From the NCBI GenBank assembly GCA_029246995.1, contig JAQWMB010000027.1:107072-171071 (forward strand): a stretch of 64,000 nt of DNA. Direction: 5' to 3'. A program made the position numbers and the translations under genes. Of the stretch, positions 1 to 64,000 are shown one piece after another. Each line of letters opens with the position of its first letter. The first letter of the stretch is position 1. Source of the DNA: Dehalococcoidia bacterium. GTDB taxonomy: Bacteria; Chloroflexota; Dehalococcoidia; UBA2979. The notes under the pieces were generated by a model that was not told the DNA's origin, ran no database searches, and saw only the letters and a program-made list of their open reading frames with translations.

Positions 1-2
1 CC

Positions 3-1454
3 TTAGAGCGCTCTCAGAATGATGTTGATGAGCTTTGGCCTAAATTAATTAAAGCACAAGAAGATTACTGTCAAAGATTTCAAGATTGGGTAGCTGTTTG
101 TAACGTGGGTGATATTCCTCTAAGCGATGAAAAAATTAAAGGATTGCTTGATTCATTAACTTTGGCAATGGTCCCCCAAGGGAATCAGAGAACAAAGACA
201 GAAGCATTATTAACTGCTAATGCAAATTATGCTGATGCTGTAAATTCTGTTAGTTCTAATGAGGCGGCATATTTGTCTGTAAAAGAAGCAAATGAAAAAT
301 TAAAAAGTCCTTCTGCCTTGGAAGTTAAAAAGCTTACCGAAGCAGTAACAGCTGCGCAGGTTCGCTTAAATGAATATCTTGCGTCTCCTGAACAACTTGA
401 AATCGATAAGCTAAATGCATCATTGGATAGCGCTAAAGCTAATCTTGAGTATGCTTTAGCCAGGGAAGTAGAATTAACTGCCGGAGCACTTGCAAATGCA
501 ATCAATAGAAAAAAACAAGATATTCGTATTGCTCAATTGAATTTAACTGATGCACAAACTAATTTAGCAAATCATACATTAACAGCACCTTTTGATGGAA
601 TAGTTGGGTCGGTTAATGTGACTGTCGGGCAACGTATTGGTTCCAGCACTGCTGTTACTACATTAAGTGATCCAAGCTCAATTTATATTGAAATTCCTGC
701 ATCTGAATCAGATTTAAGCCAAATGCAAGTTAATAATCTTGGTTTTGCAGTTTTTGATGGTATGCCAGGTCAATTTTATATTGTTAAATTGAAAGCAATT
801 AGCGTTATACCAAATATATCCCAAGGTGTTATCACCTATCCTGCAGAGGGTGAAATTCTTATTGGTGAAAATCTATTACAAGAAGGCAGAAATTTAGTTG
901 TATTGCTAGATTCTCTCTCTAAAACAATTGGTTTAGACGCATCATCTATGATTAGGCCATCTGGGCCACCAAGTGGATTTGCTGGAGGCAATGACACTAG
1001 ACCAGAAGGCAGTCCTCCAATGGGTAGGCCATCTGGGCCACCAAGTGGTTTTGCTGGTGGGCCAGCGATGAGGTCTCAAGATTCGTCAATGACTGGCATG
1101 GGTTCTCTAATGATGCAGTTTGCAAATCCAAAATTACCTTTAGATGGTATGTCTGGAACATTGACCTTAGTTACTAATATTCAGGAAGATGTTCTACTCG
1201 TTCCAAATAATGCAATAAAGCGAGTTGGGAGAGAGAATACTGTTACCTTAAAAAATATTGATGGAATTACTGAACAAAGAGTTGTACAAACTGGCAATGA
1301 TGATGGTTCAAATATTGCAATTATGAGTGGCTTAGAAGAAGGCGAGATTATTTTGATTGAATCAAAAAAATCTATAAAGACAGATAAATCAGCGAATCCT
1401 ACTAATAGCAGGCCACCTGGCCCTCCGGGTAGTTTTAGTGGAGGTCCTAGATGA
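3..1454 (+). CDS. HlyD/MacA-type membrane-fusion (adaptor) protein, 5' end outside window
   Basis: Frame is open from the window edge (LERSQNDVDELWPKLIKAQEDY precedes the listed GTG at 105). Long coiled-coil N-half. Adaptor barrel motif LTAPFDGIVGSVNVTVGQRI. Stop overlaps the downstream ABC ATPase start (AGATGA at 1449-1454). Confidence 0.8.
   Translation, partial: LERSQNDVDELWPKLIKAQEDYCQRFQDWVAVCNVGDIPLSDEKIKGLLDSLTLAMVPQGNQRTKTEALLTANANYADAVNSVSSNEAAYLSVKEANEKLKSPSALEVKKLTEAVTAAQVRLNEYLASPEQLEIDKLNASLDSAKANLEYALAREVELTAGALANAINRKKQDIRIAQLNLTDAQTNLANHTLTAPFDGIVGSVNVTVGQRIGSSTAVTTLSDPSSIYIEIPASESDLSQMQVNNLGFAVFDGMPGQFYIVKLKAISVIPNISQGVITYPAEGEILIGENLLQEGRNLVVLLDSLSKTIGLDASSMIRPSGPPSGFAGGNDTRPEGSPPMGRPSGPPSGFAGGPAMRSQDSSMTGMGSLMMQFANPKLPLDGMSGTLTLVTNIQEDVLLVPNNAIKRVGRENTVTLKNIDGITEQRVVQTGNDDGSNIAIMSGLEEGEIILIESKKSIKTDKSANPTNSRPPGPPGSFSGGPR
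953..1059 (+). repeat. In-frame 72-nt tandem duplication encoding RPSGPPSGFAGG (two copies); related third motif RPPGPPGSFSGGPR at 1410-1451
   Basis: taggccatctgggccaccaagtgg occurs at 953 and again at 1025 (offset 72 nt = 24 codons). Both copies are followed by t/a-tttgctgg-a/t-gg. Confidence 0.85.
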
Positions 1455-2134
1455 TTGAGTTAAGTAAAATTTCTAAAGATTATTATACTGAAGCTGGCAC
1501 TGTGCATGCTTTAAGAAATATTGATGTGAAAATACAATCTGGAGAATTTGTTGCCATTATGGGTCAGTCTGGTTCAGGTAAATCGACAATGTTAAATATA
1601 TTGGGTTGCCTAGACCAACCAACTGCAGGTCAGTATTCTTTAGATGGTATTAATGTAGGAGATAAGGATGATACATATCGTTCTATCTTACGTAGGGAGA
1701 AATTTGGTTTTGTCTTTCAATCATACAATCTTGTTCCTAGGCTATCAGCAGTGGAACAAGTGGAATTACCATTAATTTATCAAGGTGCAAATAATAAGAG
1801 AGAAGTTGCACTTGAGGCGTTAGCTCGTTTGAACTTAGATGATAGAGCTCATCATTTCCCTCAACAATTATCTGGTGGCCAACAACAACGCGTTGCAATT
1901 GCACGTTCATTAGTTGTTCAACCACAAGTTGTTTTTGCAGATGAACCTACTGGTGCTTTGGACACGCAAAGTGGGCAAGAAATTATGAAAATATTTTCTG
2001 ATCTATCGAAAGAAGGAATTACAATTGTATTAATTACGCATGAACAACATATTGCTGATCAATCTAGTCGGATTCTAGAGATGAGTGATGGGCTGGTGGT
2101 ATCTGATACTCTGCGAGCAAGGGATCCACTGTGA
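1451..2134 (+). CDS. ABC transporter ATP-binding protein, MacB/LolD-like
   Basis: Walker A GQSGSGKST, ABC signature LSGGQQQRVAIARSL, Walker B VVFADEPTGALD, H-loop ITHE. Translationally coupled on both sides. Confidence 0.93.
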   Translation: MIELSKISKDYYTEAGTVHALRNIDVKIQSGEFVAIMGQSGSGKSTMLNILGCLDQPTAGQYSLDGINVGDKDDTYRSILRREKFGFVFQSYNLVPRLSAVEQVELPLIYQGANNKREVALEALARLNLDDRAHHFPQQLSGGQQQRVAIARSLVVQPQVVFADEPTGALDTQSGQEIMKIFSDLSKEGITIVLITHEQHIADQSSRILEMSDGLVVSDTLRARDPL

Positions 2135-3384
2135 CTATTATTGATGCAATCAAGATAGCTTTTCGATCTATTTATGCAAATAGATTAAGAAGTATTTTAA
2201 CTGCCCTAGGCATGATTATCGGCGTTGCTTCTGTGATTGCCTTAATTGCTATTGGTCAGGGCACACAACAAGGTGTCAAGCAAGAAATTATGGGCTTAGG
2301 TGCTAATCTTGTTTTTATACAACCAGGTTCTTCTACAGATCAATCTACAGGTAGCAAAGGAGGCAGGGGCTCATCAACTACTCTAGTGTTGAGCGATGTT
2401 GATGCTATCATGGACGCAGAAATTGAGGGCCTATATGGCGCATCTGGTCAGATTAACTTTCCAGCACAGGCTATTGGTGGTGGAAATAATGACCGAGTAG
2501 ACGTTGTGGCAGTAGATGCAGAATATGCATATGTGCGTGATTTAAATATAGAATATGGATCGTTTATTTCAGATAATGATATTGCTAGAAAATCTATGAA
2601 CATTGTCCTTGGACATGCAATAGCTGATTCTTTATTTCCTGTCGGAGACCCAATTGGCGAAAGTGTGCGCATTAATCTTGGAGGTAAATTCGGTTTTAAT
2701 TTTCGTGTTATAGGAGTGTTAGCTGAATCAGGCGGTCAAACTGTTCAGGATACTGCTGTATATATTCCTATACCATCGCTTATGAATCGACTTAGATTTT
2801 TAAAGAATCCTACTGGGGGCACGACTATCCAACAAATTAGTATCAAGATTGATGAAAATGCAGACGAACAAGTTATTAAATCGGAATTGGAAGATGTACT
2901 ACTCATAAAACACGATGTTATAGAGCCAGATTTTATTATTAATAGTCAAAATGATTTAGTTAATGCTGCAAGTGCTGTAAGTAAGACCTTATCTATTTTA
3001 TTAGGTAGCATTGCTGGTATTTCTCTTATTGTAGGGGGCATTGGGGTTATGAATATTATGCTCGTAAGTGTGACAGAAAGAACTCGAGAAATTGGTATTA
3101 GAAGGGCAGTTGGTGCGCTTAGTAAAGACATTAGACTACAATTTATTTCAGAGGCCCTTGTGGTCACTATTGGTGCAGGAATAATAGGAGTAATTGTTGG
3201 AATAGCTATAGCAGTGATTGTGAATGGCAGAATGATTGCTGGGCAACAGATGGCAACAGTAATCGAGTTATGGAGCGTATTAGTAGCCTTTGGTGTGTCA
3301 TCCATTGTAGGACTTATCAGTGGTAGCTACCCTGCTCACAGAGCAAGCAAGTTGGACCCTATCGTTGCTCTACGAACAGATTAA
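2131..3384 (+). CDS. ABC transporter permease, MacB/FtsX-type
   Basis: N-terminal TM helix, roughly 250-aa extracytoplasmic domain, C-terminal three-TM FtsX-like region. GTGA overlap with the ATPase gene. Confidence 0.88.
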   Translation: MTIIDAIKIAFRSIYANRLRSILTALGMIIGVASVIALIAIGQGTQQGVKQEIMGLGANLVFIQPGSSTDQSTGSKGGRGSSTTLVLSDVDAIMDAEIEGLYGASGQINFPAQAIGGGNNDRVDVVAVDAEYAYVRDLNIEYGSFISDNDIARKSMNIVLGHAIADSLFPVGDPIGESVRINLGGKFGFNFRVIGVLAESGGQTVQDTAVYIPIPSLMNRLRFLKNPTGGTTIQQISIKIDENADEQVIKSELEDVLLIKHDVIEPDFIINSQNDLVNAASAVSKTLSILLGSIAGISLIVGGIGVMNIMLVSVTERTREIGIRRAVGALSKDIRLQFISEALVVTIGAGIIGVIVGIAIAVIVNGRMIAGQQMATVIELWSVLVAFGVSSIVGLISGSYPAHRASKLDPIVALRTD

Positions 3385-3489
3385 ATATAGATATAATATA
3401 TATCAATAGCATTCATGTGAAAAACTTTTCGATTTATCTCTCTTAATAAATATCTATGTTATCCTTTTGCATGAACAAAAAGGAGAACA

Positions 3490-4290
3490 ATGAATAAAAA
3501 GAAAAGTCTAATATTACTTACTATAATTGTCCCAGTTTTTGCAATACTAGCCGGTCTTGTGACATATTTTTTTGTTTTAAGATCTGACACGCCAGCACCA
3601 GTTAGCATAGACAATGCTATACAACAATCAAAGGATATTACGAGTAGCATTGTTGTAAAAGAATCTGTTTTGCCTGATGAAGGAAAGAAAAGTCAATCTG
3701 GCAATATTAATGAAAAAAACTCTAAAGCAACACTAACAAAGACAGATTCTAGTAATTCTTTAGTCGGTACATGGGTTATTGATAATGATGTTGAATCCTT
3801 TGTTGGATATCGAGTTAAAGAGGAGTTAGTAAGTGTTGGGACATTCACTGCTGTTGGTAGAACAAGCCTTGTTGAAGGTAGTTTAAATTTCACTGGTACT
3901 AATATTAATTCTGTTACTATTAAAGCAGATTTAAGAGGATTGAAAAGTGATAATCGATATCGCGATCAAGCTTTGTCTAGACAAGCAATTGAATCTGCAA
4001 AATTCCCTTATGCAGAATTTATTTTATTAGATCCTATTTTAATTCAAACTGTACCATCCGAAAACCAAATTGTAGATATAAATGCAAGAGGAACCTTAAC
4101 GTTACACGGTGTAACTAATTATGTTGAGATAGCTCTAACTGGTAAATTATCTTCTAATAAATTATTTATTATTGGTACTTTGCCAATAATATTTATTGAC
4201 TATGATATTGCTAAGCCGAGCAGCAGAAGCGTATTATCCATTGAGGACAATGGTATTATGGAATTGTCTTTAATATTTATTAAAAATTAA
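3490..4290 (+). CDS. Membrane-anchored YceI-like (polyisoprenoid-binding) domain protein
   Basis: GGAG Shine-Dalgarno site 4 nt upstream. N-terminal TM helix. YceI-type pattern WVIDNDVESFVGYRV...RGLKSDNRYRDQAL...FPYAEF...GTLTLHGVTNYVEI. Confidence 0.75.
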   Translation: MNKKKSLILLTIIVPVFAILAGLVTYFFVLRSDTPAPVSIDNAIQQSKDITSSIVVKESVLPDEGKKSQSGNINEKNSKATLTKTDSSNSLVGTWVIDNDVESFVGYRVKEELVSVGTFTAVGRTSLVEGSLNFTGTNINSVTIKADLRGLKSDNRYRDQALSRQAIESAKFPYAEFILLDPILIQTVPSENQIVDINARGTLTLHGVTNYVEIALTGKLSSNKLFIIGTLPIIFIDYDIAKPSSRSVLSIEDNGIMELSLIFIKN

Positions 4291-4321
4291 CTTTTTAATT
4301 AATTCAAGCTAGGTTTGAAAA

Positions 4322-4666
4322 ATGAGAATTTTTTTAAGAGGCAAGATACACCGCGCGACAGTTACCGAGGCCAATATGGATTATGATGGTTCAGTCACCA
4401 TTGATTCAACATTAATGCTAGCTGCTGGTATTGCTGAATGGGAAAAAGTTGCTATTTATGATGTAACAAATGGAGCACGTATAGAAACATATGCAATTTC
4501 TTCAACTGCAGATAGCGGTAAGATATGCATTAATGGTGCTGCTGCGCATTTAATTAAACCAAATGATATAGTAATTATTCTTACTTATGAATATTTGAAA
4601 AATAATGAGATTGATAATCTTTCTCCAAAAATTGTCCATGTCGATCAATATAATAAAATCATATAA
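4322..4666 (+). CDS. panD: Aspartate 1-decarboxylase (pyruvoyl proenzyme)
   Basis: MRIFLRGKIHRATVTEANMDYDGSVTID with the Gly-Ser self-cleavage site; typical length of 114 aa. Confidence 0.93.
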   Translation: MRIFLRGKIHRATVTEANMDYDGSVTIDSTLMLAAGIAEWEKVAIYDVTNGARIETYAISSTADSGKICINGAAAHLIKPNDIVIILTYEYLKNNEIDNLSPKIVHVDQYNKII

Positions 4667-4698
4667 GTAGAATAATTTTATTATTGACAGGAGGAATA

Positions 4699-5385
4699 AT
4701 GGATTTTGCAAATGAATTAATGATCAAAGGACTAATTGTTGGTGTTTTTCAAGAAAATTGTTGGATTATTGGTAATAAAAAAACTGGGGAAGCTATTTGC
4801 ATTGATCCTGGTGATGAACCACAAAAAATTTTAGAACTTGCTAAAGACATGAATGTAAAAATTAAATATATAGTTAATTCACATGCACACGTAGATCATA
4901 TTATGGGAGTATCAGGTATTTTTGAAAAAACTGGTTCAGACTTTCTTCTAAATAAAAATGATTTATTATTATTAAAAAATGGATGGATGGATTCTGCAGA
5001 ACGTCTAGGTATTGGAATTGAGCAAGCTCCTCCTGACCCCACTGGTTTTGTTAACGAAGGCGATAAAGTGTCAGTAAGCGGATTAAGCTTGCAAGTGATC
5101 GAAACTCCTGGTCATACGCCCGGTAGTGTGAGTTATTATTGCGAGGATGCCAAGATATTGTTTAGCGGGGACACTTTATTTAAAGCTTCTATTGGTAGAA
5201 CTGATTTTCCTGGTGGAGATTACTCACAGGAAATGACAAGTATTTGTAATAAGTTGTTACAATTACCAGATGAAACTATTGTTTTACCAGGCCATATGGA
5301 AGAAACATCAATTAAATTCGAAAAAGAACACAATCCTTTTGTACAACAATGGCTATCAAGTAAAGATAAGGTAGAGGAGTTATAA
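4699..5385 (+). CDS. MBL-fold metallo-hydrolase (glyoxalase II-like)
   Basis: HAHVDH metal motif, TPGHTPGS, GDTLF. AGGAGG Shine-Dalgarno site precedes the ATG at 4699, so the listed TTG at 4684 is probably not the start. Confidence 0.85.
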   Translation: MDFANELMIKGLIVGVFQENCWIIGNKKTGEAICIDPGDEPQKILELAKDMNVKIKYIVNSHAHVDHIMGVSGIFEKTGSDFLLNKNDLLLLKNGWMDSAERLGIGIEQAPPDPTGFVNEGDKVSVSGLSLQVIETPGHTPGSVSYYCEDAKILFSGDTLFKASIGRTDFPGGDYSQEMTSICNKLLQLPDETIVLPGHMEETSIKFEKEHNPFVQQWLSSKDKVEEL

Positions 5386-6563
5386 TGGAGTTTTCTTGGT
5401 CCGCAGAAGATGATGATTTTAGACTAGAAGTCAAGACATTTCTCAATGAGCACTGGGATGCATCAAAGCTTCCTGAAGGTCCGAATGTTGATAATGATGC
5501 AGCTAAGAATTATGTCCGTGAATTTAAAAAGAAATTGGCTGAAAAGGGCTGGCTGACAATGTCCTGGCCAGAAGAATATGGTGGTCAGGGCGCTTCATAT
5601 ATTCGACAAATGATTTTTCGTGAAGAAGGAGCTATTGTTGATGCGCCTGTTGGTGGAGGCGGTGAACAAATTTTAGCACCTGCAATTATGTTGAATGGTA
5701 CTGAAGAACAAAAGAAGGAATATCTAGTACCTATGACAACTGGGGATGTTCTATGGTCTCAAGGTTATTCAGAACCAGGTGCCGGCTCTGATCTTGCTTC
5801 ATTACAAACTCGCGCAGTTAAAGATGGAGATGAGTATGTAATTAATGGTCAAAAAGTTTGGAATGGAGCTCATAGAGGCGATATGATTCATACTCTTGTT
5901 AGAACAGACCCTGATGCACCAAAGCATCGTGGTATAAGCTATATGATGATTGATTTAGCTGATAAAGGAGTAACTATTAATCCTTTATGGCATATGAATG
6001 GATTAGGTAGATTTAATGAAGTTTTCTTCGATAATGTTAGAGTGCCTATATCAAGTAGAGTTGGCGAAGAGAATCGTGGATGGTACATAGCTGTTACTTC
6101 ACTAGATTTTGAACGTTCAGGCATTCACCTCATCATTGGTATTCAAGGAGTTTATGAAAAGTTGCTAAGTTTTTTACGTTCTGATGATGCAAAAAAAATT
6201 GGCGTAGATGATAAAAGATTAAAGAAGATTTATAGAAAACTTACAGATACTACAATTGAGTTAGAAGTAGCTCGTTTACTTAGTTATCGTATAACTTCAA
6301 TGCAATCAGCAGGATTAGTGCCTAATTATGAGTCATCAATGGCTAAATGTCTTGGATCAGAATTAGGTCAGTTTCATGCTAGAAGAGCTATTAACTCTTT
6401 AGGGTTACATGGTCAGTTATTAAAAGAATCAAAATACAGTGTTTTAAATGGAGATGTGCCAAATAGTTATATGTATACGGTTTCTAGGACTATTGCTGGA
6501 GGCACGAGTGAAATTCAAAGAAATATTATTGCAACTCGTGGTTTAGGATTACCTAGGTCTTAA
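5385..6563 (+). CDS. Acyl-CoA dehydrogenase family protein
   Basis: YSEPGAGSDLASLQT, KVWNG, C-terminal IAGGTSEIQRNIIA (catalytic Glu region). Confidence 0.9.
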   Translation: MEFSWSAEDDDFRLEVKTFLNEHWDASKLPEGPNVDNDAAKNYVREFKKKLAEKGWLTMSWPEEYGGQGASYIRQMIFREEGAIVDAPVGGGGEQILAPAIMLNGTEEQKKEYLVPMTTGDVLWSQGYSEPGAGSDLASLQTRAVKDGDEYVINGQKVWNGAHRGDMIHTLVRTDPDAPKHRGISYMMIDLADKGVTINPLWHMNGLGRFNEVFFDNVRVPISSRVGEENRGWYIAVTSLDFERSGIHLIIGIQGVYEKLLSFLRSDDAKKIGVDDKRLKKIYRKLTDTTIELEVARLLSYRITSMQSAGLVPNYESSMAKCLGSELGQFHARRAINSLGLHGQLLKESKYSVLNGDVPNSYMYTVSRTIAGGTSEIQRNIIATRGLGLPRS

Positions 6564-6567
6564 GATT

Positions 6568-7047
6568 TTATTTTGATAATGCTTTATGCGTAATCCAGCT
6601 CCTGTATTTAAATAATGTTTTTAAAGCTGGTTTAGAAAAGAATATTTTTGATCTAATGCCCATTAAACCATCAAAATGCTCATACCATATTTTATCTTCT
6701 ATGATAGATTGATGATCGTTGATTGCAATAATTTCATGACGATGCACCCAATATTTCATTGGTCCATCTATTTGAATATCAGTGAAGCCTTTTTTTCTGT
6801 CGACATTAAAATGCTGAGCCTGCCATGTAATTGGGAATGGGCCTAGCCATATTTGCATTATTACTAGTGATTTTTCCCCAAGAGGTTCATTTTTAATTAA
6901 TTTAAGTGGAGTAATGGGTATAGTAAGTTTTTTAATTACATCTTTACTAAAGTAGAAATCCATAATTTTATTGACAGAAGCGTCTATATTATCTTTTTGA
7001 ATAAATGAAGGAGGTGTATCTTTGATGTTGTCAAATTCTTTTTGCAT
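6568..7047 (-). CDS. SRPBCC-fold ligand-binding protein (COG4276-like)
   Basis: FTDIQIDGPMKYWVHRHEI resembles the F-x-D-x-Q-x-x-GPF-x-x-W-x-H-x-H signature of this family. Confidence 0.55.
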   Translation of the reverse strand: MQKEFDNIKDTPPSFIQKDNIDASVNKIMDFYFSKDVIKKLTIPITPLKLIKNEPLGEKSLVIMQIWLGPFPITWQAQHFNVDRKKGFTDIQIDGPMKYWVHRHEIIAINDHQSIIEDKIWYEHFDGLMGIRSKIFFSKPALKTLFKYRSWITHKALSK

Positions 7048-7128
7048 AATGTTTGCTTGAATTTTATATAAAATCTAATGCAAGTGCTACAATTACGATA
7101 ATTATTTTTAACATAGCTTGGATTTAAT

Positions 7129-7704
7129 TTGTTTTTTGATTTTGGATTCTTTGAACAACATATTGGATATTTGATTTTTTTTGCTAGAGTTACAGACGTT
7201 TCTTTAGGTACGGTAAGGAATTTGTATGTAAATGCTGGTTTAAAAACTAGTGCAGCCGTTGCTGGATTCTTCCAGATGATAGTTTGGGTATTTGCAGTTG
7301 CAGGATTGATTAATGATTTAAATGATCTTAGTAGAATCATTTTATATGCAGCAGGTTTTTCCACAGGCACTATTGTAGGAATGTGGATTGAAGAAAAAAT
7401 TGCACTTGGTTTCAGGCAAGTTACTATAATGAACCATAATGATGAAATTTTTCTTGCTGAATCTTTACGTTCTAATGGATATAATGTTACCCAGATGCCA
7501 GCTAAAGGTTTTTCTAATAACGTTGAAGTCATTATTGCAGTTTTACAAAGGAAAGAAATGCAAAAGTTTTCTCATTTAGTTGATGAACTTGCACCAGATG
7601 CTTTTTATTCAGTTGAAAAAGTTGGAACGCCTCATAGTCGTCATAAAAATAGAAGTGCGGTATTACGATTAATTGATCCTTTTAAAAAAATTAAATGGCA
7701 TTAG
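7129..7704 (+). CDS. UPF0316/DUF2179 family membrane protein (YebE-like)
   Basis: Three N-terminal TM helices plus a C-terminal soluble domain. SLGTVRNLYVNAGLKTSAAV...GFSTGTIVGMWIEEKIALG resembles Bacillus YebE. Start codon uncertain. Confidence 0.65.
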   Translation: MFFDFGFFEQHIGYLIFFARVTDVSLGTVRNLYVNAGLKTSAAVAGFFQMIVWVFAVAGLINDLNDLSRIILYAAGFSTGTIVGMWIEEKIALGFRQVTIMNHNDEIFLAESLRSNGYNVTQMPAKGFSNNVEVIIAVLQRKEMQKFSHLVDELAPDAFYSVEKVGTPHSRHKNRSAVLRLIDPFKKIKWH

Positions 7705-8786
7705 CTTATGTTGAATTCTTTAATAAATTCATTTAAAGTTTTGACCCCTGTAGCGTAACCCATTCCTTCAATTGATGAACCAACTTTCTTTTTTGTAATG
7801 ACGCCAATTACTGTTCCACATTCATCAAACAATGGTCCACCGCTATTACCTGGATTTAATGCTGCGTCTGTTTGTATTTGTTGAATTGTATCATCAACAA
7901 AGATTCTCGATAAAGACCCTTTAGTAATCGATCCTTCTGTATTTACAGAAATAGGAAAGCCTGCTGCTCCAATTGTTGTTCCAGCTTTATTGTCATCAAG
8001 GTTGGCTGCTAAGGGGAGCTTTTGTGCAATATCTTTTGTAGACTGAATTAATGTAAGGTCCGATTTTGCATTCTTTTTTATAACATTAGCACCAATAGTG
8101 CTTCCGTCTTGATAATTTATGATAATACCATTGGCACCACGTACAACATGTTCAGCAGAAATAATATATCCATTACCTATATGAAAGCCTGTGCCTGAGC
8201 TCGAACCATTTTTAATTTTTACAATTCCTTTGAGCACTTCTTGAGCAGAAGTAGCAAATTCACATTTTAGATTATTAAGTGTATTAGCTGACGCTACTGA
8301 TTCTTGAGCATTTATACTACTCTTTGAAGCATCTGCTGCACTAGATTTAGCAATTTTTGAGCTTTCAATTGCTTGTTGTGCAGCATCGGTTGCTTCTGAT
8401 GATTGCTTTTCAATTTCAATAGATTGTTGATTAATTTGTTCAGATAGTTTCACTATTTTTGCAAGAAGCGGACCAATCTCTTCTATTTTTTTATTTAATT
8501 CTTCTAATAATACTTTTGACGACAATGCATTCATTTGAGATAAATCTGCACTTGTGATAGCTGCCTCTGCACTTAAATTAGCTTTTGAAGCAGCATCTAT
8601 TGCATACTTACTGTTGCTTGCAACTTCTTCTAGCTTTGTATTCAAAATTGAATCAATTTCGTTGACAATATTTTGATATTCTATTTTTAGTAATTCTGCT
8701 TGTGATAACTTGTCTTCTGAACTGAAATAACTACAAGAGTTTAAAATTACAATAATCGAAATACAAAAAGGTAATATTTTTTTCAT
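7701..8786 (-). CDS. Lipoprotein with long Ala/Ser/Gln-rich coiled coil and C-terminal trypsin-like (S1) serine protease domain
   Basis: Lipobox ILNSC. Catalytic triad contexts SAEHVV, SDLTLIQ and NPGNSGGPLF. Confidence 0.8.
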   Translation of the reverse strand: MKKILPFCISIIVILNSCSYFSSEDKLSQAELLKIEYQNIVNEIDSILNTKLEEVASNSKYAIDAASKANLSAEAAITSADLSQMNALSSKVLLEELNKKIEEIGPLLAKIVKLSEQINQQSIEIEKQSSEATDAAQQAIESSKIAKSSAADASKSSINAQESVASANTLNNLKCEFATSAQEVLKGIVKIKNGSSSGTGFHIGNGYIISAEHVVRGANGIIINYQDGSTIGANVIKKNAKSDLTLIQSTKDIAQKLPLAANLDDNKAGTTIGAAGFPISVNTEGSITKGSLSRIFVDDTIQQIQTDAALNPGNSGGPLFDECGTVIGVITKKKVGSSIEGMGYATGVKTLNEFIKEFNIS

Positions 8787-8913
8787 TGCTCTTAACCTGC
8801 CAGATAAAATAAATTATTTTTTCTACTTAATAAGCTAATTGATTTTTTTAATAAAAAAATCAATAAAAAATAAAAAAAAGATAAATTTTGATAAATAAGA
8901 AAAATCTCTATCT

Positions 8914-10134
8914 TTGATTCACAAATTCAATCCAAGTTTGTATTATCTACTAATGACTAGTAATAATAGCTTTGTAAGCTTTTCCCCTTCAACAATATCT
9001 AAGTTTTTGAATTGCAATGCATCTTCTTGGTTCAGCTTTCATCAAAATGAATTAGGTGAACTTGAGGTCGATACATTTTATGCAGATATTGGTAATGCTA
9101 TTCATCAAAGCTTACTAGAAGTACAAAAATATGGTAAGAAAAAAAAATATGTTGGCGATACTTTAGACAGGTCATTTTTTAAAGATTTTTTTGATTCTAT
9201 TTTAGAAGATGAACTGATTAAACTTGGACTTAATATTAGCAATTTAGAAGTGCAAGAGAAACTTATTTCAATACAAACTGGCATTATCCAATGTATAGAT
9301 TTAATTATTTCTGATCTTGAAAATTGGTATTTTGATAAAAATGCAAATGAAATTCTTGTTTGGGAGGAATGTTGGTTAGATCATAACGACAAGTTTGATG
9401 GAGTTTATGTAGATAATGTATCAAGAAGTAAAACACGCGCAGATGTTGTAGGCATTTATGATGATTCTACATTGCCGTATGTGATCATTAGAGATTACAA
9501 GACAGGAAAAAATATTACTGATCCAGCCAAAGATCCTGGATTATTAATGAGGGGCATTTGGTCATTACTAGAATTACAAAATCCTTCTGCAAGTTGGTTC
9601 ATTAAAGATCGTAATGTCAATATTAATGTGGATTCTGTTATTCTTGAGGCTATAAATTTGGGTGCAAAAAAACATGATGATTTTATTAAAAGGGTATCTT
9701 TTAATCACAAAGATTTATTGAAAGTTGCTTCATCTTTTTCACAAGTCATGGGGAAAATTGATAATGCTAAGAATTCATCAGAGCAATCTCAAGTTGCACC
9801 TCCCTCCCCTGGTGGTTTATGTAAGGACTACTGTCCACATTTACATAGGTGTAATCTTGGGAAAATATATGTTTCGATGAAGTTTGGAATTAATACTCTA
9901 GAAAATAGAACAACTTCAAATCAAGAAGCACATGCGTTTTTCAATAAGAATAAATCATTTTTAATGAATCAATTAACAGATATATCTATGAATAGTTGCC
10001 CTATATGTCATGGTTCTATTGCAGAAGTTAAAGCAGAGAAACCAACTATTTTTATTAAGAAATATTTGCAGTGTGATAATTTTGTAGAATGTGGTTTTCA
10101 GATGCCTAGTTTTGGTAGGAAGAAAAAAAATTGA
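8914..10134 (+). CDS. PD-(D/E)XK (RecB/Cas4-like) nuclease with Cys cluster and C-terminal zinc ribbon
   Basis: RADVVG...VIIRDYKTGK nuclease core. N-terminal Cys (FLNC) plus CKDYCPHLHRC. C-terminal CPICHG...CDNFVEC. The start may be the ATG at 8953. Confidence 0.6.
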   Translation: MIHKFNPSLYYLLMTSNNSFVSFSPSTISKFLNCNASSWFSFHQNELGELEVDTFYADIGNAIHQSLLEVQKYGKKKKYVGDTLDRSFFKDFFDSILEDELIKLGLNISNLEVQEKLISIQTGIIQCIDLIISDLENWYFDKNANEILVWEECWLDHNDKFDGVYVDNVSRSKTRADVVGIYDDSTLPYVIIRDYKTGKNITDPAKDPGLLMRGIWSLLELQNPSASWFIKDRNVNINVDSVILEAINLGAKKHDDFIKRVSFNHKDLLKVASSFSQVMGKIDNAKNSSEQSQVAPPSPGGLCKDYCPHLHRCNLGKIYVSMKFGINTLENRTTSNQEAHAFFNKNKSFLMNQLTDISMNSCPICHGSIAEVKAEKPTIFIKKYLQCDNFVECGFQMPSFGRKKKN

Positions 10135-10220
10135 GTGATCATTTTTTTATTTCAAGTTGTTTTTTTTCTTTTTAAGAATTAACGTTAAATCTTGTTATTA
10201 AATATTGAAAGGAAAGCAGA

Positions 10221-10706
10221 ATGGCTGACGGAGATGGCCCAAGATCAGATGGGCCGAAAGTTGTTGAAAGAATTGGCACTTGCGCAGAAATTGTTGCTCG
10301 ACTAAAGGATAAGATATTGGCAAATCCTGATACACCACTTCCTGAAGGTGAGTGGAAAGTTAGAGATGCTGTAAGTCATTTAGCTGCTAGAGCAAATCCT
10401 ATTCCAACTTTACATAAAAGAATTAGTGAAATGAATTCTGATTCTGAACCATTAAGCACTGATGAAGCTAATCATCTTCAAGTTGAGGATAGAAAAGGTG
10501 CTTCTATAGAAGAGTTAATTAAAGAATGCGAAGAAGGTTTTGCTGCTGCTCAAGCAGATATACCAAACATTTCTGAAGAAGACTTGAATCAAAAAGTAAA
10601 ATTTGGAGATGGTGAAATGCATGCAGTCGATATTATGTATTTTGGTGGGCCAAGACACTTTATGGATCACTTGAATGATATCGAAAAAGCCCTAGAAGAT
10701 AAGTAA
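10221..10706 (+). CDS. DinB/MDMPI-superfamily-like protein
   Basis: WKVRDAVSHLA resembles the N-terminal helix and His of DinB/mycothiol-maleylpyruvate-isomerase N-domains. Otherwise weak. Confidence 0.4.
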   Translation: MADGDGPRSDGPKVVERIGTCAEIVARLKDKILANPDTPLPEGEWKVRDAVSHLAARANPIPTLHKRISEMNSDSEPLSTDEANHLQVEDRKGASIEELIKECEEGFAAAQADIPNISEEDLNQKVKFGDGEMHAVDIMYFGGPRHFMDHLNDIEKALEDK

Positions 10707-10711
10707 GCTTT

Positions 10712-12100
10712 TTATTTTTTATTTTTTATTTTTGCAGCGAGCTCCCTTAAAGGGGGCTCGTATGCTTCACTGTAAGTTGGAAAAGGATGTATCGCATCAG
10801 CAAATGCAGTGATTGATATACCGGCTTGCATTGCAAGCACTGCCTCACCAATAATTTCACCTGCACTCGGACCAACAACAGATGCACCAATTAACTCATT
10901 TGTATCTAAGTTAGCAATTAATTTTAATTTTCCTGGCCCATTTCTTGTTGCAAAGCCTCTTGATGTATCACTAAATGGATGAGATGCAGTACTATAATTG
11001 ATATTTAATGACTCGGCTATTTGCTCTGAAATCCCTACAGACGCCACTTCTGGATCTGTATATAAACCACGTGGTATTGCTGAATGATCTGCAGCTACCA
11101 AGTTTCCTAATAGATTGCTAGTAATAATTCTTCCATGATAATTTGCTGTATGCGTATATGGCGCTACTCCTGTTATATCTCCACCTGCCCATACATTTGT
11201 AGTACCTTTTACCTTTAAGTGAGCATCAACAGGTATAGGCTTAGATGACTCTATATTTAATTCAAGATTTTTGATTGTAATTTTATCTAAATTATTTTTT
11301 TTACCAGCAGCTATGAGTAATTTATCTCCGATAATCTTCTTGTTATCACCTAGATCTATTTCTACATTTGTATTTTCTAATATATTATGAATTTGTACAC
11401 CTGTATAAATATTAATGCCTTCATCTATGAGAATTTGTTGTAGCTCTAATGCAATTTCTTTATCTTCAGCTGGCATAATATTGTCAGCGACTTCAATGAC
11501 ATGAACTTGCGCCCCAAATCTATGAGCTATTTGAGCAATTTCTAATCCTACAGGACCACCACCAATAATTAGGATTGTTTCAGGTAACTCATTAGAAGTA
11601 TAGAAGTCTTCACTAGTCCAGTAGCTTACGTTATCTAAGCCCTTTATTGGGGGGATATTAAATTCAGTACCTGTTGCTAAAACCAAATCTTCATATTGAT
11701 ATTCATTTTCATTGGCTAGAATAATACCACTAGATGCAATTGTACCTCTACCACGAATTAATTTTGCACCAGATTTTAAGAATCCTTCTTCAGCTCCTTT
11801 ATCATCTAAGTGCTCCGCTACTCTATGTCGTATGGATACAGCCGCTGTATATGCTTCTATAGAATTATCAAAGATTAACTCTTGAGAAGTATGTCCGTAT
11901 TGTTTATGTTGCTTTGCAGTATGCCTAATCTCTGCAGCATGCAACATTGCCTTTGCTGGCATACAAGCAAAGTAGGGACATTCTCCTCCTACCATTTTTT
12001 CTTCAATCATTAAAGATGTTTTCCCCCCATAAGCTACATTCTCTGCAACCCATTTACCGGAAGAACCTCCACCTATAACAATGACATCAAATTTTTCGAT
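10712..12100 (-). CDS. Class I pyridine nucleotide-disulfide oxidoreductase (dihydrolipoamide dehydrogenase / glutathione reductase family); probable non-canonical ATC start
   Basis: FDVIVIGGGSSG FAD fold, GGECPYFACMPAK redox disulfide, IIGGGPVGLE NAD(P) fold, GDITG, C-terminal HPFPTYSE. The FAD fold lies upstream of the first ATG (12010). Confidence 0.85.
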   Translation of the reverse strand: MEKFDVIVIGGGSSGKWVAENVAYGGKTSLMIEEKMVGGECPYFACMPAKAMLHAAEIRHTAKQHKQYGHTSQELIFDNSIEAYTAAVSIRHRVAEHLDDKGAEEGFLKSGAKLIRGRGTIASSGIILANENEYQYEDLVLATGTEFNIPPIKGLDNVSYWTSEDFYTSNELPETILIIGGGPVGLEIAQIAHRFGAQVHVIEVADNIMPAEDKEIALELQQILIDEGINIYTGVQIHNILENTNVEIDLGDNKKIIGDKLLIAAGKKNNLDKITIKNLELNIESSKPIPVDAHLKVKGTTNVWAGGDITGVAPYTHTANYHGRIITSNLLGNLVAADHSAIPRGLYTDPEVASVGISEQIAESLNINYSTASHPFSDTSRGFATRNGPGKLKLIANLDTNELIGASVVGPSAGEIIGEAVLAMQAGISITAFADAIHPFPTYSEAYEPPLRELAAKIKNKK

Positions 12101-12115
12101 TTTTTTGTCCTTATT

Positions 12116-12562
12116 TTAACTAGTTATTGCTTCTAAAACACCAGAATGATCTCTTGCATCTGGTATACCATTATGAATTTTAAAAATTACTATGCCTTTT
12201 TCATCAATGACAACAGTCATTCTTTCAGCTGCAGCAATGGTTTCGTTCCATACGCCATATTCTTGAGCAATTGTCCCTTTTGTGTCTGCTAATAGCGAAA
12301 AAGGAAATTCTTCTTGCTTTTTAAAAACCGCATGTGTAAACCGACTGTCTCTGCTAATACCTAAAACTTCTGCATTATGATCCATCCAAGCCGAGTAGTT
12401 GTCTCTTATATCACAAAGCTCTCCTTGACAGATTCCTGAGAAGTCAAATGGATAAAAAACAAGAACAACTTTTTTACCTTTATAATTAGATAAAGAAACC
12501 TCTTCATTTGCTTCATTGACAGTTTTAAAATTTGGTGCTTGGTCTCCAATTTCAATAGACAT
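12116..12562 (-). CDS. Peroxiredoxin (AhpE/Bcp-like)
   Basis: KVVLVFYPFDFSGICQGELC peroxidatic Cys context; thioredoxin-fold length of 148 aa. Confidence 0.88.
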   Translation of the reverse strand: MSIEIGDQAPNFKTVNEANEEVSLSNYKGKKVVLVFYPFDFSGICQGELCDIRDNYSAWMDHNAEVLGISRDSRFTHAVFKKQEEFPFSLLADTKGTIAQEYGVWNETIAAAERMTVVIDEKGIVIFKIHNGIPDARDHSGVLEAITS

Positions 12563-12581
12563 ATAAATTCCTTTCTTAATC

Positions 12582-13451
12582 TTATTTTAGTTTATATATT
12601 TTCTCAGTATTTTCATACATTAATTTTTTTAATGCAACTTTATTAATATCTAACTCTTCAATTTCTTTAATTGTACGATCAAAGTCTAAAACAGGAAAGT
12701 CAGTGCCAAAGATCACTTTTTCTTTTCCATAGGTATTTATATAGTGGACTAACTCTTTAGGCCAATATTTAGGTGAATGTGCATCGCTACCAATATAAAC
12801 ATTTGGATGTTTCCAAGCCATTGCTATCATTTCATTTGTCCAGGGTATTCCAACATGTATGCCAATCAATATGAGTTCTGGAAAGTCACATGCAACTTCA
12901 TCAAGAGTAATTGGCTGACCAACAGAGCGCCTTGGAAAACTTGGATCATATAGTAGCGATTGTCCAACTTGCATCTGAATTGGTACTCCTAATTCTACGC
13001 ATTTAGCATAAAAAGGGTATACTTTTGCATGATTTGGAGGAATTTCAAACCAATGTGGATAAAAATGTGCACCTACGAAACCTAAATCTTTTATTGCCCA
13101 TTCAAATTTTCTTACACCTTCCATGCCTTCAGTTGGATCAATGCCAGCAACTCCATATAGCTTACCTGGATACTTTTTTGTTGCCTCATGAACCAATTCA
13201 TATGGAATTCGAACACTAGAAGGATGATGTTCTTGCCCTGCTCTTACTGCATGAATAATTGCTTTTTCGATACCAGCATCATCTAGTTTGCCAACTAGTT
13301 CATCTAGCGAATGACCAGACACCCTCTCTTTGTCAGCACCAATTTTTTCAACTAAAAATTTATCTCTCCATTCAGGACGATATGGTTGTGCGTCATGAGT
13401 AAATAAGCCACACACCGCGTCAATAATCGGTATTTCTTTTGTTGTTTTCAT
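12582..13451 (-). CDS. Amidohydrolase_2 (ACMSD/TIM-barrel metal hydrolase) family protein
   Basis: GAHFYPHW, IGIHVGIPW, VIFGTDFPV metal-ligand strands. Confidence 0.75.
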   Translation of the reverse strand: MKTTKEIPIIDAVCGLFTHDAQPYRPEWRDKFLVEKIGADKERVSGHSLDELVGKLDDAGIEKAIIHAVRAGQEHHPSSVRIPYELVHEATKKYPGKLYGVAGIDPTEGMEGVRKFEWAIKDLGFVGAHFYPHWFEIPPNHAKVYPFYAKCVELGVPIQMQVGQSLLYDPSFPRRSVGQPITLDEVACDFPELILIGIHVGIPWTNEMIAMAWKHPNVYIGSDAHSPKYWPKELVHYINTYGKEKVIFGTDFPVLDFDRTIKEIEELDINKVALKKLMYENTEKIYKLK

Positions 13452-13464
13452 TTGAAAATCCTCT

Positions 13465-14355
13465 CTAATTATTTTCTATAAATTCAACAATCATCGCAAC
13501 CCAATTTTCTGGTTCTATGTGTGGAGAAAATTGCCCAGAAATATTTGATGGATTGCCAAGCTTGTCTTTATAGCTACTGGTCTCAATAATCTTACCGATG
13601 CTTCCTTTAATAGTTGTTAAGTATTTGTCATGTAGTGTCAATAATCTACTTTCGCTTCCATGAATAATTAAAGTTGGACAGGAAACTTTTTTAGCAGCTT
13701 CGAAAACATTGAAATTACATATTGCATGAGGCCCTGCACCTTCCCACCCCATATTCCAATACAATTCTTTTACATCTTCCCATCCAGCGTTAATATTTAA
13801 ATAATGCAAAAAATTATCTGTCACTTCATTAAAATCTGCGCCAGGCTTTTCTCCTCCAGCTCTTTGCCACATTGCAAGTAAATGACTTCCATCAGCTTGT
13901 TCAGGATAGTACGTGTGTATTCTTTTATGTAATGCATGCCCTTCTTCATTTGAGTAGTCAAATGGTTCTTCTAGAATTAGATTTGCTATTTTATTTTTAT
14001 TTCTAATTTGGTAATTTATTGCAATTTGGGCACCTGTTCGAGCACCATATATATTAAATGATTCTAGCCCCAAACCGTCTATAACCCATTCTAGTGATTG
14101 TGTAAAATCATCGACTGTTTCATATGGCATTGGTGGCCTATCTGAATCTCCATAACCAGCAGTTGTTGGTGCAAAGACATTAAAATTTGAATCTAAGTAT
14201 TTTAATAATGGTTGATAATCCATGGAGCTTCTGGGTGAAGAATGTAAAAGTACTAACTTAGGCAGATCTTTATTTCCAGACTCTCGATACTCTATGTTTC
14301 CGTGCGGAGTTTTTATAAAGCCTCGAGACGTTTTTTGATAGCTTGTTGTTGCCAT
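13465..14355 (-). CDS. Alpha/beta-hydrolase-fold protein with atypical nucleophile elbow
   Basis: LVLLHSSP, GYGDSDRP, elbow NIYGARTGAQIA, LIIHGSES, C-terminal PHIEPE. GGAGG Shine-Dalgarno site precedes the ATG at 14355. Confidence 0.7.
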   Translation of the reverse strand: MATTSYQKTSRGFIKTPHGNIEYRESGNKDLPKLVLLHSSPRSSMDYQPLLKYLDSNFNVFAPTTAGYGDSDRPPMPYETVDDFTQSLEWVIDGLGLESFNIYGARTGAQIAINYQIRNKNKIANLILEEPFDYSNEEGHALHKRIHTYYPEQADGSHLLAMWQRAGGEKPGADFNEVTDNFLHYLNINAGWEDVKELYWNMGWEGAGPHAICNFNVFEAAKKVSCPTLIIHGSESRLLTLHDKYLTTIKGSIGKIIETSSYKDKLGNPSNISGQFSPHIEPENWVAMIVEFIENN

Positions 14356-14431
14356 GATAACCTCCAAGATTGTGTTAATATAGTAAGTGTATTTTTTATG
14401 TTTATTTAGCTTAACTTAGAAAGAGGGAAAT

Positions 14432-15889
14432 GTGACAAATTCACAAGTAGATTATTTAATTAGAAATGCCTATGTGATTACGATGGACACAAATAGAAAC
14501 GTATTTGTGGATGGATATATTGCAGTTGATAAAGGCAAAATTGTTTCAGTAGGAATTGATGCAGAGTGTAACTTAATAGCTAAGAAAACTATTAACGGAA
14601 AAGGTAAAGCTGTAATGCCAGGCTTAGTCAATGCACATAATCATATTAATCAAATGTTACTTCGCTCTTCTATTGATGACAGATCTAGTTACGTACCAAA
14701 CATTACAGGATTTATGCAAAAAATGGTTGATATTTGGAGTAATGCAACTCCAGATTTATGTTATAAAATTGTCCGACTACATTTAATGGATATGATGCTT
14801 GGCGGCATTACTGCTGTTCATGATCAACATTTTACAAATTATCCTAACACTAATATAGACGGTACTTTAGAAGCAATTAAAGAGTCAAATTTACGAGCAT
14901 TTGTTTCAAGATGTCATCTTTCTGCTGAATCATTACCTGAACAAGCCAGAGAAAATGTCCAAGATGTTTTAAAAGAAGTCGAAAGATTAAAATCTATTTG
15001 GGATAATAATTTTATTACTATTACTGGTAGCCCAATAAATCCTACTTGGGTTAAAACTCCAGAAGAGCTCATTGAATTACGTGAAGGCATTCGTGATATG
15101 AATGTTCCATTTGATATAGATCTATCTGGGGCAAGCTGGAAACAAACATTGATAGAACGTGGTTATACAAAAGGTGGTGCAGTGAAGTATTGTGCAGAAT
15201 TAGGTATTTTGGATCAAGATGTTTCCGGTGGCAAATCTTTTATGTTAGAGCCTGATGAATATGATATATGGAAAGAGACAGGTATGACTGCTTGCATTGT
15301 GCCATTAGGTCGAATTCGTGATGAATTAGGTCCAAGTACTCATCATTTTCTTGCAAGAGATATTGTGCCAGGTCTTGGTAATGATGGCCCCATGGGTACT
15401 CCACAGTCATCTATATGGCAAGTAATGAGGCATACATATATTGCTGACATTGTTCGAAAAAAAGCAGAAACCCTACAAGGTTATACAGAAGATCATCATA
15501 TTGAATTATCTCCTGAAATTCTACTTGAGATGGCAACGCTTGGTGGTCAGAAGCATTTATTTTTAGGCAATGATGTCGGTGGACTGGAAACAGATAAATT
15601 TGCAGATCTCATTATGGTAGATATTAATAATCATCGATTTTATCCTCATAATAATCTTAGGCGAATCCCTACTCATTTAGTCTTTTCTACTGATGTGCAA
15701 GATGTTGAATTAGTCATGATTCAAGGTAAAATTGTTGTAGAAGATAAAAGATCAACAATTTGGGATTATGAAATAGTAAAAAATGAAGCAGAAGCAGCTA
15801 CGCAGGAATTGTTAAAGATGGCTGGTTACGAATCCATGCTTCCTAGTAGAACGCCTGGCTCATCATTCAATGGATGGAATTATAAATAA
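14432..15889 (+). CDS. Amidohydrolase_1 family (chlorohydrolase/aminohydrolase-like)
   Basis: PGLVNAHNHINQ (HxH metal site), later HDQH, C-terminal ADLIMVD. Confidence 0.8.
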   Translation: MTNSQVDYLIRNAYVITMDTNRNVFVDGYIAVDKGKIVSVGIDAECNLIAKKTINGKGKAVMPGLVNAHNHINQMLLRSSIDDRSSYVPNITGFMQKMVDIWSNATPDLCYKIVRLHLMDMMLGGITAVHDQHFTNYPNTNIDGTLEAIKESNLRAFVSRCHLSAESLPEQARENVQDVLKEVERLKSIWDNNFITITGSPINPTWVKTPEELIELREGIRDMNVPFDIDLSGASWKQTLIERGYTKGGAVKYCAELGILDQDVSGGKSFMLEPDEYDIWKETGMTACIVPLGRIRDELGPSTHHFLARDIVPGLGNDGPMGTPQSSIWQVMRHTYIADIVRKKAETLQGYTEDHHIELSPEILLEMATLGGQKHLFLGNDVGGLETDKFADLIMVDINNHRFYPHNNLRRIPTHLVFSTDVQDVELVMIQGKIVVEDKRSTIWDYEIVKNEAEAATQELLKMAGYESMLPSRTPGSSFNGWNYK

Positions 15890-15892
15890 ATA

Positions 15893-16582
15893 TTAAGAGC
15901 TTGGGGGGTCTACTATATAACTATCAGAATCTATATGCTTTGTTTGTATCCTTTTAGTAAAATATTTTTTCCATGAATCACTGAGTTCATTTAATTTTAT
16001 AAAAGAGTTCATTTGTTTTGTATTTAATTTATCAATATGCATGAGAATATTTGCTTGTTCAATCGTAAATTTTGGATTAGGCCTATTAATGAGTTTTATT
16101 TCTTCACCAGCCTGTATGCTACCTGCTTGAATGCATCTAAAATAAAAACCTGTTTTGCCAGTTTGTTGTACTTTTCTAGCAATACTTTTATCACCATGCC
16201 TCGCTGCTAATTTATAACATGGTTGACGTGGTTGACTAACTTCCAGGATTGCTGCACCTATTTGATATTGATCCCCTATGCAAACCGTATCTTCAATGAG
16301 ACCCTTAGTAGTAAAATTTTCTCCAGCATACCCTGATTGAAAATTAATGTTTAGTTCCTTATCCCACCAATCATGATGTTCGGAAGGATACACGCAGACT
16401 ATTTTATCTGGACCGCCATGAGCTTTTAAATCTGCTTGATAGTCCCCATTTATACCATTATGTGTAATTGTTACTATTTTTTCTGTTGGTGTTTTAAAAA
16501 TACCACTTTTGACAGTGCCATTTGCATGATTTAATTCAGTTATTTCTCCAATATTTACTGATTCTAAAATTATATTTAGCAT
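15893..16582 (-). CDS. MOSC domain protein (YiiM-like)
   Basis: GDQYQIGAAILEVSQPRQPCYKLA, the MOSC conserved-Cys context. Confidence 0.85.
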   Translation of the reverse strand: MLNIILESVNIGEITELNHANGTVKSGIFKTPTEKIVTITHNGINGDYQADLKAHGGPDKIVCVYPSEHHDWWDKELNINFQSGYAGENFTTKGLIEDTVCIGDQYQIGAAILEVSQPRQPCYKLAARHGDKSIARKVQQTGKTGFYFRCIQAGSIQAGEEIKLINRPNPKFTIEQANILMHIDKLNTKQMNSFIKLNELSDSWKKYFTKRIQTKHIDSDSYIVDPPSS

Positions 16583-16593
16583 CTTGATATTTT

Positions 16594-17136
16594 CTATACT
16601 AGACCTTGAACAATAACAGTAAATAATCCAATTAAAAACGTGCTGACTAATGTTGTGCCAAGAGCTCTTAAATTAGTTAATTCAAGGGCTTGGCGAATTG
16701 CAATGAATGATGTAACTGTCACCCAAAGTAAAAGAATCGCTTCTATACTTTGCATAATGCTTGATGAAAATATCAGTACACCAAAAAATAATATTTTTGG
16801 AGCATTTGCAAAGCCTAATGTTCGTGCAAGTTGACCCCAGTCTGCTTCAGTTTCATTTGTTCGAAAAATTCTCGTCCCAACAAAATATGTAATCCAAGCA
16901 AAAAGTGCCCAACTCAACATTCCGTATATTACACTAATTAATACAACAGCTGGACTAAAGGTATCAAAGAAAAAGTTACTTTGATACAATCCCAGTGCTG
17001 TGCCTGAAATTAAAACAATGATCAATGCTTGCGACATTGCGCTCTCATCATGTTCAACTTCTTCATATGCATCACTGTTGAACATTGAGCATTTTACTAC
17101 ACGCATGAAAAAACTATTCTCATTTTCTTGTGGCAT
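16594..17136 (-). CDS. Yip1-family integral membrane protein
   Basis: About 5 TM helices after a short cytoplasmic N-terminus; overall Yip1-like layout. Family call is tentative. Confidence 0.5.
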   Translation of the reverse strand: MPQENENSFFMRVVKCSMFNSDAYEEVEHDESAMSQALIIVLISGTALGLYQSNFFFDTFSPAVVLISVIYGMLSWALFAWITYFVGTRIFRTNETEADWGQLARTLGFANAPKILFFGVLIFSSSIMQSIEAILLLWVTVTSFIAIRQALELTNLRALGTTLVSTFLIGLFTVIVQGLV

Positions 17137-17228
17137 GATTTCTCCTAAATATATAGAATCAAATAATTAATTAATTTTCTTATTGTTCTTCTCTAATTAA
17201 TAATTAATTATAGCACTTGGAGTATTTT

Positions 17229-19517
17229 ATGGTATCATCTGCAAATCTTGGTTTTCCGCGAATCGGAACAAATCGTGAGCTTAAGAAAGCTGTTGAGGGC
17301 TATTGGACAGGTAAGAATGACTTAGATGCCCTTTTACTAACTGCAAAAAATATTCGTATCGCTAATTGGGAACTACAGTTAAATGCAGGGATAGATCATA
17401 TCCCTTCCAATGATTTCTCCATGTATGATCAGATGTTAGATACTGCTATCATGCTTGGTGCAATACCACAGAGATTTGCAAAAGAATCATTTAATTCAAA
17501 AGAAGAGTTGTATTTTGCTATGGCAAGAGGCCTACAAACTGATTTCATTGATGTGAAGCCACTAGAGATGACTAAGTGGTTTGATACTAATTATCATTAT
17601 TTAGTACCTGAAATATCAAAAGATACATCTTTTGTACTTCAAGCAGATAAAATTTTAGATGAATATAACGAAGCAAAGGCAATAGGAATTAATACCAGAC
17701 CTGTAATCATAGGGCCTATGACTTTTTTGATGTTAAGCAAATTTGTTGAAAATGATACAACTTTAACTACTAGTTTAGAGCAGTTAGTTCCAATATATAT
17801 TGAGTTACTTAATTTACTAGCAGAAGAAGGATGCGAATGGGTACAGATTGATGAACCTATTTTAGTAACTGATCTGAATGTAGACCAAAAAATAAGTTTT
17901 CAACGAGCATATGATCTAATTAGTAAAAAAACTTCCATTAAAAAAATGCTCACTACATATTTTGGTTCTATTCATGAAAACTTGAGTTTATTAAAAGATT
18001 TGAACATTCAAGGCCTACATATTGATTGTGTGTTAGGGGAAAAGAATCTTGATATTAAACTTGATGAATTACCAAAAGATATTATTTTATCTTTAGGAGT
18101 TATTAACGGTAGAAATATTTGGATCAACGATCTTACTAATTCTATATCTATAATTAATAAGTTTATAGATACAATTGGTGTAGATAGAGTGATTGTAAGC
18201 TCGTCTTGTTCTTTATTGCATAGTCCAATTGATTTAACTATTGAAGATAGTTTAGACGAAGAAATTAAAGATTGGATGGCATTTGCTAAAGAGAAAATAA
18301 CAGAAATTAATTTACTGAGCACATACTTTAATGGTCGGAATGTCCAAGATTCGATTGATGAGAATTTGAAGCATATTAGTAATAGAAAGACTTCTGCAAA
18401 AGTTAATAATCTAAGTGTTCAAAATAGATTAAATGAAGTTTCTCCTGAAATGAAAAAAAGGAATTCTAATTATTCAGTTCGTGCATTAAAGCAAAGTGAG
18501 ATATTAAATTTACCTCTTTTACCTACAACCACTATTGGTTCTTTTCCACAAACAAAAGAAGTGCGTCAAATGCGTGCTAAAGCTAAGAAAGGTCTTATTT
18601 CTCATAAAGAGTATGATGAATTCTTATTGTCATCTACAAGAGATGTAATTGAATTTCAAGATAGTATTGGCTTGGATGTATTGGTACATGGCGAATTTGA
18701 AAGAAATGATATGGTAGAGTATTTTGGCGAGAAACTTGAGGGTTTTATTTTTAGTAAAAATGGGTGGGTTCAAAGTTATGGCTCTAGATGTGTTAAGCCA
18801 CCAATAATTTTTGGAGATATTTCTAGAGAAGAAGCAATGACAATAGATTGGATTAAAAAAGCACAGTCATTCACTGACAAACATGTTAAAGGGATGCTTA
18901 CCGGCCCAGTTACAATTTTACAGTGGTCATTCGTGCGCGATGATCAACCCTTGCAAGTGACTTGTGAACAAATTGCTCTTGCAATTAGAGATGAAGTTAG
19001 CGATCTCGCTGATAATGATATAAAAATTATTCAAATAGATGAACCGGCTCTCCGTGAAGGATTGCCATTAAGAAAGATGGAACAAATTGATTATTTAAAT
19101 TGGGCAGTTGATTGCTTTAAATTGTCTTCTTCAGGTGTGCCAGATATAGTGCAAATACATACTCATATGTGCTATGCAGAGTTTAATGAAATTATGGATG
19201 CAATTATTAGTCTGGATGCAGATGTTATTTCCATTGAAGCATCTCGATCTTCAATGGAGCTTTTAGCTGCTTTTTCAGCTAATGATTATCCGAATGAAAT
19301 AGGTCCTGGAGTGTATGATATACACAGCCCTCGCACCCCATCCGTTAATGAAATGGTTAAATTAATTAATAATTTACGTACTCATCTTGTTGCTGATCGT
19401 TTATGGATTAATCCTGATTGTGGCTTAAAAACTAGAGGATGGGATGAAGTTAAGACTTCGTTAACCAATATGGTATTAGCTTCATTAGCTGTTAGAAAAG
19501 AATTAGAAAAAAGTTAG
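17229..19517 (+). CDS. metE: Cobalamin-independent methionine synthase
   Basis: NLGFPRIGTNRELKKAVEGYW, TTIGSFPQT, DEPALREGLPL, HTHMCY, NPDCGLKTR. GGAG Shine-Dalgarno site precedes the ATG at 17229. Confidence 0.95.
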   Translation: MVSSANLGFPRIGTNRELKKAVEGYWTGKNDLDALLLTAKNIRIANWELQLNAGIDHIPSNDFSMYDQMLDTAIMLGAIPQRFAKESFNSKEELYFAMARGLQTDFIDVKPLEMTKWFDTNYHYLVPEISKDTSFVLQADKILDEYNEAKAIGINTRPVIIGPMTFLMLSKFVENDTTLTTSLEQLVPIYIELLNLLAEEGCEWVQIDEPILVTDLNVDQKISFQRAYDLISKKTSIKKMLTTYFGSIHENLSLLKDLNIQGLHIDCVLGEKNLDIKLDELPKDIILSLGVINGRNIWINDLTNSISIINKFIDTIGVDRVIVSSSCSLLHSPIDLTIEDSLDEEIKDWMAFAKEKITEINLLSTYFNGRNVQDSIDENLKHISNRKTSAKVNNLSVQNRLNEVSPEMKKRNSNYSVRALKQSEILNLPLLPTTTIGSFPQTKEVRQMRAKAKKGLISHKEYDEFLLSSTRDVIEFQDSIGLDVLVHGEFERNDMVEYFGEKLEGFIFSKNGWVQSYGSRCVKPPIIFGDISREEAMTIDWIKKAQSFTDKHVKGMLTGPVTILQWSFVRDDQPLQVTCEQIALAIRDEVSDLADNDIKIIQIDEPALREGLPLRKMEQIDYLNWAVDCFKLSSSGVPDIVQIHTHMCYAEFNEIMDAIISLDADVISIEASRSSMELLAAFSANDYPNEIGPGVYDIHSPRTPSVNEMVKLINNLRTHLVADRLWINPDCGLKTRGWDEVKTSLTNMVLASLAVRKELEKS

Positions 19518-19524
19518 TCAGATT

Positions 19525-20373
19525 TTATAATTTAATTTCTTTAGCAATCTTATTCCCTAAGTTTAAATTATTCATTGTATACAAATGAATACCTGGTGCG
19601 CCATTTGCAATCAATTTTTCTGCAAGCTTTACAGTAATTTCAGTGGCAAATTCTTCAGATTCTTTTCTAGTACCAAGCTTTTCTAATTTGTCTTTAATGC
19701 TCTTTGGTAATCTTGATCCATTAATTTTACTCATTTTGATTAATGATGCTAAATTTGTTGGAGGCATAAGCCCAGGTATTATTGGCGTTGTTACATTGTA
19801 TGCATTTAATTTTTCGATAAATTGTAAATATATTTCAGCATCAAAAAAAAATTGAGTTATAGCAAAGTCTGCTGAGTTAATTTTTTTTTGTTGGTAATAT
19901 AAATCAGACTTTTGATCTATTGCGTCGGGATGTCCTTCAGGATGAGCTGCTACAGCAATATCTAAATTATCATCCTGCCTTAAATAATTAACTAGCTGTA
20001 AGGCATTTTTAAAATCTTTTGCATCGATTGCATTGCTTATTTCAGGTAAATCACCTCTTAATGCAAGTATATTTCGTAGATTCATTCTTTTATACATATT
20101 AATAATGGTCTCAATTTCATGTTGAGTATGTGTAATGCAAGTTAAATGAGGCATGACTGGAAATGTTGTTTCTTCGGCAATATTTTTAACAATAATATCT
20201 GTCGGGCCACTATTTTTATTTATACTATAAGTTACCGATACAAATGATGGAGTGAATTCGTTAAGCTTTTTGATAGATTCGAGGAGTTTTTCTTGTAAGA
20301 ACTGTTCTTTAGGTGCAAAAAATTCAAAAGATATAGTTTTTTGTTTAGACAATAGTTTGCTAATACTCTGCAT
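19525..20373 (-). CDS. metF: Methylenetetrahydrofolate reductase
   Basis: SFEFFAPK, HLTC, ALRGD, AAHPEGHP, TQFFFD. Confidence 0.92.
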   Translation of the reverse strand: MQSISKLLSKQKTISFEFFAPKEQFLQEKLLESIKKLNEFTPSFVSVTYSINKNSGPTDIIVKNIAEETTFPVMPHLTCITHTQHEIETIINMYKRMNLRNILALRGDLPEISNAIDAKDFKNALQLVNYLRQDDNLDIAVAAHPEGHPDAIDQKSDLYYQQKKINSADFAITQFFFDAEIYLQFIEKLNAYNVTTPIIPGLMPPTNLASLIKMSKINGSRLPKSIKDKLEKLGTRKESEEFATEITVKLAEKLIANGAPGIHLYTMNNLNLGNKIAKEIKL

Positions 20374-20403
20374 TGATTTTCCTATACTTCTTTATTTTAT
20401 TTA

Positions 20404-21369
20404 TTAAATTTTAAAATTAAAATTACTTAGTACTTTTTTGGCTGCGCCTTCACATAGTCCATCTCTTTCTTCATTGCTAAATATGACCCCATACTTTTTA
20501 CCCCAATCTGGTAAATTTCTTGCAATATCAGACCAGGTGAGTGTATTTTGAGTTGCTTCACTGCCAACCATGGGTAGGTCTGTACCCCATACAATTCTAT
20601 CTGGGCCCATTGCATCAAAAAACACTCTTAGTACTTTCATCAATTGAGGTAAGTTATCATCATCAACAGCATTTAGTACTTGCCAGTCACAAATATCTAA
20701 CCATACATTAGATTTTCCATATGCTGCTTGTAATCCTCTCCAGTATGCGCCTGTTTCAAAAGGTGCTTGAAGATTGACATGCCCTAACATAATTCGAAGG
20801 TCTGGGTATTTTCTTGCTACTAGCTCTACCCATTCAGGCCATGCCCAAATATTTCCTCCAGTATGAATTAAAACTGGAACATCTAATTCAATAGCTTTTT
20901 CATACATTGGAAAACATACTTCATCATTAGCTTGATAACCATGAGGTGGATAGACTTTCAATCCGATTGCTCCTAAGTTTTTGACACACTCTTCAAAAAA
21001 TTTTACTGCACGAGGTCTCCTAGGGTCGACTCCACAAAACCATGCAAGTTTATCTGAGTGCGCATTACATACTTCAGCAGTTTTTTCATTTATTTGTTGA
21101 ATAGAAATTTGATTATCTTCATCAGGGCCATAACCCATACCCATGTCATTGCAAAGTACAACAGAAAAATCGATATTATATTTATCCATTTCAGATATCA
21201 TCCAATTTCCTGAACTATCAAAAACTGGAGATTGCTCTGCTCTTTGTAATACTTCTTCTATGGTTCTATTTGTTCGAATAGCTCTTAGTTTATTGAATTC
21301 TTTTAAGTGACTAGGTGGGAACCAATCAAATGCCCAGTGATGTCTGTGTATATCAATTAACTTCGTCAT
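20404..21369 (-). CDS. Amidohydrolase_2 family protein (paralogue type of 12582-13451)
   Basis: IDIHRHHW (HxH), VLIHTGG, MLGHVN, VWGTDLPM. Confidence 0.78.
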   Translation of the reverse strand: MTKLIDIHRHHWAFDWFPPSHLKEFNKLRAIRTNRTIEEVLQRAEQSPVFDSSGNWMISEMDKYNIDFSVVLCNDMGMGYGPDEDNQISIQQINEKTAEVCNAHSDKLAWFCGVDPRRPRAVKFFEECVKNLGAIGLKVYPPHGYQANDEVCFPMYEKAIELDVPVLIHTGGNIWAWPEWVELVARKYPDLRIMLGHVNLQAPFETGAYWRGLQAAYGKSNVWLDICDWQVLNAVDDDNLPQLMKVLRVFFDAMGPDRIVWGTDLPMVGSEATQNTLTWSDIARNLPDWGKKYGVIFSNEERDGLCEGAAKKVLSNFNFKI

Positions 21370-21581
21370 TTTTAAGCTCCATAATTTTCACGAATTATAA
21401 GTATATTAGATGTTGCATCAATCTATGAATAAAATGTTTGCCTTTTTGAATATAATTTATTTTTATTTCACAACTATGAGTTTTGTATATTTGTAATTCA
21501 CTCTAGAAACTTTCTCTTTTATCCATATACTAATTCACTTGAATGGGCTATTGTATAACCAGGTTTTGAAAGGAGAGAACA

Positions 21582-21782
21582 ATGGCTTATACACATGAAA
21601 ATTCTCGAGGCCAAACTTATTACTTACACTCACGTGTTACTAATTTAAGAGGTGGTAGACAGCAAAGGATTTATTTTTTTGCAAAGACCATTAAAGACGA
21701 TGCTATTGATGCTGTTCCAGATGGTTATATAGTTTCTGAAAATCAAAGAACTGGCCTTCCTTTGTTAAAAAAGGATAGATAA
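21582..21782 (+). CDS. Small basic hypothetical protein (66 aa)
   Basis: AGGAGAG Shine-Dalgarno site 4 nt upstream of the ATG. Followed by an intrinsic terminator. Confidence 0.6.
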   Translation: MAYTHENSRGQTYYLHSRVTNLRGGRQQRIYFFAKTIKDDAIDAVPDGYIVSENQRTGLPLLKKDR

Positions 21783-21810
21783 ACACTAATTCTTTTGATT
21801 ATTCCATTCT

Positions 21811-21846
21811 AAGATAGATTATTTTCTATCTTGTTTGTTTTTTTTA
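21811..21846 (+). terminator. Rho-independent terminator of the 66-aa gene
   Basis: AAGATAGA-ttatttt-TCTATCTT hairpin followed by gtttgttttttttt. Confidence 0.7.
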
Positions 21847-21902
21847 TAAAAAAATCAGCGAAGATAACTGATATTTTATTAGTTACATTCGCTGATTTTT
21901 TA
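21847..21902. terminator. Bidirectional intrinsic terminator between convergent genes
   Basis: 10-bp perfect stem AATCAGCGAA (21853-62) / TTCGCTGATT (21888-97) with an inner TAACT/AGTTA extension. A-run upstream and T-run downstream. Confidence 0.7.
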
Positions 21903-21942
21903 TAAAAATTACTTCAGCTTTAGCTCTTTTAATAGATTGAAG

Positions 21943-22143
21943 CTAATAGATTGAAGCTCTTTTAATTGTCGATTTGTTTCTTTGGGAGTATCCAAGATAT
22001 TCTGCGCTTGCTTCTCTCTTCGGTGAAAGCGGGGTTGGCCAAAATATTTTTACACTTGCTTCGGCTTTTGGAATAATCGCCTGACTACCGCTCCAACCTC
22101 TTGCACTTGGTCCACCATAATTCACATAATATTTGTTACTCAT
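21943..22143 (-). CDS. Small ORF (66 aa) overlapping the nitrilase stop; C-terminus resembles an excisionase/MerR-type HTH
   Basis: The ATG lies inside GATGAGTAA of the nitrilase end (8-nt overlap). REASAEYLGYSQRNKSTIKR resembles the EAAEYLGVS-x-STIYR HTH. Visibly more G+C-rich than its flanks. Confidence 0.45.
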   Translation of the reverse strand: MSNKYYVNYGGPSARGWSGSQAIIPKAEASVKIFWPTPLSPKREASAEYLGYSQRNKSTIKRASIY

Positions 22144-23122
22144 CTTTGTCTCCGTTCATGAAGTTAATAGAACTACTTCTACTATGATTAACTTTTAATT
22201 GAAAAATGTCAAATCGATTATATCCACCACTTATGTCATGGAATTGTTTGGCTTTGATGCAATCATTCAGATCAATGGTAGTGTAGAGTATCCCCTCTTG
22301 ATTAGATAGATACTTTCCTTCTATTTCCCCAGATGGGTTAAATACTGCAGAAATTGCTGGAGGTGTATTTTTTAAAATATTAAGATTTTTCACTTTATAT
22401 TTTTCTAAAATTGAATAAGTTGTTTTATCTATAAATCCTGATGCAACTAAATTAAATACTTTTCCTTCAAATGCGTGTGCTCCAGCACGCATTTTGATCG
22501 TTGCTTCTAAATTGTATTGTCCATTCTTACTTGTCTGGGTTGGCCATTTTGCTGGATATGACGAGATATGTATTTGTTCACCTTGTGCAATTAAACTATA
22601 TTTTGCTAATGAATTCGTATTTTCTCCACAAATAAGCATGCCAATATTACCTATTTTCGTTTTTTTAACTTTTAACCCTGCGCCGTCACCATTGGACCAT
22701 GTAAGTTTTTCATAAAATGTTGGAACAATTTTTCTATGATGATTTAAGATATTGCCCTTTTCACTAATTATGATGTTGGAGTTCCACAATGTTCCATTGC
22801 TTGCAGATGATTTTTCATTAAAACCCATTGATACAATAATATTGTTCTCTTTAGCAATCTTTTTCAATTTTTTTATTTCTATTGAATCTATTGCAATAGA
22901 ATTTTCATAAAGTTTCAAAAATAATTGATGGCTTTGTAATGGTGAATTTATCGCATTCCAGTATGGAAAACCTGGCAGGAATGCTTCAGGAAAAATAATA
23001 ATTTGCGCATTCTTTCCTGCAGCCTCTTTAATGAGTGATATGGATTTTTCTAATGTCTTCTCTAAATTTAGATATTCTGATGCTACATGTGCAACTGCTG
23101 TAATTATTTTGCTATTTTTCAT
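22136..23122 (-). CDS. Nitrilase / carbon-nitrogen hydrolase superfamily enzyme
   Basis: Glu-Lys-Cys triad contexts FPEAFLPG, HHRKIVPT and MLICGENT. Confidence 0.88.
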   Translation of the reverse strand: MKNSKIITAVAHVASEYLNLEKTLEKSISLIKEAAGKNAQIIIFPEAFLPGFPYWNAINSPLQSHQLFLKLYENSIAIDSIEIKKLKKIAKENNIIVSMGFNEKSSASNGTLWNSNIIISEKGNILNHHRKIVPTFYEKLTWSNGDGAGLKVKKTKIGNIGMLICGENTNSLAKYSLIAQGEQIHISSYPAKWPTQTSKNGQYNLEATIKMRAGAHAFEGKVFNLVASGFIDKTTYSILEKYKVKNLNILKNTPPAISAVFNPSGEIEGKYLSNQEGILYTTIDLNDCIKAKQFHDISGGYNRFDIFQLKVNHSRSSSINFMNGDKDE

Positions 23123-23148
23123 CTTGGATTCTTTCCTTTTAGCTTTAT

Positions 23149-24663
23149 CTATGTATTTACTAGGTCGCTATATCGCGGATATCCACTTAATCTTGGCTGC
23201 CAAGTCAATCCACTCATTTTATTTTTATGCAATATATTAAATCCTGGCTGAACAATTGGTATCCATGGTAATTCATTAGCTAAAATATTTTGAACATTAT
23301 CATACATTTTTATTCGCTCAGTGTAATTGATTGTTTTTTTTGCTTCTGAAAATAATCTATTGACCTCTTTGTTATTATAGTTTGTCCAATTTGTTATGCC
23401 ATGTCTTTTATCTCCAAAATCATGCGGCAAGACATATCCAATTTCGTTGCATCTGTATAAATCTTTATCTAAAGCTATCTCAAAATCATTATTCATCTGT
23501 TTTAATTTAAATATTTTTCTAGGCAGTAATTGGATATTAAATTTAATATTTATCACACTTGCTGCCTCTTTAATCATTGATGCAATTTCTATACATTCTT
23601 CACTGGAGTTATCTACAATGAGGTCAAAAATTAAATTATCGTAATCCACTTTGCTCATTATGGCTTTGGCTTGATTAATATTTTCTTTGCCTAATCCTAG
23701 TATCTTTGCGCCCTTCACGCTTAATGGGACAAGCCCTGTCCACGCAGCTGCATGATCTCCATATACTGATTTGATAATTTTTTGATATGGGATACTTAGG
23801 CTAATAGCTTTTTTTATATTAATATCTATTGAAGACTTAGCCTTACTTGATATTTGTAAAGCAATCCTTGTATTGCCTGGTGCTGAATACAAACTAATAT
23901 TTCTATGATTGCTTGTTCCAATGATTTCATTTTGCGTTGGATTAAAGATTAGATCGATTTCATTGCTTATTAATGCTTGCATTCTATCTTCATTTGGCAT
24001 GAGCAAGTAGTTAATTTCTTTGTAGATAATATTTTTATCCCAATGTCTTTCATTGTTTGTAAGTTGAATATGATGATTATCAAATTTATTAATCTTGTAT
24101 GGACCAAATCCATGATTATATATTTCATTGCTTTCCCCTGAATAATAATGATTACTAACAATTGGAGGCACCATCATTGTTAGTAAGTGAGGGAATAGTA
24201 AATTTGGTTCTTCTAAATTAAATTCTAAGGAAGCATTGTTAATAATTTTTATACAAGACTCCTTTCGAGGTACGGAACCCATCATTGCAACCCATCTTCC
24301 TATTTGTCTTTTTTCAAAAGCATGCAACCAACTTGCCATTACATCTGCTGAAGTTAGTTGTAAACCATGAGCATTGAATGTTTCTTTTAAATCAATCTTA
24401 TACTTCGTCCCGTCCTGATTCATTTTAATAGATGACCCTAGTAATCCCTGTAAGTCATTTAATAAAAATACTTCCTGTTTTTCATAATAGTTAGCGTCGT
24501 ATTTGAAAAGAGGTTCAAATAGTTGCACGATGATGTCATGAGTGACACTAGGTTTATTTGGATCGTAATTATCCGGGTTAATTTGTTCAAGATTTGGTAA
24601 TTTTGAGGCAGCAATATTTAACGTTTTATTATCTGTCATTTTATTTTTTTGGAATTTGAACAT
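23149..24663 (-). CDS. Family-5 (peptide/nickel-type) solute-binding-protein homologue without signal peptide
   Basis: SBP_bac_5-like length and pattern (LNIAAS...INPDNYD...IIVQLFEPLFKYD). No hydrophobic leader or lipobox. Only 37 nt separate it from the tRNA. No permease genes nearby. Confidence 0.7.
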   Translation of the reverse strand: MFKFQKNKMTDNKTLNIAASKLPNLEQINPDNYDPNKPSVTHDIIVQLFEPLFKYDANYYEKQEVFLLNDLQGLLGSSIKMNQDGTKYKIDLKETFNAHGLQLTSADVMASWLHAFEKRQIGRWVAMMGSVPRKESCIKIINNASLEFNLEEPNLLFPHLLTMMVPPIVSNHYYSGESNEIYNHGFGPYKINKFDNHHIQLTNNERHWDKNIIYKEINYLLMPNEDRMQALISNEIDLIFNPTQNEIIGTSNHRNISLYSAPGNTRIALQISSKAKSSIDINIKKAISLSIPYQKIIKSVYGDHAAAWTGLVPLSVKGAKILGLGKENINQAKAIMSKVDYDNLIFDLIVDNSSEECIEIASMIKEAASVINIKFNIQLLPRKIFKLKQMNNDFEIALDKDLYRCNEIGYVLPHDFGDKRHGITNWTNYNNKEVNRLFSEAKKTINYTERIKMYDNVQNILANELPWIPIVQPGFNILHKNKMSGLTWQPRLSGYPRYSDLVNT

Positions 24664-24700
24664 CTATAACAACTGGAATATTTTTTTTCATTGTTCTTTC

Positions 24701-24791
24701 TGGCGGAGGAGGTGGGATTCGAACCCACGGTACATTATAAATGCACGACTGTTTTCAAGACAGTTCCCTTAAACCACTCGGGCACCCCTCC
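24701..24791 (-). tRNA. tRNA-Ser (anticodon UGA), type II with long variable arm, CCA encoded
   Basis: Reverse complement is GGAGGGGTGCCCGAGTGGTTTAAGGGAACTGTCTTGAAAACAGT-CGTGCATTTATAATGTACCG-TGGGTTCGAATCCCACCTCCTCCGCCA. Anticodon loop is CTTGAAA. Confidence 0.93.
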
Positions 24792-24798
24792 AAAAAAA

Positions 24799-24827
24799 AT
24801 TGTACTGGCAACTTAATTAAATTGAAA
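24799..24827 (-). promoter_or_regulatory. Putative sigma70-type promoter for tRNA-Ser
   Basis: On the minus strand: TTTCAA, 17 nt, TACAAT, ending 7 nt upstream of the tRNA 5' end. Confidence 0.35.
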
Positions 24828-24987
24828 GAGTTGATTGTATTTAGATATTAATTTTTTTTTAATGCCGACTGTTCGTTTTTGTGATAGTAAAATACTATTT
24901 GTTATATTATTAAGCAAATAATGGAAATTATATTTGTGTTTATTATATTATGTTCCAATGTTATAATTTTACAAAAGAAAGCTATTC

Positions 24988-26151
24988 ATGACCTTTGTTA
25001 TTACGTCTCCTTGCATAGATACAAAAGATAAAGCATGCGTTGATGTATGCCCTGTCGACTGTATTCATTTTGAAGATGGCGTTGATACTATGCTATTTAT
25101 TAATCCTGTTGAATGCATTGATTGTGGTGCATGTGAACCTGCTTGTCCAGTAACTGCTATCTTTGAAGAAGGTGGCATTCCTGATGATCAAAGTAATTTC
25201 ATTGAAATTAATGCTTTATGGTATGATGATCCAAGTGCTGCACGTGCCAAAATAGGCGGAGGCACACCAGAGGCAAGACCAGAGGTAGACAATGTAGATG
25301 CACAATCGGATGAGAGTGCAGAAGCTAAAGAACAAATATCAACTGAAGAAGCACCAGCCATAGCAAGTAATGAGCCAGAGAAAGTAGCAGATGTAGTAGA
25401 GAGCCCTGCTCCTGTAGCGATGAGTTCGCCTCAACAAATTGAAGCATCAGATGTGATAACAAAAAATCAATCTTTACCTTCACCTGCTTCGATTTTGGCA
25501 TTAATTCCATTTTTATTTTTATTTATCATATCTTGGATATTTCCTGGGCCAATTATTTTTGAAATTGCTAACTTGAAGATCGGTATTATAACAATCAGTA
25601 GCTTCTTAGTAGGTAACATATTTTTATTATTATTTATGCTTTTTGAAGGCAAGTCAATTGCAAAATTTTCATCAATGGGTCATAGAGATGTCTTAGTATG
25701 GCGAGATAAGCCTGCTGAGTGGCGTAAAAGTGAAGAATCTCGTAGGCTTGATATTGAATCTGTTGTTAAGGAAATTGCTAAGAATAGTTTTGCTTATCCA
25801 ACTAATGAATATCCTGCTTTAAAAACATTTGTTAATTTGCCTGAACCTGAACTTGGGATAGAAATTGTTGGTGGTATTGGTGGTAGAATCTATCCTGATA
25901 TTATTGTTGCTGAACAACCAGGCAATTATCCAAAACTAATAGGGCAAATAGAATCCGCTGAAACTGTTACCAGAGAACAAGCTGAGAGAGTTTGGTCTAG
26001 ATTGGATAATGCTGACTCTATAACATTTATTTTTGTACCAACTGGACATGCTGCTCGTGCAAAAGATTATATTCGCTCAACAGGGATAAAGAATGTACAG
26101 GTCAGAACTTGGAAGCGAACGGGTGATGCTATAAGAGTCCTTATTGCATAA
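24988..26151 (+). CDS. 7Fe (3Fe-4S + 4Fe-4S) FdxA-type ferredoxin fused to an acidic linker, two TM helices and an uncharacterised C-terminal domain
   Basis: C-x7-C-x3-C-P...C-x2-C-x2-C-x3-C-P pattern (CIDTKDKACVDVCPVDC...CIDCGACEPACP). TM helices at about aa 167-191 and 197-219. C-terminal domain has YPDIIV...IGQIES. Confidence 0.8.
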   Translation: MTFVITSPCIDTKDKACVDVCPVDCIHFEDGVDTMLFINPVECIDCGACEPACPVTAIFEEGGIPDDQSNFIEINALWYDDPSAARAKIGGGTPEARPEVDNVDAQSDESAEAKEQISTEEAPAIASNEPEKVADVVESPAPVAMSSPQQIEASDVITKNQSLPSPASILALIPFLFLFIISWIFPGPIIFEIANLKIGIITISSFLVGNIFLLLFMLFEGKSIAKFSSMGHRDVLVWRDKPAEWRKSEESRRLDIESVVKEIAKNSFAYPTNEYPALKTFVNLPEPELGIEIVGGIGGRIYPDIIVAEQPGNYPKLIGQIESAETVTREQAERVWSRLDNADSITFIFVPTGHAARAKDYIRSTGIKNVQVRTWKRTGDAIRVLIA

Positions 26152-26165
26152 TAATCAATAGTTAC

Positions 26166-26324
26166 TTAGCTATTATCAGCATAAATACCGAGTGGCTTTA
26201 TGCAAAGTTTGTGTAATTCGCGTTTTGCTTGCATAGATTTTTTTTGTGCATTATACTCGCTGGCAAAATTATTTAATATATTTGCTATTAAAATGCCTGC
26301 GATTAAAGTTACTAGATAAAACAT
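26166..26324 (-). CDS. Unlisted small membrane protein (52 aa)
   Basis: AAAGGA Shine-Dalgarno site 7 nt upstream of the ATG. MFYLVTLIAGILIANILNNF is one TM helix followed by a basic tail. Below the ORF-track length cut-off. Confidence 0.4.
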   Translation of the reverse strand: MFYLVTLIAGILIANILNNFASEYNAQKKSMQAKRELHKLCIKPLGIYADNS

Positions 26325-26388
26325 TTTTACATCCTTTTGTTATTAATCTATTTTAGAATATATGTTCTAAAAATGTCAATCAAAAGAA

Positions 26389-27690
26389 TTATTGAATTGT
26401 ACTTTTTTTCATAAATGGCTGTAAAACATCAGGGATAGCAATTGAATTATCTTTGAAGTTTTGCTCTATTAACGCTGCTAAAGTTCGAGGTAATGCTAGC
26501 CCTGATGCATTAAGAGTATGGAGAAATGTATTACTTCCTTTTACATCTTTATAACGAATATTTGCTCTTCTTGTTTGAAAATCGAGAAAATTTGAAACAG
26601 AAGATACTTCTAACCATTCTTCTGAACCCGGCGCCCAAACTTCTATATCATATGTTTTTGATGAAGCAAAAGATGTGTCCTGGCTAGCTAATAGTAAAAC
26701 TCGAAATCGTAATCCTAGTTGCTTAACGATATTTAGACTATCTTCAAGCAATTGTTCATGCATAGCTATAGAATCTATGGGTTCTACAAAATTGACTAAC
26801 TCAACTTTATCAAATTGATGCCCTCGCTTAATACCTCTTACTTCTTTGCCTGCACTCATTTTTTCTCTTCTAAAACATGGGGTATAGGCAACATGCTTGA
26901 TTGGAAGATCATTAGAACTTAGAATTTCTTCTCTATAAAGATTTGTAACTGGCACTTCAGCGGTGGGTACAAGCCATAAATCTTCTTCAATATCCTTATA
27001 AAGATTTTCACCAAATTTTGGTAATTGCGCTGTACCAATTAACATTTCTTCTTTAACTAATGCGGGAGGATAGATTTCAGAATATCCTCGCTCAGTATGC
27101 TCCTCAAGCATCCAGTTAATGAGACTTCTTTGTAGCTTAGCCCCATCTTTCATTAAAACGTAAAATCTTTGACCAGAAATTTTTACGCCTCTTTCAAAAT
27201 CAATGATTCCTAATTGTTTGGCAATATCCCAATGACCTGGTACTTTATCGTAATCAGATTTTAATGGTTTATCTGCAATAGTTGCATCTGCTTCAACTTG
27301 TAAAATTTCATGGCCTTTACCTTGTAAAATGATTTTTGCTTCCTGTTCACCGCCTTCATGTATGTCATCTTGTAAAATATTTGGCATTTCTAATAAGAGT
27401 TGAGTTAATTGATCCTCCGTACTCCTCAGTGCATCTTCAAGTTCATGAATTTTAGCAGATGTTTCTTTTTGAGAGTCTATGATTGCTTTTTTTTCTTTTT
27501 CATCTATTTGTGGATTAATTTGTTTCGAAGATTTTTTTCTTATAGATCTTAATTCATCCAAGGTAGAAACAAGCTGTCTTTTTTTTTCATCAACTTCTAA
27601 AACTTGATTTACAGAAAATATATATTTTCTTTTTTTATATATTTCTTGAATATATTCAGATTTTTCACGTATTAATTTTATTGGAAGCAT
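26389..27690 (-). CDS. serS: Seryl-tRNA synthetase
   Basis: N-terminal coiled-coil arm. Class II motifs FRRE, GRGLIRVHQF-type (RGIKRGHQFDKVE) and NASGLALPRTLAALIE. Confidence 0.95.
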   Translation of the reverse strand: MLPIKLIREKSEYIQEIYKKRKYIFSVNQVLEVDEKKRQLVSTLDELRSIRKKSSKQINPQIDEKEKKAIIDSQKETSAKIHELEDALRSTEDQLTQLLLEMPNILQDDIHEGGEQEAKIILQGKGHEILQVEADATIADKPLKSDYDKVPGHWDIAKQLGIIDFERGVKISGQRFYVLMKDGAKLQRSLINWMLEEHTERGYSEIYPPALVKEEMLIGTAQLPKFGENLYKDIEEDLWLVPTAEVPVTNLYREEILSSNDLPIKHVAYTPCFRREKMSAGKEVRGIKRGHQFDKVELVNFVEPIDSIAMHEQLLEDSLNIVKQLGLRFRVLLLASQDTSFASSKTYDIEVWAPGSEEWLEVSSVSNFLDFQTRRANIRYKDVKGSNTFLHTLNASGLALPRTLAALIEQNFKDNSIAIPDVLQPFMKKSTIQ

Positions 27691-27750
27691 GCTCTGGCCA
27701 TTCTATGTTTAAATTATCAATTACCTTTTATTTATTATTAATTTTGGTTA

Positions 27751-29202
27751 TTAATCTTTAGATTTCATTGCTGGGAAAAGTATAATTTCTCTAATAGAAT
27801 GTTCTCCCATAAATAACATTACTAATCTTTCAATACCAAGGCCTAAGCCACCGGCTGGTGGCATACCATATTCTAAAGCTTCCACAAAATCTTCATCAAT
27901 AAGTTCGATCTCTTCTTCTTTTTCCTCTGTTTTACCTGCTTGCTCAATCATTCGTATTCTTTGATCTACTGGGTCATTAAGTTCTGAGTAAGCATTAGCA
28001 AACTCATAACCTAAAATAAATAATTCAAATCTCTCAACAAATTTTTCGTTATTTTTAATCTTTTTAGCAAGAGGTGAGATTTCTGTTGGATAATCAAATA
28101 TAAATGTTGGTTGAATTAATTGAGGCTCAACATATTTTTTCATTAATTCATCAAGTATGATAGCTTGCGAGTTATTCAAATCTATCTCAAGCCCTATTTT
28201 TTTAACTTGATCTGTTAAATCTTTAAGGTTATGCACATTAATATAATCAATGCCAGTATATTTTTTTAAAGCTTCTACATATGTATATTTTGCCCATTCT
28301 TTATCAAGTTCAATAGTATGTTCTCCATTATCTATGCTTGTTGAACCAATCACTTGTTGTGCAGCATGTATGATTAATTCTTTTACCATCTTTGCAACAT
28401 CATTGTAATCTGCATATGCTTCATAGGATTCTAGTAAAGTAAATTCAGGATTATGTCTATATGAAATACCTTCATTTCTAAAAACTTTACCAATTTCAAA
28501 TATCTTTTCAAATCCTCCAATTAGTAATCTTTTTAAATGAAGCTCAAGAGATATTCTTAAATAAAGATCTTGGTCAAGTTGATTATGATGAGTAATAAAT
28601 GGTTTTGCAGCTGCGCCACCTGCATTTTCTTGGAGTACTGGTGTCTGCATCTCAATAAATTCATTCTCATGAAAAAAACTTCTTATTACATGAATAGTAT
28701 TTGAAAAAGCAATTGCCAATTCTTTTGAACGATCATTAGAAATTAGATCAAGGTGCCTTGATCTATAACGAGTTTCAGGGTCAACAAGACCATGCCACTT
28801 TTCCGGGGGAGGCCTTAAAGCTTTAGAGATAATCATAATATCTTCAACAGCGATGGTCAGTTCTTCTGTCTTTGTTTTAAAAATTGGTCCATATACAGAT
28901 ATGTAATCTCCAAGATCAATTAGATTTAAGATTTCGTAATTTTTTAATTTTTCTTTACTCATTTGTATCTGCATTATCCCACTTTGGTCTTTAATATTTA
29001 AAAAAGCTATCTTACCCATTTTACGTTTAGATTGAACTCGGCCATTAATTCGGTATGATTGTTCATTATTTTGTTCACCAATAGATCTTATAGATGCAAC
29101 AGTATCAGACTTTTCTACTCTAGATGGATAAGGGTTGCCATTTTCTAATAGTGCGGTTCTTTTTTCTTTTCTTGCATTGATTAGTTGTTCTTCATTAGGC
29201 AT
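27751..29202 (-). CDS. lysS: Lysyl-tRNA synthetase, class II
   Basis: OB-fold N-domain; RYRHLDL-type (RYRSRHLDL), FRNEGIS, ELNDP, GGLGLGIERLVM. Confidence 0.95.
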   Translation of the reverse strand: MPNEEQLINARKEKRTALLENGNPYPSRVEKSDTVASIRSIGEQNNEQSYRINGRVQSKRKMGKIAFLNIKDQSGIMQIQMSKEKLKNYEILNLIDLGDYISVYGPIFKTKTEELTIAVEDIMIISKALRPPPEKWHGLVDPETRYRSRHLDLISNDRSKELAIAFSNTIHVIRSFFHENEFIEMQTPVLQENAGGAAAKPFITHHNQLDQDLYLRISLELHLKRLLIGGFEKIFEIGKVFRNEGISYRHNPEFTLLESYEAYADYNDVAKMVKELIIHAAQQVIGSTSIDNGEHTIELDKEWAKYTYVEALKKYTGIDYINVHNLKDLTDQVKKIGLEIDLNNSQAIILDELMKKYVEPQLIQPTFIFDYPTEISPLAKKIKNNEKFVERFELFILGYEFANAYSELNDPVDQRIRMIEQAGKTEEKEEEIELIDEDFVEALEYGMPPAGGLGLGIERLVMLFMGEHSIREIILFPAMKSKD

Positions 29203-29386
29203 ATTGCTCTGTCATTTCTTTTTAATTATTTATGGTTTTTATGTATTGCTTCATCAATAATCCATAATTATTGAACTACTTTAATTAAAGTTATTAATGT
29301 ATAGTAACCCTATATGCATTTGAATGTAAATAAGCATAAAATATTGAAACGTAGTATTTTTATTACTATTTTTTTTGGAGCATTCA

Positions 29387-31279
29387 ATGAATGATGAATT
29401 CGATAATAGCAATAATTTTCCAATTAATAAAGATGTATTCAATGATTATGATTTAGGTTCTTCAAGTCCAAAAAAGAAGAAACTGAATACTCTGATCCCC
29501 ATTATTTTAATATTTATTATTATTATTTTTGTAAGTTTTGGTAGCTTGCCATTTGGCTCAGATAATCCACAAGATAAAACAGAAGTTGTTGCAGAACAAT
29601 ATAAGGTTTCTAAGAAAAATATTCCTTCTAACTTACCACCTGAATTTTCCCCTATTTCAAATTATTATGACATTGATATCATTGATCCAGAAATAATAGG
29701 CAAAAAAATAGCTATTAGTTTAAAATTAACTGAACCAGTCAAGGATAATGAAGAACCATTTTTTTATTTCTTTGATCCTATTTATGGAGAATGGAATAGA
29801 TTAACTAAAGCTTTACTTAATTTAGATGAGAGTGTAGCATCAGCTGAAATATCTAAGTTGCCTAATAATATTCTTGTAGTCTCTAGCCCAAATCAAGTAA
29901 GATTCTTAAGTTTGAATAATTGTATTGGATGTGATTTATCAATTTATCCAAAAGATCAAAGTAATAGCATCATGGTTGGTTCACCTGATTTAGCAGGGCT
30001 TGATGATAAGTTAACTATAAATAATCTTAAGAATAATGAATTGATAGATGTTGAAAATTTCTATTATGGCATCATCACTAATGATCAAAGAAGTTCTGAA
30101 ATTCTCGATTATATTCTTGATGATAATAATAGAATTGATGAACATATTCAAAATATTATATCTGAAGCTAAAAGATTGAATGCTAATGGCATACATATTA
30201 ATTACCAAAATGTTAAATCTAAAAATAAAAAATCATTTAGTGAATTTATAGAAAGATTGAACGATATTTTAATGAATCAGAGCTTTGATTCTTTAATAGT
30301 ATCTTTACCAGTAAGCTCGAATATCAATGATTCACCGTATGATTGGAATTTCATTACTGAGATTGTCGATAGAATCTGGGTTCATCCAATAGAAGATGGC
30401 TCGAAGTTTTATAAAGAGTTAGATGCTTTTGTGGCATCAATTAATGAACAAGGTATTGCAAGTAATAAATTACATTTAGTGCTAGATTCTATGACTAAAG
30501 AGCGGTCTCTTGATGGTATCAATTCAATTTCTCGCATTGATGCATTGAAGATTGCTACTGAATTTAGCACTGCTATAGAACAGAAAGCAATAACACCAAA
30601 TACACCAATTACGTTAAATGCTTTAAATTTAAACACATTAAATACAGGCAACAACCAAATCAAATGGGATGATATTTCGCAATCTGTTTCTTTTAGATAC
30701 AACTTGGATAGTAGTGAGCGTAGCGTTTGGATTCAAAATAGTTTTTCATTGAGATTTCAATTATTTTTTGCAGAGAAAAATCAATTTGGTGGAGTTGTTA
30801 TTGATACTGATAATGTAGACATTCAATCAGCAATATATTGGGAACTTCTTAATAAGTATATTACTACCAGTGAAGTAGAATTATTAAAACCGTTTGAAGA
30901 TTATGTAACAGTGAGTTGGACTGCAACTGATGGTGAATTTGAGAATAATAATGGAAAGTCTGTTACTTGGCGTGCACCTGAAAAACCTGGGGTATACAAG
31001 TTGCAATTGAATGCTTCAGATGGTGAAGTGTTTTTGTCAACCGAGATTATGATTAACGTAGTTGCAGAAAAAAGTGCAGTTTTGCGTATTAATTCTATCC
31101 GTTCCCTTTTACCGCAGATTAATATTGAAAAAATTAAAATCTTGCCATCTCCCATTATAATAGATGAAAAGCCAAATGTAGAGGCTAATAATATCCTACA
31201 GGTGGAACCGATCATAGATTTAAAAGTTATTCGATATCAGCCAATCCCTATTGGTCCTCCTGGTCCTGCTGGAAATTAG
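29387..31279 (+). CDS. Membrane-anchored GH18-like (chitinase/YdhD-like fold) protein with substituted catalytic motif and Ig-like C-terminal region
   Basis: N-terminal TM helix. NANGIHINYQNV aligns with the GH18 DGxxxDxE block. C-terminal VSWTATDGEF...GVYKLQLNASDGE is Ig/PKD-like. GGAG Shine-Dalgarno site precedes the ATG at 29387. Confidence 0.55.
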   Translation: MNDEFDNSNNFPINKDVFNDYDLGSSSPKKKKLNTLIPIILIFIIIIFVSFGSLPFGSDNPQDKTEVVAEQYKVSKKNIPSNLPPEFSPISNYYDIDIIDPEIIGKKIAISLKLTEPVKDNEEPFFYFFDPIYGEWNRLTKALLNLDESVASAEISKLPNNILVVSSPNQVRFLSLNNCIGCDLSIYPKDQSNSIMVGSPDLAGLDDKLTINNLKNNELIDVENFYYGIITNDQRSSEILDYILDDNNRIDEHIQNIISEAKRLNANGIHINYQNVKSKNKKSFSEFIERLNDILMNQSFDSLIVSLPVSSNINDSPYDWNFITEIVDRIWVHPIEDGSKFYKELDAFVASINEQGIASNKLHLVLDSMTKERSLDGINSISRIDALKIATEFSTAIEQKAITPNTPITLNALNLNTLNTGNNQIKWDDISQSVSFRYNLDSSERSVWIQNSFSLRFQLFFAEKNQFGGVVIDTDNVDIQSAIYWELLNKYITTSEVELLKPFEDYVTVSWTATDGEFENNNGKSVTWRAPEKPGVYKLQLNASDGEVFLSTEIMINVVAEKSAVLRINSIRSLLPQINIEKIKILPSPIIIDEKPNVEANNILQVEPIIDLKVIRYQPIPIGPPGPAGN

Positions 31280-31297
31280 TATTCGTAAGGATTTAAA

Positions 31298-31843
31298 TTG
31301 CTAGTTGTTACTGGTGGAATTGCAAAGGGAAGAAAACTTAAATTGCCTGATCGTAAAGTTACACGACCAACATCACAAATTGTGAGAGAATCAATTTTTG
31401 CAATTATTAATAATCTACAACCAGATTTTTTTCAAGTCATCGATCTTTATGCTGGAAGTGGCATGCTCGGAATAGAAGCTTTATCTAGGGGTGCAGAACA
31501 TTGTATTTTTGTGGAGTCTAATAGATCTGTATCTAGGCTGATTAGAACTAATTTGCTTACTACGTCATTACTTAATAAATCAAAAATTATTAATGCAAGT
31601 GTTGGAAAATGGAAACTTGTCACAAAAGATGTTTCAACCTTAATATTGGCAGACCCCCCCTTTAATGATGAGCTCAAATGGATTAATATAGAAAAATCTT
31701 TGGGAGATCTTTCTTTTCATAAAAAAGTTCTTTTAGTTATTGAGCACTTTCATAAAGATGATGCACCAAAAAAAAATAGTGGCTTAAAACTATATCAAAG
31801 TAGAAGGCACGGAGATTCTATAATTAGTTTTTATAAAAACTAA
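31298..31843 (+). CDS. rsmD: 16S rRNA (guanine966-N2)-methyltransferase
   Basis: GGIAKGRKLKLP, DLYAGSGMLGIEALSRGA, ADPPF. Confidence 0.88.
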   Translation: MLVVTGGIAKGRKLKLPDRKVTRPTSQIVRESIFAIINNLQPDFFQVIDLYAGSGMLGIEALSRGAEHCIFVESNRSVSRLIRTNLLTTSLLNKSKIINASVGKWKLVTKDVSTLILADPPFNDELKWINIEKSLGDLSFHKKVLLVIEHFHKDDAPKKNSGLKLYQSRRHGDSIISFYKN

Positions 31844-31878
31844 TATGTATGTTAAATTTAGATTGATAGAGGGTAAAA

Positions 31879-32355
31879 ATGACTGTTGCAATGTATCCAG
31901 GTAGATTTGATCCAGTTACTAATGGCCATATTGATATTGTAGATAGATCATCGAAATTGTTTGATCACGTTATCATTGCCGTTGCAAAAGGTAATGAAGA
32001 GAGTAATCTTTTTTCAGCTGAAGAAAGAGCAACAATGTTTAAGGAATCTACTACAAAATATAAAAATGTAAGTGTTCAGACATTTGATGGTTTAACTATT
32101 GATATAGCAAGGAAATCTAAAGTCGATGTCTTGATTAGAGGCTTGCGTGCTGTAACTGATTTTACTACAGAATTTGATATGGCTCTGATGAATAGAGACA
32201 TGGAGCGTAAAATAGAATCAATATTTTTTATTACATCACTAGGAAATTTATTTTTAAGCGCTAGTAGAGTTAGAGAGTTAGCAAGCTATGGTGTCAGTGT
32301 GGATCAATATGTTCCTAAAACAGTTGCAAAAATGTTAAATAAGAAATTCAATTAA
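31879..32355 (+). CDS. coaD: Phosphopantetheine adenylyltransferase
   Basis: YPGRFDPVTNGHIDIV, GLRAVTDFTTEFDMA, SASRVRE. Confidence 0.95.
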   Translation: MTVAMYPGRFDPVTNGHIDIVDRSSKLFDHVIIAVAKGNEESNLFSAEERATMFKESTTKYKNVSVQTFDGLTIDIARKSKVDVLIRGLRAVTDFTTEFDMALMNRDMERKIESIFFITSLGNLFLSASRVRELASYGVSVDQYVPKTVAKMLNKKFN

Positions 32356-32370
32356 ATAGAATGAGGTAGT

Positions 32371-33090
32371 ATGGATTTATTATATTTAGTTGATCAATTA
32401 GAAGATTTAGTTGCATCTGCAAAAAAAATGCCATTAGGTAATCGTTTAATGATTTCCAATGATCGAATATTAGAAATTCTTGATGAATTACGTATTGCTA
32501 TCCCTAATGATGTTCGGGAAGCTGAAGAATTGATTAGTCAAAAAACATCAATCATAAGAACTGCAGAGGAAGAAGCTAAACTCTTACTGTCTACTGCAGA
32601 GTCAAAAGCAAGTAATCTTATGGAAGACCATGAAATTGTTCAAAATGCTAGGCTTAAGGCTGATCAAATTATTCAACAAGGAGAAAATAATTTAAAAGAT
32701 AGAATTAATCAAGCAAATCAAGAAATTCAAAAAAGAATCGAAGATTCAAGAGTTTTAGCTCAGCAAGAGATGGGTGCTGCTGACAATTATGCAAAACAGT
32801 TATTAGAAAGATTGGATAGGCAATTACAAGCTTTTGTTTCTTCTGTGCATGGAGGGTTAGAACAACTAGATCGTATTAATGATACGTCTTTTAATCAGTC
32901 AGCTCATGAAAATAATGTTGCAGAAAAGACTGAAGATGTTATAAGCCTGGAATCATCTGAGCACGATCAAGATGGTAAACAAGTTAAACAAGAATTAGAA
33001 GTTAAAGAATATGAAGAAGAAATAATTAATGATATTGATGAAAAAATCGTAGATGATTATTCATTGAATGATTTTGATGAACAAAAATGA
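32371..33090 (+). CDS. Conserved coiled-coil protein (ATPase subunit-H/b-like annotation class) with acidic tail
   Basis: N-terminus LVDQLEDLVASAKKMPLGNRLMISNDRILEILDELRIAIPNDVREAEELI resembles a family commonly found after coaD in Firmicutes- and Chloroflexi-type genomes. Function unknown. Confidence 0.5.
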   Translation: MDLLYLVDQLEDLVASAKKMPLGNRLMISNDRILEILDELRIAIPNDVREAEELISQKTSIIRTAEEEAKLLLSTAESKASNLMEDHEIVQNARLKADQIIQQGENNLKDRINQANQEIQKRIEDSRVLAQQEMGAADNYAKQLLERLDRQLQAFVSSVHGGLEQLDRINDTSFNQSAHENNVAEKTEDVISLESSEHDQDGKQVKQELEVKEYEEEIINDIDEKIVDDYSLNDFDEQK

Positions 33091-33093
33091 TGA

Positions 33094-35571
33094 CTATTTT
33101 TTTTGCTTAATAACAATATTTAATAGTCTATCTTTTATAAAAATAATTTTTATAATCTCATTATTTTCAAGGTAATTTGTAATCTTTTGGTTGGCTTTGG
33201 CTAAGTTGATTACCTCTTCCTTATCAGCTCCAGAATCAATTATTATTGAAGTACGCAATTTACCATTTATTTGTATAGGTATTTCTCTTGTTGCTGTTGT
33301 TGTGTATTCTTCAATAAATTCTGGCCATTGAGTTTTATGAATTGAATATTTATGATTAGTAAATTCCCATAATTCTTCAGCAATATGAGGACAAATTGGT
33401 GCAGTCATTAAGCATAATTTTTCTATTGCATCATTCCATATTGCTACGTCCTCTTGACTAATTTTTTTTATTAGCAACATTTCATTAGTAAGTTCCATAA
33501 GTGATGCAATCATTGTGTTAAAACGAAAATTTTCAATATCAAAAGTTACTTTTTTTAATGTTGTATGGACATTTTTTCTTATTGAGTCTGATTGTGTTTC
33601 TATATTAGATATTTGAGGTTTATTTATTACAAGTTTCCATAATCTATTTAACCATCTATGGGTACCGACAACCCCTGATAGATCGTATGGCCCGCCTTGA
33701 TCCCATGGTCCAAGGAACATAAGATATGATCTAAAAGCATCAGCTCCCCATTTTTCAACTTGATTATCTGGTGCAACTACATTGCCTCGAGATTTTGACA
33801 TTCTTTGTCCATCTGTTCCAAGAATTTGGCCTTGGCTATAGTATTTTTTAAATGGCTCATCATCTTTCAGTATACCCATGTCACGAGCAGCTTTATAGAA
33901 GAAACGTGAGTACAGTAGATGTAAAACGGCATGCTCTGCACCACCTGTGTATTGATCGACTGGTAACCAAGATTTTTCTGCACTTATGCTGACTGACGCC
34001 ATATCATTGTTGGGGTCTGCATAACGCATGTAATACCAAGATGAGCACATGAAAGTATCCATTGTGTCTGTTTCTCTTTTGGCTGGGCCATTACAATTTG
34101 GACATTTGGTCTGTACGAATTCATCACTTAAAGAAAGAGGGGACTGGCCTGTTGGTAAAAATTCAACATCATAAGGAAGCATTACAGGTAATTCATCTTC
34201 TGGGACAGCTACTATCCCGCAATCATTATCTTGACAATATACAACAGGAATTGGTGCGCCCCAATATCTTTGTCTTGAAATTAACCAATCACGCATTCTA
34301 TACTGGATTTTACTATTACCAATTTCTTTAGTTTTTATTAAGTCAATTATCTTATTTTTAGCTTCTTGGAAATTAATACCGTTGAATTCATTAGAGTTAA
34401 TTAATACACCTTCTCCAGTGTACGCACTTTCTAATTTATCTGTTCTTTCTGATTCATCTTGTGCAATAACTTGAATAATTGGTAAAGAAAATTGATTTGC
34501 AAATTGAAAGTCTCGTTCGTCATGTGCTGGAACTCCCATGACTGCACCAGTACCATATGTCGGTGAAACATAATCTGCAATCCAAATAGGAATTTTTTTA
34601 TGACTTAGGGGATGTTTGCAATATGCACCAGTAAAGATTCCAGTTTTATCTTTTACTATTGACTGTCTTTCAATTTCAGATTTTAGCTTAGCTTTGCTCT
34701 GGTATTTTAATATATTCTGTTTGTATTCATCGGTTGTAATTTTTTCAACCAGTGGATGTTCTGGAGCAAGCACCATAAAAGTTACACCATACAATGTGTC
34801 TGGTCTTGTTGTAAAAACATTGATTTTCTCATTGATTTTTTTACCATTTTGCTCTTCAATAGAAAAGTTAATTTCTGCACCTTCAGATTTACCAATCCAA
34901 TTTTTTTGCATTGCTTTTACTGATACTGGCCATTCAATATGATCGTTTTCTAATAATTCTTCAGCATAATTTGTAATTCTAAAGAACCACTGTTCCATTT
35001 CTCTTTGTTCAACTAATGCACCAGAACGATCAGATCTTCCATCAATTACTTGTTCATTTGCAAGCGTTGTTTCATCTACTGGATCCCAATTTACTAATGC
35101 CTTACCTCTATAAGCAAGATTATTTTTATATAACTGTAAAAACCACCATTGTGTCCATTTATAGTAATCTTTTGAGCTTGTGTTTACTTCACGACTCCAG
35201 TCAAACATAGCGCCCATTTTTTTAAGTTGTTTTCGCATTCTCTCGATGTTGCTGTCAGTCCAATCTTTGGGGTGAGTTTTTCCTTTAATTGCTGCATTTT
35301 CAGCTGGTAAACCAAATGCATCAAAACCCATTGGAAAGAGTACATTCTTACCCTTCATAGTATAGTAGCGAGCTATTGCATCAGATGGAGCCATTGCGTA
35401 CCAGTGTCCTATGTGTAGGTCTCCTGATGTGTAAGGAAACATTGTTAGATGATATCTGTTTTCTTTATTTAGCACTTGGTCTGAGATTTGATAAAGATTA
35501 TCTTTTTCCCACCTAGCTTGCCATTTATTTTCTATTTCATTAGGAGTGTAATCAAATTTTTCGTCTGTCAT
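33094..35571 (-). CDS. leuS: Leucyl-tRNA synthetase
   Basis: HIGH-type PYTSGDLHIGH, KMSKS (RMSKSRGN), CP1 editing domain region, 825 aa. Confidence 0.96.
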   Translation of the reverse strand: MTDEKFDYTPNEIENKWQARWEKDNLYQISDQVLNKENRYHLTMFPYTSGDLHIGHWYAMAPSDAIARYYTMKGKNVLFPMGFDAFGLPAENAAIKGKTHPKDWTDSNIERMRKQLKKMGAMFDWSREVNTSSKDYYKWTQWWFLQLYKNNLAYRGKALVNWDPVDETTLANEQVIDGRSDRSGALVEQREMEQWFFRITNYAEELLENDHIEWPVSVKAMQKNWIGKSEGAEINFSIEEQNGKKINEKINVFTTRPDTLYGVTFMVLAPEHPLVEKITTDEYKQNILKYQSKAKLKSEIERQSIVKDKTGIFTGAYCKHPLSHKKIPIWIADYVSPTYGTGAVMGVPAHDERDFQFANQFSLPIIQVIAQDESERTDKLESAYTGEGVLINSNEFNGINFQEAKNKIIDLIKTKEIGNSKIQYRMRDWLISRQRYWGAPIPVVYCQDNDCGIVAVPEDELPVMLPYDVEFLPTGQSPLSLSDEFVQTKCPNCNGPAKRETDTMDTFMCSSWYYMRYADPNNDMASVSISAEKSWLPVDQYTGGAEHAVLHLLYSRFFYKAARDMGILKDDEPFKKYYSQGQILGTDGQRMSKSRGNVVAPDNQVEKWGADAFRSYLMFLGPWDQGGPYDLSGVVGTHRWLNRLWKLVINKPQISNIETQSDSIRKNVHTTLKKVTFDIENFRFNTMIASLMELTNEMLLIKKISQEDVAIWNDAIEKLCLMTAPICPHIAEELWEFTNHKYSIHKTQWPEFIEEYTTTATREIPIQINGKLRTSIIIDSGADKEEVINLAKANQKITNYLENNEIIKIIFIKDRLLNIVIKQKK

Positions 35572-35732
35572 AATTTATCTTCTAAATATTATTTTTTATC
35601 TATAATTTAAGTTAATACACTATTATTTTATTGTCTTACTTTATATCGTTAAAAATCATTGTGTCTAACAAATAATTAACTAATATCAACTATATACATA
35701 CAGGTTTTATTATTTGCTGAAAGGATAATATT

Positions 35733-37925
35733 TTGAATTTAGGACTTACTGGTAATCTGGCTAAAATAGCTGCTAAATATAAATTCGTTGTTTTATTTGT
35801 TTGGATAGCTTTATTCTTGATAGGTGGTTTCTTTGCTACTAGTATTAATGAACATACTGAAAATGACCAGGGATTTGTAACTGAGCCAGAGTCTGAAAAA
35901 GCGCTATCGCTTTATTATAGAGAATTTTCTAGTGGTCAAGATGTGACTTTAAGCGAAAATATTATTATTAAATCAGTAAATAACCAAACTATTGATGATC
36001 TAGAATTTCAGGATATTGTTAATGAAGTGACAAATAAAGTCAGGGGTTTAAATAGTAGTGTTGCATTTGCTACTAATTATTATGAAACGAATATTCCATC
36101 ATTAGTTTCCAATGATAAAGCAATTACATTAATCCCTGTAGAGCTTAAAGGTACATTTGAGAACTCAGCACTTACAGCTAAGCCTTATGTTGAATTAGTT
36201 GATGAATTAGATACTGAGTATAAAAATTTTGAAATATTAACTTCTGGCTTTGCTTCAATTGATTTAAATTTTGTAGAAATCGCTGAATCGGATCTTGCTA
36301 GCGAGATTCAAGTCATGCCGATTGCTTTAATTGTTTTATTATTTGTTTTTGGTGCCTTAGTTGCATCTGTTATTCCAATTCTGCTTGGTCTCATGTCTAT
36401 TGTTATTACAATTGGTGCATGTTCTCTTATTAGTAGGGTTTATCCGCTAAATATCTTTGTTACCAATATAGTCTTGACCATCGGCTTAGCTGTTGGCATC
36501 GACTATGCTTTATTTATTATGGATCGATTTAGAGAAGAGAGATCAAAGGGTCTTGAAAAAATTAATGCGATAACTAAAGCAGGGAGCACTTCTTCTAGAG
36601 CAGTGTTATTTTCAGGATTTACAGTGATGTTGTCGCTTTTTGGTATGTTTATTGTGCCTACTGATATTTTTCGTAGTTTAGGCTTAGGTGCAATCATAGT
36701 TGTTATTGTTTCTTTGTTGGCTTCACTGACTTTATTACCTGCAATACTTGCAATTTTAGGTGATGGAATCAATAAATTAAAAATTCCTTTTATACGCACT
36801 GCTTCTCAAGAAGATAGTAAGTTTTGGTCTAGTATAGCCTTCAATGTGATGAAATATAAAATTATTGGTGTCGTGCTACCTACAGTAGTTTTAGTGTTAT
36901 TTAGTATGCAGTATTTTAATATTACAATTGGAGCAAGTGGAGTTGAAACTCTTCCTGAAGAAAGTCGTGCTCGTAAGGCTTATGAAATTTTAGAAGGGAC
37001 ATTTTTATCTGGAGGAATTGCAACACCAATTATTATTGTTGGACAAGGTGGCTCAGAAGATGCATCAGAAATGTTAAATGGATTTAATAATTTGAATAAC
37101 TCAATTGCTAAAAGTAATGCATTTGGTCCAATTTTAGATTTTGAAACCAGTGAATCTGGCTCAACGTATGCTTTGCAGGTAGCACCAAAAAATTCTGCTA
37201 CAAGTGGGGCTGCAACAGATTCTGTTGATTTATTACGTAACTCATTGATACCACAATCTTTTGGTACTTTGGAAAATAAAGTGCTTGTAGGTGGCCAAAG
37301 CGCTGGTTATAAAGATTTTTATTTATTAGTTGATCAATATACACCAATAGTATTTATTTTCGTGCTATCCACAAGCTTTCTATTGCTTTTAGTTGTCTTC
37401 AGATCGATTTTTGTTCCAATAAAAGCTGTAATTATGAATATGCTAGGGGTAGGAACTGCATATGGGTTAATGTACCTTGTATTTGAAAAAGGTTATGCTG
37501 CAAGTTTTTTTGGCTTTCAGCAAGTTGAAAGTATTGAAGCATGGGTTCCATTGTTTCTATTCACAATTGTTTTTGGTTTATCAATGGACTATGAAGTTTT
37601 TCTTCTGAGTCGAATTAGAGAACATTTTGATAATAATGGAGATAATGCTGAAGCTGTTGCTCATGGTATTAGGAAGACCGGTAGATTGATCACAGGTGCT
37701 GCAGCAATTATGATTGTTGTTTTTAGTGGATTTGCTATGGGTGACTTAACAATGTTTCAGCAAATGGGCTTTGGTACAGGCGTTGCTGTTTTAATTGATG
37801 CTACTATTATTCGAATGATTTTTGTTCCTGCATCAATGGCATTAGCTGATAAATGGAATTGGTATTTTCCAAGTTGGTTAAAATGGTTACCAGATGTTAG
37901 AGTAGAACCACCAGAAAATAAATAA
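35733..37925 (+). CDS. MMPL/RND-superfamily transporter
   Basis: Two 6-TM bundles, each preceded by a large soluble loop. GIDYALFIMDRFREE and GLSMDYEVFLLSRIRE repeats. Confidence 0.88.
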   Translation: MNLGLTGNLAKIAAKYKFVVLFVWIALFLIGGFFATSINEHTENDQGFVTEPESEKALSLYYREFSSGQDVTLSENIIIKSVNNQTIDDLEFQDIVNEVTNKVRGLNSSVAFATNYYETNIPSLVSNDKAITLIPVELKGTFENSALTAKPYVELVDELDTEYKNFEILTSGFASIDLNFVEIAESDLASEIQVMPIALIVLLFVFGALVASVIPILLGLMSIVITIGACSLISRVYPLNIFVTNIVLTIGLAVGIDYALFIMDRFREERSKGLEKINAITKAGSTSSRAVLFSGFTVMLSLFGMFIVPTDIFRSLGLGAIIVVIVSLLASLTLLPAILAILGDGINKLKIPFIRTASQEDSKFWSSIAFNVMKYKIIGVVLPTVVLVLFSMQYFNITIGASGVETLPEESRARKAYEILEGTFLSGGIATPIIIVGQGGSEDASEMLNGFNNLNNSIAKSNAFGPILDFETSESGSTYALQVAPKNSATSGAATDSVDLLRNSLIPQSFGTLENKVLVGGQSAGYKDFYLLVDQYTPIVFIFVLSTSFLLLLVVFRSIFVPIKAVIMNMLGVGTAYGLMYLVFEKGYAASFFGFQQVESIEAWVPLFLFTIVFGLSMDYEVFLLSRIREHFDNNGDNAEAVAHGIRKTGRLITGAAAIMIVVFSGFAMGDLTMFQQMGFGTGVAVLIDATIIRMIFVPASMALADKWNWYFPSWLKWLPDVRVEPPENK

Positions 37926-37947
37926 TTTTTTGGGGAAAGGTTCTAAA

Positions 37948-38355
37948 ATGTTCAATGGCATAAGAGGCGTGTTTATTCGTGTGAATGATATAGAACATGC
38001 TACAGAAAAGTATCTTAAAACATTCGGTGGAAAATTAACACAGAGACATAAATTTGATGATCTTGGTTTTGATACATCAGTAATTGAGTATGAAAATGAT
38101 ACTTTTATTGAGATTATTTCTCCTCTGAGTGACACCAGTCCAGTACAAAAAGCTTTAGATAAATTTGGTGAGGGCGTGCATTTAATTGCATGGAATAACG
38201 ATGATCCTGCTCAAACAGTTAATCAATTGCGTGCAATGTCTTTACGATTGATTAACGATCCTGGAGAAGGTAATCCTATTACTCAGCAAATATTTATACA
38301 TCCTAAAGAACTCAATGGTATGATGGCATTAGTTTCGGGTACTCCTACTGATTAA
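37948..38355 (+). CDS. VOC/glyoxalase-fold protein (methylmalonyl-CoA epimerase-like)
   Basis: IRGVFIRVNDIEHATEKY...GEGVHLIAW...IFIHPKELNG. Start taken at the ATG after an AAAGG Shine-Dalgarno site. Confidence 0.65.
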   Translation: MFNGIRGVFIRVNDIEHATEKYLKTFGGKLTQRHKFDDLGFDTSVIEYENDTFIEIISPLSDTSPVQKALDKFGEGVHLIAWNNDDPAQTVNQLRAMSLRLINDPGEGNPITQQIFIHPKELNGMMALVSGTPTD

Positions 38356-38423
38356 AATGACTGTTCAATGTAAATCAAGAGTAAAGATGTGCTTAATATA
38401 TTATAGTTTAAATTGGAATATTT

Positions 38424-39377
38424 ATGCTTAAAATTGCAGTCATTGATGATTATACGGGTGATGCTATTAATTTGGCGAATTGGAATCGTCTGTCTAATAA
38501 GATATCAGTAGATTTTTTTCAAGATCATATTACTAGTTTAGAAAAACTTAGTAACCGATTATCAAGATATGAAGTCTTAGTTATAATGCGTGAAAGAACT
38601 CAAATTTCAAGAGAATTAATAAAATCATTACCTAATTTAAGAATGATTGTCACTTCAGGTATGTATAATGCAGCTATTGATTTTTCGGCTGCTAAGGAAT
38701 GTAATATTATTGTTACTGGAACTAATTCCAGTGGTATTTCTACAACAGAACAGACTTGGGCTTTAATTTTAGCATTATCGCATAATGTTGTATTAGAACA
38801 TAATAATATGATTGCAGGGAGATGGCAAAAAAGTCTGGCAACTGAACTTCATGGTAAAAACCTAGGACTCATTGGGCTTGGAAGAATAGGCCTAGAAGTA
38901 GGCAAAATTGGATTAGCATTTGGCATGGAAGTTTATGCTTGGAGTCAGAATTTAAATAAAGAATTTGCAGAAGAACACGGTATTAATTTTCTTCAAACCA
39001 AAGAGCAGATTTGTGAAATAAGTGACATACTTTCTTTGCATGTACGTTTATCTGAACGTACCAAGCATCTCATTGATGCGAAAGAATTTGAAATAATGAA
39101 GAAAGATGCTTTTCTGATTAATACTGCTAGAGGGCCAATTATTAATGAAAATGAATTAATAATTGCTTTACAAAATAATAAAATTGCTGGCGCAGGCTTA
39201 GACGTCTATGAATACGAACCATTGCCCACAAATCATAATTTTTTAAAATTAAATAATATAGTTTTATCACCTCATATTGGATATGGAACAAAAGAATTGA
39301 TGAGTAAATTTTTTGAACAGATAGTAGAGAATATAGAAGCTTATTTAAATGATAAGCCGATCAGGATAGTTGAGTAA
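38424..39377 (+). CDS. D-isomer-specific 2-hydroxyacid dehydrogenase
   Basis: GKNLGLIGLGRIG NAD fold, NTARG, SPHIGY catalytic His region. Confidence 0.9.
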   Translation: MLKIAVIDDYTGDAINLANWNRLSNKISVDFFQDHITSLEKLSNRLSRYEVLVIMRERTQISRELIKSLPNLRMIVTSGMYNAAIDFSAAKECNIIVTGTNSSGISTTEQTWALILALSHNVVLEHNNMIAGRWQKSLATELHGKNLGLIGLGRIGLEVGKIGLAFGMEVYAWSQNLNKEFAEEHGINFLQTKEQICEISDILSLHVRLSERTKHLIDAKEFEIMKKDAFLINTARGPIINENELIIALQNNKIAGAGLDVYEYEPLPTNHNFLKLNNIVLSPHIGYGTKELMSKFFEQIVENIEAYLNDKPIRIVE

Positions 39378-39389
39378 TTTTTGCTAACT

Positions 39390-39465
39390 GGTGGACCTGG
39401 GGGGGCTCGAACCCCCGACCTCTACACTGCCAGTGTAGCGCTCTCCCAGCTGAGCTACAGGCCCA
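39390..39465 (-). tRNA. tRNA-Ala (anticodon GGC), CCA encoded
   Basis: Reverse complement is GGGCCTGTAGCTCAGCTGGGAGAGCGCTACACTGGCAGTGTAGAGGTCGGGGGTTCGAGCCCCCCAGGTCCACCA. G3:U70 Ala identity pair; anticodon loop CTGGCAG. Confidence 0.95.
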
Positions 39466-39513
39466 TATTTGCATGATAACTGAAAGATTAATTCATTAAA
39501 AGTTTCTTTTTGT

Positions 39514-40236
39514 CTATAAAGGTCTTTTACTTGGCATGCCAGGTCTTCGAGGATATTTTTTTGGAGTATCGCCTATTTTTTTAACTACAACAATAACCTG
39601 GTCAATTTGTTTATTTTCAGATGGAATTTTTATTAGTTCTAGTAATTCACAATTTAATTCTCTTGAAGCATTTTGAATTGCATTTGCTTCTTTTTTACTT
39701 TCAGAACCTTTAGGCGCAAAGAACAATCCATTAGTCTTTAATAAAGGAATTGCATATTCAAGTAAAATGTTTAATGGTGCTACGGCTTTTGCTGTAGCCC
39801 AGTCATAACTTTCGCGATATTTTTCTTCTTGTCCAATATTTTCAGCACGTTGATTAATCACATTCGCATTATTAATTTTTAAATCTCGTAATATCTTTGA
39901 AAGAAAATGGCTTCTTTTCTGATTAGATTCTAATAGATCAAAATGAAAGTTTTTTCTCAATAAATGTATTACTAAACCGGGTATTCCAATGCCTGAGCCT
40001 ATATCTATTACATTGGGATGAGATAGATCAATATATTGATTGACAGAATTTAATAAAAAAATAGATTCTCCGATATGTCTTTTAACAATTTCTGTTGGTT
40101 CAGATATATTTGTAAAGCCATTTGTAAATCCAACTTGATGAATTATCTGGCAATAGCTATCTAATTTGTCAATTTCTTTTGTAGAGGCTATCACATTGAG
40201 TTTTTCAGTTTCTTTAATAATTAAATCTTTAAACAT
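39514..40236 (-). CDS. rsmG: 16S rRNA (guanine527-N7)-methyltransferase
   Basis: VIDIGSGIGIPGL SAM motif, KRSHFL, typical GidB length. Basic C-terminal tail. Confidence 0.85.
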   Translation of the reverse strand: MFKDLIIKETEKLNVIASTKEIDKLDSYCQIIHQVGFTNGFTNISEPTEIVKRHIGESIFLLNSVNQYIDLSHPNVIDIGSGIGIPGLVIHLLRKNFHFDLLESNQKRSHFLSKILRDLKINNANVINQRAENIGQEEKYRESYDWATAKAVAPLNILLEYAIPLLKTNGLFFAPKGSESKKEANAIQNASRELNCELLELIKIPSENKQIDQVIVVVKKIGDTPKKYPRRPGMPSKRPL

Positions 40237-40336
40237 TTCATCTTCTTAATTTTGAACATTAGATTGGTATCTACAAAGCTTATTTTGTATAATAAACTAT
40301 AGTTAATAAACCATATAAATTTATTTTAACTTATTT

Positions 40337-40840
40337 ATGAATAGAAGAGATATGAATAATAATGATTCTAAAAATTCTGATGCATATTTTGTTACCAAAG
40401 ATGGCTTAGCAAAACTTGAAGATGATCTTGCACAATTAAAAAAGCAAAGACCTGAAATTGCAGAGTCTTTAAGAGTTGCCATGCAAGATAAAGATTTTCG
40501 AGAGAATGCACCACTTGATGCTGCTCGTGATGCGCAGGCTCATCTTGAAGCTAAGATTCGTAATATAGAAACTCAGTTACGTAATGCAGTAATAGTAAGC
40601 GCTGAAGAAAAACAAGGTAAAGCTCACGTAGGGTCAAAGGTAACGTTATTGAATATAAAGAAGCAATCTAAGCAAATTTTTGAATTAGTTACTCAATCAG
40701 AAGTTGATCCTAAGAATGGAAAAATTTCTATAGAATCACCTGTTGGTGTTGCTGTAAGCAACCATATAGCTGGTGATGAAGTGATAGTAAATACTCCAAG
40801 TGGTGATGTTAAATTTCAGTTAATAGATGTAGTTAATTAA
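40337..40840 (+). CDS. greA: Transcription elongation factor GreA
   Basis: VTKDGLAKLEDDLAQLK...DFRENAPLDAARDAQA coiled-coil finger, followed by a C-terminal globular domain. Confidence 0.9.
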   Translation: MNRRDMNNNDSKNSDAYFVTKDGLAKLEDDLAQLKKQRPEIAESLRVAMQDKDFRENAPLDAARDAQAHLEAKIRNIETQLRNAVIVSAEEKQGKAHVGSKVTLLNIKKQSKQIFELVTQSEVDPKNGKISIESPVGVAVSNHIAGDEVIVNTPSGDVKFQLIDVVN

Positions 40841-41730
40841 CTGAAAATATTTGATAAAAGAACGTCTAAGCTTATCCCAGCAAACAATAGAACTAGGTAG
40901 AGTATTGAGAATAGAAAAAGTTTTTTTGCTTTTTTGTCGCTATATTTTTTAAATAATTCAAATGAATATTTTAAAAATATTAAATTAATAGGTATTGCTA
41001 GTCCAAAATATATCCAGCTTACTTGAGCAATAAAACCAAAAATAATTGAAATAGACATTAATGCTAATGCATACAATAGTATTAATTTGCAAGCTTCTTC
41101 TTTTCCAACAACCACTGGTAGCATGGGCACTTTAGCCGCAGAATAATCCTGTTCTTTTAATAAGGCTAATGCCCAAAAATGTGCAGGAGTCCAATAGAAA
41201 ACGATTAAAAATAACAAAATTGCTTCTATAGATATTTCATTATTAACTGCCACCCAACCAATAAGTGGCGGGGTTGATCCCGCTGCACCACCAATTACTA
41301 TATTTTGAATAGTTCTTCTTTTAAGATAAGCAGTATAAATAATTGCATAAAAAAAGATGGAAAATAAAGTTATTAATGCAGCAAGTAAGTTAATTGTGTA
41401 ATAGAGCAAGGTAATTGCAATAAAACTAAGTAATAGCCCAAGTATTAGTGCATGTATGTCTGGCATTGCTTTTTGCGGCAATGGCCTATTGCTTGTTCTG
41501 CTCATTAATTTGTCTATATCTCTATCAAAATAATGATTCATTGAATTTGCACCACCTGCGGCTAAAGTCCCACCAGTAAGCGTGAAGAACATTAAATGAA
41601 AACTTGGCAATTGATTGGCAGCTAACATCATAGCAGGTAAAGTAGTGACTAGTAATAGCCATACAATTCCTGGTTTCGTAAGAGCAATATAGTTAGGAAT
41701 ACTTTGGCGCATTGAATGGTATAATTTCAT
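40837..41730 (-). CDS. ctaB: Protoheme IX farnesyltransferase (heme O synthase)
   Basis: UbiA-type NHYFDRDIDKLMSRTSNRPLP; about 8-9 TM helices. Last gene of the ccm operon. Confidence 0.9.
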   Translation of the reverse strand: MKLYHSMRQSIPNYIALTKPGIVWLLLVTTLPAMMLAANQLPSFHLMFFTLTGGTLAAGGANSMNHYFDRDIDKLMSRTSNRPLPQKAMPDIHALILGLLLSFIAITLLYYTINLLAALITLFSIFFYAIIYTAYLKRRTIQNIVIGGAAGSTPPLIGWVAVNNEISIEAILLFLIVFYWTPAHFWALALLKEQDYSAAKVPMLPVVVGKEEACKLILLYALALMSISIIFGFIAQVSWIYFGLAIPINLIFLKYSFELFKKYSDKKAKKLFLFSILYLVLLFAGISLDVLLSNIFS

Positions 41731-41735
41731 GTTAG

Positions 41736-41876
41736 TTAATCTTTATTAATATTTTGTCTAATCTGTTCAATGATTTTCTCTTGTTCTTTAATTTTATAAA
41801 TCATGTAATAAATCAGGCTAAAAAGGATTAACCATAAACCAGTATATCCAATGAATAGGTAAAAAAGATTATTCAA
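41736..41876 (-). CDS. ccmD: CcmD-family small membrane protein (46 aa, unlisted)
   Basis: TTG start overlaps the ccmC stop (caTTGA). NNLFYLFIGYTGLWLILFSLIYYMIYKIKEQEKIIEQI is one TM helix plus a charged tail. Sits in the ccmC-ccmD position. Confidence 0.6.
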   Translation of the reverse strand: MNNLFYLFIGYTGLWLILFSLIYYMIYKIKEQEKIIEQIRQNINKD

Positions 41877-42601
41877 TGCCTTGCCCCTTTATTAAAAGAT
41901 TGACTTAAAATCTGTTTGATAGTATATTCATTTTTTAGAATCCTAACATTAATCATTATTAACCATATTGCTAATAAAAGAATAGCAATAGTGCTAATCA
42001 ATAAAACTACTAGCATTTCTATTGGCAGTCTGTCTTCACTAATAGGTGCTAAGACTATCGGTTGTGGATGTAAAGTCCTCCACCATCTTACAGACATATT
42101 AATAATTGGTATATCCATAAATGCAATAATTCCTATGAAAGCAGCTATTCTATTTGTTCTTCCTTCTGATGAATTATCTAGAGACTGTACTAACAAATAA
42201 CCGATATATAATAGTAGCAAGATTAGTGTACTTGTTAATCTTGCATCCCAAGTCCACCAGACACCCCAAGTTGGCTTTCCCCATGCCATTCCTGACCATA
42301 AGCATATTATTGTGAAAAAAACACCTATTAATGCACTGGCTTTCCCCCAATGGTTATAAATAGTTTTCTTTTTCCATAGATACAATATTGAAAATAGAAA
42401 CGTTAAACCAAAACAAAAATATGAAGCAAGTGCAGTGGGTAAGTGGAAATAAAAAATTCGTTGTACTTCTCCTTCAACTACTTCTGTAGGAGCAATAATG
42501 AAGGCACCTAATAAAAAGAGAATCATCATAAAAAGATTTAGAAAAGGTAATATTCTTTCAATTACTTTATTGTTGACAATATTGGTGAAAAATTTTTCCA
42601 T
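41873..42601 (-). CDS. ccmC: Heme exporter/heme lyase component CcmC
   Basis: WWD motif WGKPTWGVWWTWDARLT; 6 TM helices. Confidence 0.92.
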   Translation of the reverse strand: MEKFFTNIVNNKVIERILPFLNLFMMILFLLGAFIIAPTEVVEGEVQRIFYFHLPTALASYFCFGLTFLFSILYLWKKKTIYNHWGKASALIGVFFTIICLWSGMAWGKPTWGVWWTWDARLTSTLILLLLYIGYLLVQSLDNSSEGRTNRIAAFIGIIAFMDIPIINMSVRWWRTLHPQPIVLAPISEDRLPIEMLVVLLISTIAILLLAIWLIMINVRILKNEYTIKQILSQSFNKGARH

Positions 42602-42610
42602 AATTTTAAT

Positions 42611-43267
42611 TTACTCTTCTATGATAAATTGAAATAAAATTATACTTACAGTAGTTTGCCAGAGAGAAAATAAAACTCCAAGAAATATCCAGTGGTTTTC
42701 GACTTCGATGGTTCCAATTACTCCGAATGTAACTCTTGTTGCTGTTAATATCAATGGGATTAATAATGGAATAACAATAATATATGTCAACATTGTCCCG
42801 GATTGTTCTTGGTAACTAAGAGGCGCTAAGCAAGTTAATAAAGACGTAAAACCCAAAGTCATAAATGCCAAATAAATTAGCATATAATATGATTCAATTT
42901 GAATGTTAAAAAATAGTATTACTATTAAAAGCAATGTAGATTGTATGCTTAAAATGAAAAAATAATTAACTAATGTTTTACTTATCGCAATTAATGTAAT
43001 TGGCACATTAGCAATTTTCATTCCATCAATAATCCCATTATCGAGCTCATGCGTAAAGCTATTGCTTGATATTAAGATGCTACAAAAAAGAAAAGTTATC
43101 CAAAGTAATCCAGGAAGAATAATATCTACTTCTAGTACAAAAAGATCAATTGTAAGATTGTAAAAAATGATCGAAATTGTTCCAAATGCTATTGCAGAAA
43201 GCCAGGCTGATTTATCAAGCCAAGCTAATTGAATATCCTTTTTTAATAAAATGATTAATTTTTTCAT
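42611..43267 (-). CDS. ccmB: Heme exporter permease CcmB
   Basis: 218-aa, 6-TM protein between ccmA and ccmC. Confidence 0.8.
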   Translation of the reverse strand: MKKLIILLKKDIQLAWLDKSAWLSAIAFGTISIIFYNLTIDLFVLEVDIILPGLLWITFLFCSILISSNSFTHELDNGIIDGMKIANVPITLIAISKTLVNYFFILSIQSTLLLIVILFFNIQIESYYMLIYLAFMTLGFTSLLTCLAPLSYQEQSGTMLTYIIVIPLLIPLILTATRVTFGVIGTIEVENHWIFLGVLFSLWQTTVSIILFQFIIEE

Positions 43268-43275
43268 AATTTTTT

Positions 43276-43947
43276 TTATACTTTTCTTATATATACATTG
43301 CCATGTTTTAATTCATATATATGTGATGCCCATTTGTAAATATTCTCTACATCATGAGTTGCAACAATTAATGTCGAATCAGTATTTTGTAAAACTTTTT
43401 CCATCAAGATTTTTTTTGATTTAACATCTAGATTTTTTGAAGGTTCATCTAAAATAAGTAAATTTTGTTTTGTTTGATTTAAGAGTGCTCTGATTAAACT
43501 AATTCTTTGCTGAATTCCTTTTGATAGAACACTCAATTGAATATTTTTAACATGTGTTACTTGAAATTGCTGCATTAAATTTGAAATATCTATACTATAT
43601 TGAGGATAGTTCATTAATTGACAATATAAATTTAGATTATCGATTACTGTTAGTCTGTTATCAAGCATTGATTCATCAATGCTAATTCCAAAAAATGGTT
43701 TCCTTAAGTTCATATTATGCATATCTATAGCATTGAAAAATACACTACCTTCTGTTGGCTTAATAATACCTGCTAGTATTTTTAATAATGTTGTCTTCCC
43801 AGACCCATTTTCACCAATTAAAGCAATTCTCTGTTGTTGTTGAATATGAAAATTAATATCATGGAATACCATGCCAGTATTAAAGGATTTACCTAGATTT
43901 TTTACATTTATGACATGCTCATGTCTCAATATATCTTCTTTAATCAA
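43276..43947 (-). CDS. ccmA: Heme exporter ATP-binding protein CcmA
   Basis: Walker A GENGSGKTT, signature LSKGIQQRISL, Walker B LLILDEP. Confidence 0.88.
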   Translation of the reverse strand: MIKEDILRHEHVINVKNLGKSFNTGMVFHDINFHIQQQQRIALIGENGSGKTTLLKILAGIIKPTEGSVFFNAIDMHNMNLRKPFFGISIDESMLDNRLTVIDNLNLYCQLMNYPQYSIDISNLMQQFQVTHVKNIQLSVLSKGIQQRISLIRALLNQTKQNLLILDEPSKNLDVKSKKILMEKVLQNTDSTLIVATHDVENIYKWASHIYELKHGNVYIRKV

Positions 43948-44966
43948 ATGGCACCATTTTTATTTCTTGTTATGATTAAAATAACACTAATCACAATCAT
44001 GACACTTAAAAGGACGAATATAATTGTAAAGATTTCATTTTTAATAAGAATAAAATTTTTGTCTATAAATAAATTATTAATTGTTAAATTTATAGTAGAA
44101 TTTGATGCAATATTTACTGCTTGTAAAACAATCAAAGATTCATTTTTTAAAAATGTTTTACCTTTTTTAGATATTTCATTATTATGCATAAAATCATCAG
44201 CAAATCTTTCAGGTATCATGATTTCTAAAATATTAGTTTCGTATTGACTATTGAAATTAAAATTGTATTTATTTGTTTTATTGATTTTAACAGTGTGAAT
44301 TGTGGAAATTGTATTTAAACCTGGCCGAATGGGCATTGCTATATTTAAAGTATCATTAGTTTCATAAAATGATCCTGTGCCTAAGTTACCTCTAGCACTT
44401 GTGGTTTGATTTAATAGATTCATTATATAGGTTGGTTTTGTTAAATCATCAAACATAAATGTCCAATTACTCTCATTATTGATGATATCTTCTCTTATAA
44501 AAGTAAGTTCTTGATTTAGAGAATCAATTTTACTCAAAGTGAATTTTGAAACTACATTTTCAATTTTTGGAATTTTTATGCTAGTTTCATAAATTTTAAT
44601 TTCAACATTCGTTGTTTGAATTTTCTCTTCATTGTAATAGTCACTTACATATTTTATGTCCTGGTAAGTTGTTTCTAAAAAAAATATAGAACCATTCATT
44701 TCCAGAAGAAAAAAAATGAAATAACCTTTATTTGCAATTGTAGTTATATTTTTCTTTGTTCCATCTTCATTAATTGACACAAGTGTAACTTCTATTTTTT
44801 CTGGAATTTTTGCTTTTTCCTGATGTACAATTTGACCAGAAATCGAAAATATTTCAGATTGAGCTTTTGTTTCTGAAATGTTGTTTTGATTGATTATGAA
44901 CATTAGGCCTATGAAGCAAAGAATGAATGTAATTTTCTTAATAATTAGCAAATAATAACCAATCAT
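43944..44966 (-). CDS. Uncharacterised bitopic protein (signal/anchor at the N-terminus, TM anchor at the C-terminus) embedded in the ccm operon
   Basis: N-terminal hydrophobic segment ending ...TKAQS. About 280-aa beta-rich extracytoplasmic region. C-terminal TM helix FTIIFVLLSVMIVISVILII plus basic tail. 4-nt overlap with ccmA. Confidence 0.6.
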   Translation of the reverse strand: MIGYYLLIIKKITFILCFIGLMFIINQNNISETKAQSEIFSISGQIVHQEKAKIPEKIEVTLVSINEDGTKKNITTIANKGYFIFFLLEMNGSIFFLETTYQDIKYVSDYYNEEKIQTTNVEIKIYETSIKIPKIENVVSKFTLSKIDSLNQELTFIREDIINNESNWTFMFDDLTKPTYIMNLLNQTTSARGNLGTGSFYETNDTLNIAMPIRPGLNTISTIHTVKINKTNKYNFNFNSQYETNILEIMIPERFADDFMHNNEISKKGKTFLKNESLIVLQAVNIASNSTINLTINNLFIDKNFILIKNEIFTIIFVLLSVMIVISVILIITRNKNGAI

Positions 44967-44976
44967 GATTTTACAA

Positions 44977-45399
44977 CTACTCCTTTCTGTTGTTATTTTT
45001 TAGAATATTTTTGAATAAATAAAAGAGTATAATTAAGAATACAGTTGAAATTATAATAAAGATTAAATAAATACTTTTGTTTGTTTGATTAACAATTTCA
45101 TCGCCATATCTTACTTGAAAAAAATTTATTATTGCTTCGTCGTTAGAGCCTTTTGCTATTTCTATGTTAATACTTTTTTTCATTTCACGGCATATCGGTA
45201 ATTCACATAAATCGAGAGTGATGCCAGCGCATGACGGGCATCTCAATTTTGATTGCAGTTTATATGATCTATATTCCTTATCTATACTGGAATTTTTTTG
45301 TGAATTTTTTTGTAGATTTTGATTTATGGAAATTACTGTAAAGCCAAAAATTAGAATAAACATCAGCAAGGTCAATGATTTAAGATTTATTTTATTCAT
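44977..45399 (-). CDS. ccmH: Cytochrome c-type biogenesis protein CcmH
   Basis: LRCPSCAG thiol motif. Start taken at MNKINLKSL (45399), 2 nt after the ccmF stop. Confidence 0.85.
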   Translation of the reverse strand: MNKINLKSLTLLMFILIFGFTVISINQNLQKNSQKNSSIDKEYRSYKLQSKLRCPSCAGITLDLCELPICREMKKSINIEIAKGSNDEAIINFFQVRYGDEIVNQTNKSIYLIFIIISTVFLIILFYLFKNILKNNNRKE

Positions 45400-45401
45400 A
45401 A

Positions 45402-47342
45402 TTAAGTTTTCTGTTTTTGTATTATTGCGAGCATGATACCAATTAAGTATATTCCACCACCAAGCCACAGTAGATTAATAAATGGATTAAAATATACATG
45501 AAATTGAGACTTTAGATCATTATTCCAGCTTTGTATAAAGATATAAACATCGGTTGTAAACCCTCTATGAATGTCCACGATTGCTACTGGTTGTGAAGGG
45601 AAATTTTCAAAAAATCTTTTACCTGGATTTAATTCAGTAATTTTTTTATTATTTTTAATCATCTCAATTTTTGCTAAAGCTTCAATGTCAATATTATTAC
45701 TTTCTTTTTTTTCAGAATAAATACCTTTAAATTTAAATTCATATTCACCAATCACATAAGATTCATTGGGATTAATTGAAAATTGATAATGAGTTTGAAA
45801 AGCCGTTGCGCTAATTGCACCAATAGCAAAGATTGCAACACCAATGTGAGTGAGATGGCTTGCGTAATCTTGAAATGATAATTTAATACTTCTCATTATT
45901 GCCTTCAATGATCCATAACAAATTGCAAGCGAGCAGGCGATACCAAATATTGGTAAAAAGTTATCTAAATTAGTCATTATTGCTAAAATAAAAAAGACAC
46001 TTAATAATAAAAATAATGGGCGAAGCTCAAGCAAAGCTTTTTGATTTGAAATAAATTTACTTGGAAGCATTGCAGATACAGACAATGCAATGAGTAATAT
46101 TAGAAGAAGTGAGCCAATTGTTTGATTATAAAAGTCTGGACTAATAATAATTTTTTCATTTTTGATTAATTCAAATATGATTGGTAAAATTAATGTGGAT
46201 AGTATTGCAAGGGCTATCATTAAGTTTATAAAAACATTGATGATGATTGTACTCTCTTTACTAAGCAAAGAAGGTATGTGGATTGATTTTTGAGTAGTAG
46301 TTTTACTGAGAGCAAAGATACTAAAAATGATTAATACAGATAGATAAATTAGGTAATATAGTCCAATATCAGATTCAGCAAAAGAGTGCACTGAATCAAT
46401 TATTCCACTTCTTACATTAAATGTAGTAAAAATTGCTAATAAAAAGCCTAAAAACCCAAGTAAAATATTAATGTACTCAAAACCCCCTCTTGTTTTCGAC
46501 ATATAGGTCGTATGTAATAGTCCAATCATTGGCAGTAAAGCTAGGATTGCGCTATTTTCTACTGGGTCCCAACCCCAAAATCCACCCCAACCCAAGACTG
46601 TATATGCCCACCATGCTCCCAAAATATTGCCTAAAGTTAGTAGGAAAATTGAACACAAAATCCATTTTTTGATTATTACATTCCATTCTGCAAGTAATGT
46701 TTTATTTCCCCAAATTCCCGTTGCAACAGCAATAGAAAATGGTATTGCTGTTGATATTAGTCCGCTAAGGAGTATTGGAGGGTGTATCAGCATTGTTGGA
46801 TCTAGTAGTAATGGGTTAAGACCTTGGCCTTCGATTTGATTGATAACTGAAATAGTAAATGGGGAAGTGAAAAAAACTAAAGGTATTAATGTAAAAATAA
46901 GAATTGCTGCAAAAATCATTGAAATTTGCATTTGGATACTTGAAAATTTTTTTATTGTACTTTTAATAAACAAGCTAATTGAAGTACTTAGGACAAAAGA
47001 CCAAAGTAACAATGAGCCTTCTTGGCTACTATATAATGCAGCCCATTTATATTTTAGTTCTAATTCATTGGAGGAAACTGAATATACATAACCAATATTA
47101 AATTGGTTTAATATAATAGCTATAAAGAGAGTCATAAATCCAATAAAAATTAAAAAATTGATAAGATAAAAATTAGCATTTGAATATTTGTAGATTACTT
47201 TTTTATTGAATGAAAAAAATGCAGACAGCTTGTTATTTGATAAAGTATTGATTTCTATTAAACCTAGCATCAAATTTACAATTGATAAAATCAATGCTAT
47301 AAGAAGGCTGAGGTACCCAACTACTGAAATTATATATGACAT
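45402..47342 (-). CDS. ccmF: Cytochrome c heme lyase subunit CcmF
   Basis: WWD motif WGGFWGWDPVENSA; 646 aa with many TM helices. Confidence 0.93.
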   Translation of the reverse strand: MSYIISVVGYLSLLIALILSIVNLMLGLIEINTLSNNKLSAFFSFNKKVIYKYSNANFYLINFLIFIGFMTLFIAIILNQFNIGYVYSVSSNELELKYKWAALYSSQEGSLLLWSFVLSTSISLFIKSTIKKFSSIQMQISMIFAAILIFTLIPLVFFTSPFTISVINQIEGQGLNPLLLDPTMLIHPPILLSGLISTAIPFSIAVATGIWGNKTLLAEWNVIIKKWILCSIFLLTLGNILGAWWAYTVLGWGGFWGWDPVENSAILALLPMIGLLHTTYMSKTRGGFEYINILLGFLGFLLAIFTTFNVRSGIIDSVHSFAESDIGLYYLIYLSVLIIFSIFALSKTTTQKSIHIPSLLSKESTIIINVFINLMIALAILSTLILPIIFELIKNEKIIISPDFYNQTIGSLLLILLIALSVSAMLPSKFISNQKALLELRPLFLLLSVFFILAIMTNLDNFLPIFGIACSLAICYGSLKAIMRSIKLSFQDYASHLTHIGVAIFAIGAISATAFQTHYQFSINPNESYVIGEYEFKFKGIYSEKKESNNIDIEALAKIEMIKNNKKITELNPGKRFFENFPSQPVAIVDIHRGFTTDVYIFIQSWNNDLKSQFHVYFNPFINLLWLGGGIYLIGIMLAIIQKQKT

Positions 47343-47345
47343 GAA

Positions 47346-47786
47346 TCACCTTGGATAATCTGGAACATAAATATCTGCATCCTCTATATCAGTGAGAAAT
47401 TCATTTTCATGTTTTACTATTACTGACTTAGACCTAATATTATTTTGATTTACCGCAAAGCCTTCTGCAATAACAAATGTTTTTGGCCCAAACAAACTTG
47501 GTAACAATCCTTCATGTTCTACAGAAATAATCACATCTTCTTCACCAAAGATTTGAAATGTTGTAATGCCTAAATCATTATATTTTATAGAATTACCGAC
47601 GACGCGGCCCCCAACCCTTATTCTATGTTCTGATGAGTAATCTTTTTGTGTAAATTCTTCTGGTGTTAAATAGTAGGAAAAGGCATTACTTGCAGAAAAA
47701 ATAGCAAAGATTATTAATAAAAAAGTACTTATTATAATAAGAATAATTAACTGATTTTTTGCTTGATATAAATTTATTTTTTTCAT
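47346..47786 (-). CDS. ccmE: Heme chaperone CcmE
   Basis: N-terminal anchor, OB-fold region IRVGGRV, heme-binding His context VIVKHENEF. Confidence 0.88.
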   Translation of the reverse strand: MKKINLYQAKNQLIILIIISTFLLIIFAIFSASNAFSYYLTPEEFTQKDYSSEHRIRVGGRVVGNSIKYNDLGITTFQIFGEEDVIISVEHEGLLPSLFGPKTFVIAEGFAVNQNNIRSKSVIVKHENEFLTDIEDADIYVPDYPR

Positions 47787-47789
47787 TTA

Positions 47790-48317
47790 CTAATTCCCTC
47801 TATTTTGTTCTAAGGCTATTTTTAACTCTTTTTTATCGAATGGGCCAATAATTTTTTTCTTAATTAATAAGTCTTCTGTTATAAAAAAAGCTTCAGGAAT
47901 ACCATTTAAACCAAACTCTACAACAATTGAATCTTGATTTTTATAGCTTATTGGAAAAGTGATACCATTTTTGTTAACAAAACTAGAAGCATCTTTTTCA
48001 TTGTCAAAAACATTCACTCCTAAAAAAATATATCCTTCATTTTGATAACTATTCCATTCATTTTCAATTAATTTCATTTCTTTCACGCAACTATTACACC
48101 ATGAAGCCCAAAAATAAATAAATAAAGGCTTACCATTTGTATTGTTTGAATTTATTGTTTCTCCATTATTTAATTCGAAATTAAAAAATGGTGCAGCTAT
48201 TATTGGATTTTGTATATTCTTATTGTTACCTTGAAATGCTGCTATCCAAAATAAACACAAAAATAAAAAAGCGGTAAGTGCGAATACTATTGTTGGGCTT
48301 TTTACTTTTTTTAACAT
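47790..48317 (-). CDS. TlpA/ResA/CcmG-family thiol:disulfide oxidoreductase
   Basis: N-terminal anchor; FWASWCNSC CxxC motif. First gene of the ccm operon. Confidence 0.88.
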   Translation of the reverse strand: MLKKVKSPTIVFALTAFLFLCLFWIAAFQGNNKNIQNPIIAAPFFNFELNNGETINSNNTNGKPLFIYFWASWCNSCVKEMKLIENEWNSYQNEGYIFLGVNVFDNEKDASSFVNKNGITFPISYKNQDSIVVEFGLNGIPEAFFITEDLLIKKKIIGPFDKKELKIALEQNRGN

Positions 48318-48485
48318 TCGAATTTAGGCTCCTTAATTAAATAGTTTAAAGCAATACTTTGTTTGTAAATACGCATTAAATAATTCAATTCTTAATTTCA
48401 TTCATTATTTCATTTGACCTGTGGAATATTATCCTTCAAAATATCATAGAAGTAATTTTATATAGTTTATGTTCATGGGATCAAA

Positions 48486-49559
48486 ATGCTTAGATTCAGA
48501 AAAACAACTTTTTTTCTTTTTGTAAACTCTATATTTTCCTCCTTTTTATTTGGTTGTTCAGCATGGCAATCTGATCCACAAACAACTGTTAATCCAAAAT
48601 CTGATATGGCTGTGCTTATCCAAGACTTATATGTATTAGTGTTTTGGTTGTCAGTCGGTGTTTTTATTTTCATTATGGGAGCTATCGTATATGTTTCTAT
48701 ACGTTTTCGTGAACGTCCAGGCGTAGAAGCTAAACAATTTCATGGTAATACTAAGTTAGAAATTCTTTGGACACTTATTCCAATTTTGATAGTTTTAACA
48801 ATTTTCCTTCCTACTGCTTCTGCAATTCCAAAAATCAAGAGTGATGCACCAGCTAATGCTCTACAAATTGATGTAGTTGGTAAACAATGGTGGTTTGAAT
48901 TTAAATATCCAGAATTAAATATAACTACTGCAAATGAGATACATATTCCTGTGAATAGGCCAGTTAGCTTTAATATTGAATCCTCTGATGTCATTCATGC
49001 TTTTTGGATACCTCAATTAGGAGGTAAGGTTGATATGATGCCAGGTCATTTAAATAAAATGTGGTTTACTCCTACGGAAGCTAGGAAGAATGCTTACCTG
49101 GGGCAATGTACTGAATTTTGTGGCACCTCTCATGCAAATATGTTGTTTAGAGTTTTTGTTGATGAACAAGAAGATTTTGACAAATGGGTGCTATCACAAC
49201 AACAAAATGGAATGAAAGCTCAAAGCGAACTTGCAAAAGAAGGAGAAAAACTCATACTTAATAATATTGCATTTGTCACCGATAATGGGACTGCTATAGG
49301 ATGTGTTACTTGCCATAAGATTGAAGGAACAAATGCAATGGGAATGCTCGCACCTGATCTTACGCATATTGCTAGTCGTTCTACCATTGCAGCGGGTAGA
49401 TATGAAAATACTAAAGAAAATTTAATTAAATGGATATCAAATCCTAGTAGAATGAAGCCAGGAGTGAGTGAAAGAAGTGGTGGTATGCCGATATACGAGG
49501 ATTATTTAACTCCTGAACAAATTGAATCAATCGTAACGTATTTGTTGGAATTGAAGTAG
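48486..49559 (+). CDS. ctaC: caa3-type cytochrome c oxidase subunit II with fused cytochrome c domain (lipoprotein)
   Basis: Lipobox LFGCS. CuA site HAFWIPQLGGK...CTEFCGTSHANM. C-terminal CVTCHKIEG heme c motif. Confidence 0.93.
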   Translation: MLRFRKTTFFLFVNSIFSSFLFGCSAWQSDPQTTVNPKSDMAVLIQDLYVLVFWLSVGVFIFIMGAIVYVSIRFRERPGVEAKQFHGNTKLEILWTLIPILIVLTIFLPTASAIPKIKSDAPANALQIDVVGKQWWFEFKYPELNITTANEIHIPVNRPVSFNIESSDVIHAFWIPQLGGKVDMMPGHLNKMWFTPTEARKNAYLGQCTEFCGTSHANMLFRVFVDEQEDFDKWVLSQQQNGMKAQSELAKEGEKLILNNIAFVTDNGTAIGCVTCHKIEGTNAMGMLAPDLTHIASRSTIAAGRYENTKENLIKWISNPSRMKPGVSERSGGMPIYEDYLTPEQIESIVTYLLELK

Positions 49560-49577
49560 GTTAAAAGGAGTCATTGT

Positions 49578-51377
49578 ATGACAGCAGTTCTTCCATTGAC
49601 AGTCAAGGAAAATAGTAATTCTGGTATTTGGTCCTGGTTAACAACTGTAGACCATAAAAAGATTGGTACTTTGTACGGTATTTCTGGTGTAATTTTTTTC
49701 ATTCTTGCTGGTGCAGAAGCATTATTGATAAGGACGCAACTAGCTGCACCAAATGGTACAATCATTTCTGCAAATGTCTATAACCAACTTTTTACTATGC
49801 ATGCATTGATGATGATATTTTTGGGTGTTATGCCCATGGGTGCAGCATTCTTTAATTGGTTAGTTCCATTAATGATTGGAGCTCGAGATGTTGCTTTTCC
49901 TAGACTAAATGCACTATCTTTCTGGACTTTTTTATCTGGTGGACTACTTTTAACTTCAAGTTGGCTTTTCGGAGAAGCGCCGGATGTTGGTTGGTTTGCA
50001 TATGCTCCGTTGACTGAAAAAGCATACACAATTGGTAAGGCTATGGACTTCTATGCAGCTGGGTTAATCTTACTAGGAGTTGCATCGACTATTGCATCTT
50101 TGAATTTTGTAGTGACAATAATTAATATGCGTGCTCCTGGAATGACTTGGTTTAGGATGCCAGTATTTGTTTGGATGATATTTGTTGTAGCTTGGTTACT
50201 CATTCTTTCATTACCTGTTTTAACAATTGGTTTAGTGCAGATTTATTTTGACAGGAATTTTGCAACCAATTTTTTTAATCCTACAGGTGGAGGTGATCCT
50301 TTACTTTGGCAACACTTATTTTGGATTTTTGGTCACCCTGAAGTCTATGTGTTGATACTTCCATCTATGGGTATTGTTTCAGAGGTACTTCCTACTTTTG
50401 CTAAGAAACCAATTTTTGGATATTCTGCTATTGTTTTTGCTGGACTATCTATAGCTGTTTTGGGTTTTGCTGTCTGGAGTCATCATATGTTTACTACTGG
50501 GTTAGGCCCAGTGCCATCTATTGTTTTTTCTGCATCTACTATGGCTATTGGTGTCCCCACAGGTGTCAAAATTTTTAATTGGCTTGCTACTCTTTGGGGC
50601 GGAAGTATTAGATTCACAACTGCTAATCTCTTCTCTATTGGATTTATAGCACTCTTTACAATTGGTGGTATTTCTGGTGTTATGCATGCATCACCTCCAA
50701 TTGATACACAGCAACAAGATACATATTTCATTGTTGCGCATATTCACTATGTTTTATTTGGTGGCGCAGTGTTCGGTATTTTTTCTGGATTCTATTACTG
50801 GTGGCCTAAATTTTTTGGTAGATTCCTTGATGAAAAATTAGGCAAGATTAATTTTTGGTTATTTTTTATAGGCATGAATTTAACTTTCTTCCCAATGCAT
50901 TTTTTGGGAGTTCAAGGAATGCCAAGAAGAATTTATAGGTATGATACAGATCTAGGCTGGGATATGTGGAATCAAGTCGCTTCAATTGGTTCGTACATGT
51001 TAGCAGTAGGTATGATTGTTTTTCTTTATGCAGTTTGGAAAGCTTACAAAACTGAACCTAATGCACCTGATAATCCTTGGGATGCCCCAACTCTAGAATG
51101 GGCTACTTCTTCACCTCCCCCAGAACATGACTTCGATGTTATTCCAGTTGTACATGATCGAGATCCATTATGGTATAATCGAGATAATAATATTGTTCAA
51201 GAACAAGTAACCGATGAGCACATACACATGCCTCCACCTTCTTATTATCCGCTATTGCTTTCAATAGGCTTATTGGTTGGTGGTATTGGTCTTTTAACTA
51301 CGTTGATTATTTCATTTGTAGGAGTTTTATTGGTATTTTACGCTATTTGGGGCTGGGTCTTAGAGCCAACGTCTTAG
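49578..51377 (+). CDS. ctaD: Cytochrome c oxidase subunit I
   Basis: WFFGHPEVY-type WIFGHPEVYVLILP, HHMFTTG, VAHIHYVLFGG. GGAG Shine-Dalgarno site. Confidence 0.96.
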   Translation: MTAVLPLTVKENSNSGIWSWLTTVDHKKIGTLYGISGVIFFILAGAEALLIRTQLAAPNGTIISANVYNQLFTMHALMMIFLGVMPMGAAFFNWLVPLMIGARDVAFPRLNALSFWTFLSGGLLLTSSWLFGEAPDVGWFAYAPLTEKAYTIGKAMDFYAAGLILLGVASTIASLNFVVTIINMRAPGMTWFRMPVFVWMIFVVAWLLILSLPVLTIGLVQIYFDRNFATNFFNPTGGGDPLLWQHLFWIFGHPEVYVLILPSMGIVSEVLPTFAKKPIFGYSAIVFAGLSIAVLGFAVWSHHMFTTGLGPVPSIVFSASTMAIGVPTGVKIFNWLATLWGGSIRFTTANLFSIGFIALFTIGGISGVMHASPPIDTQQQDTYFIVAHIHYVLFGGAVFGIFSGFYYWWPKFFGRFLDEKLGKINFWLFFIGMNLTFFPMHFLGVQGMPRRIYRYDTDLGWDMWNQVASIGSYMLAVGMIVFLYAVWKAYKTEPNAPDNPWDAPTLEWATSSPPPEHDFDVIPVVHDRDPLWYNRDNNIVQEQVTDEHIHMPPPSYYPLLLSIGLLVGGIGLLTTLIISFVGVLLVFYAIWGWVLEPTS

Positions 51378-51399
51378 ATAGTAATCGATAGGGGTATAA

Positions 51400-52011
51400 A
51401 TGAGTCAGGAAGCACATTCAGTAACTGGTATTGATAGCAGGAAATTATTAATGTGGATTTTTCTTGCTAGTGATTGTTTGTTTTTTGGTGCACTAATTTC
51501 AACTTATCTAATTTTCAAAGACAATATACCGAATCCACCTTATCCAACTGATCGCATCGTTAACGGAGAGTTTTTTCATGGCCTTTTGAATATTCCACTA
51601 ACTTCTGTCAGTACATTTGTCTTGTTGATGAGCAGTGTAGCGATGGTGCTTGCTGTATATGGTGCACAAAATAACAATTTAAAGATGATGAAAGGTTGGT
51701 TGTTATCTACGATTGTGTTGGGAATTGCTTTTCTTCTATTCCAAGTCTATGAATTTAGACACTTTCTACATGAAGGCTTAGGGCTGAGTACAAATCAATT
51801 TGGGGCATCTTTTTATTTGATGACTGGATTTCACGGCGTACATGTGGGGATTGGGGTTATAATACTCATTTCGCTCTTATTTGGTTCGTTTAGAAGAAAT
51901 AGCCTTGGTTCAGATACGGGTTTTCATATTGAAACAGCTGGTTTGTATTGGCACTTTGTCGATATAGTATGGATTGTAATATTTACACTTGTTTATTTAA
52001 TGCCTTATTAG
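51400..52011 (+). CDS. ctaE: Cytochrome c oxidase subunit III
   Basis: FYLMTGFHGVHVGIGV, YWHFVDIVWI. Confidence 0.92.
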   Translation: MSQEAHSVTGIDSRKLLMWIFLASDCLFFGALISTYLIFKDNIPNPPYPTDRIVNGEFFHGLLNIPLTSVSTFVLLMSSVAMVLAVYGAQNNNLKMMKGWLLSTIVLGIAFLLFQVYEFRHFLHEGLGLSTNQFGASFYLMTGFHGVHVGIGVIILISLLFGSFRRNSLGSDTGFHIETAGLYWHFVDIVWIVIFTLVYLMPY

Positions 52012-52038
52012 TTTATAAAAAGAGTTCGAGGATTTTGT

Positions 52039-52350
52039 ATGAAAAATACCCATGCAGCAAATAATAACCATTTAACTATTCGTCAATACTTAAAAATTGG
52101 TGCTTTGTTAACTATTATTACTGTTGCTGAATTAATAGCATCTTATATTAATTTAGGTTTTCTTTTAGTTCCATTATTGCTGATTCTCTCAGCAGTTAAA
52201 TTTGTCATTGTTGTTGCTTATTTTATGCATTTAAAATTTGAAGATTTGTTAATTTCAAAAATTTTTGCATTTGCTTTTGTACTTGCTCTGTGTATTCTGC
52301 TAGCATTAGTTTCATTATTTATATATGATCCTAGTATTGCAAATAGATAA
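52039..52350 (+). CDS. ctaF: Cytochrome c oxidase subunit IV (prokaryotic COX4 type)
   Basis: 103-aa, 3-TM protein with YFMHLKFE motif immediately after ctaE. Confidence 0.8.
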   Translation: MKNTHAANNNHLTIRQYLKIGALLTIITVAELIASYINLGFLLVPLLLILSAVKFVIVVAYFMHLKFEDLLISKIFAFAFVLALCILLALVSLFIYDPSIANR

Positions 52351-52390
52351 TGATTTTTTACTAATCTATCGGAGTCAATAGGATATTGCA

Positions 52391-53182
52391 TTGAACAGAA
52401 TAGAAGACTATAGCATCTTACAAAAAGAAATAATTGCATGGATTAAATATTATTGCACTGATAATAATATCCAGTCATTAGTAGTTGGTGTTTCAGGTGG
52501 CATAGACTCCGCTGTTGTGTCTACACTGTGTGCTGGAACGAAAATAAAAACATACCTAGTCGGCATGCCTATTCATCAAGAAACTTCACAAGAGAATTAT
52601 TCTGATTTACATATGAATGAATTATCTGATAAATTTTCAAATATTGAAATTTTAAAATTCGATTTGACTTCTGTCTTTGAATCGTTTAAAAAGGCAATTA
52701 CCGTTAAATCTCAGCTAATTGATCAAAATTTATTAGCTCTTGCAAATTCAAGATCTAGGCTACGTATGGTTACTCTCTATCAAATTGCTCAACATTATTC
52801 TGGGATTGTAGTTGGAACAGGTAACAAGGTTGAAGATTATGGTATTGGTTTTTATACAAAATATGGTGATGGGGGTGTAGATATTGCTCCTATAGCTGAT
52901 CTATATAAAACAGAAGTATACAATCTAGGTATTCACATGCAAGTTAATGACGCAATTATAGAAGCACCACCCACTGATGGCCTATGGGATGATGCTAGAA
53001 CAGATGAAGAGCAGATTGGTACAACCTATGAGTTATTGGAATGGGTAATGGAATATGGCAGCGATCATCCTCGAGATCAACTTTCAGATGAGCAGCTTAA
53101 TGCATTAAAAATATTTAATAACTTTCATCAAAAAAATAAACATAAGATGGATTCTGTTCCAACTTTTTATTTAGAAAAATAA
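52391..53182 (+). CDS. nadE: NH3-dependent NAD+ synthetase
   Basis: VVGVSGGIDSAV PP-loop, GTGNKVEDYGIGFYTKYGDGG, APPTDGLW. Confidence 0.93.
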   Translation: MNRIEDYSILQKEIIAWIKYYCTDNNIQSLVVGVSGGIDSAVVSTLCAGTKIKTYLVGMPIHQETSQENYSDLHMNELSDKFSNIEILKFDLTSVFESFKKAITVKSQLIDQNLLALANSRSRLRMVTLYQIAQHYSGIVVGTGNKVEDYGIGFYTKYGDGGVDIAPIADLYKTEVYNLGIHMQVNDAIIEAPPTDGLWDDARTDEEQIGTTYELLEWVMEYGSDHPRDQLSDEQLNALKIFNNFHQKNKHKMDSVPTFYLEK

Positions 53183-53205
53183 TTTAATTTTAATAGTAGC
53201 TATTT

Positions 53206-53979
53206 TTAATTTATATTTTCAAAATTTAGAGTCAATGCCATTTTTAAACAGCCAATAGTAATATTTTGTTGGACTAGTTTAGGTTCTTTAATAGGAATTT
53301 CTCTCCCTTTTGCTTTAAGCTCTTTGTCCAATAAAGAAATTATATCTTTAGATTGACTCTTATTAGTATCTATAATAATTAATCCAGTATCTAGTAGTAA
53401 TGCAGCTGCGGCAACTTTTTGAATTATTTCTTCAAGTCTTTTACCACCTAAATGCTGCATTTGCTTAACTTCATTAGAGATATCTAATTCTCCAGCTAAT
53501 TGCTCTTCACCACGGACGATTTGATTTTCTATCAGTAAAGATATATTGAAAAGATTCTGAAGCTCTACATAGATTATATTTTTTACACTTTGCGCAATGC
53601 CTTGCCAATTTTCTCCTATTAATGCATTGTTTATATGACTTTCAATACCAATTGGACAGTTAATATTATTTTTTAAAATATCGGAAATCGAAAAGTCTTC
53701 TAATTTTTTATTTATTGGTGATTTAACGATTTTCCCTGAAAGTGGGTCTACGTTCCCTGGAAAAGAAATTGCAATTGACTTACAGGATCTTTTTTTGTTT
53801 TCCATTCCAAGAGTTTTTGAAATAAGTCCACCAATTTCCCATGCAAAAGATTCTCGGTCAATATTTTTTAGTTGTAATTCAAATTTTTCTTGCAAATCAA
53901 TATTACAATCCTTGTCAGCAAGTGTGATTTCTGTAAGAGATTCATCAATATTAACTACTACAAAAGCATCTTCATTCAT
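53206..53979 (-). CDS. Divergent ROK/ASKHA-fold-like protein with degenerate motifs
   Basis: IAISFPGNVDPLSGKIV and HINNALIGENWQG resemble the ROK phosphate-1 and adenosine regions. The GxGxG/AGEIGH and Cys-rich Zn motifs are absent (…AGELDIS). Confidence 0.45.
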   Translation of the reverse strand: MNEDAFVVVNIDESLTEITLADKDCNIDLQEKFELQLKNIDRESFAWEIGGLISKTLGMENKKRSCKSIAISFPGNVDPLSGKIVKSPINKKLEDFSISDILKNNINCPIGIESHINNALIGENWQGIAQSVKNIIYVELQNLFNISLLIENQIVRGEEQLAGELDISNEVKQMQHLGGKRLEEIIQKVAAAALLLDTGLIIIDTNKSQSKDIISLLDKELKAKGREIPIKEPKLVQQNITIGCLKMALTLNFENIN

Positions 53980-54080
53980 TTAAAAAAATCCTTTTTTAAT
54001 TATTAAATATTAATTAATATTATAATCGAATGTATAGTTTAATTGAAAAAATATTGAGTATAATTATTTTTGAGTAATAT

Positions 54081-54974
54081 ATGAAATTCTATATAAACAA
54101 CAAACAATATGAAACTTCAGAGAAGCCATTAATTATGGGTATCTTAAATCTATCTATGGATTCTCCCATTGCTAGCTCTATATCATCAGTTGATAAGGCA
54201 GTTCAAAGATCGCATCAATTGATTGAAGATGGTGCAACTATTATTGATATTGGTGGTGATTCAACTAGTTCGATGGCTGATAACATTCCTTTAGAAAAAG
54301 AGTTATTGCTTATTGAAAAAGTAGTTAGTCAGCTACATGATGAAAAGATTATAACTTCAATAGATACGTGGAAATATCAAGTGGCGGAAGTTGCCGTAAA
54401 TGCTGGTGCAAGTATTGTTAATGATGTCACAGGATTCCGAGATCCAAAAATGGTTCAGGTTGTGAAAGAAAATTCTAAGATTGCTTTAGCAATGCACATG
54501 AGAGGAGAGCCAAAGCAACATTATGAAGTTGATCAGAACTATCAGTCAATTCAAAATGAAGTTTTTGATTATTTAAAACAACAAAATGCAATGCTGAATG
54601 ACTATGGAATCAATGACGTTTGGATTGATCCAGGTTTTGGTTTTGGTAAGTCTGCTAAAGATAACATTGCTCTATTTCATTCGATCGCAAATTACAAAAA
54701 ATTAAAACTGCCTGTAGTTATTTCTGCTTCAAGAAAAGGTTTTTTAGCAGAATTAATTGGCATGGGAAACACTCAGAAAGGTGATGAATTACTTGAAGCT
54801 ACAATGTTATTCAATATTCTATCTTTTTTGTTAGGCGCTGATATTCTTCGTGTTCATGATGTAAAAAAGATGAACACTACAATTGAAACATTACATGGTT
54901 TAGGAGGCTACCAGCATGATCCTGCCAAGCAATCAGATTATTACGGTGCATTAAAACAGCTATTTCAACTTTAA
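54081..54974 (+). CDS. folP: Dihydropteroate synthase
   Basis: IMGILNLSMDS, IIDIGGDST, SIDT, NDVTGF, DPGFGFGK, RVHDV. Confidence 0.92.
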   Translation: MKFYINNKQYETSEKPLIMGILNLSMDSPIASSISSVDKAVQRSHQLIEDGATIIDIGGDSTSSMADNIPLEKELLLIEKVVSQLHDEKIITSIDTWKYQVAEVAVNAGASIVNDVTGFRDPKMVQVVKENSKIALAMHMRGEPKQHYEVDQNYQSIQNEVFDYLKQQNAMLNDYGINDVWIDPGFGFGKSAKDNIALFHSIANYKKLKLPVVISASRKGFLAELIGMGNTQKGDELLEATMLFNILSFLLGADILRVHDVKKMNTTIETLHGLGGYQHDPAKQSDYYGALKQLFQL

Positions 54975-55208
54975 TTTGCTATAAATTGCATTTGAAATAG
55001 CTTCATGTTTATCTGGTTCTACAGGGATAGGTAATTGTTGCATTTCTGATATCAATATATCTTTGATTGCTTCAATTATCTCTGCGTCCAGTTTTTCTTC
55101 TTCCTGAATGTGGTTATTAATATTTTCAAAATCATAAAGTACAACTTGCCTGAAACCAAAATCCGCAACCGCTCTTTGAATGATTGTTTTAATTGTTTTA
55201 TTATTCAT
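54960..55208 (-). CDS. Small acidic helical protein (82 aa), translationally coupled to the SDR
   Basis: 4-nt start/stop overlap with 55205-55963. N-terminus IKTIIQRAVADFGFRQVVLYD loosely resembles NHLP/Nif11-type leader helices. Confidence 0.5.
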   Translation of the reverse strand: MNNKTIKTIIQRAVADFGFRQVVLYDFENINNHIQEEEKLDAEIIEAIKDILISEMQQLPIPVEPDKHEAISNAIYSKLKLK

Positions 55209-55963
55209 TGTGCTAAGCTACCTCCATTAATTTCAAAAAGTGAACCAGTGATATATGAAGCTTGATCAGAGCATAAAAATGCGACCATTGGTGCAATTTC
55301 TTCTGGGCGACCTGCTCGTTGCATTGGTATGCCTTTTTCCCATTTTTCAAATAATTCTTTGCTGCCAGTACTTCCTCTAGATTGCTGTGTATCTATTAGG
55401 CCAGGTACAATGCAATTGATTCTAATATTTTTTGTTGCAAATTCTAGGCTAACTGTTTTTGTAAGATGAATTATCCCTGCTTTTGTAACACCATATGCTA
55501 CAGAATTATACGACCCTTTAATCCCAGAACCAGATGAGAAATTAATTACTGAACCACCATTTTTTTCCATTAATGGAATGCCATATTTGCAACAAAGAAA
55601 TGTTCCTGTTAAATTGGTGCCTAAAGTTAAATTCCATTCAAATTCTGATGTTTCAGTCACTTTACCAGCATTAATTTTAATCCCTGCATTATTTATAAGA
55701 ATGTCTAATCTGGAATGTTTTTTGTTAATATTATGAAAAAAATCTTTTACCTCATCAATTTTTGAAATATCCAGTCGCATAAATGTAACATCAAGTTTGT
55801 TTGTTTGAAATTGTTTTGCTTCTGATTCACCAAGCGGAGCATTTCTATCGGCAAGAATTACTTGAGCACCACTTTCTGCTAACTCTCTGACAATTTCCCT
55901 GCCAATGCCAGTAGCTCCTCCTGTTACAACTGCTATTTTATTTTCTAATAATTTATTTGCCAT
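55205..55963 (-). CDS. Short-chain dehydrogenase/reductase (FabG-like)
   Basis: VTGGATGIGREI, NNAG, SS...YGVTKAG catalytic tetrad context. Confidence 0.9.
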   Translation of the reverse strand: MANKLLENKIAVVTGGATGIGREIVRELAESGAQVILADRNAPLGESEAKQFQTNKLDVTFMRLDISKIDEVKDFFHNINKKHSRLDILINNAGIKINAGKVTETSEFEWNLTLGTNLTGTFLCCKYGIPLMEKNGGSVINFSSGSGIKGSYNSVAYGVTKAGIIHLTKTVSLEFATKNIRINCIVPGLIDTQQSRGSTGSKELFEKWEKGIPMQRAGRPEEIAPMVAFLCSDQASYITGSLFEINGGSLAQ

Positions 55964-56040
55964 CGTGGTGTCTTTCTTGTATTTATTTTTGCTTTATATA
56001 TACTAAAATATAATTAAATAAATTAAAATAAGATAACATA

Positions 56041-57585
56041 ATGATTAATAACGATATAACTTTTGCAAACATCAGAACTCTATCTTCTTTAATGAAAAAT
56101 AAAGAAATATCACCTGTTGAATTAATAGACGCTTTTATAGAAAAAATAGAAAAATTAAATCCATCATTATCTGCATTTATTACTGTTACAAATGAATCAG
56201 CGTATAAATCAGCCCAACAAGTAGAAAAGTCAATTATGGATGGCAATCATAAAGGTATGTTGCATGGCATACCAATTGCTTTAAAAGATAATATTTTCAC
56301 TAATGGCATTTTAACAACTGCTGCTACACCAGGGCTCAAAGAACATATTCCAAACTATAGTGCAACTTGTTGGCAAAACTTTGAAGATGCTGGCGCTATT
56401 TTGATAGGAAAAACCATGTTACATGAATATGCTATTGCAGCATCTTTATGGTCAGACGGCTATGGTGCAGCTCGCAATCCTTGGGATCAAATTAAAACTA
56501 CTAATGGTTCTTCAAGTGGTTCAGCTGCTGCTGTAGCAGCAGGATTGAGTACGGTAGGCATTGGGACAGAAACAGGAGCTTCTGTGAGAAGGCCTGCTTC
56601 TTTTTGTGGATTAGTCAGCATGCTTGGTACATATGGAAGAATTAGTAGGTACGGAGTTATTCCAAATTCCTGGTCACTAGATCATGTAGGTATTATGACT
56701 AGAGAAGTTGACGATGCTCAAATTGTTTATGAAGCAATTGCAGGGCATGATCATAAAGATCCTACTTCTCTTCAACAAGATATCTATTCAAATAAAAACC
56801 TCAACCATGAATCTAATAATTTAATTGGTGCAATAATGTGGGATCATGTAGAAGGCTCTGTTGATGAAGATGTCTTGGTTGCAATGAAGGAAGTTGTACA
56901 AATATTACAAGAAGCTGGGGTTAAAATTATTGAAATGCAATCTCATGCTTTAGATTTTGCAGCACTTACTTCATCTATAATAATGAAATCAGAAGTCACA
57001 GCAGCACACAGCCATGCTTTGCAATTAGCTCCTGAAAATTATTCTGATTCATTGCGTACATTGTTGTTGGCTGGACGAGATAATAAAACGGAAGATTATT
57101 TATTGGCTTTACAAGCGAGAAGATTAATTCATAATGAAGTTAAAGGATTTTTTGAAGATATAGATTTTATTATAGCTCCATCAACTGCCACAGTAGCAAC
57201 AAATATTGTTGATGGATTTAGTGCAATGAGAGATCGACCATTTGAGGTAGGTGGAAATTGGCATAATCTACATCGAGTTTCTTCATTGTTAGGCCTACCG
57301 ACTATCTCCTTGCCTCACTCTCTAAATACTGATGGATTACCGACAAGTGTACAATTTATTTTTGATCATCATGAAGAAAAAAAATTGTTTGAATTTTCCA
57401 AATTTTATCGATCAATACAACCCTGGGACAAGAGCCCATCTTTAGAGTATGACTCATCTGAGATGATCAAAGAGCAAGATATTGATAAAGGGGGGCAAGT
57501 TAAGCCAGATCCTAATTTTTTGCATAAACAAACCATTGCTTTAAACGAACTAGTCATTGATCCATTTACTGAACCATTGTTTTAG
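56041..57585 (+). CDS. Amidase-signature (GatA-like) amidase
   Basis: GIPIALKDNI (Lys) and GSSSGSAAAVAAGL...GTETGASVRRPA (cis-Ser-Ser). Confidence 0.9.
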   Translation: MINNDITFANIRTLSSLMKNKEISPVELIDAFIEKIEKLNPSLSAFITVTNESAYKSAQQVEKSIMDGNHKGMLHGIPIALKDNIFTNGILTTAATPGLKEHIPNYSATCWQNFEDAGAILIGKTMLHEYAIAASLWSDGYGAARNPWDQIKTTNGSSSGSAAAVAAGLSTVGIGTETGASVRRPASFCGLVSMLGTYGRISRYGVIPNSWSLDHVGIMTREVDDAQIVYEAIAGHDHKDPTSLQQDIYSNKNLNHESNNLIGAIMWDHVEGSVDEDVLVAMKEVVQILQEAGVKIIEMQSHALDFAALTSSIIMKSEVTAAHSHALQLAPENYSDSLRTLLLAGRDNKTEDYLLALQARRLIHNEVKGFFEDIDFIIAPSTATVATNIVDGFSAMRDRPFEVGGNWHNLHRVSSLLGLPTISLPHSLNTDGLPTSVQFIFDHHEEKKLFEFSKFYRSIQPWDKSPSLEYDSSEMIKEQDIDKGGQVKPDPNFLHKQTIALNELVIDPFTEPLF

Positions 57586-57592
57586 GTAAGTG

Positions 57593-58561
57593 CTATATTT
57601 TAATGACAACTCTTCCAAATGCTTTTCTTGATTCAGCATATTGATGTGCTTTAATTGCCTCATTAAAGTTAAATACCTTGTCTATATATACTTTAAAATT
57701 TTTGCTCGCAATATTATTGAGAATATTATTTACTAAGTCATATACTCTTGTAAAATTTTTTGATTGTTCAGAGGCTAGCAGTATGCCATTAAAAGATATA
57801 TTTTTCTTCATCAACAATGTAATATCAATCTGATTATCACTTCTACTAGCATTCCCAACCGAAATAACTTTTCCGCGATACTTTGTAGCATCAATTGCTT
57901 GCTCTAAGGCTTGGCCACCAACTGGATCAATTGCTAAATCAACACCTATGCTATTCGTTATTCTTTTTACCTCATCAACAACATCATTTTTTGTATGAAC
58001 AATAATATCATTGACCCCAATTTCTTTTAATTTAGAGACTTTTTTTTCGTCTGACACTGTTCCAATTATATGAGCTTTATGCCGGTGAGCAAATTGAGCA
58101 ATAGCAATGCCGAGACCCCCAGATATGCCATTCACTAGGATGGTTTGCCCCTTATCTAAATGACCAAATTCAAATAAACAGTCATGAGCTGTTGCAAAGG
58201 TGACAGGTATGCTAGCAGCTTCTTCAAAGCTAATATTTTCTGGCATATACCATGCTGCTTTGGCAGGTACAGATCGTAATTCAGCATGAGATCCGTTGCC
58301 ACTCATTGCAACAACGCGATCACCTACTGAAAAATTACTTACTTCTGAACCTACTTCAATTATAATGCCAGCAGATTGATAGCCAATTACATAAGGTGCT
58401 TCTCCGATTGGTCCAAGTGCTCTTGCTCTAAGATCTCCTCCTTCAATACTAATTGCTTTGTTTTTAATAATGATTCCTTTTGGATGACATTGAGGATCTG
58501 GGATTTCTTCTATTTGTAGGTTAGAAGGCGGACCAAATTCATTTAATGTAATTGCTTGCAT
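57593..58561 (-). CDS. Zn-independent medium-chain dehydrogenase (quinone oxidoreductase-like)
   Basis: MQAITLNEFGPPSNL, NGISGGLGIAIAQFA NAD(P) fold, C-terminal GRVVIKI. Start taken at 58561, just after the RidA-fusion stop. Confidence 0.85.
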   Translation of the reverse strand: MQAITLNEFGPPSNLQIEEIPDPQCHPKGIIIKNKAISIEGGDLRARALGPIGEAPYVIGYQSAGIIIEVGSEVSNFSVGDRVVAMSGNGSHAELRSVPAKAAWYMPENISFEEAASIPVTFATAHDCLFEFGHLDKGQTILVNGISGGLGIAIAQFAHRHKAHIIGTVSDEKKVSKLKEIGVNDIIVHTKNDVVDEVKRITNSIGVDLAIDPVGGQALEQAIDATKYRGKVISVGNASRSDNQIDITLLMKKNISFNGILLASEQSKNFTRVYDLVNNILNNIASKNFKVYIDKVFNFNEAIKAHQYAESRKAFGRVVIKI

Positions 58562-58562
58562 A

Positions 58563-59804
58563 CTATTCTCCAATAACATAAGTACCAATTTTTTTAGCAT
58601 TTGGCACTGCAAAAACTTCAATTTCAATCAATAATCCATATTGCGCTAAGCCTCCTTGAAATGTAGTTCGCGTAGGATACGGAGGCGTAAAGTAAGATTC
58701 ATAAACTGAGTTAAATTCTTCATAATGCCTCCAGTCTACCAACGTAACTATTGATTTTACGATATCTTCTGCGCTTGAACCAAGTATTTCTAAGGCATTA
58801 CTAATGCCATCCATGATCGCTTTAGTTTGCGCTTTAATATCACCTGGACCTACTAGCTTACCCTCTAAGTCCGTTGCAACCATTCCTGAGATAGAGATAA
58901 ATTCATCAGTACGAATACCGGCACAATGAGGTGCTACTCCAGGTGTCAATCGATCATCTAAAGTAACATTTGGTCTATCAGATTTAGTTTGGTATTGACC
59001 TGTAATTGCTGTATCTACATACCTTCTTTCTTGGTTTACTATTGCCATAACATCAAATTCAATCAACCTATCTGGGTCTGATAATGTCCCTTGAATGGAG
59101 GCTCGTGTTGGATATGGCTGACCATAAAATTCAGCGTAAATCTCGTTGTATTTATCAAAATCTCTCCAATCAACAATTGTTGTATGATTTTTGATCACAT
59201 CTCTTGGAGTAGCACCAACTTGTTCCAATCCAATGCGCACCCATTCTAATGCTTGTCGTGTTTGAGCCTGGATGTCACCTTTTTTTATTACCTTGCCATT
59301 TTTATCGATGCCAGCAAATCCAGATAAAAAGACATAATCATCGATTTGTACAATAGCTGGCATATTGCCAAAACCTGATAAATCAGGAATATTTATTCTT
59401 TTAACATTTTTTTTCGTCGTTCCTATGCAATCAATTTCTATCAAAAAGCCATTATTTAATAATCCTTGGCCGGATATTGAAATTGCAGGCAACTGATCGC
59501 AGTTTTTTGTTAAAACTTCTTCAAGGTGTTCGAATTGATCCCAAGATGATAGATAGGAATTCATTTTAAGTATATCTATATTATCTACTTCTAGAACCTT
59601 GCTAATGCCATTGATATTATTGAAAATTTGATCTACTTGAGGTTTTAGAGATGGTTTTCCTGCATTATTACCTACTACCTCTTTTTTATTACGGTTAAAT
59701 CCTAATGTGCCTGATACAAAAACAAAGTCATTTATATGTATTGCATTGCTATATGGGCCGAGACCTATAGGTATGTGCTTGCTTTTGATTGTTTTTGTTT
59801 GCAT
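58563..59804 (-). CDS. Triple tandem RidA/YjgF/TdcF-domain protein
   Basis: Three modules of about 128-155 aa, each with PYSNAI/…FLSG…/…IE(I/F)(D/E) patterns. Modules 2 and 3 keep YPTR(A/T). Module 1 has LPAIS at that position. Confidence 0.85.
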   Translation of the reverse strand: MQTKTIKSKHIPIGLGPYSNAIHINDFVFVSGTLGFNRNKKEVVGNNAGKPSLKPQVDQIFNNINGISKVLEVDNIDILKMNSYLSSWDQFEHLEEVLTKNCDQLPAISISGQGLLNNGFLIEIDCIGTTKKNVKRINIPDLSGFGNMPAIVQIDDYVFLSGFAGIDKNGKVIKKGDIQAQTRQALEWVRIGLEQVGATPRDVIKNHTTIVDWRDFDKYNEIYAEFYGQPYPTRASIQGTLSDPDRLIEFDVMAIVNQERRYVDTAITGQYQTKSDRPNVTLDDRLTPGVAPHCAGIRTDEFISISGMVATDLEGKLVGPGDIKAQTKAIMDGISNALEILGSSAEDIVKSIVTLVDWRHYEEFNSVYESYFTPPYPTRTTFQGGLAQYGLLIEIEVFAVPNAKKIGTYVIGE

Positions 59805-59898
59805 AAAATCTCCTTTGTAGATTAAAAATGGTGTTGCATTTCTTTAGATTACTTTTTTTATTTAACTATGCTAGTCTTAAATTATAATCAATAAGAGT

Positions 59899-60777
59899 AT
59901 GCCTGTGAATATTAATCGACGTGAACTGGAAAAAAAAATTAAACTTTGGATTGATCTTGAAGCTCAATCTGATGGTCCATTTGAAATAGTTTATGAATTT
60001 ATTAACGATAGAGAAGAAAAATTTGCACGTTGGATTGTAATGGCTAATGCTGTCCATGAAAAATTTCAATTTTCTATGAATGATGAGATTGCTTGGCATG
60101 AATTTAAAAAACCACTTAATGAAAGTAGGATTAGTTTATTGACCACTGCTGGCGTGAGGCATAAATCTGATAAACCATTTATTACTGATTGCGAAAATAC
60201 TGATTCAAGCCATAGGATGCTTTCAAAAAATAGTTCGAACAAAGATTTTGCTATAGATCATTTGCATTATGATCACAGGCAAGCTGATCAAGATATCAAC
60301 TGTGTTTTTCCTATAGATGCATTGCATGTTTTACATCAAGAGGGAGTTATAGGATCAGTTGCCAATCATCATTTTGGATTAATGGGTTGTATTTCTAACA
60401 CAGATCTCTTAATTAAAAAAACAATCCCAGAGATTATGAATACATTAGTTGAAGACTCTGTAGATTGTGTTGTGTTGACACCTGGTTGATGGTTATGCCA
60501 TCGGTCAGTTGGACTGATACAAAATGCTATAGAAGATATTGGTATTACGACAATATCGGTTACAATGAAACCAGAAATAACTAGTCATGTCCAAGTTCCA
60601 CGTGCTGCATATATTCGGTTTCCATTAGGGAATCCAATAGGAGAATCATTTAAAAAAAATGATCAAAAAATTATACTTTCCGATTTATTAAAACTCTGTA
60701 AAACTATAAAATCTCCTGGAACGATATTTGAGTTGCCTTATCGATGGAAAAGGACCATTCAATCATTTTTGGAGTAA
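59899..60777 (+). CDS. GrdB/PrdB-family (glycine/sarcosine/betaine/proline reductase selenoprotein B-like) protein with in-frame TGA at 60487-60489 (probable selenocysteine)
   Basis: The two listed ORFs are in one frame (666-nt offset), separated only by one TGA. Read-through gives DCVVLTPG-U-WLCHRSVGLIQNAIEDIGITTISVTMKPE...PRAAYIRFPLGNPIGE. DINCVFPIDALHVLHQEGVIGS is also family-typical. Confidence 0.75.
60504..60518 (+). promoter_or_regulatory. Candidate bacterial SECIS hairpin
   Basis: GUCAGU-UGG-ACUGAU (5 Watson-Crick pairs plus 1 G-U). It begins 15 nt after the UGA and has G/U in the apical loop. Confidence 0.4.
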
Positions 60778-60786
60778 TTTATAATT

Positions 60787-61035
60787 ATGAATTTCACACA
60801 TAGAGATAAAGTTGAGAATATAGAAAATATTATTAATGAATTAATTGATAGCACTGAAATCTATTTAAATTACCTGCATATTCAAAAAAAACATCAAGAT
60901 GTAAAATACCATCGGACTCTTAATCTGGCTATTAAAGAAGCAGATGATTTAAATGAAGCATTGGGTTCTATTATTATGGATAGGCTAGTAAGAATAAAAG
61001 ACAGACAGATTATTTTGGATAAAATGAATGAATAA
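60787..61035 (+). CDS. Small helical hypothetical protein (82 aa)
   Basis: GGAG upstream. 8-nt overlap (ATGAATGAATAA) with the downstream LipL-like gene, so it is operonic. Confidence 0.55.
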   Translation: MNFTHRDKVENIENIINELIDSTEIYLNYLHIQKKHQDVKYHRTLNLAIKEADDLNEALGSIIMDRLVRIKDRQIILDKMNE

Positions 61036-61786
61036 TCAAAATATCTTTTTTTCTCAAGAAAAATTTTCCATTGATGAATTGCCTGCTCTCGACATTGCTG
61101 TATCAAGATTATTACTAGATAAAGTAAATTCTAATGAGTATTCTTCATTATTAAGATTGTATGAAGGTCATACGCAAGTTGCTTTTGGTCCGTCAGATAT
61201 AAGAAAGCCAGGCTACCAGCTTGCAGTGCAGGAAGCAAAGAAGAAAAAATTCTTTGTAGTTAATAGATTAACTGGCGGACATGCTGTTACATTCCATGAT
61301 GGCATTCTTGCTTTTGCATTCATGTTTCATGATCGGGAAGCACGATCAAAAATGCATTATTATTTCAATTTTGTCAGTAGTATTTTACAAGATGCTTTGG
61401 GTAGTTTGGGGTTTGCGTGCAACGTTGGCGAATTGACTGGTGAATATTGTCCAGGTCAATATAGCATAAATATTGAAAATAAAATTAAGATTGCAGGTAT
61501 TGCTCAGAGAATTGTAGCTAATGCAGTTTATGTAGGTGGCTTTATTGCTGTCAGTAATGCTGATTTAATTAAAGAGATCTTAGTACCTGTGTATAGTCAC
61601 CTTGAGATAGATTGGAATCCAAATACTGTTGGTAGTTTAGAGAATTATAAAAGTGACATTAAAAAAAATGACGTCATTGATGCTATTAAAAACAGATTGA
61701 GTTCTTTTTATACAATTAAGCAATTATCGATTGAACAAGCATTAATTCAAGATGCTAGCAAAGATCAATCAAAGTACTGTAATTAG
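61028..61786 (+). CDS. BPL/LplA/LipB-family protein, LipL/LipM-like octanoyl/lipoyl transferase
   Basis: NRLTGGHAVTFHDGILAFAFMF (RxxGGxAV) and GEYCPGQYSINIENKIKIAGIAQR (YCPG Cys plus K-x-AG-x-AQR), as recalled for Bacillus LipL/LipM. Confidence 0.7.
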   Translation: MNNQNIFFSQEKFSIDELPALDIAVSRLLLDKVNSNEYSSLLRLYEGHTQVAFGPSDIRKPGYQLAVQEAKKKKFFVVNRLTGGHAVTFHDGILAFAFMFHDREARSKMHYYFNFVSSILQDALGSLGFACNVGELTGEYCPGQYSINIENKIKIAGIAQRIVANAVYVGGFIAVSNADLIKEILVPVYSHLEIDWNPNTVGSLENYKSDIKKNDVIDAIKNRLSSFYTIKQLSIEQALIQDASKDQSKYCN

Positions 61787-61821
61787 AATAGTAAATATAA
61801 ATACTGTGATGGCTACTTACT

Positions 61822-62640
61822 TTATAAAAAGAATTTATTACTTTCTAAGTAAATAATTACCGTGCTACTTGCAACAACTACAATGAGATATTCAATAATA
61901 ATAGAAATAGTTAATTTTTTATTTAATTCAGCATTTATAAGTCCTGCAGCAAAATGAAAGAATATTAAACCAGTAATGACTATAATTTCTTTGCTGAGTA
62001 TTAAGTTATTTATTAAAATCCAGAATTCTAAGAACACAACTGAACACGCCATTACAGATAAAAGGTTAACTAGAGGCCTTCTGTATGGATTGTAAAGATA
62101 ATTTGTTGACAGCATGTATATGCCTATACCAATAATTGTAAATTCTTCAGTTTGCGAAAAATTTATGCGTTGCACTAAAATGAGTAATGCAATTAATAAG
62201 AAGTAACAAAATAATGAATTTATGAAATCGGCTCCATGATTAATATTTTGATAATTTATGTTAGATATTTTGAATGAAAATATATAGATAATAAATGGTA
62301 TATATAGAATCAAGATCTGCAACAAATTTAATGAATCAGTTATGGAAAAAGCAAGGTACGGAATTATGATTGCATATAATGCAGGTAGCATTGAAAAAGG
62401 CAAAAGTATTAATTGTATACTGTATTTTTGATTTGATCGCATTGAAGCTATTGTAGCAAAGCCAAAACTAGCTATAAGTGCACTGATAGGGAAAAGCCAG
62501 GAAATATTTGGGAAAAAATTAATTGAAACCGAAAATAATATAAAAAATATTATTCCATAAATAAATAACTTATCCCAAGAAACTAACGCTTGAGTAGTTT
62601 GTGATTTTTTTTGTTGATTTAATTCAAATATTTTACTCAT
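61822..62640 (-). CDS. Polytopic membrane protein of unknown function
   Basis: About 8 hydrophobic helices. No recognisable motif. Confidence 0.55.
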   Translation of the reverse strand: MSKIFELNQQKKSQTTQALVSWDKLFIYGIIFFILFSVSINFFPNISWLFPISALIASFGFATIASMRSNQKYSIQLILLPFSMLPALYAIIIPYLAFSITDSLNLLQILILYIPFIIYIFSFKISNINYQNINHGADFINSLFCYFLLIALLILVQRINFSQTEEFTIIGIGIYMLSTNYLYNPYRRPLVNLLSVMACSVVFLEFWILINNLILSKEIIVITGLIFFHFAAGLINAELNKKLTISIIIEYLIVVVASSTVIIYLESNKFFL

Positions 62641-62648
62641 AATTCACT

Positions 62649-63368
62649 TTATTTTTGATTGTTAAATACTACAGTATGAATTTCTTTAAGTGAATTGATG
62701 CTTTTTTTTATTTTTTTTTCAGCTTTTCTATCAATCAGAATAGCATCAATTCCAATTTGCTTTGGGCCATAATAGTCATTTTCTAAATCATCACCTATGA
62801 ACAATGCTTCGTTAGTCGTAGTTTGCATTTTTTTTATCGCATCTTTATAAATATTGTGATGAGGTTTTCTGTAACCTACCTGAGCGCTGGATAAGATAAT
62901 TTCAAAAAAATCTGCTATTTTTAAATTATTAATGATTTTATCGAGATTCCATAAATGATTAGAAACTATCCCCATCTTTATATTTTTTGTTTTTAAATCC
63001 TCTAAAGTTTCTATTACATCATCATATAGAAAATAGAATTTTAGATTAGATTCAAGCACATAGATTCTTTCAGTTATATCGTCAATAAAATCAGTAACTC
63101 CCATTTTTTTAATTCGCTCAGCATGGATATCTTTTCTTAATTTTTTATACTTGCCTGATGACTCAGATTCTGAAAGATGACTAATGCCTTCATGAGTCAT
63201 CCATTTTAACCAAGCATTCTTAATTGGCATTTTTTTTAAAGAATTTTCTTTTAAATCGATACCAAATTCTTTAATTGCTTGTTGATAAATTTCTTTATGT
63301 GTAGGCAACATATATCCTAATGTCCCATCAAAATCAAATAGCACAACTTGCTTAGCAATATTTTTCAT
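62649..63368 (-). CDS. HAD-superfamily hydrolase
   Basis: VVLFDFDGTLG (DxDGT), IVSN, FIGDDLENDYYG. Confidence 0.85.
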   Translation of the reverse strand: MKNIAKQVVLFDFDGTLGYMLPTHKEIYQQAIKEFGIDLKENSLKKMPIKNAWLKWMTHEGISHLSESESSGKYKKLRKDIHAERIKKMGVTDFIDDITERIYVLESNLKFYFLYDDVIETLEDLKTKNIKMGIVSNHLWNLDKIINNLKIADFFEIILSSAQVGYRKPHHNIYKDAIKKMQTTTNEALFIGDDLENDYYGPKQIGIDAILIDRKAEKKIKKSINSLKEIHTVVFNNQK

Positions 63369-63379
63369 TTTTTAACTTT

Positions 63380-64000
63380 CTAAGTTGATAATTCTGTGAT
63401 AATTTCTTTGATCTTAATTAATTTTTCTTCTTTATTATAGTTAAAAGCAAGTTCTATTTTTTTTGTACCTTTATTTAAAATTTGTTTAGCAAATTTTTTT
63501 TCAATTTTATTCCAGGGTAATTCCTTTTGTGAAAGAAGAGTCAATGTATTCTGTTTAATTGAAATTGACTCTATGTTTGCGTGCTTTGCAGCTAGATTGA
63601 TTGCTTGTATGTGGAATATATTAGAAATTTCTTTAGGGCTTTTACCAAATCGATCTTCTATTTCTTCTTCTAGATTGTATATTTCTGTTTCTTGTTTGCA
63701 TCGACTTAATTTTCTGTAAAAATCTAACTTCATTTCATTTTTTTGCATATAACTGTCTGGAATAAATATTTTTAAATCATAATCAAAATCAATTTTTGCA
63801 AAAAATTCATAATTTAATGCTTGTTTCATTAATGGCATGTTACTTTTTTTATTTGTAATTGCTTCTGATAACATTTGAGTATATAACTCTAGACCAATTG
63901 CTGAAATATGGCCACTTTGTGCATCTCCTAGTAAATTACCCGCACCTCTAATTTCTAAATCTTTTAGAGCAACTTGAAAACCTGAACCTAGGTTACTAGC
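63380..64000 (-). CDS. mfd: Transcription-repair coupling factor, C-terminal part (gene continues beyond the window)
   Basis: Frame is open to the window end. SNLGSGFQVALKDLEIRGAGNLLGDAQSGHISAIGLELYTQML, then a TRCF C-terminal domain. Confidence 0.88.
   Translation of the reverse strand, partial: ASNLGSGFQVALKDLEIRGAGNLLGDAQSGHISAIGLELYTQMLSEAITNKKSNMPLMKQALNYEFFAKIDFDYDLKIFIPDSYMQKNEMKLDFYRKLSRCKQETEIYNLEEEIEDRFGKSPKEISNIFHIQAINLAAKHANIESISIKQNTLTLLSQKELPWNKIEKKFAKQILNKGTKKIELAFNYNKEEKLIKIKEIITELST

Follow-up and report, generated by a model that had tools for sequence, protein, structure and literature searches.

An orphan PrdB-like selenoprotein gene and its dedicated small partner in a marine Dehalococcoidia genome

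Introduction

Does a run of tightly packed and divergent genes in a marine Dehalococcoidia genome (G000) encode one reductive C-N pathway, or several units that merely lie side by side? An earlier note on this DNA had described an in-frame selenocysteine codon in a GrdB-like gene, followed by genes for an 82-aa protein and for an LplA-like transferase, and had placed all of them in one pathway together with a divergent triple RidA fusion and a quinone oxidoreductase (QOR). The anatomy given there, including the 8-nt overlap between the 82-aa and LplA-like ORFs, the 94-nt divergent spacer and the flanking amidase and short-chain dehydrogenase (SDR) genes, is present in the window, i.e. the whole stretch of 64,000 nucleotides that was analyzed (Table 1). 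The reading favored here, with a probability of about 0.6, is that the stretch consists of three units adjacent by descent rather than a single pathway, and that the real unit is a two-gene orphan module.

Table 1. Features of the selenoprotein locus and its flanks (positions in the window).
Feature	Position	Strand	Basis
SDR oxidoreductase	55205..55963	-	PF13561, PF00106
Amidase-signature enzyme, AtzE/GatA-like	56041..57585	+	PF01425, 323.6 bits
PIG3/QOR-type MDR oxidoreductase	57593..58558	-	TIGR02824, 213.8 bits; ADH_N and ADH_zinc_N
Triple RidA fusion	58563..59804	-	PF01042 in three stretches, 207 bits
Divergent spacer, triple RidA to selenoprotein gene	59805..59898	.	94 nt
PrdB-like selenoprotein gene	59899..60777	+	292 aa, Sec197, translated with TGA=U
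UGA codon, selenocysteine reading	60487..60489	+	In-frame TGA conserved in homologues; Sec machinery of the genome
SECIS-like hairpin	60500..60518	+	7-bp stem, AGUUG loop, 11 nt past the UGA
82-aa partner gene	60787..61035	+	Starts 9 nt past the selenoprotein stop
LipL/LipM-type lipoyl/octanoyl transferase paralogue	61028..61786	+	PF21948, 72 bits; Cys-Lys motif

Results and Discussion

Recoding of the in-frame TGA

The ORFs at 59899-60489 and 60565-60777 form one frame of 292 aa across a single TGA (60487-60489), which places Sec197 in the motif G-U-W-L-C-H-R-S-V-G-L. Homologues (E<=1e-30) were detected in 75 of 401 genomes of the class, including G000. All matches listed carry one in-frame TGA each at the aligned U-x-x-C position, and two of them contain an additional TAA or TAG inside the match. 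U197 and C200 are invariant in an alignment of 64 sequences. Folding of the window and of homologous sequences revealed a hairpin with a GUG-type loop that recurs in about 20 homologues and whose stem is maintained by paired changes (GUCC/GGAC versus GACC/GGUC). In its position shortly past the UGA, its G/U apical loop and its conservation it corresponds to a bacterial SECIS element, for which SelB binding is predicted. The genome harbors selA, selB, selD and tRNA-Sec. The TGA at the U-x-x-C position of the homologues listed, the Sec machinery and the compensatory changes in the hairpin indicate at the sequence level that recoding to selenocysteine is not a chance effect. That the TGA is a genuine stop, and the two ORFs a broken or split gene from which no selenoprotein is made, can practically be dismissed. 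Gene callers do split the gene everywhere, but the same codon is affected across the homologues listed (75 genomes with a homologue), conserved sequence carries on in frame behind it, and both the hairpin and a complete Sec machinery are present. The selenoprotein gene and its recoding proposed in the earlier note are thus real.

Affiliation of the selenoprotein

The name GrdB-like had to be corrected, as it holds only for a shared C-terminal domain. PF07355 (GRDB superfamily) scores 48.2 bits, above its gathering cut-off of 22, and matches solely the C-terminal half of the protein (profile positions 205-345 of 347). The models for GrdB, GrdF and GrdH reach 55-62 bits against cut-offs of 600-800. 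Identity with these proteins was rejected on the basis of the low scores, the length of 292 aa compared with about 430 aa for the full-length proteins, and the failure to find their partners. The best-matching family is PrdB (TIGR04483) with 172.7 bits, which lies below the equivalog cut-off of 300; the range for bona fide PrdB genes is 305-433 bits, and the module-type gene of a second genome, G412, reaches 175.6 bits. The U-x-x-C motif of PrdB is present as G-U-W-L-C. Residues 62-285 are 34-39% identical to bona fide PrdB and are preceded by a helical N-terminal extension of about 60 aa relative to PrdB. Module-type sequences adjoin the true PrdB clade in a quick tree. The AF2 model (pLDDT 93.8) has a generic Rossmann-like alpha/beta sandwich fold, for which a specific structural neighbor was not found.

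A two-gene module conserved across phyla

The 82-aa protein has no match in Pfam or NCBIfam and represents a new small family, comprising 29 cluster representatives (E<=1e-3) among 1.84 billion proteins. Its alignment shows a conserved C-terminal motif, D-R-L-x-R-x-x-D-R, and no conserved Cys or Lys. Outside family f1, to which the source genus g1 belongs, the gene immediately follows a 37-48% identical PrdB-like Sec gene in all seven contexts recovered (L017, L101, L102, L103, L117, the Nitriliruptoraceae-like L118 and L119 from Thermaerobacter). These contexts span at least three phyla and differ otherwise in their flanks. The small-protein gene likewise lies directly 3' of the Sec gene in all module loci of family f1, and it was not found beside the more distant PrdB-like paralogues or Cys forms examined. 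The conserved unit is therefore a two-gene module of a PrdB-like selenoprotein and a dedicated protein of about 80-100 aa. This bears out the assignment of the 82-aa protein as a genuine and conserved partner. An association with nitrogen compounds also found support, as the module frequently occurs among nitrogen-compound catabolic genes with transporters, hydrolases and local LacI/GntR regulators. In the literature searched, neither the small partner nor the PrdA/PrdH-free status was found to be described.

Absence of the known reductase partners

The pyruvoyl proprotein GrdE/PrdA (PF09338) gave no match in five module-bearing genomes (G000, G018, G412, G413 and G414); the search did recover its positive control, G029, with 258 bits. 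In G000, GrdA (PF04723) gave no match in a search that had no positive control, and PrdH gave none in the six-frame translation. The PrdH profile was built from 7 of 10 true prd loci and recovers all 10. PrdH is a maturation factor of 92-94 aa encoded between prdA and prdB, and the alignment used here reproduces its published invariant R32 (PMC11229817). It was present in all 10 bona fide prdB loci, none of which has the new partner; conversely, all seven module loci contain the new partner and gave no match to the PrdH profile. PrdH and the 82-aa-type protein are thus mutually exclusive partners of PrdB-type genes. Membership of the 82-aa protein in the PrdH family was rejected, since homology including the Arg of G-R-x-G is lacking and an hhalign probability of 0.09% shows the two to be unrelated.

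These results agree with the stand-alone Sec enzyme postulated before. They also make it highly improbable that the gene encodes the B subunit of a true D-proline reductase (or glycine or betaine reductase) whose PrdA or GrdE is unassembled or too divergent to be recognized. G000 is 89% complete, so that a PrdA-like gene could be missing there, and PrdB is the top-scoring family. However, the TIGR04483 score falls well outside the range of true PrdB proteins, PF09338 found its control but nothing in five module genomes, and PrdH is without a match in G000 and in the module loci examined. In addition, the same window contains an oxidase gene (COX3 match), which does not fit Stickland fermentation.

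Relationship of the neighboring genes to the module

The LplA-like gene contains the catalytic domain PF21948 with 72 bits (cut-off 27), and the lipoyl/octanoyl transferase pattern that had been pointed out is present: Y-C-P-G ... K-I-A-G-I-A-Q-R aligns with the motif of PDB entries 2p5i and 2p0l. Against the equivalogs for LipL and the GcvH octanoyltransferase LipM it scores 54 and 67.6 bits, with cut-offs of 450 and 400. G000 has lipB-lipA elsewhere, which makes this gene a second paralogue. LplA-like genes occur in 10 of 401 genomes of the class, and among the nine other than G000 only G018 has a PrdB-like match (E<=1e-30). Their homologues are located beside gcvH in four of eight loci and beside an E2 gene in one. 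The full gcvT-gcvH-gcvPA-gcvPB order was confirmed with Pfam in two of the four gcvH loci, where the LplA-like gene heads the operon. Adjacency to gcvH or E2 genes had been named in the earlier note as the sign of housekeeping lipoylation, and with five of eight loci it largely applies. The LplA-like gene is outside the conserved module.

On the opposite strand, the RidA/YjgF domain PF01042 is found three times in tandem. The TIGR02824 score of the QOR gene remains below the cut-off of 296.8, as do all NCBIfam matches to the amidase gene relative to theirs. In another locus, L018, a distant Cys-form homologue has an amidase gene immediately before it, which counts against the reading of separate units. 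A minus-strand promoter-like site at 59909-59881 (11 of 12 matches, a consensus match only) overlaps the 94-nt spacer and reaches 11 nt into the selenoprotein ORF.

Whether these genes belong to one system with the module was assessed from relatives. According to the pathway model, PrdB-like, 82-aa and LplA-like proteins, triple RidA and QOR, plus amidase and SDR, act in a single reductive C-N pathway, in which the selenenyl-sulfide would be recycled by a lipoyl dithiol or by the NAD(P)H enzyme, with RidA removing the imine products. This model is improbable. Several observations are in its favor. In genus g1 the three plus-strand genes are tightly packed, with a 9-nt gap and an 8-nt overlap; the LplA-like gene is here probably co-transcribed with the selenoprotein and 82-aa genes on a single mRNA. 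Genera g1 and g16 share the divergent arrangement of triple RidA and module, at about 50% identity, so that a local functional link within family f1 is possible, and the arrangement also occurs in L122-L124. Lipoyl-related genes recur near the module: f1 has an LplA-like gene, no more than 3.5 kb away in g16, and L017 and L119 each have a gene for an E2 lipoyl protein. D-proline reductase (EC 1.21.4.1) accepts dihydrolipoate in vitro. Tight spacing, however, is frequent throughout the window, which is 92% coding and in which 13 of 37 same-strand gene pairs lie at most 10 nt apart. The g1-g16 synteny extends to folP and therefore reflects descent; the block from folP to the triple RidA gene is 80-95% identical to L079, compared with 46-63% for the genes that flank this block to the left and right. 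Moreover, in the close relatives L080 and L081 precisely the selenoprotein and 82-aa genes are missing, and the LplA-like gene remains directly divergent from triple RidA. QOR and amidase are also kept in L081, and in L080 as far as the contig end. The triple RidA proteins of relatives without the module are 75-95% identical. None of the contexts recovered outside f1 has an LplA-like, triple RidA or QOR gene beside the module, LplA-like homologues head gcv operons, and an invariant Lys to which lipoate could be attached is absent from both module proteins. The claim of a common system and of a conserved wider neighborhood was thus not upheld, and LplA-like, triple RidA and QOR genes appear to be neighbors by shared ancestry, not obligate partners.

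Possible function of the module

The module would have to work with no pyruvoyl proprotein (PrdA/GrdE) and, in G000, apparently with neither GrdA nor PrdH, which matures PrdA. If its chemistry resembles that of PrdB, the Sec197 selenolate may act on a nitrogen-containing substrate and attack a carbon (or heteroatom) adjacent to a carboxyl or carbonyl group. Cys200 would resolve the adduct to a selenenyl-sulfide, which could then be re-reduced by a general dithiol such as thioredoxin or a dihydrolipoyl protein. Because there is no pyruvoyl subunit, the substrate should be one that reacts without Schiff-base activation; candidates are quaternary or N-alkylated amino acids and other alpha-substituted acids. 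Betaine reductase provides a precedent, as the C-N bond that it cleaves is incapable of Schiff-base formation. Lacking conserved Cys or Lys, the 82-aa protein is presumably not a redox carrier but a structural, assembly or specificity subunit. The LipL/LipM-type gene would encode a conventional lipoyl/octanoyl transferase linked with the lipoylation of GcvH/E2, and SDR, amidase, QOR and triple RidA may form a separate amide/imine-handling block.

Alternatively, the selenoprotein could be a general U-x-x-C selenol/thiol oxidoreductase that performs redox defence or protein-disulfide chemistry without C-N cleavage, with the small protein as chaperone or adaptor. Such a role is unlikely, although the generic fold without a specific structural neighbor and the widely varying flanks, as expected of a self-sufficient redox protein, are in line with it, and marine selenoproteome surveys place the family among UxxC thiol-type redox proteins (PMC1088965). 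Against it stand the homology to PrdB, which is clear and spans the entire catalytic domain, the position beside the true PrdB clade and the frequent location in nitrogen-compound catabolic islands.

Comparison with known systems

Since 2005, the Sargasso Sea and GOS surveys have counted "proline reductase PrdB" among the most abundant selenoprotein families of marine samples, with 42 and 235 sequences, respectively; the passages searched list it as proline reductase and mention neither PrdA absence nor gene context nor a small partner (PMC1088965, PMC2398784). These sequences are probably marine UxxC PrdB homologues of the same kind as the selenoprotein described here.

The selenoprotein shares with PrdB of the clostridial D-proline reductase the U-x-x-C motif at the same position, homology over the whole catalytic domain and Sec decoding with a downstream hairpin, and PrdB is its nearest clade in the tree. 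It differs in its score below the equivalog cut-off, the N-terminal helical extension, the lack of the PrdA pyruvoyl subunit and PrdH, the different small partner downstream, and its occurrence in a respiring marine Dehalococcoidia genome and not in Stickland fermenters. Like GrdB, GrdF and GrdH (the substrate-specific selenoprotein B of glycine, sarcosine and betaine reductases), it carries the Sec motif and, C-terminally, PF07355, whereas the N-terminal half of GrdB is missing (292 versus about 435 aa). The LplA-like protein resembles LipL/LipM transferases in catalytic domain and Cys-Lys motif, yet remains far under their equivalog cut-offs and is a paralogue besides the lipB-lipA copy of the genome. 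PrdH carries the motif G-R-x-G ... P-x-R-M and is encoded upstream of prdB, whereas the 82-aa family has its own motif C-terminally and lies downstream of the selenoprotein gene; PrdA, the target of PrdH, is absent with this module. Both proteins are nevertheless small (about 90 aa), adjoin a PrdB-type gene and co-occur strictly with it, which makes a comparable accessory role of the 82-aa protein plausible.

Gene arrangement and selenocysteine decoding

The genes around the selenoprotein had been read in the earlier note as one candidate reductive C-N pathway, comprising a GrdB-like enzyme, an 82-aa protein, an LplA-like transferase, a triple-RidA (3xRidA) protein and a quinone oxidoreductase (QOR). 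The gene anatomy described there, from reading frames, spacings and overlap to the divergent 3xRidA-QOR pair and the amidase and SDR genes, was confirmed in the sequence. The window is 92% coding and 13 of its 37 same-strand gene pairs lie at most 10 nt apart; thus tight packing weighs little. A second, different 82-aa ORF (54960-55208) is located 3' of the SDR gene and overlaps the end of folP. It is kept at 47-88% identity in the related loci L079 and L081, is present in locus L016 and shows only a weak Frankia_peptide match, under the cut-off.

Features of the window around the PrdB-like selenoprotein gene
Feature	Position	Strand	Remarks
PrdB-like gene	59899-60489 and 60565-60777	+	Separate ORFs under table 11; one 292-aa frame with TGA as Sec
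In-frame TGA (single)	60487-60489	+	Motif G-U-W-L-C-H-R-S-V-G-L
82-aa ORF	60787-61035	+	9 nt past the stop of the PrdB-like gene
LplA-family ORF	61028-61786	+	8-nt overlap with the 82-aa ORF
Triple-RidA protein, 413 aa	58563-59804	-	Three RidA domains; 94 nt from the PrdB-like gene
PIG3/QOR-type MDR gene	57593-58558	-	After the 3xRidA gene
Amidase-signature gene	56041-57585	+	Beyond the QOR gene
SDR gene	55205-55963	-	Beyond the amidase gene

The genome of the window (G000; 1.19 Mb in 31 contigs, 89% complete) carries selA, selB, selD and a tRNA-Sec. Its selD (G000:C27:18863-19783, locus L009) has one in-frame TGA, so that in this genome selenophosphate synthetase is a selenoprotein too. PrdB-like homologues at E<=1e-30 occur in 75 of the 401 genomes of the class, G000 counted. 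Among the matches listed, each homologue shows a single in-frame TGA at the corresponding aligned codon and the U-x-x-C motif is conserved; two of them harbor an extra TAA or TAG inside the match. A hairpin at 60500-60518 starts 11 nt past the UGA. It recurs with a GUG-type loop in about 20 homologues, and paired substitutions preserve its stem (GUCC/GGAC versus GACC/GGUC). The recoding of this TGA to selenocysteine is real.

Family assignment of the selenoprotein

The best NCBIfam model for the selenoprotein was PrdB (TIGR04483) with 172.7 bits at a cut-off of 300 bits, whereas the GrdB, GrdF and GrdH models gave only 55-62 bits. For a sample of bona fide PrdB genes of Bacillota, TIGR04483 gave 305-433 bits, and PF07355 matched the selenoprotein via its C-terminal half only. 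Based on these scores the protein is PrdB-like; it is not GrdB-like, as had been proposed, and not a PrdB equivalog either. A quick IQ-TREE tree placed the module-type sequences in one 27-row group with the true PrdB clade (support 100), separate from the remaining paralogues. An AF2 model built from a 64-sequence alignment was confident (pLDDT 93.8), and the sequence alone gave a pLDDT of 30.6. The model predicts an alpha/beta core plus two helices at the N-terminus; Sec197 is placed at a strand end just before a helix. A sequence search of the PDB found no solved relative, and Foldseek and VIA-align against the PDB returned generic Rossmann-like folds only (best E 9e-3; Z<=8.6), so no function was read from the fold.

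The proposal of a stand-alone Sec-dependent enzyme held. A search for PF09338 (GrdE/PrdA) gave no match in G000 and none in four further genomes with the same subtype (G018, G412, G413 and G414); its positive control, the genome G029, scored 258 bits. GrdA was not found in G000 either, in a search run without a positive control. In classical prd operons, the pyruvoyl group of PrdA is installed by PrdH, a factor of 92-94 aa that requires PrdB (PMC11229817). A PrdH profile had no match in G000 or in the module loci.

A new small partner

The 82-aa protein has no Pfam or NCBIfam match. A word-based search retrieved one near-identical cluster only, ESM Atlas scores were at most 0.77, and a metagenome scan with the partner alignment gave only five loci, all close kin. 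Scanned in full with HMMER, 1.84 billion representatives yielded 29 partner-family proteins at E<=1e-3, nearly all of 76-120 aa and none of them fused to a PrdB-like protein. DNA context was recovered for six of the 29 matches (L101, L102, L103, L117, L118 and L119); with L017, which had been found earlier, this gave seven loci. In all seven the partner gene lies directly 3' of a PrdB-like Sec gene, which gene callers split at the TGA. The earlier suggestion that the 82-aa gene accompanies the selenoprotein was thus borne out. These seven PrdB-like genes share 37-48% identity with that of the window, and their Sec motif reads G-U-x-x-C-H-[RQ]-S-V-G-L or a close variant. The seven loci range from 33% to 70% GC and differ in their flanking genes; Nitriliruptoraceae (Actinomycetota) and Thermaerobacter (Bacillota) are among the named sources. 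The real entity is therefore a two-gene module of a PrdB-like selenoprotein and a new small partner.

When the 82-aa protein was aligned with five homologues, its C-terminal motif D-R-L-x-R-x-x-D-R proved to be conserved; no Cys or Lys was. As neither module protein contains an invariant Lys, a role as lipoyl acceptor was ruled out. For comparison with PrdH, the small ORF 5' of prdB was taken from ten bona fide loci and seven were aligned; this alignment contains an invariant R32 that matches the published one (PMC11229817). The PrdH profile matched 10/10 prd loci and the profile of the new partner gave the reverse pattern, and hhalign of the two families yielded a probability of 0.09%. By these comparisons the two PrdB types carry small partners that are mutually exclusive and unrelated.

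Genes of high-GC loci were located by tblastn and a GC3 filter. In the high-GC sister genus, a third small ORF of 63-69 aa follows the partner gene (L015:8288-8497, L016:8299-8508, with a counterpart in L032). Its C-x-H-H ... C-T-N-C-G pattern is zinc-ribbon-like, and the ORF is absent from the window. A Cys-form relative with 44% identity (P0009, L014:430-1497) carries C-A-V-C instead of U-x-x-C; the tree places it among the module sequences, and it bears a C-terminal extension of about 95 aa, roughly the size of the small partner. Tested as a fused partner, this extension showed no significant similarity to the partner family (hhalign probability 1.8%).

The LplA-like, 3xRidA and QOR genes

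The inclusion of the LplA-like, 3xRidA and QOR genes in one system with the selenoprotein was not upheld. Two related loci, L080 (3xRidA 90% identical) and L081 (75%), lack both the selenoprotein gene and the 82-aa gene; there the LplA-like gene is directly divergent from 3xRidA at a distance of 107 nt, and QOR and amidase come next. The L080 sequence stops within the amidase gene; L081 also retains SDR, the other 82-aa ORF and folP. Loss of the module in both loci is the parsimonious reading, since g16, the sister genus, retains the module in divergent orientation to 3xRidA. The synteny between g16 and the genus of the window reflects common descent, as it also includes folP.

The LplA-like gene is patchy, occurring in 10 of the 401 genomes of the class, and among the nine other than G000 only G018 has a PrdB-like match at E<=1e-30. 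The earlier note held that a constant position beside gcvH or E2 genes would speak for housekeeping lipoylation. This was largely what was found: the gene adjoins gcvH in 4/8 other loci, with the order gcvT-gcvH-gcvPA-gcvPB confirmed by Pfam in two, and lies beside an E2 gene in 1/8. Judged by its neighbors, it behaves as an ordinary lipoylation enzyme would. It is not the sole one of G000, where lipB-lipA adjoin aceE and E2 on contig C12 and gcvH lies elsewhere.

Compared at the protein level with L079, the folP-to-3xRidA block shows 80-95% identity, whereas the genes on either side show 46-63%. The same six-gene block (54081-59804) is also 80-95% identical to L080. The diverged flanks comprise nadE (63%) and ROK (51%) at 52391-53979, and the PrdB-like (62%), LplA-like (53%), HAD (49%) and mfd C-terminal (47%) sequences at 59899-64000; the right-hand break lies in the spacer between 3xRidA and the PrdB-like gene. 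This mosaic points to a block that lineages have recently exchanged, or to chimeric assembly. The two sides of the spacer thus appear to have different histories.

Catabolic islands and distant paralogues

The module often sits in islands for the catabolism of nitrogen compounds. Locus L017 and the G412 locus (L119 with L136) both contain the module, E2, an FrsA-like hydrolase (67% identical), creatinase-type M24 peptidases and a branched-chain-type ABC transporter, and the G412 locus additionally harbors E1 alpha and beta, an E3-like flavoprotein, an amine oxidase, an aldehyde dehydrogenase and an amidohydrolase. The shared island spans L017:1-10520, and L119:7204-16267 with L136:2071-13673, in two unrelated-looking genomes. 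It is a candidate for the native pathway context. Because E2 or lipoyl-related genes recur in the module islands, a dihydrolipoyl protein as reductant is a lead, from a post hoc count in which loci of the window's family share ancestry and L017 and L119 may do so too.

A contig scan with a single protein gave no match. The scan with an alignment could yield Cys forms only, as Cys had been used for Sec in back-translating its pattern. The Proteobacterial Cys forms it detected lack the partner and the other window neighbors, and no partner was found beside those of the more distant Dehalococcoidia paralogues that were examined. In a Rhodospirillum-like MAG (L018:5571-7897), a distant Cys form (30% identical) starts 2 nt past an amidase-signature gene; this adjacency to an amidase is a second and independent one. 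All 22 sampled genomes of g26, another genus of the class, carry PrdB-like Sec genes (L062, L067, L068, L072), several in tandem pairs separated by about 0.1-0.5 kb, and in at least one (G029:C3:23512-26044) a GrdB-type gene adjoins a GrdE/PrdA-family gene. More distant PrdB-like Sec paralogues in the same family of genomes (L040:8652-9716, L042:11273-12439, L043:10768-11781; L037:8391-9608, L043:11830-13113) lie within about 0.5 kb of D-2-hydroxyacid dehydrogenases at three loci and near family III CoA-transferases at three. There are hints of organic-acid substrates for these paralogues.

Proposed function and comparison with proline reductase

The observation in the earlier note was confirmed and its interpretation partly supported: an orphan enzyme, often amid nitrogen-compound catabolic genes, stands, but the membership of the LplA-like, RidA and QOR genes does not. 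The chemistry, reductant and substrate of the module are inferred. One reading, at a probability of roughly one in four, is as follows. The PrdB-like protein and its partner of about 90 aa would form a self-contained, pyruvoyl-independent two-subunit selenoenzyme of Chloroflexota, Actinomycetota, Bacillota and abundant marine plankton. It would catalyze reductive bond cleavage in a nitrogenous osmolyte or amino-acid derivative, e.g. an N-alkylated or quaternary amino acid, with a protein dithiol, possibly dihydrolipoyl-E2/GcvH, as reductant. The module is a minimal unit of two genes, open to expression and assay, and so makes the function of this subtype directly testable.

PrdB-type proteins have counted among the most abundant selenoproteins of ocean metagenomes since 2005, and marine surveys list them as "proline reductase PrdB" (PMC1088965, PMC2398784). 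The literature searched contained no account of the partner, the PrdA/PrdH-free status or the gene context of the marine PrdB-like family. If the proposed function is true, part of what marine surveys call proline reductase PrdB is a different, uncharacterized enzyme. Such genes should not be annotated as D-proline reductase, and tight gene packing in streamlined genomes is a poor guide to pathways. Proline reductase is an enzyme of anaerobic Stickland fermenters and depends on PrdA and PrdH. The subtype described here occurs in a respiring pelagic Dehalococcoidia genome and in at least two other phyla, without PrdA and PrdH and with a small partner of its own.
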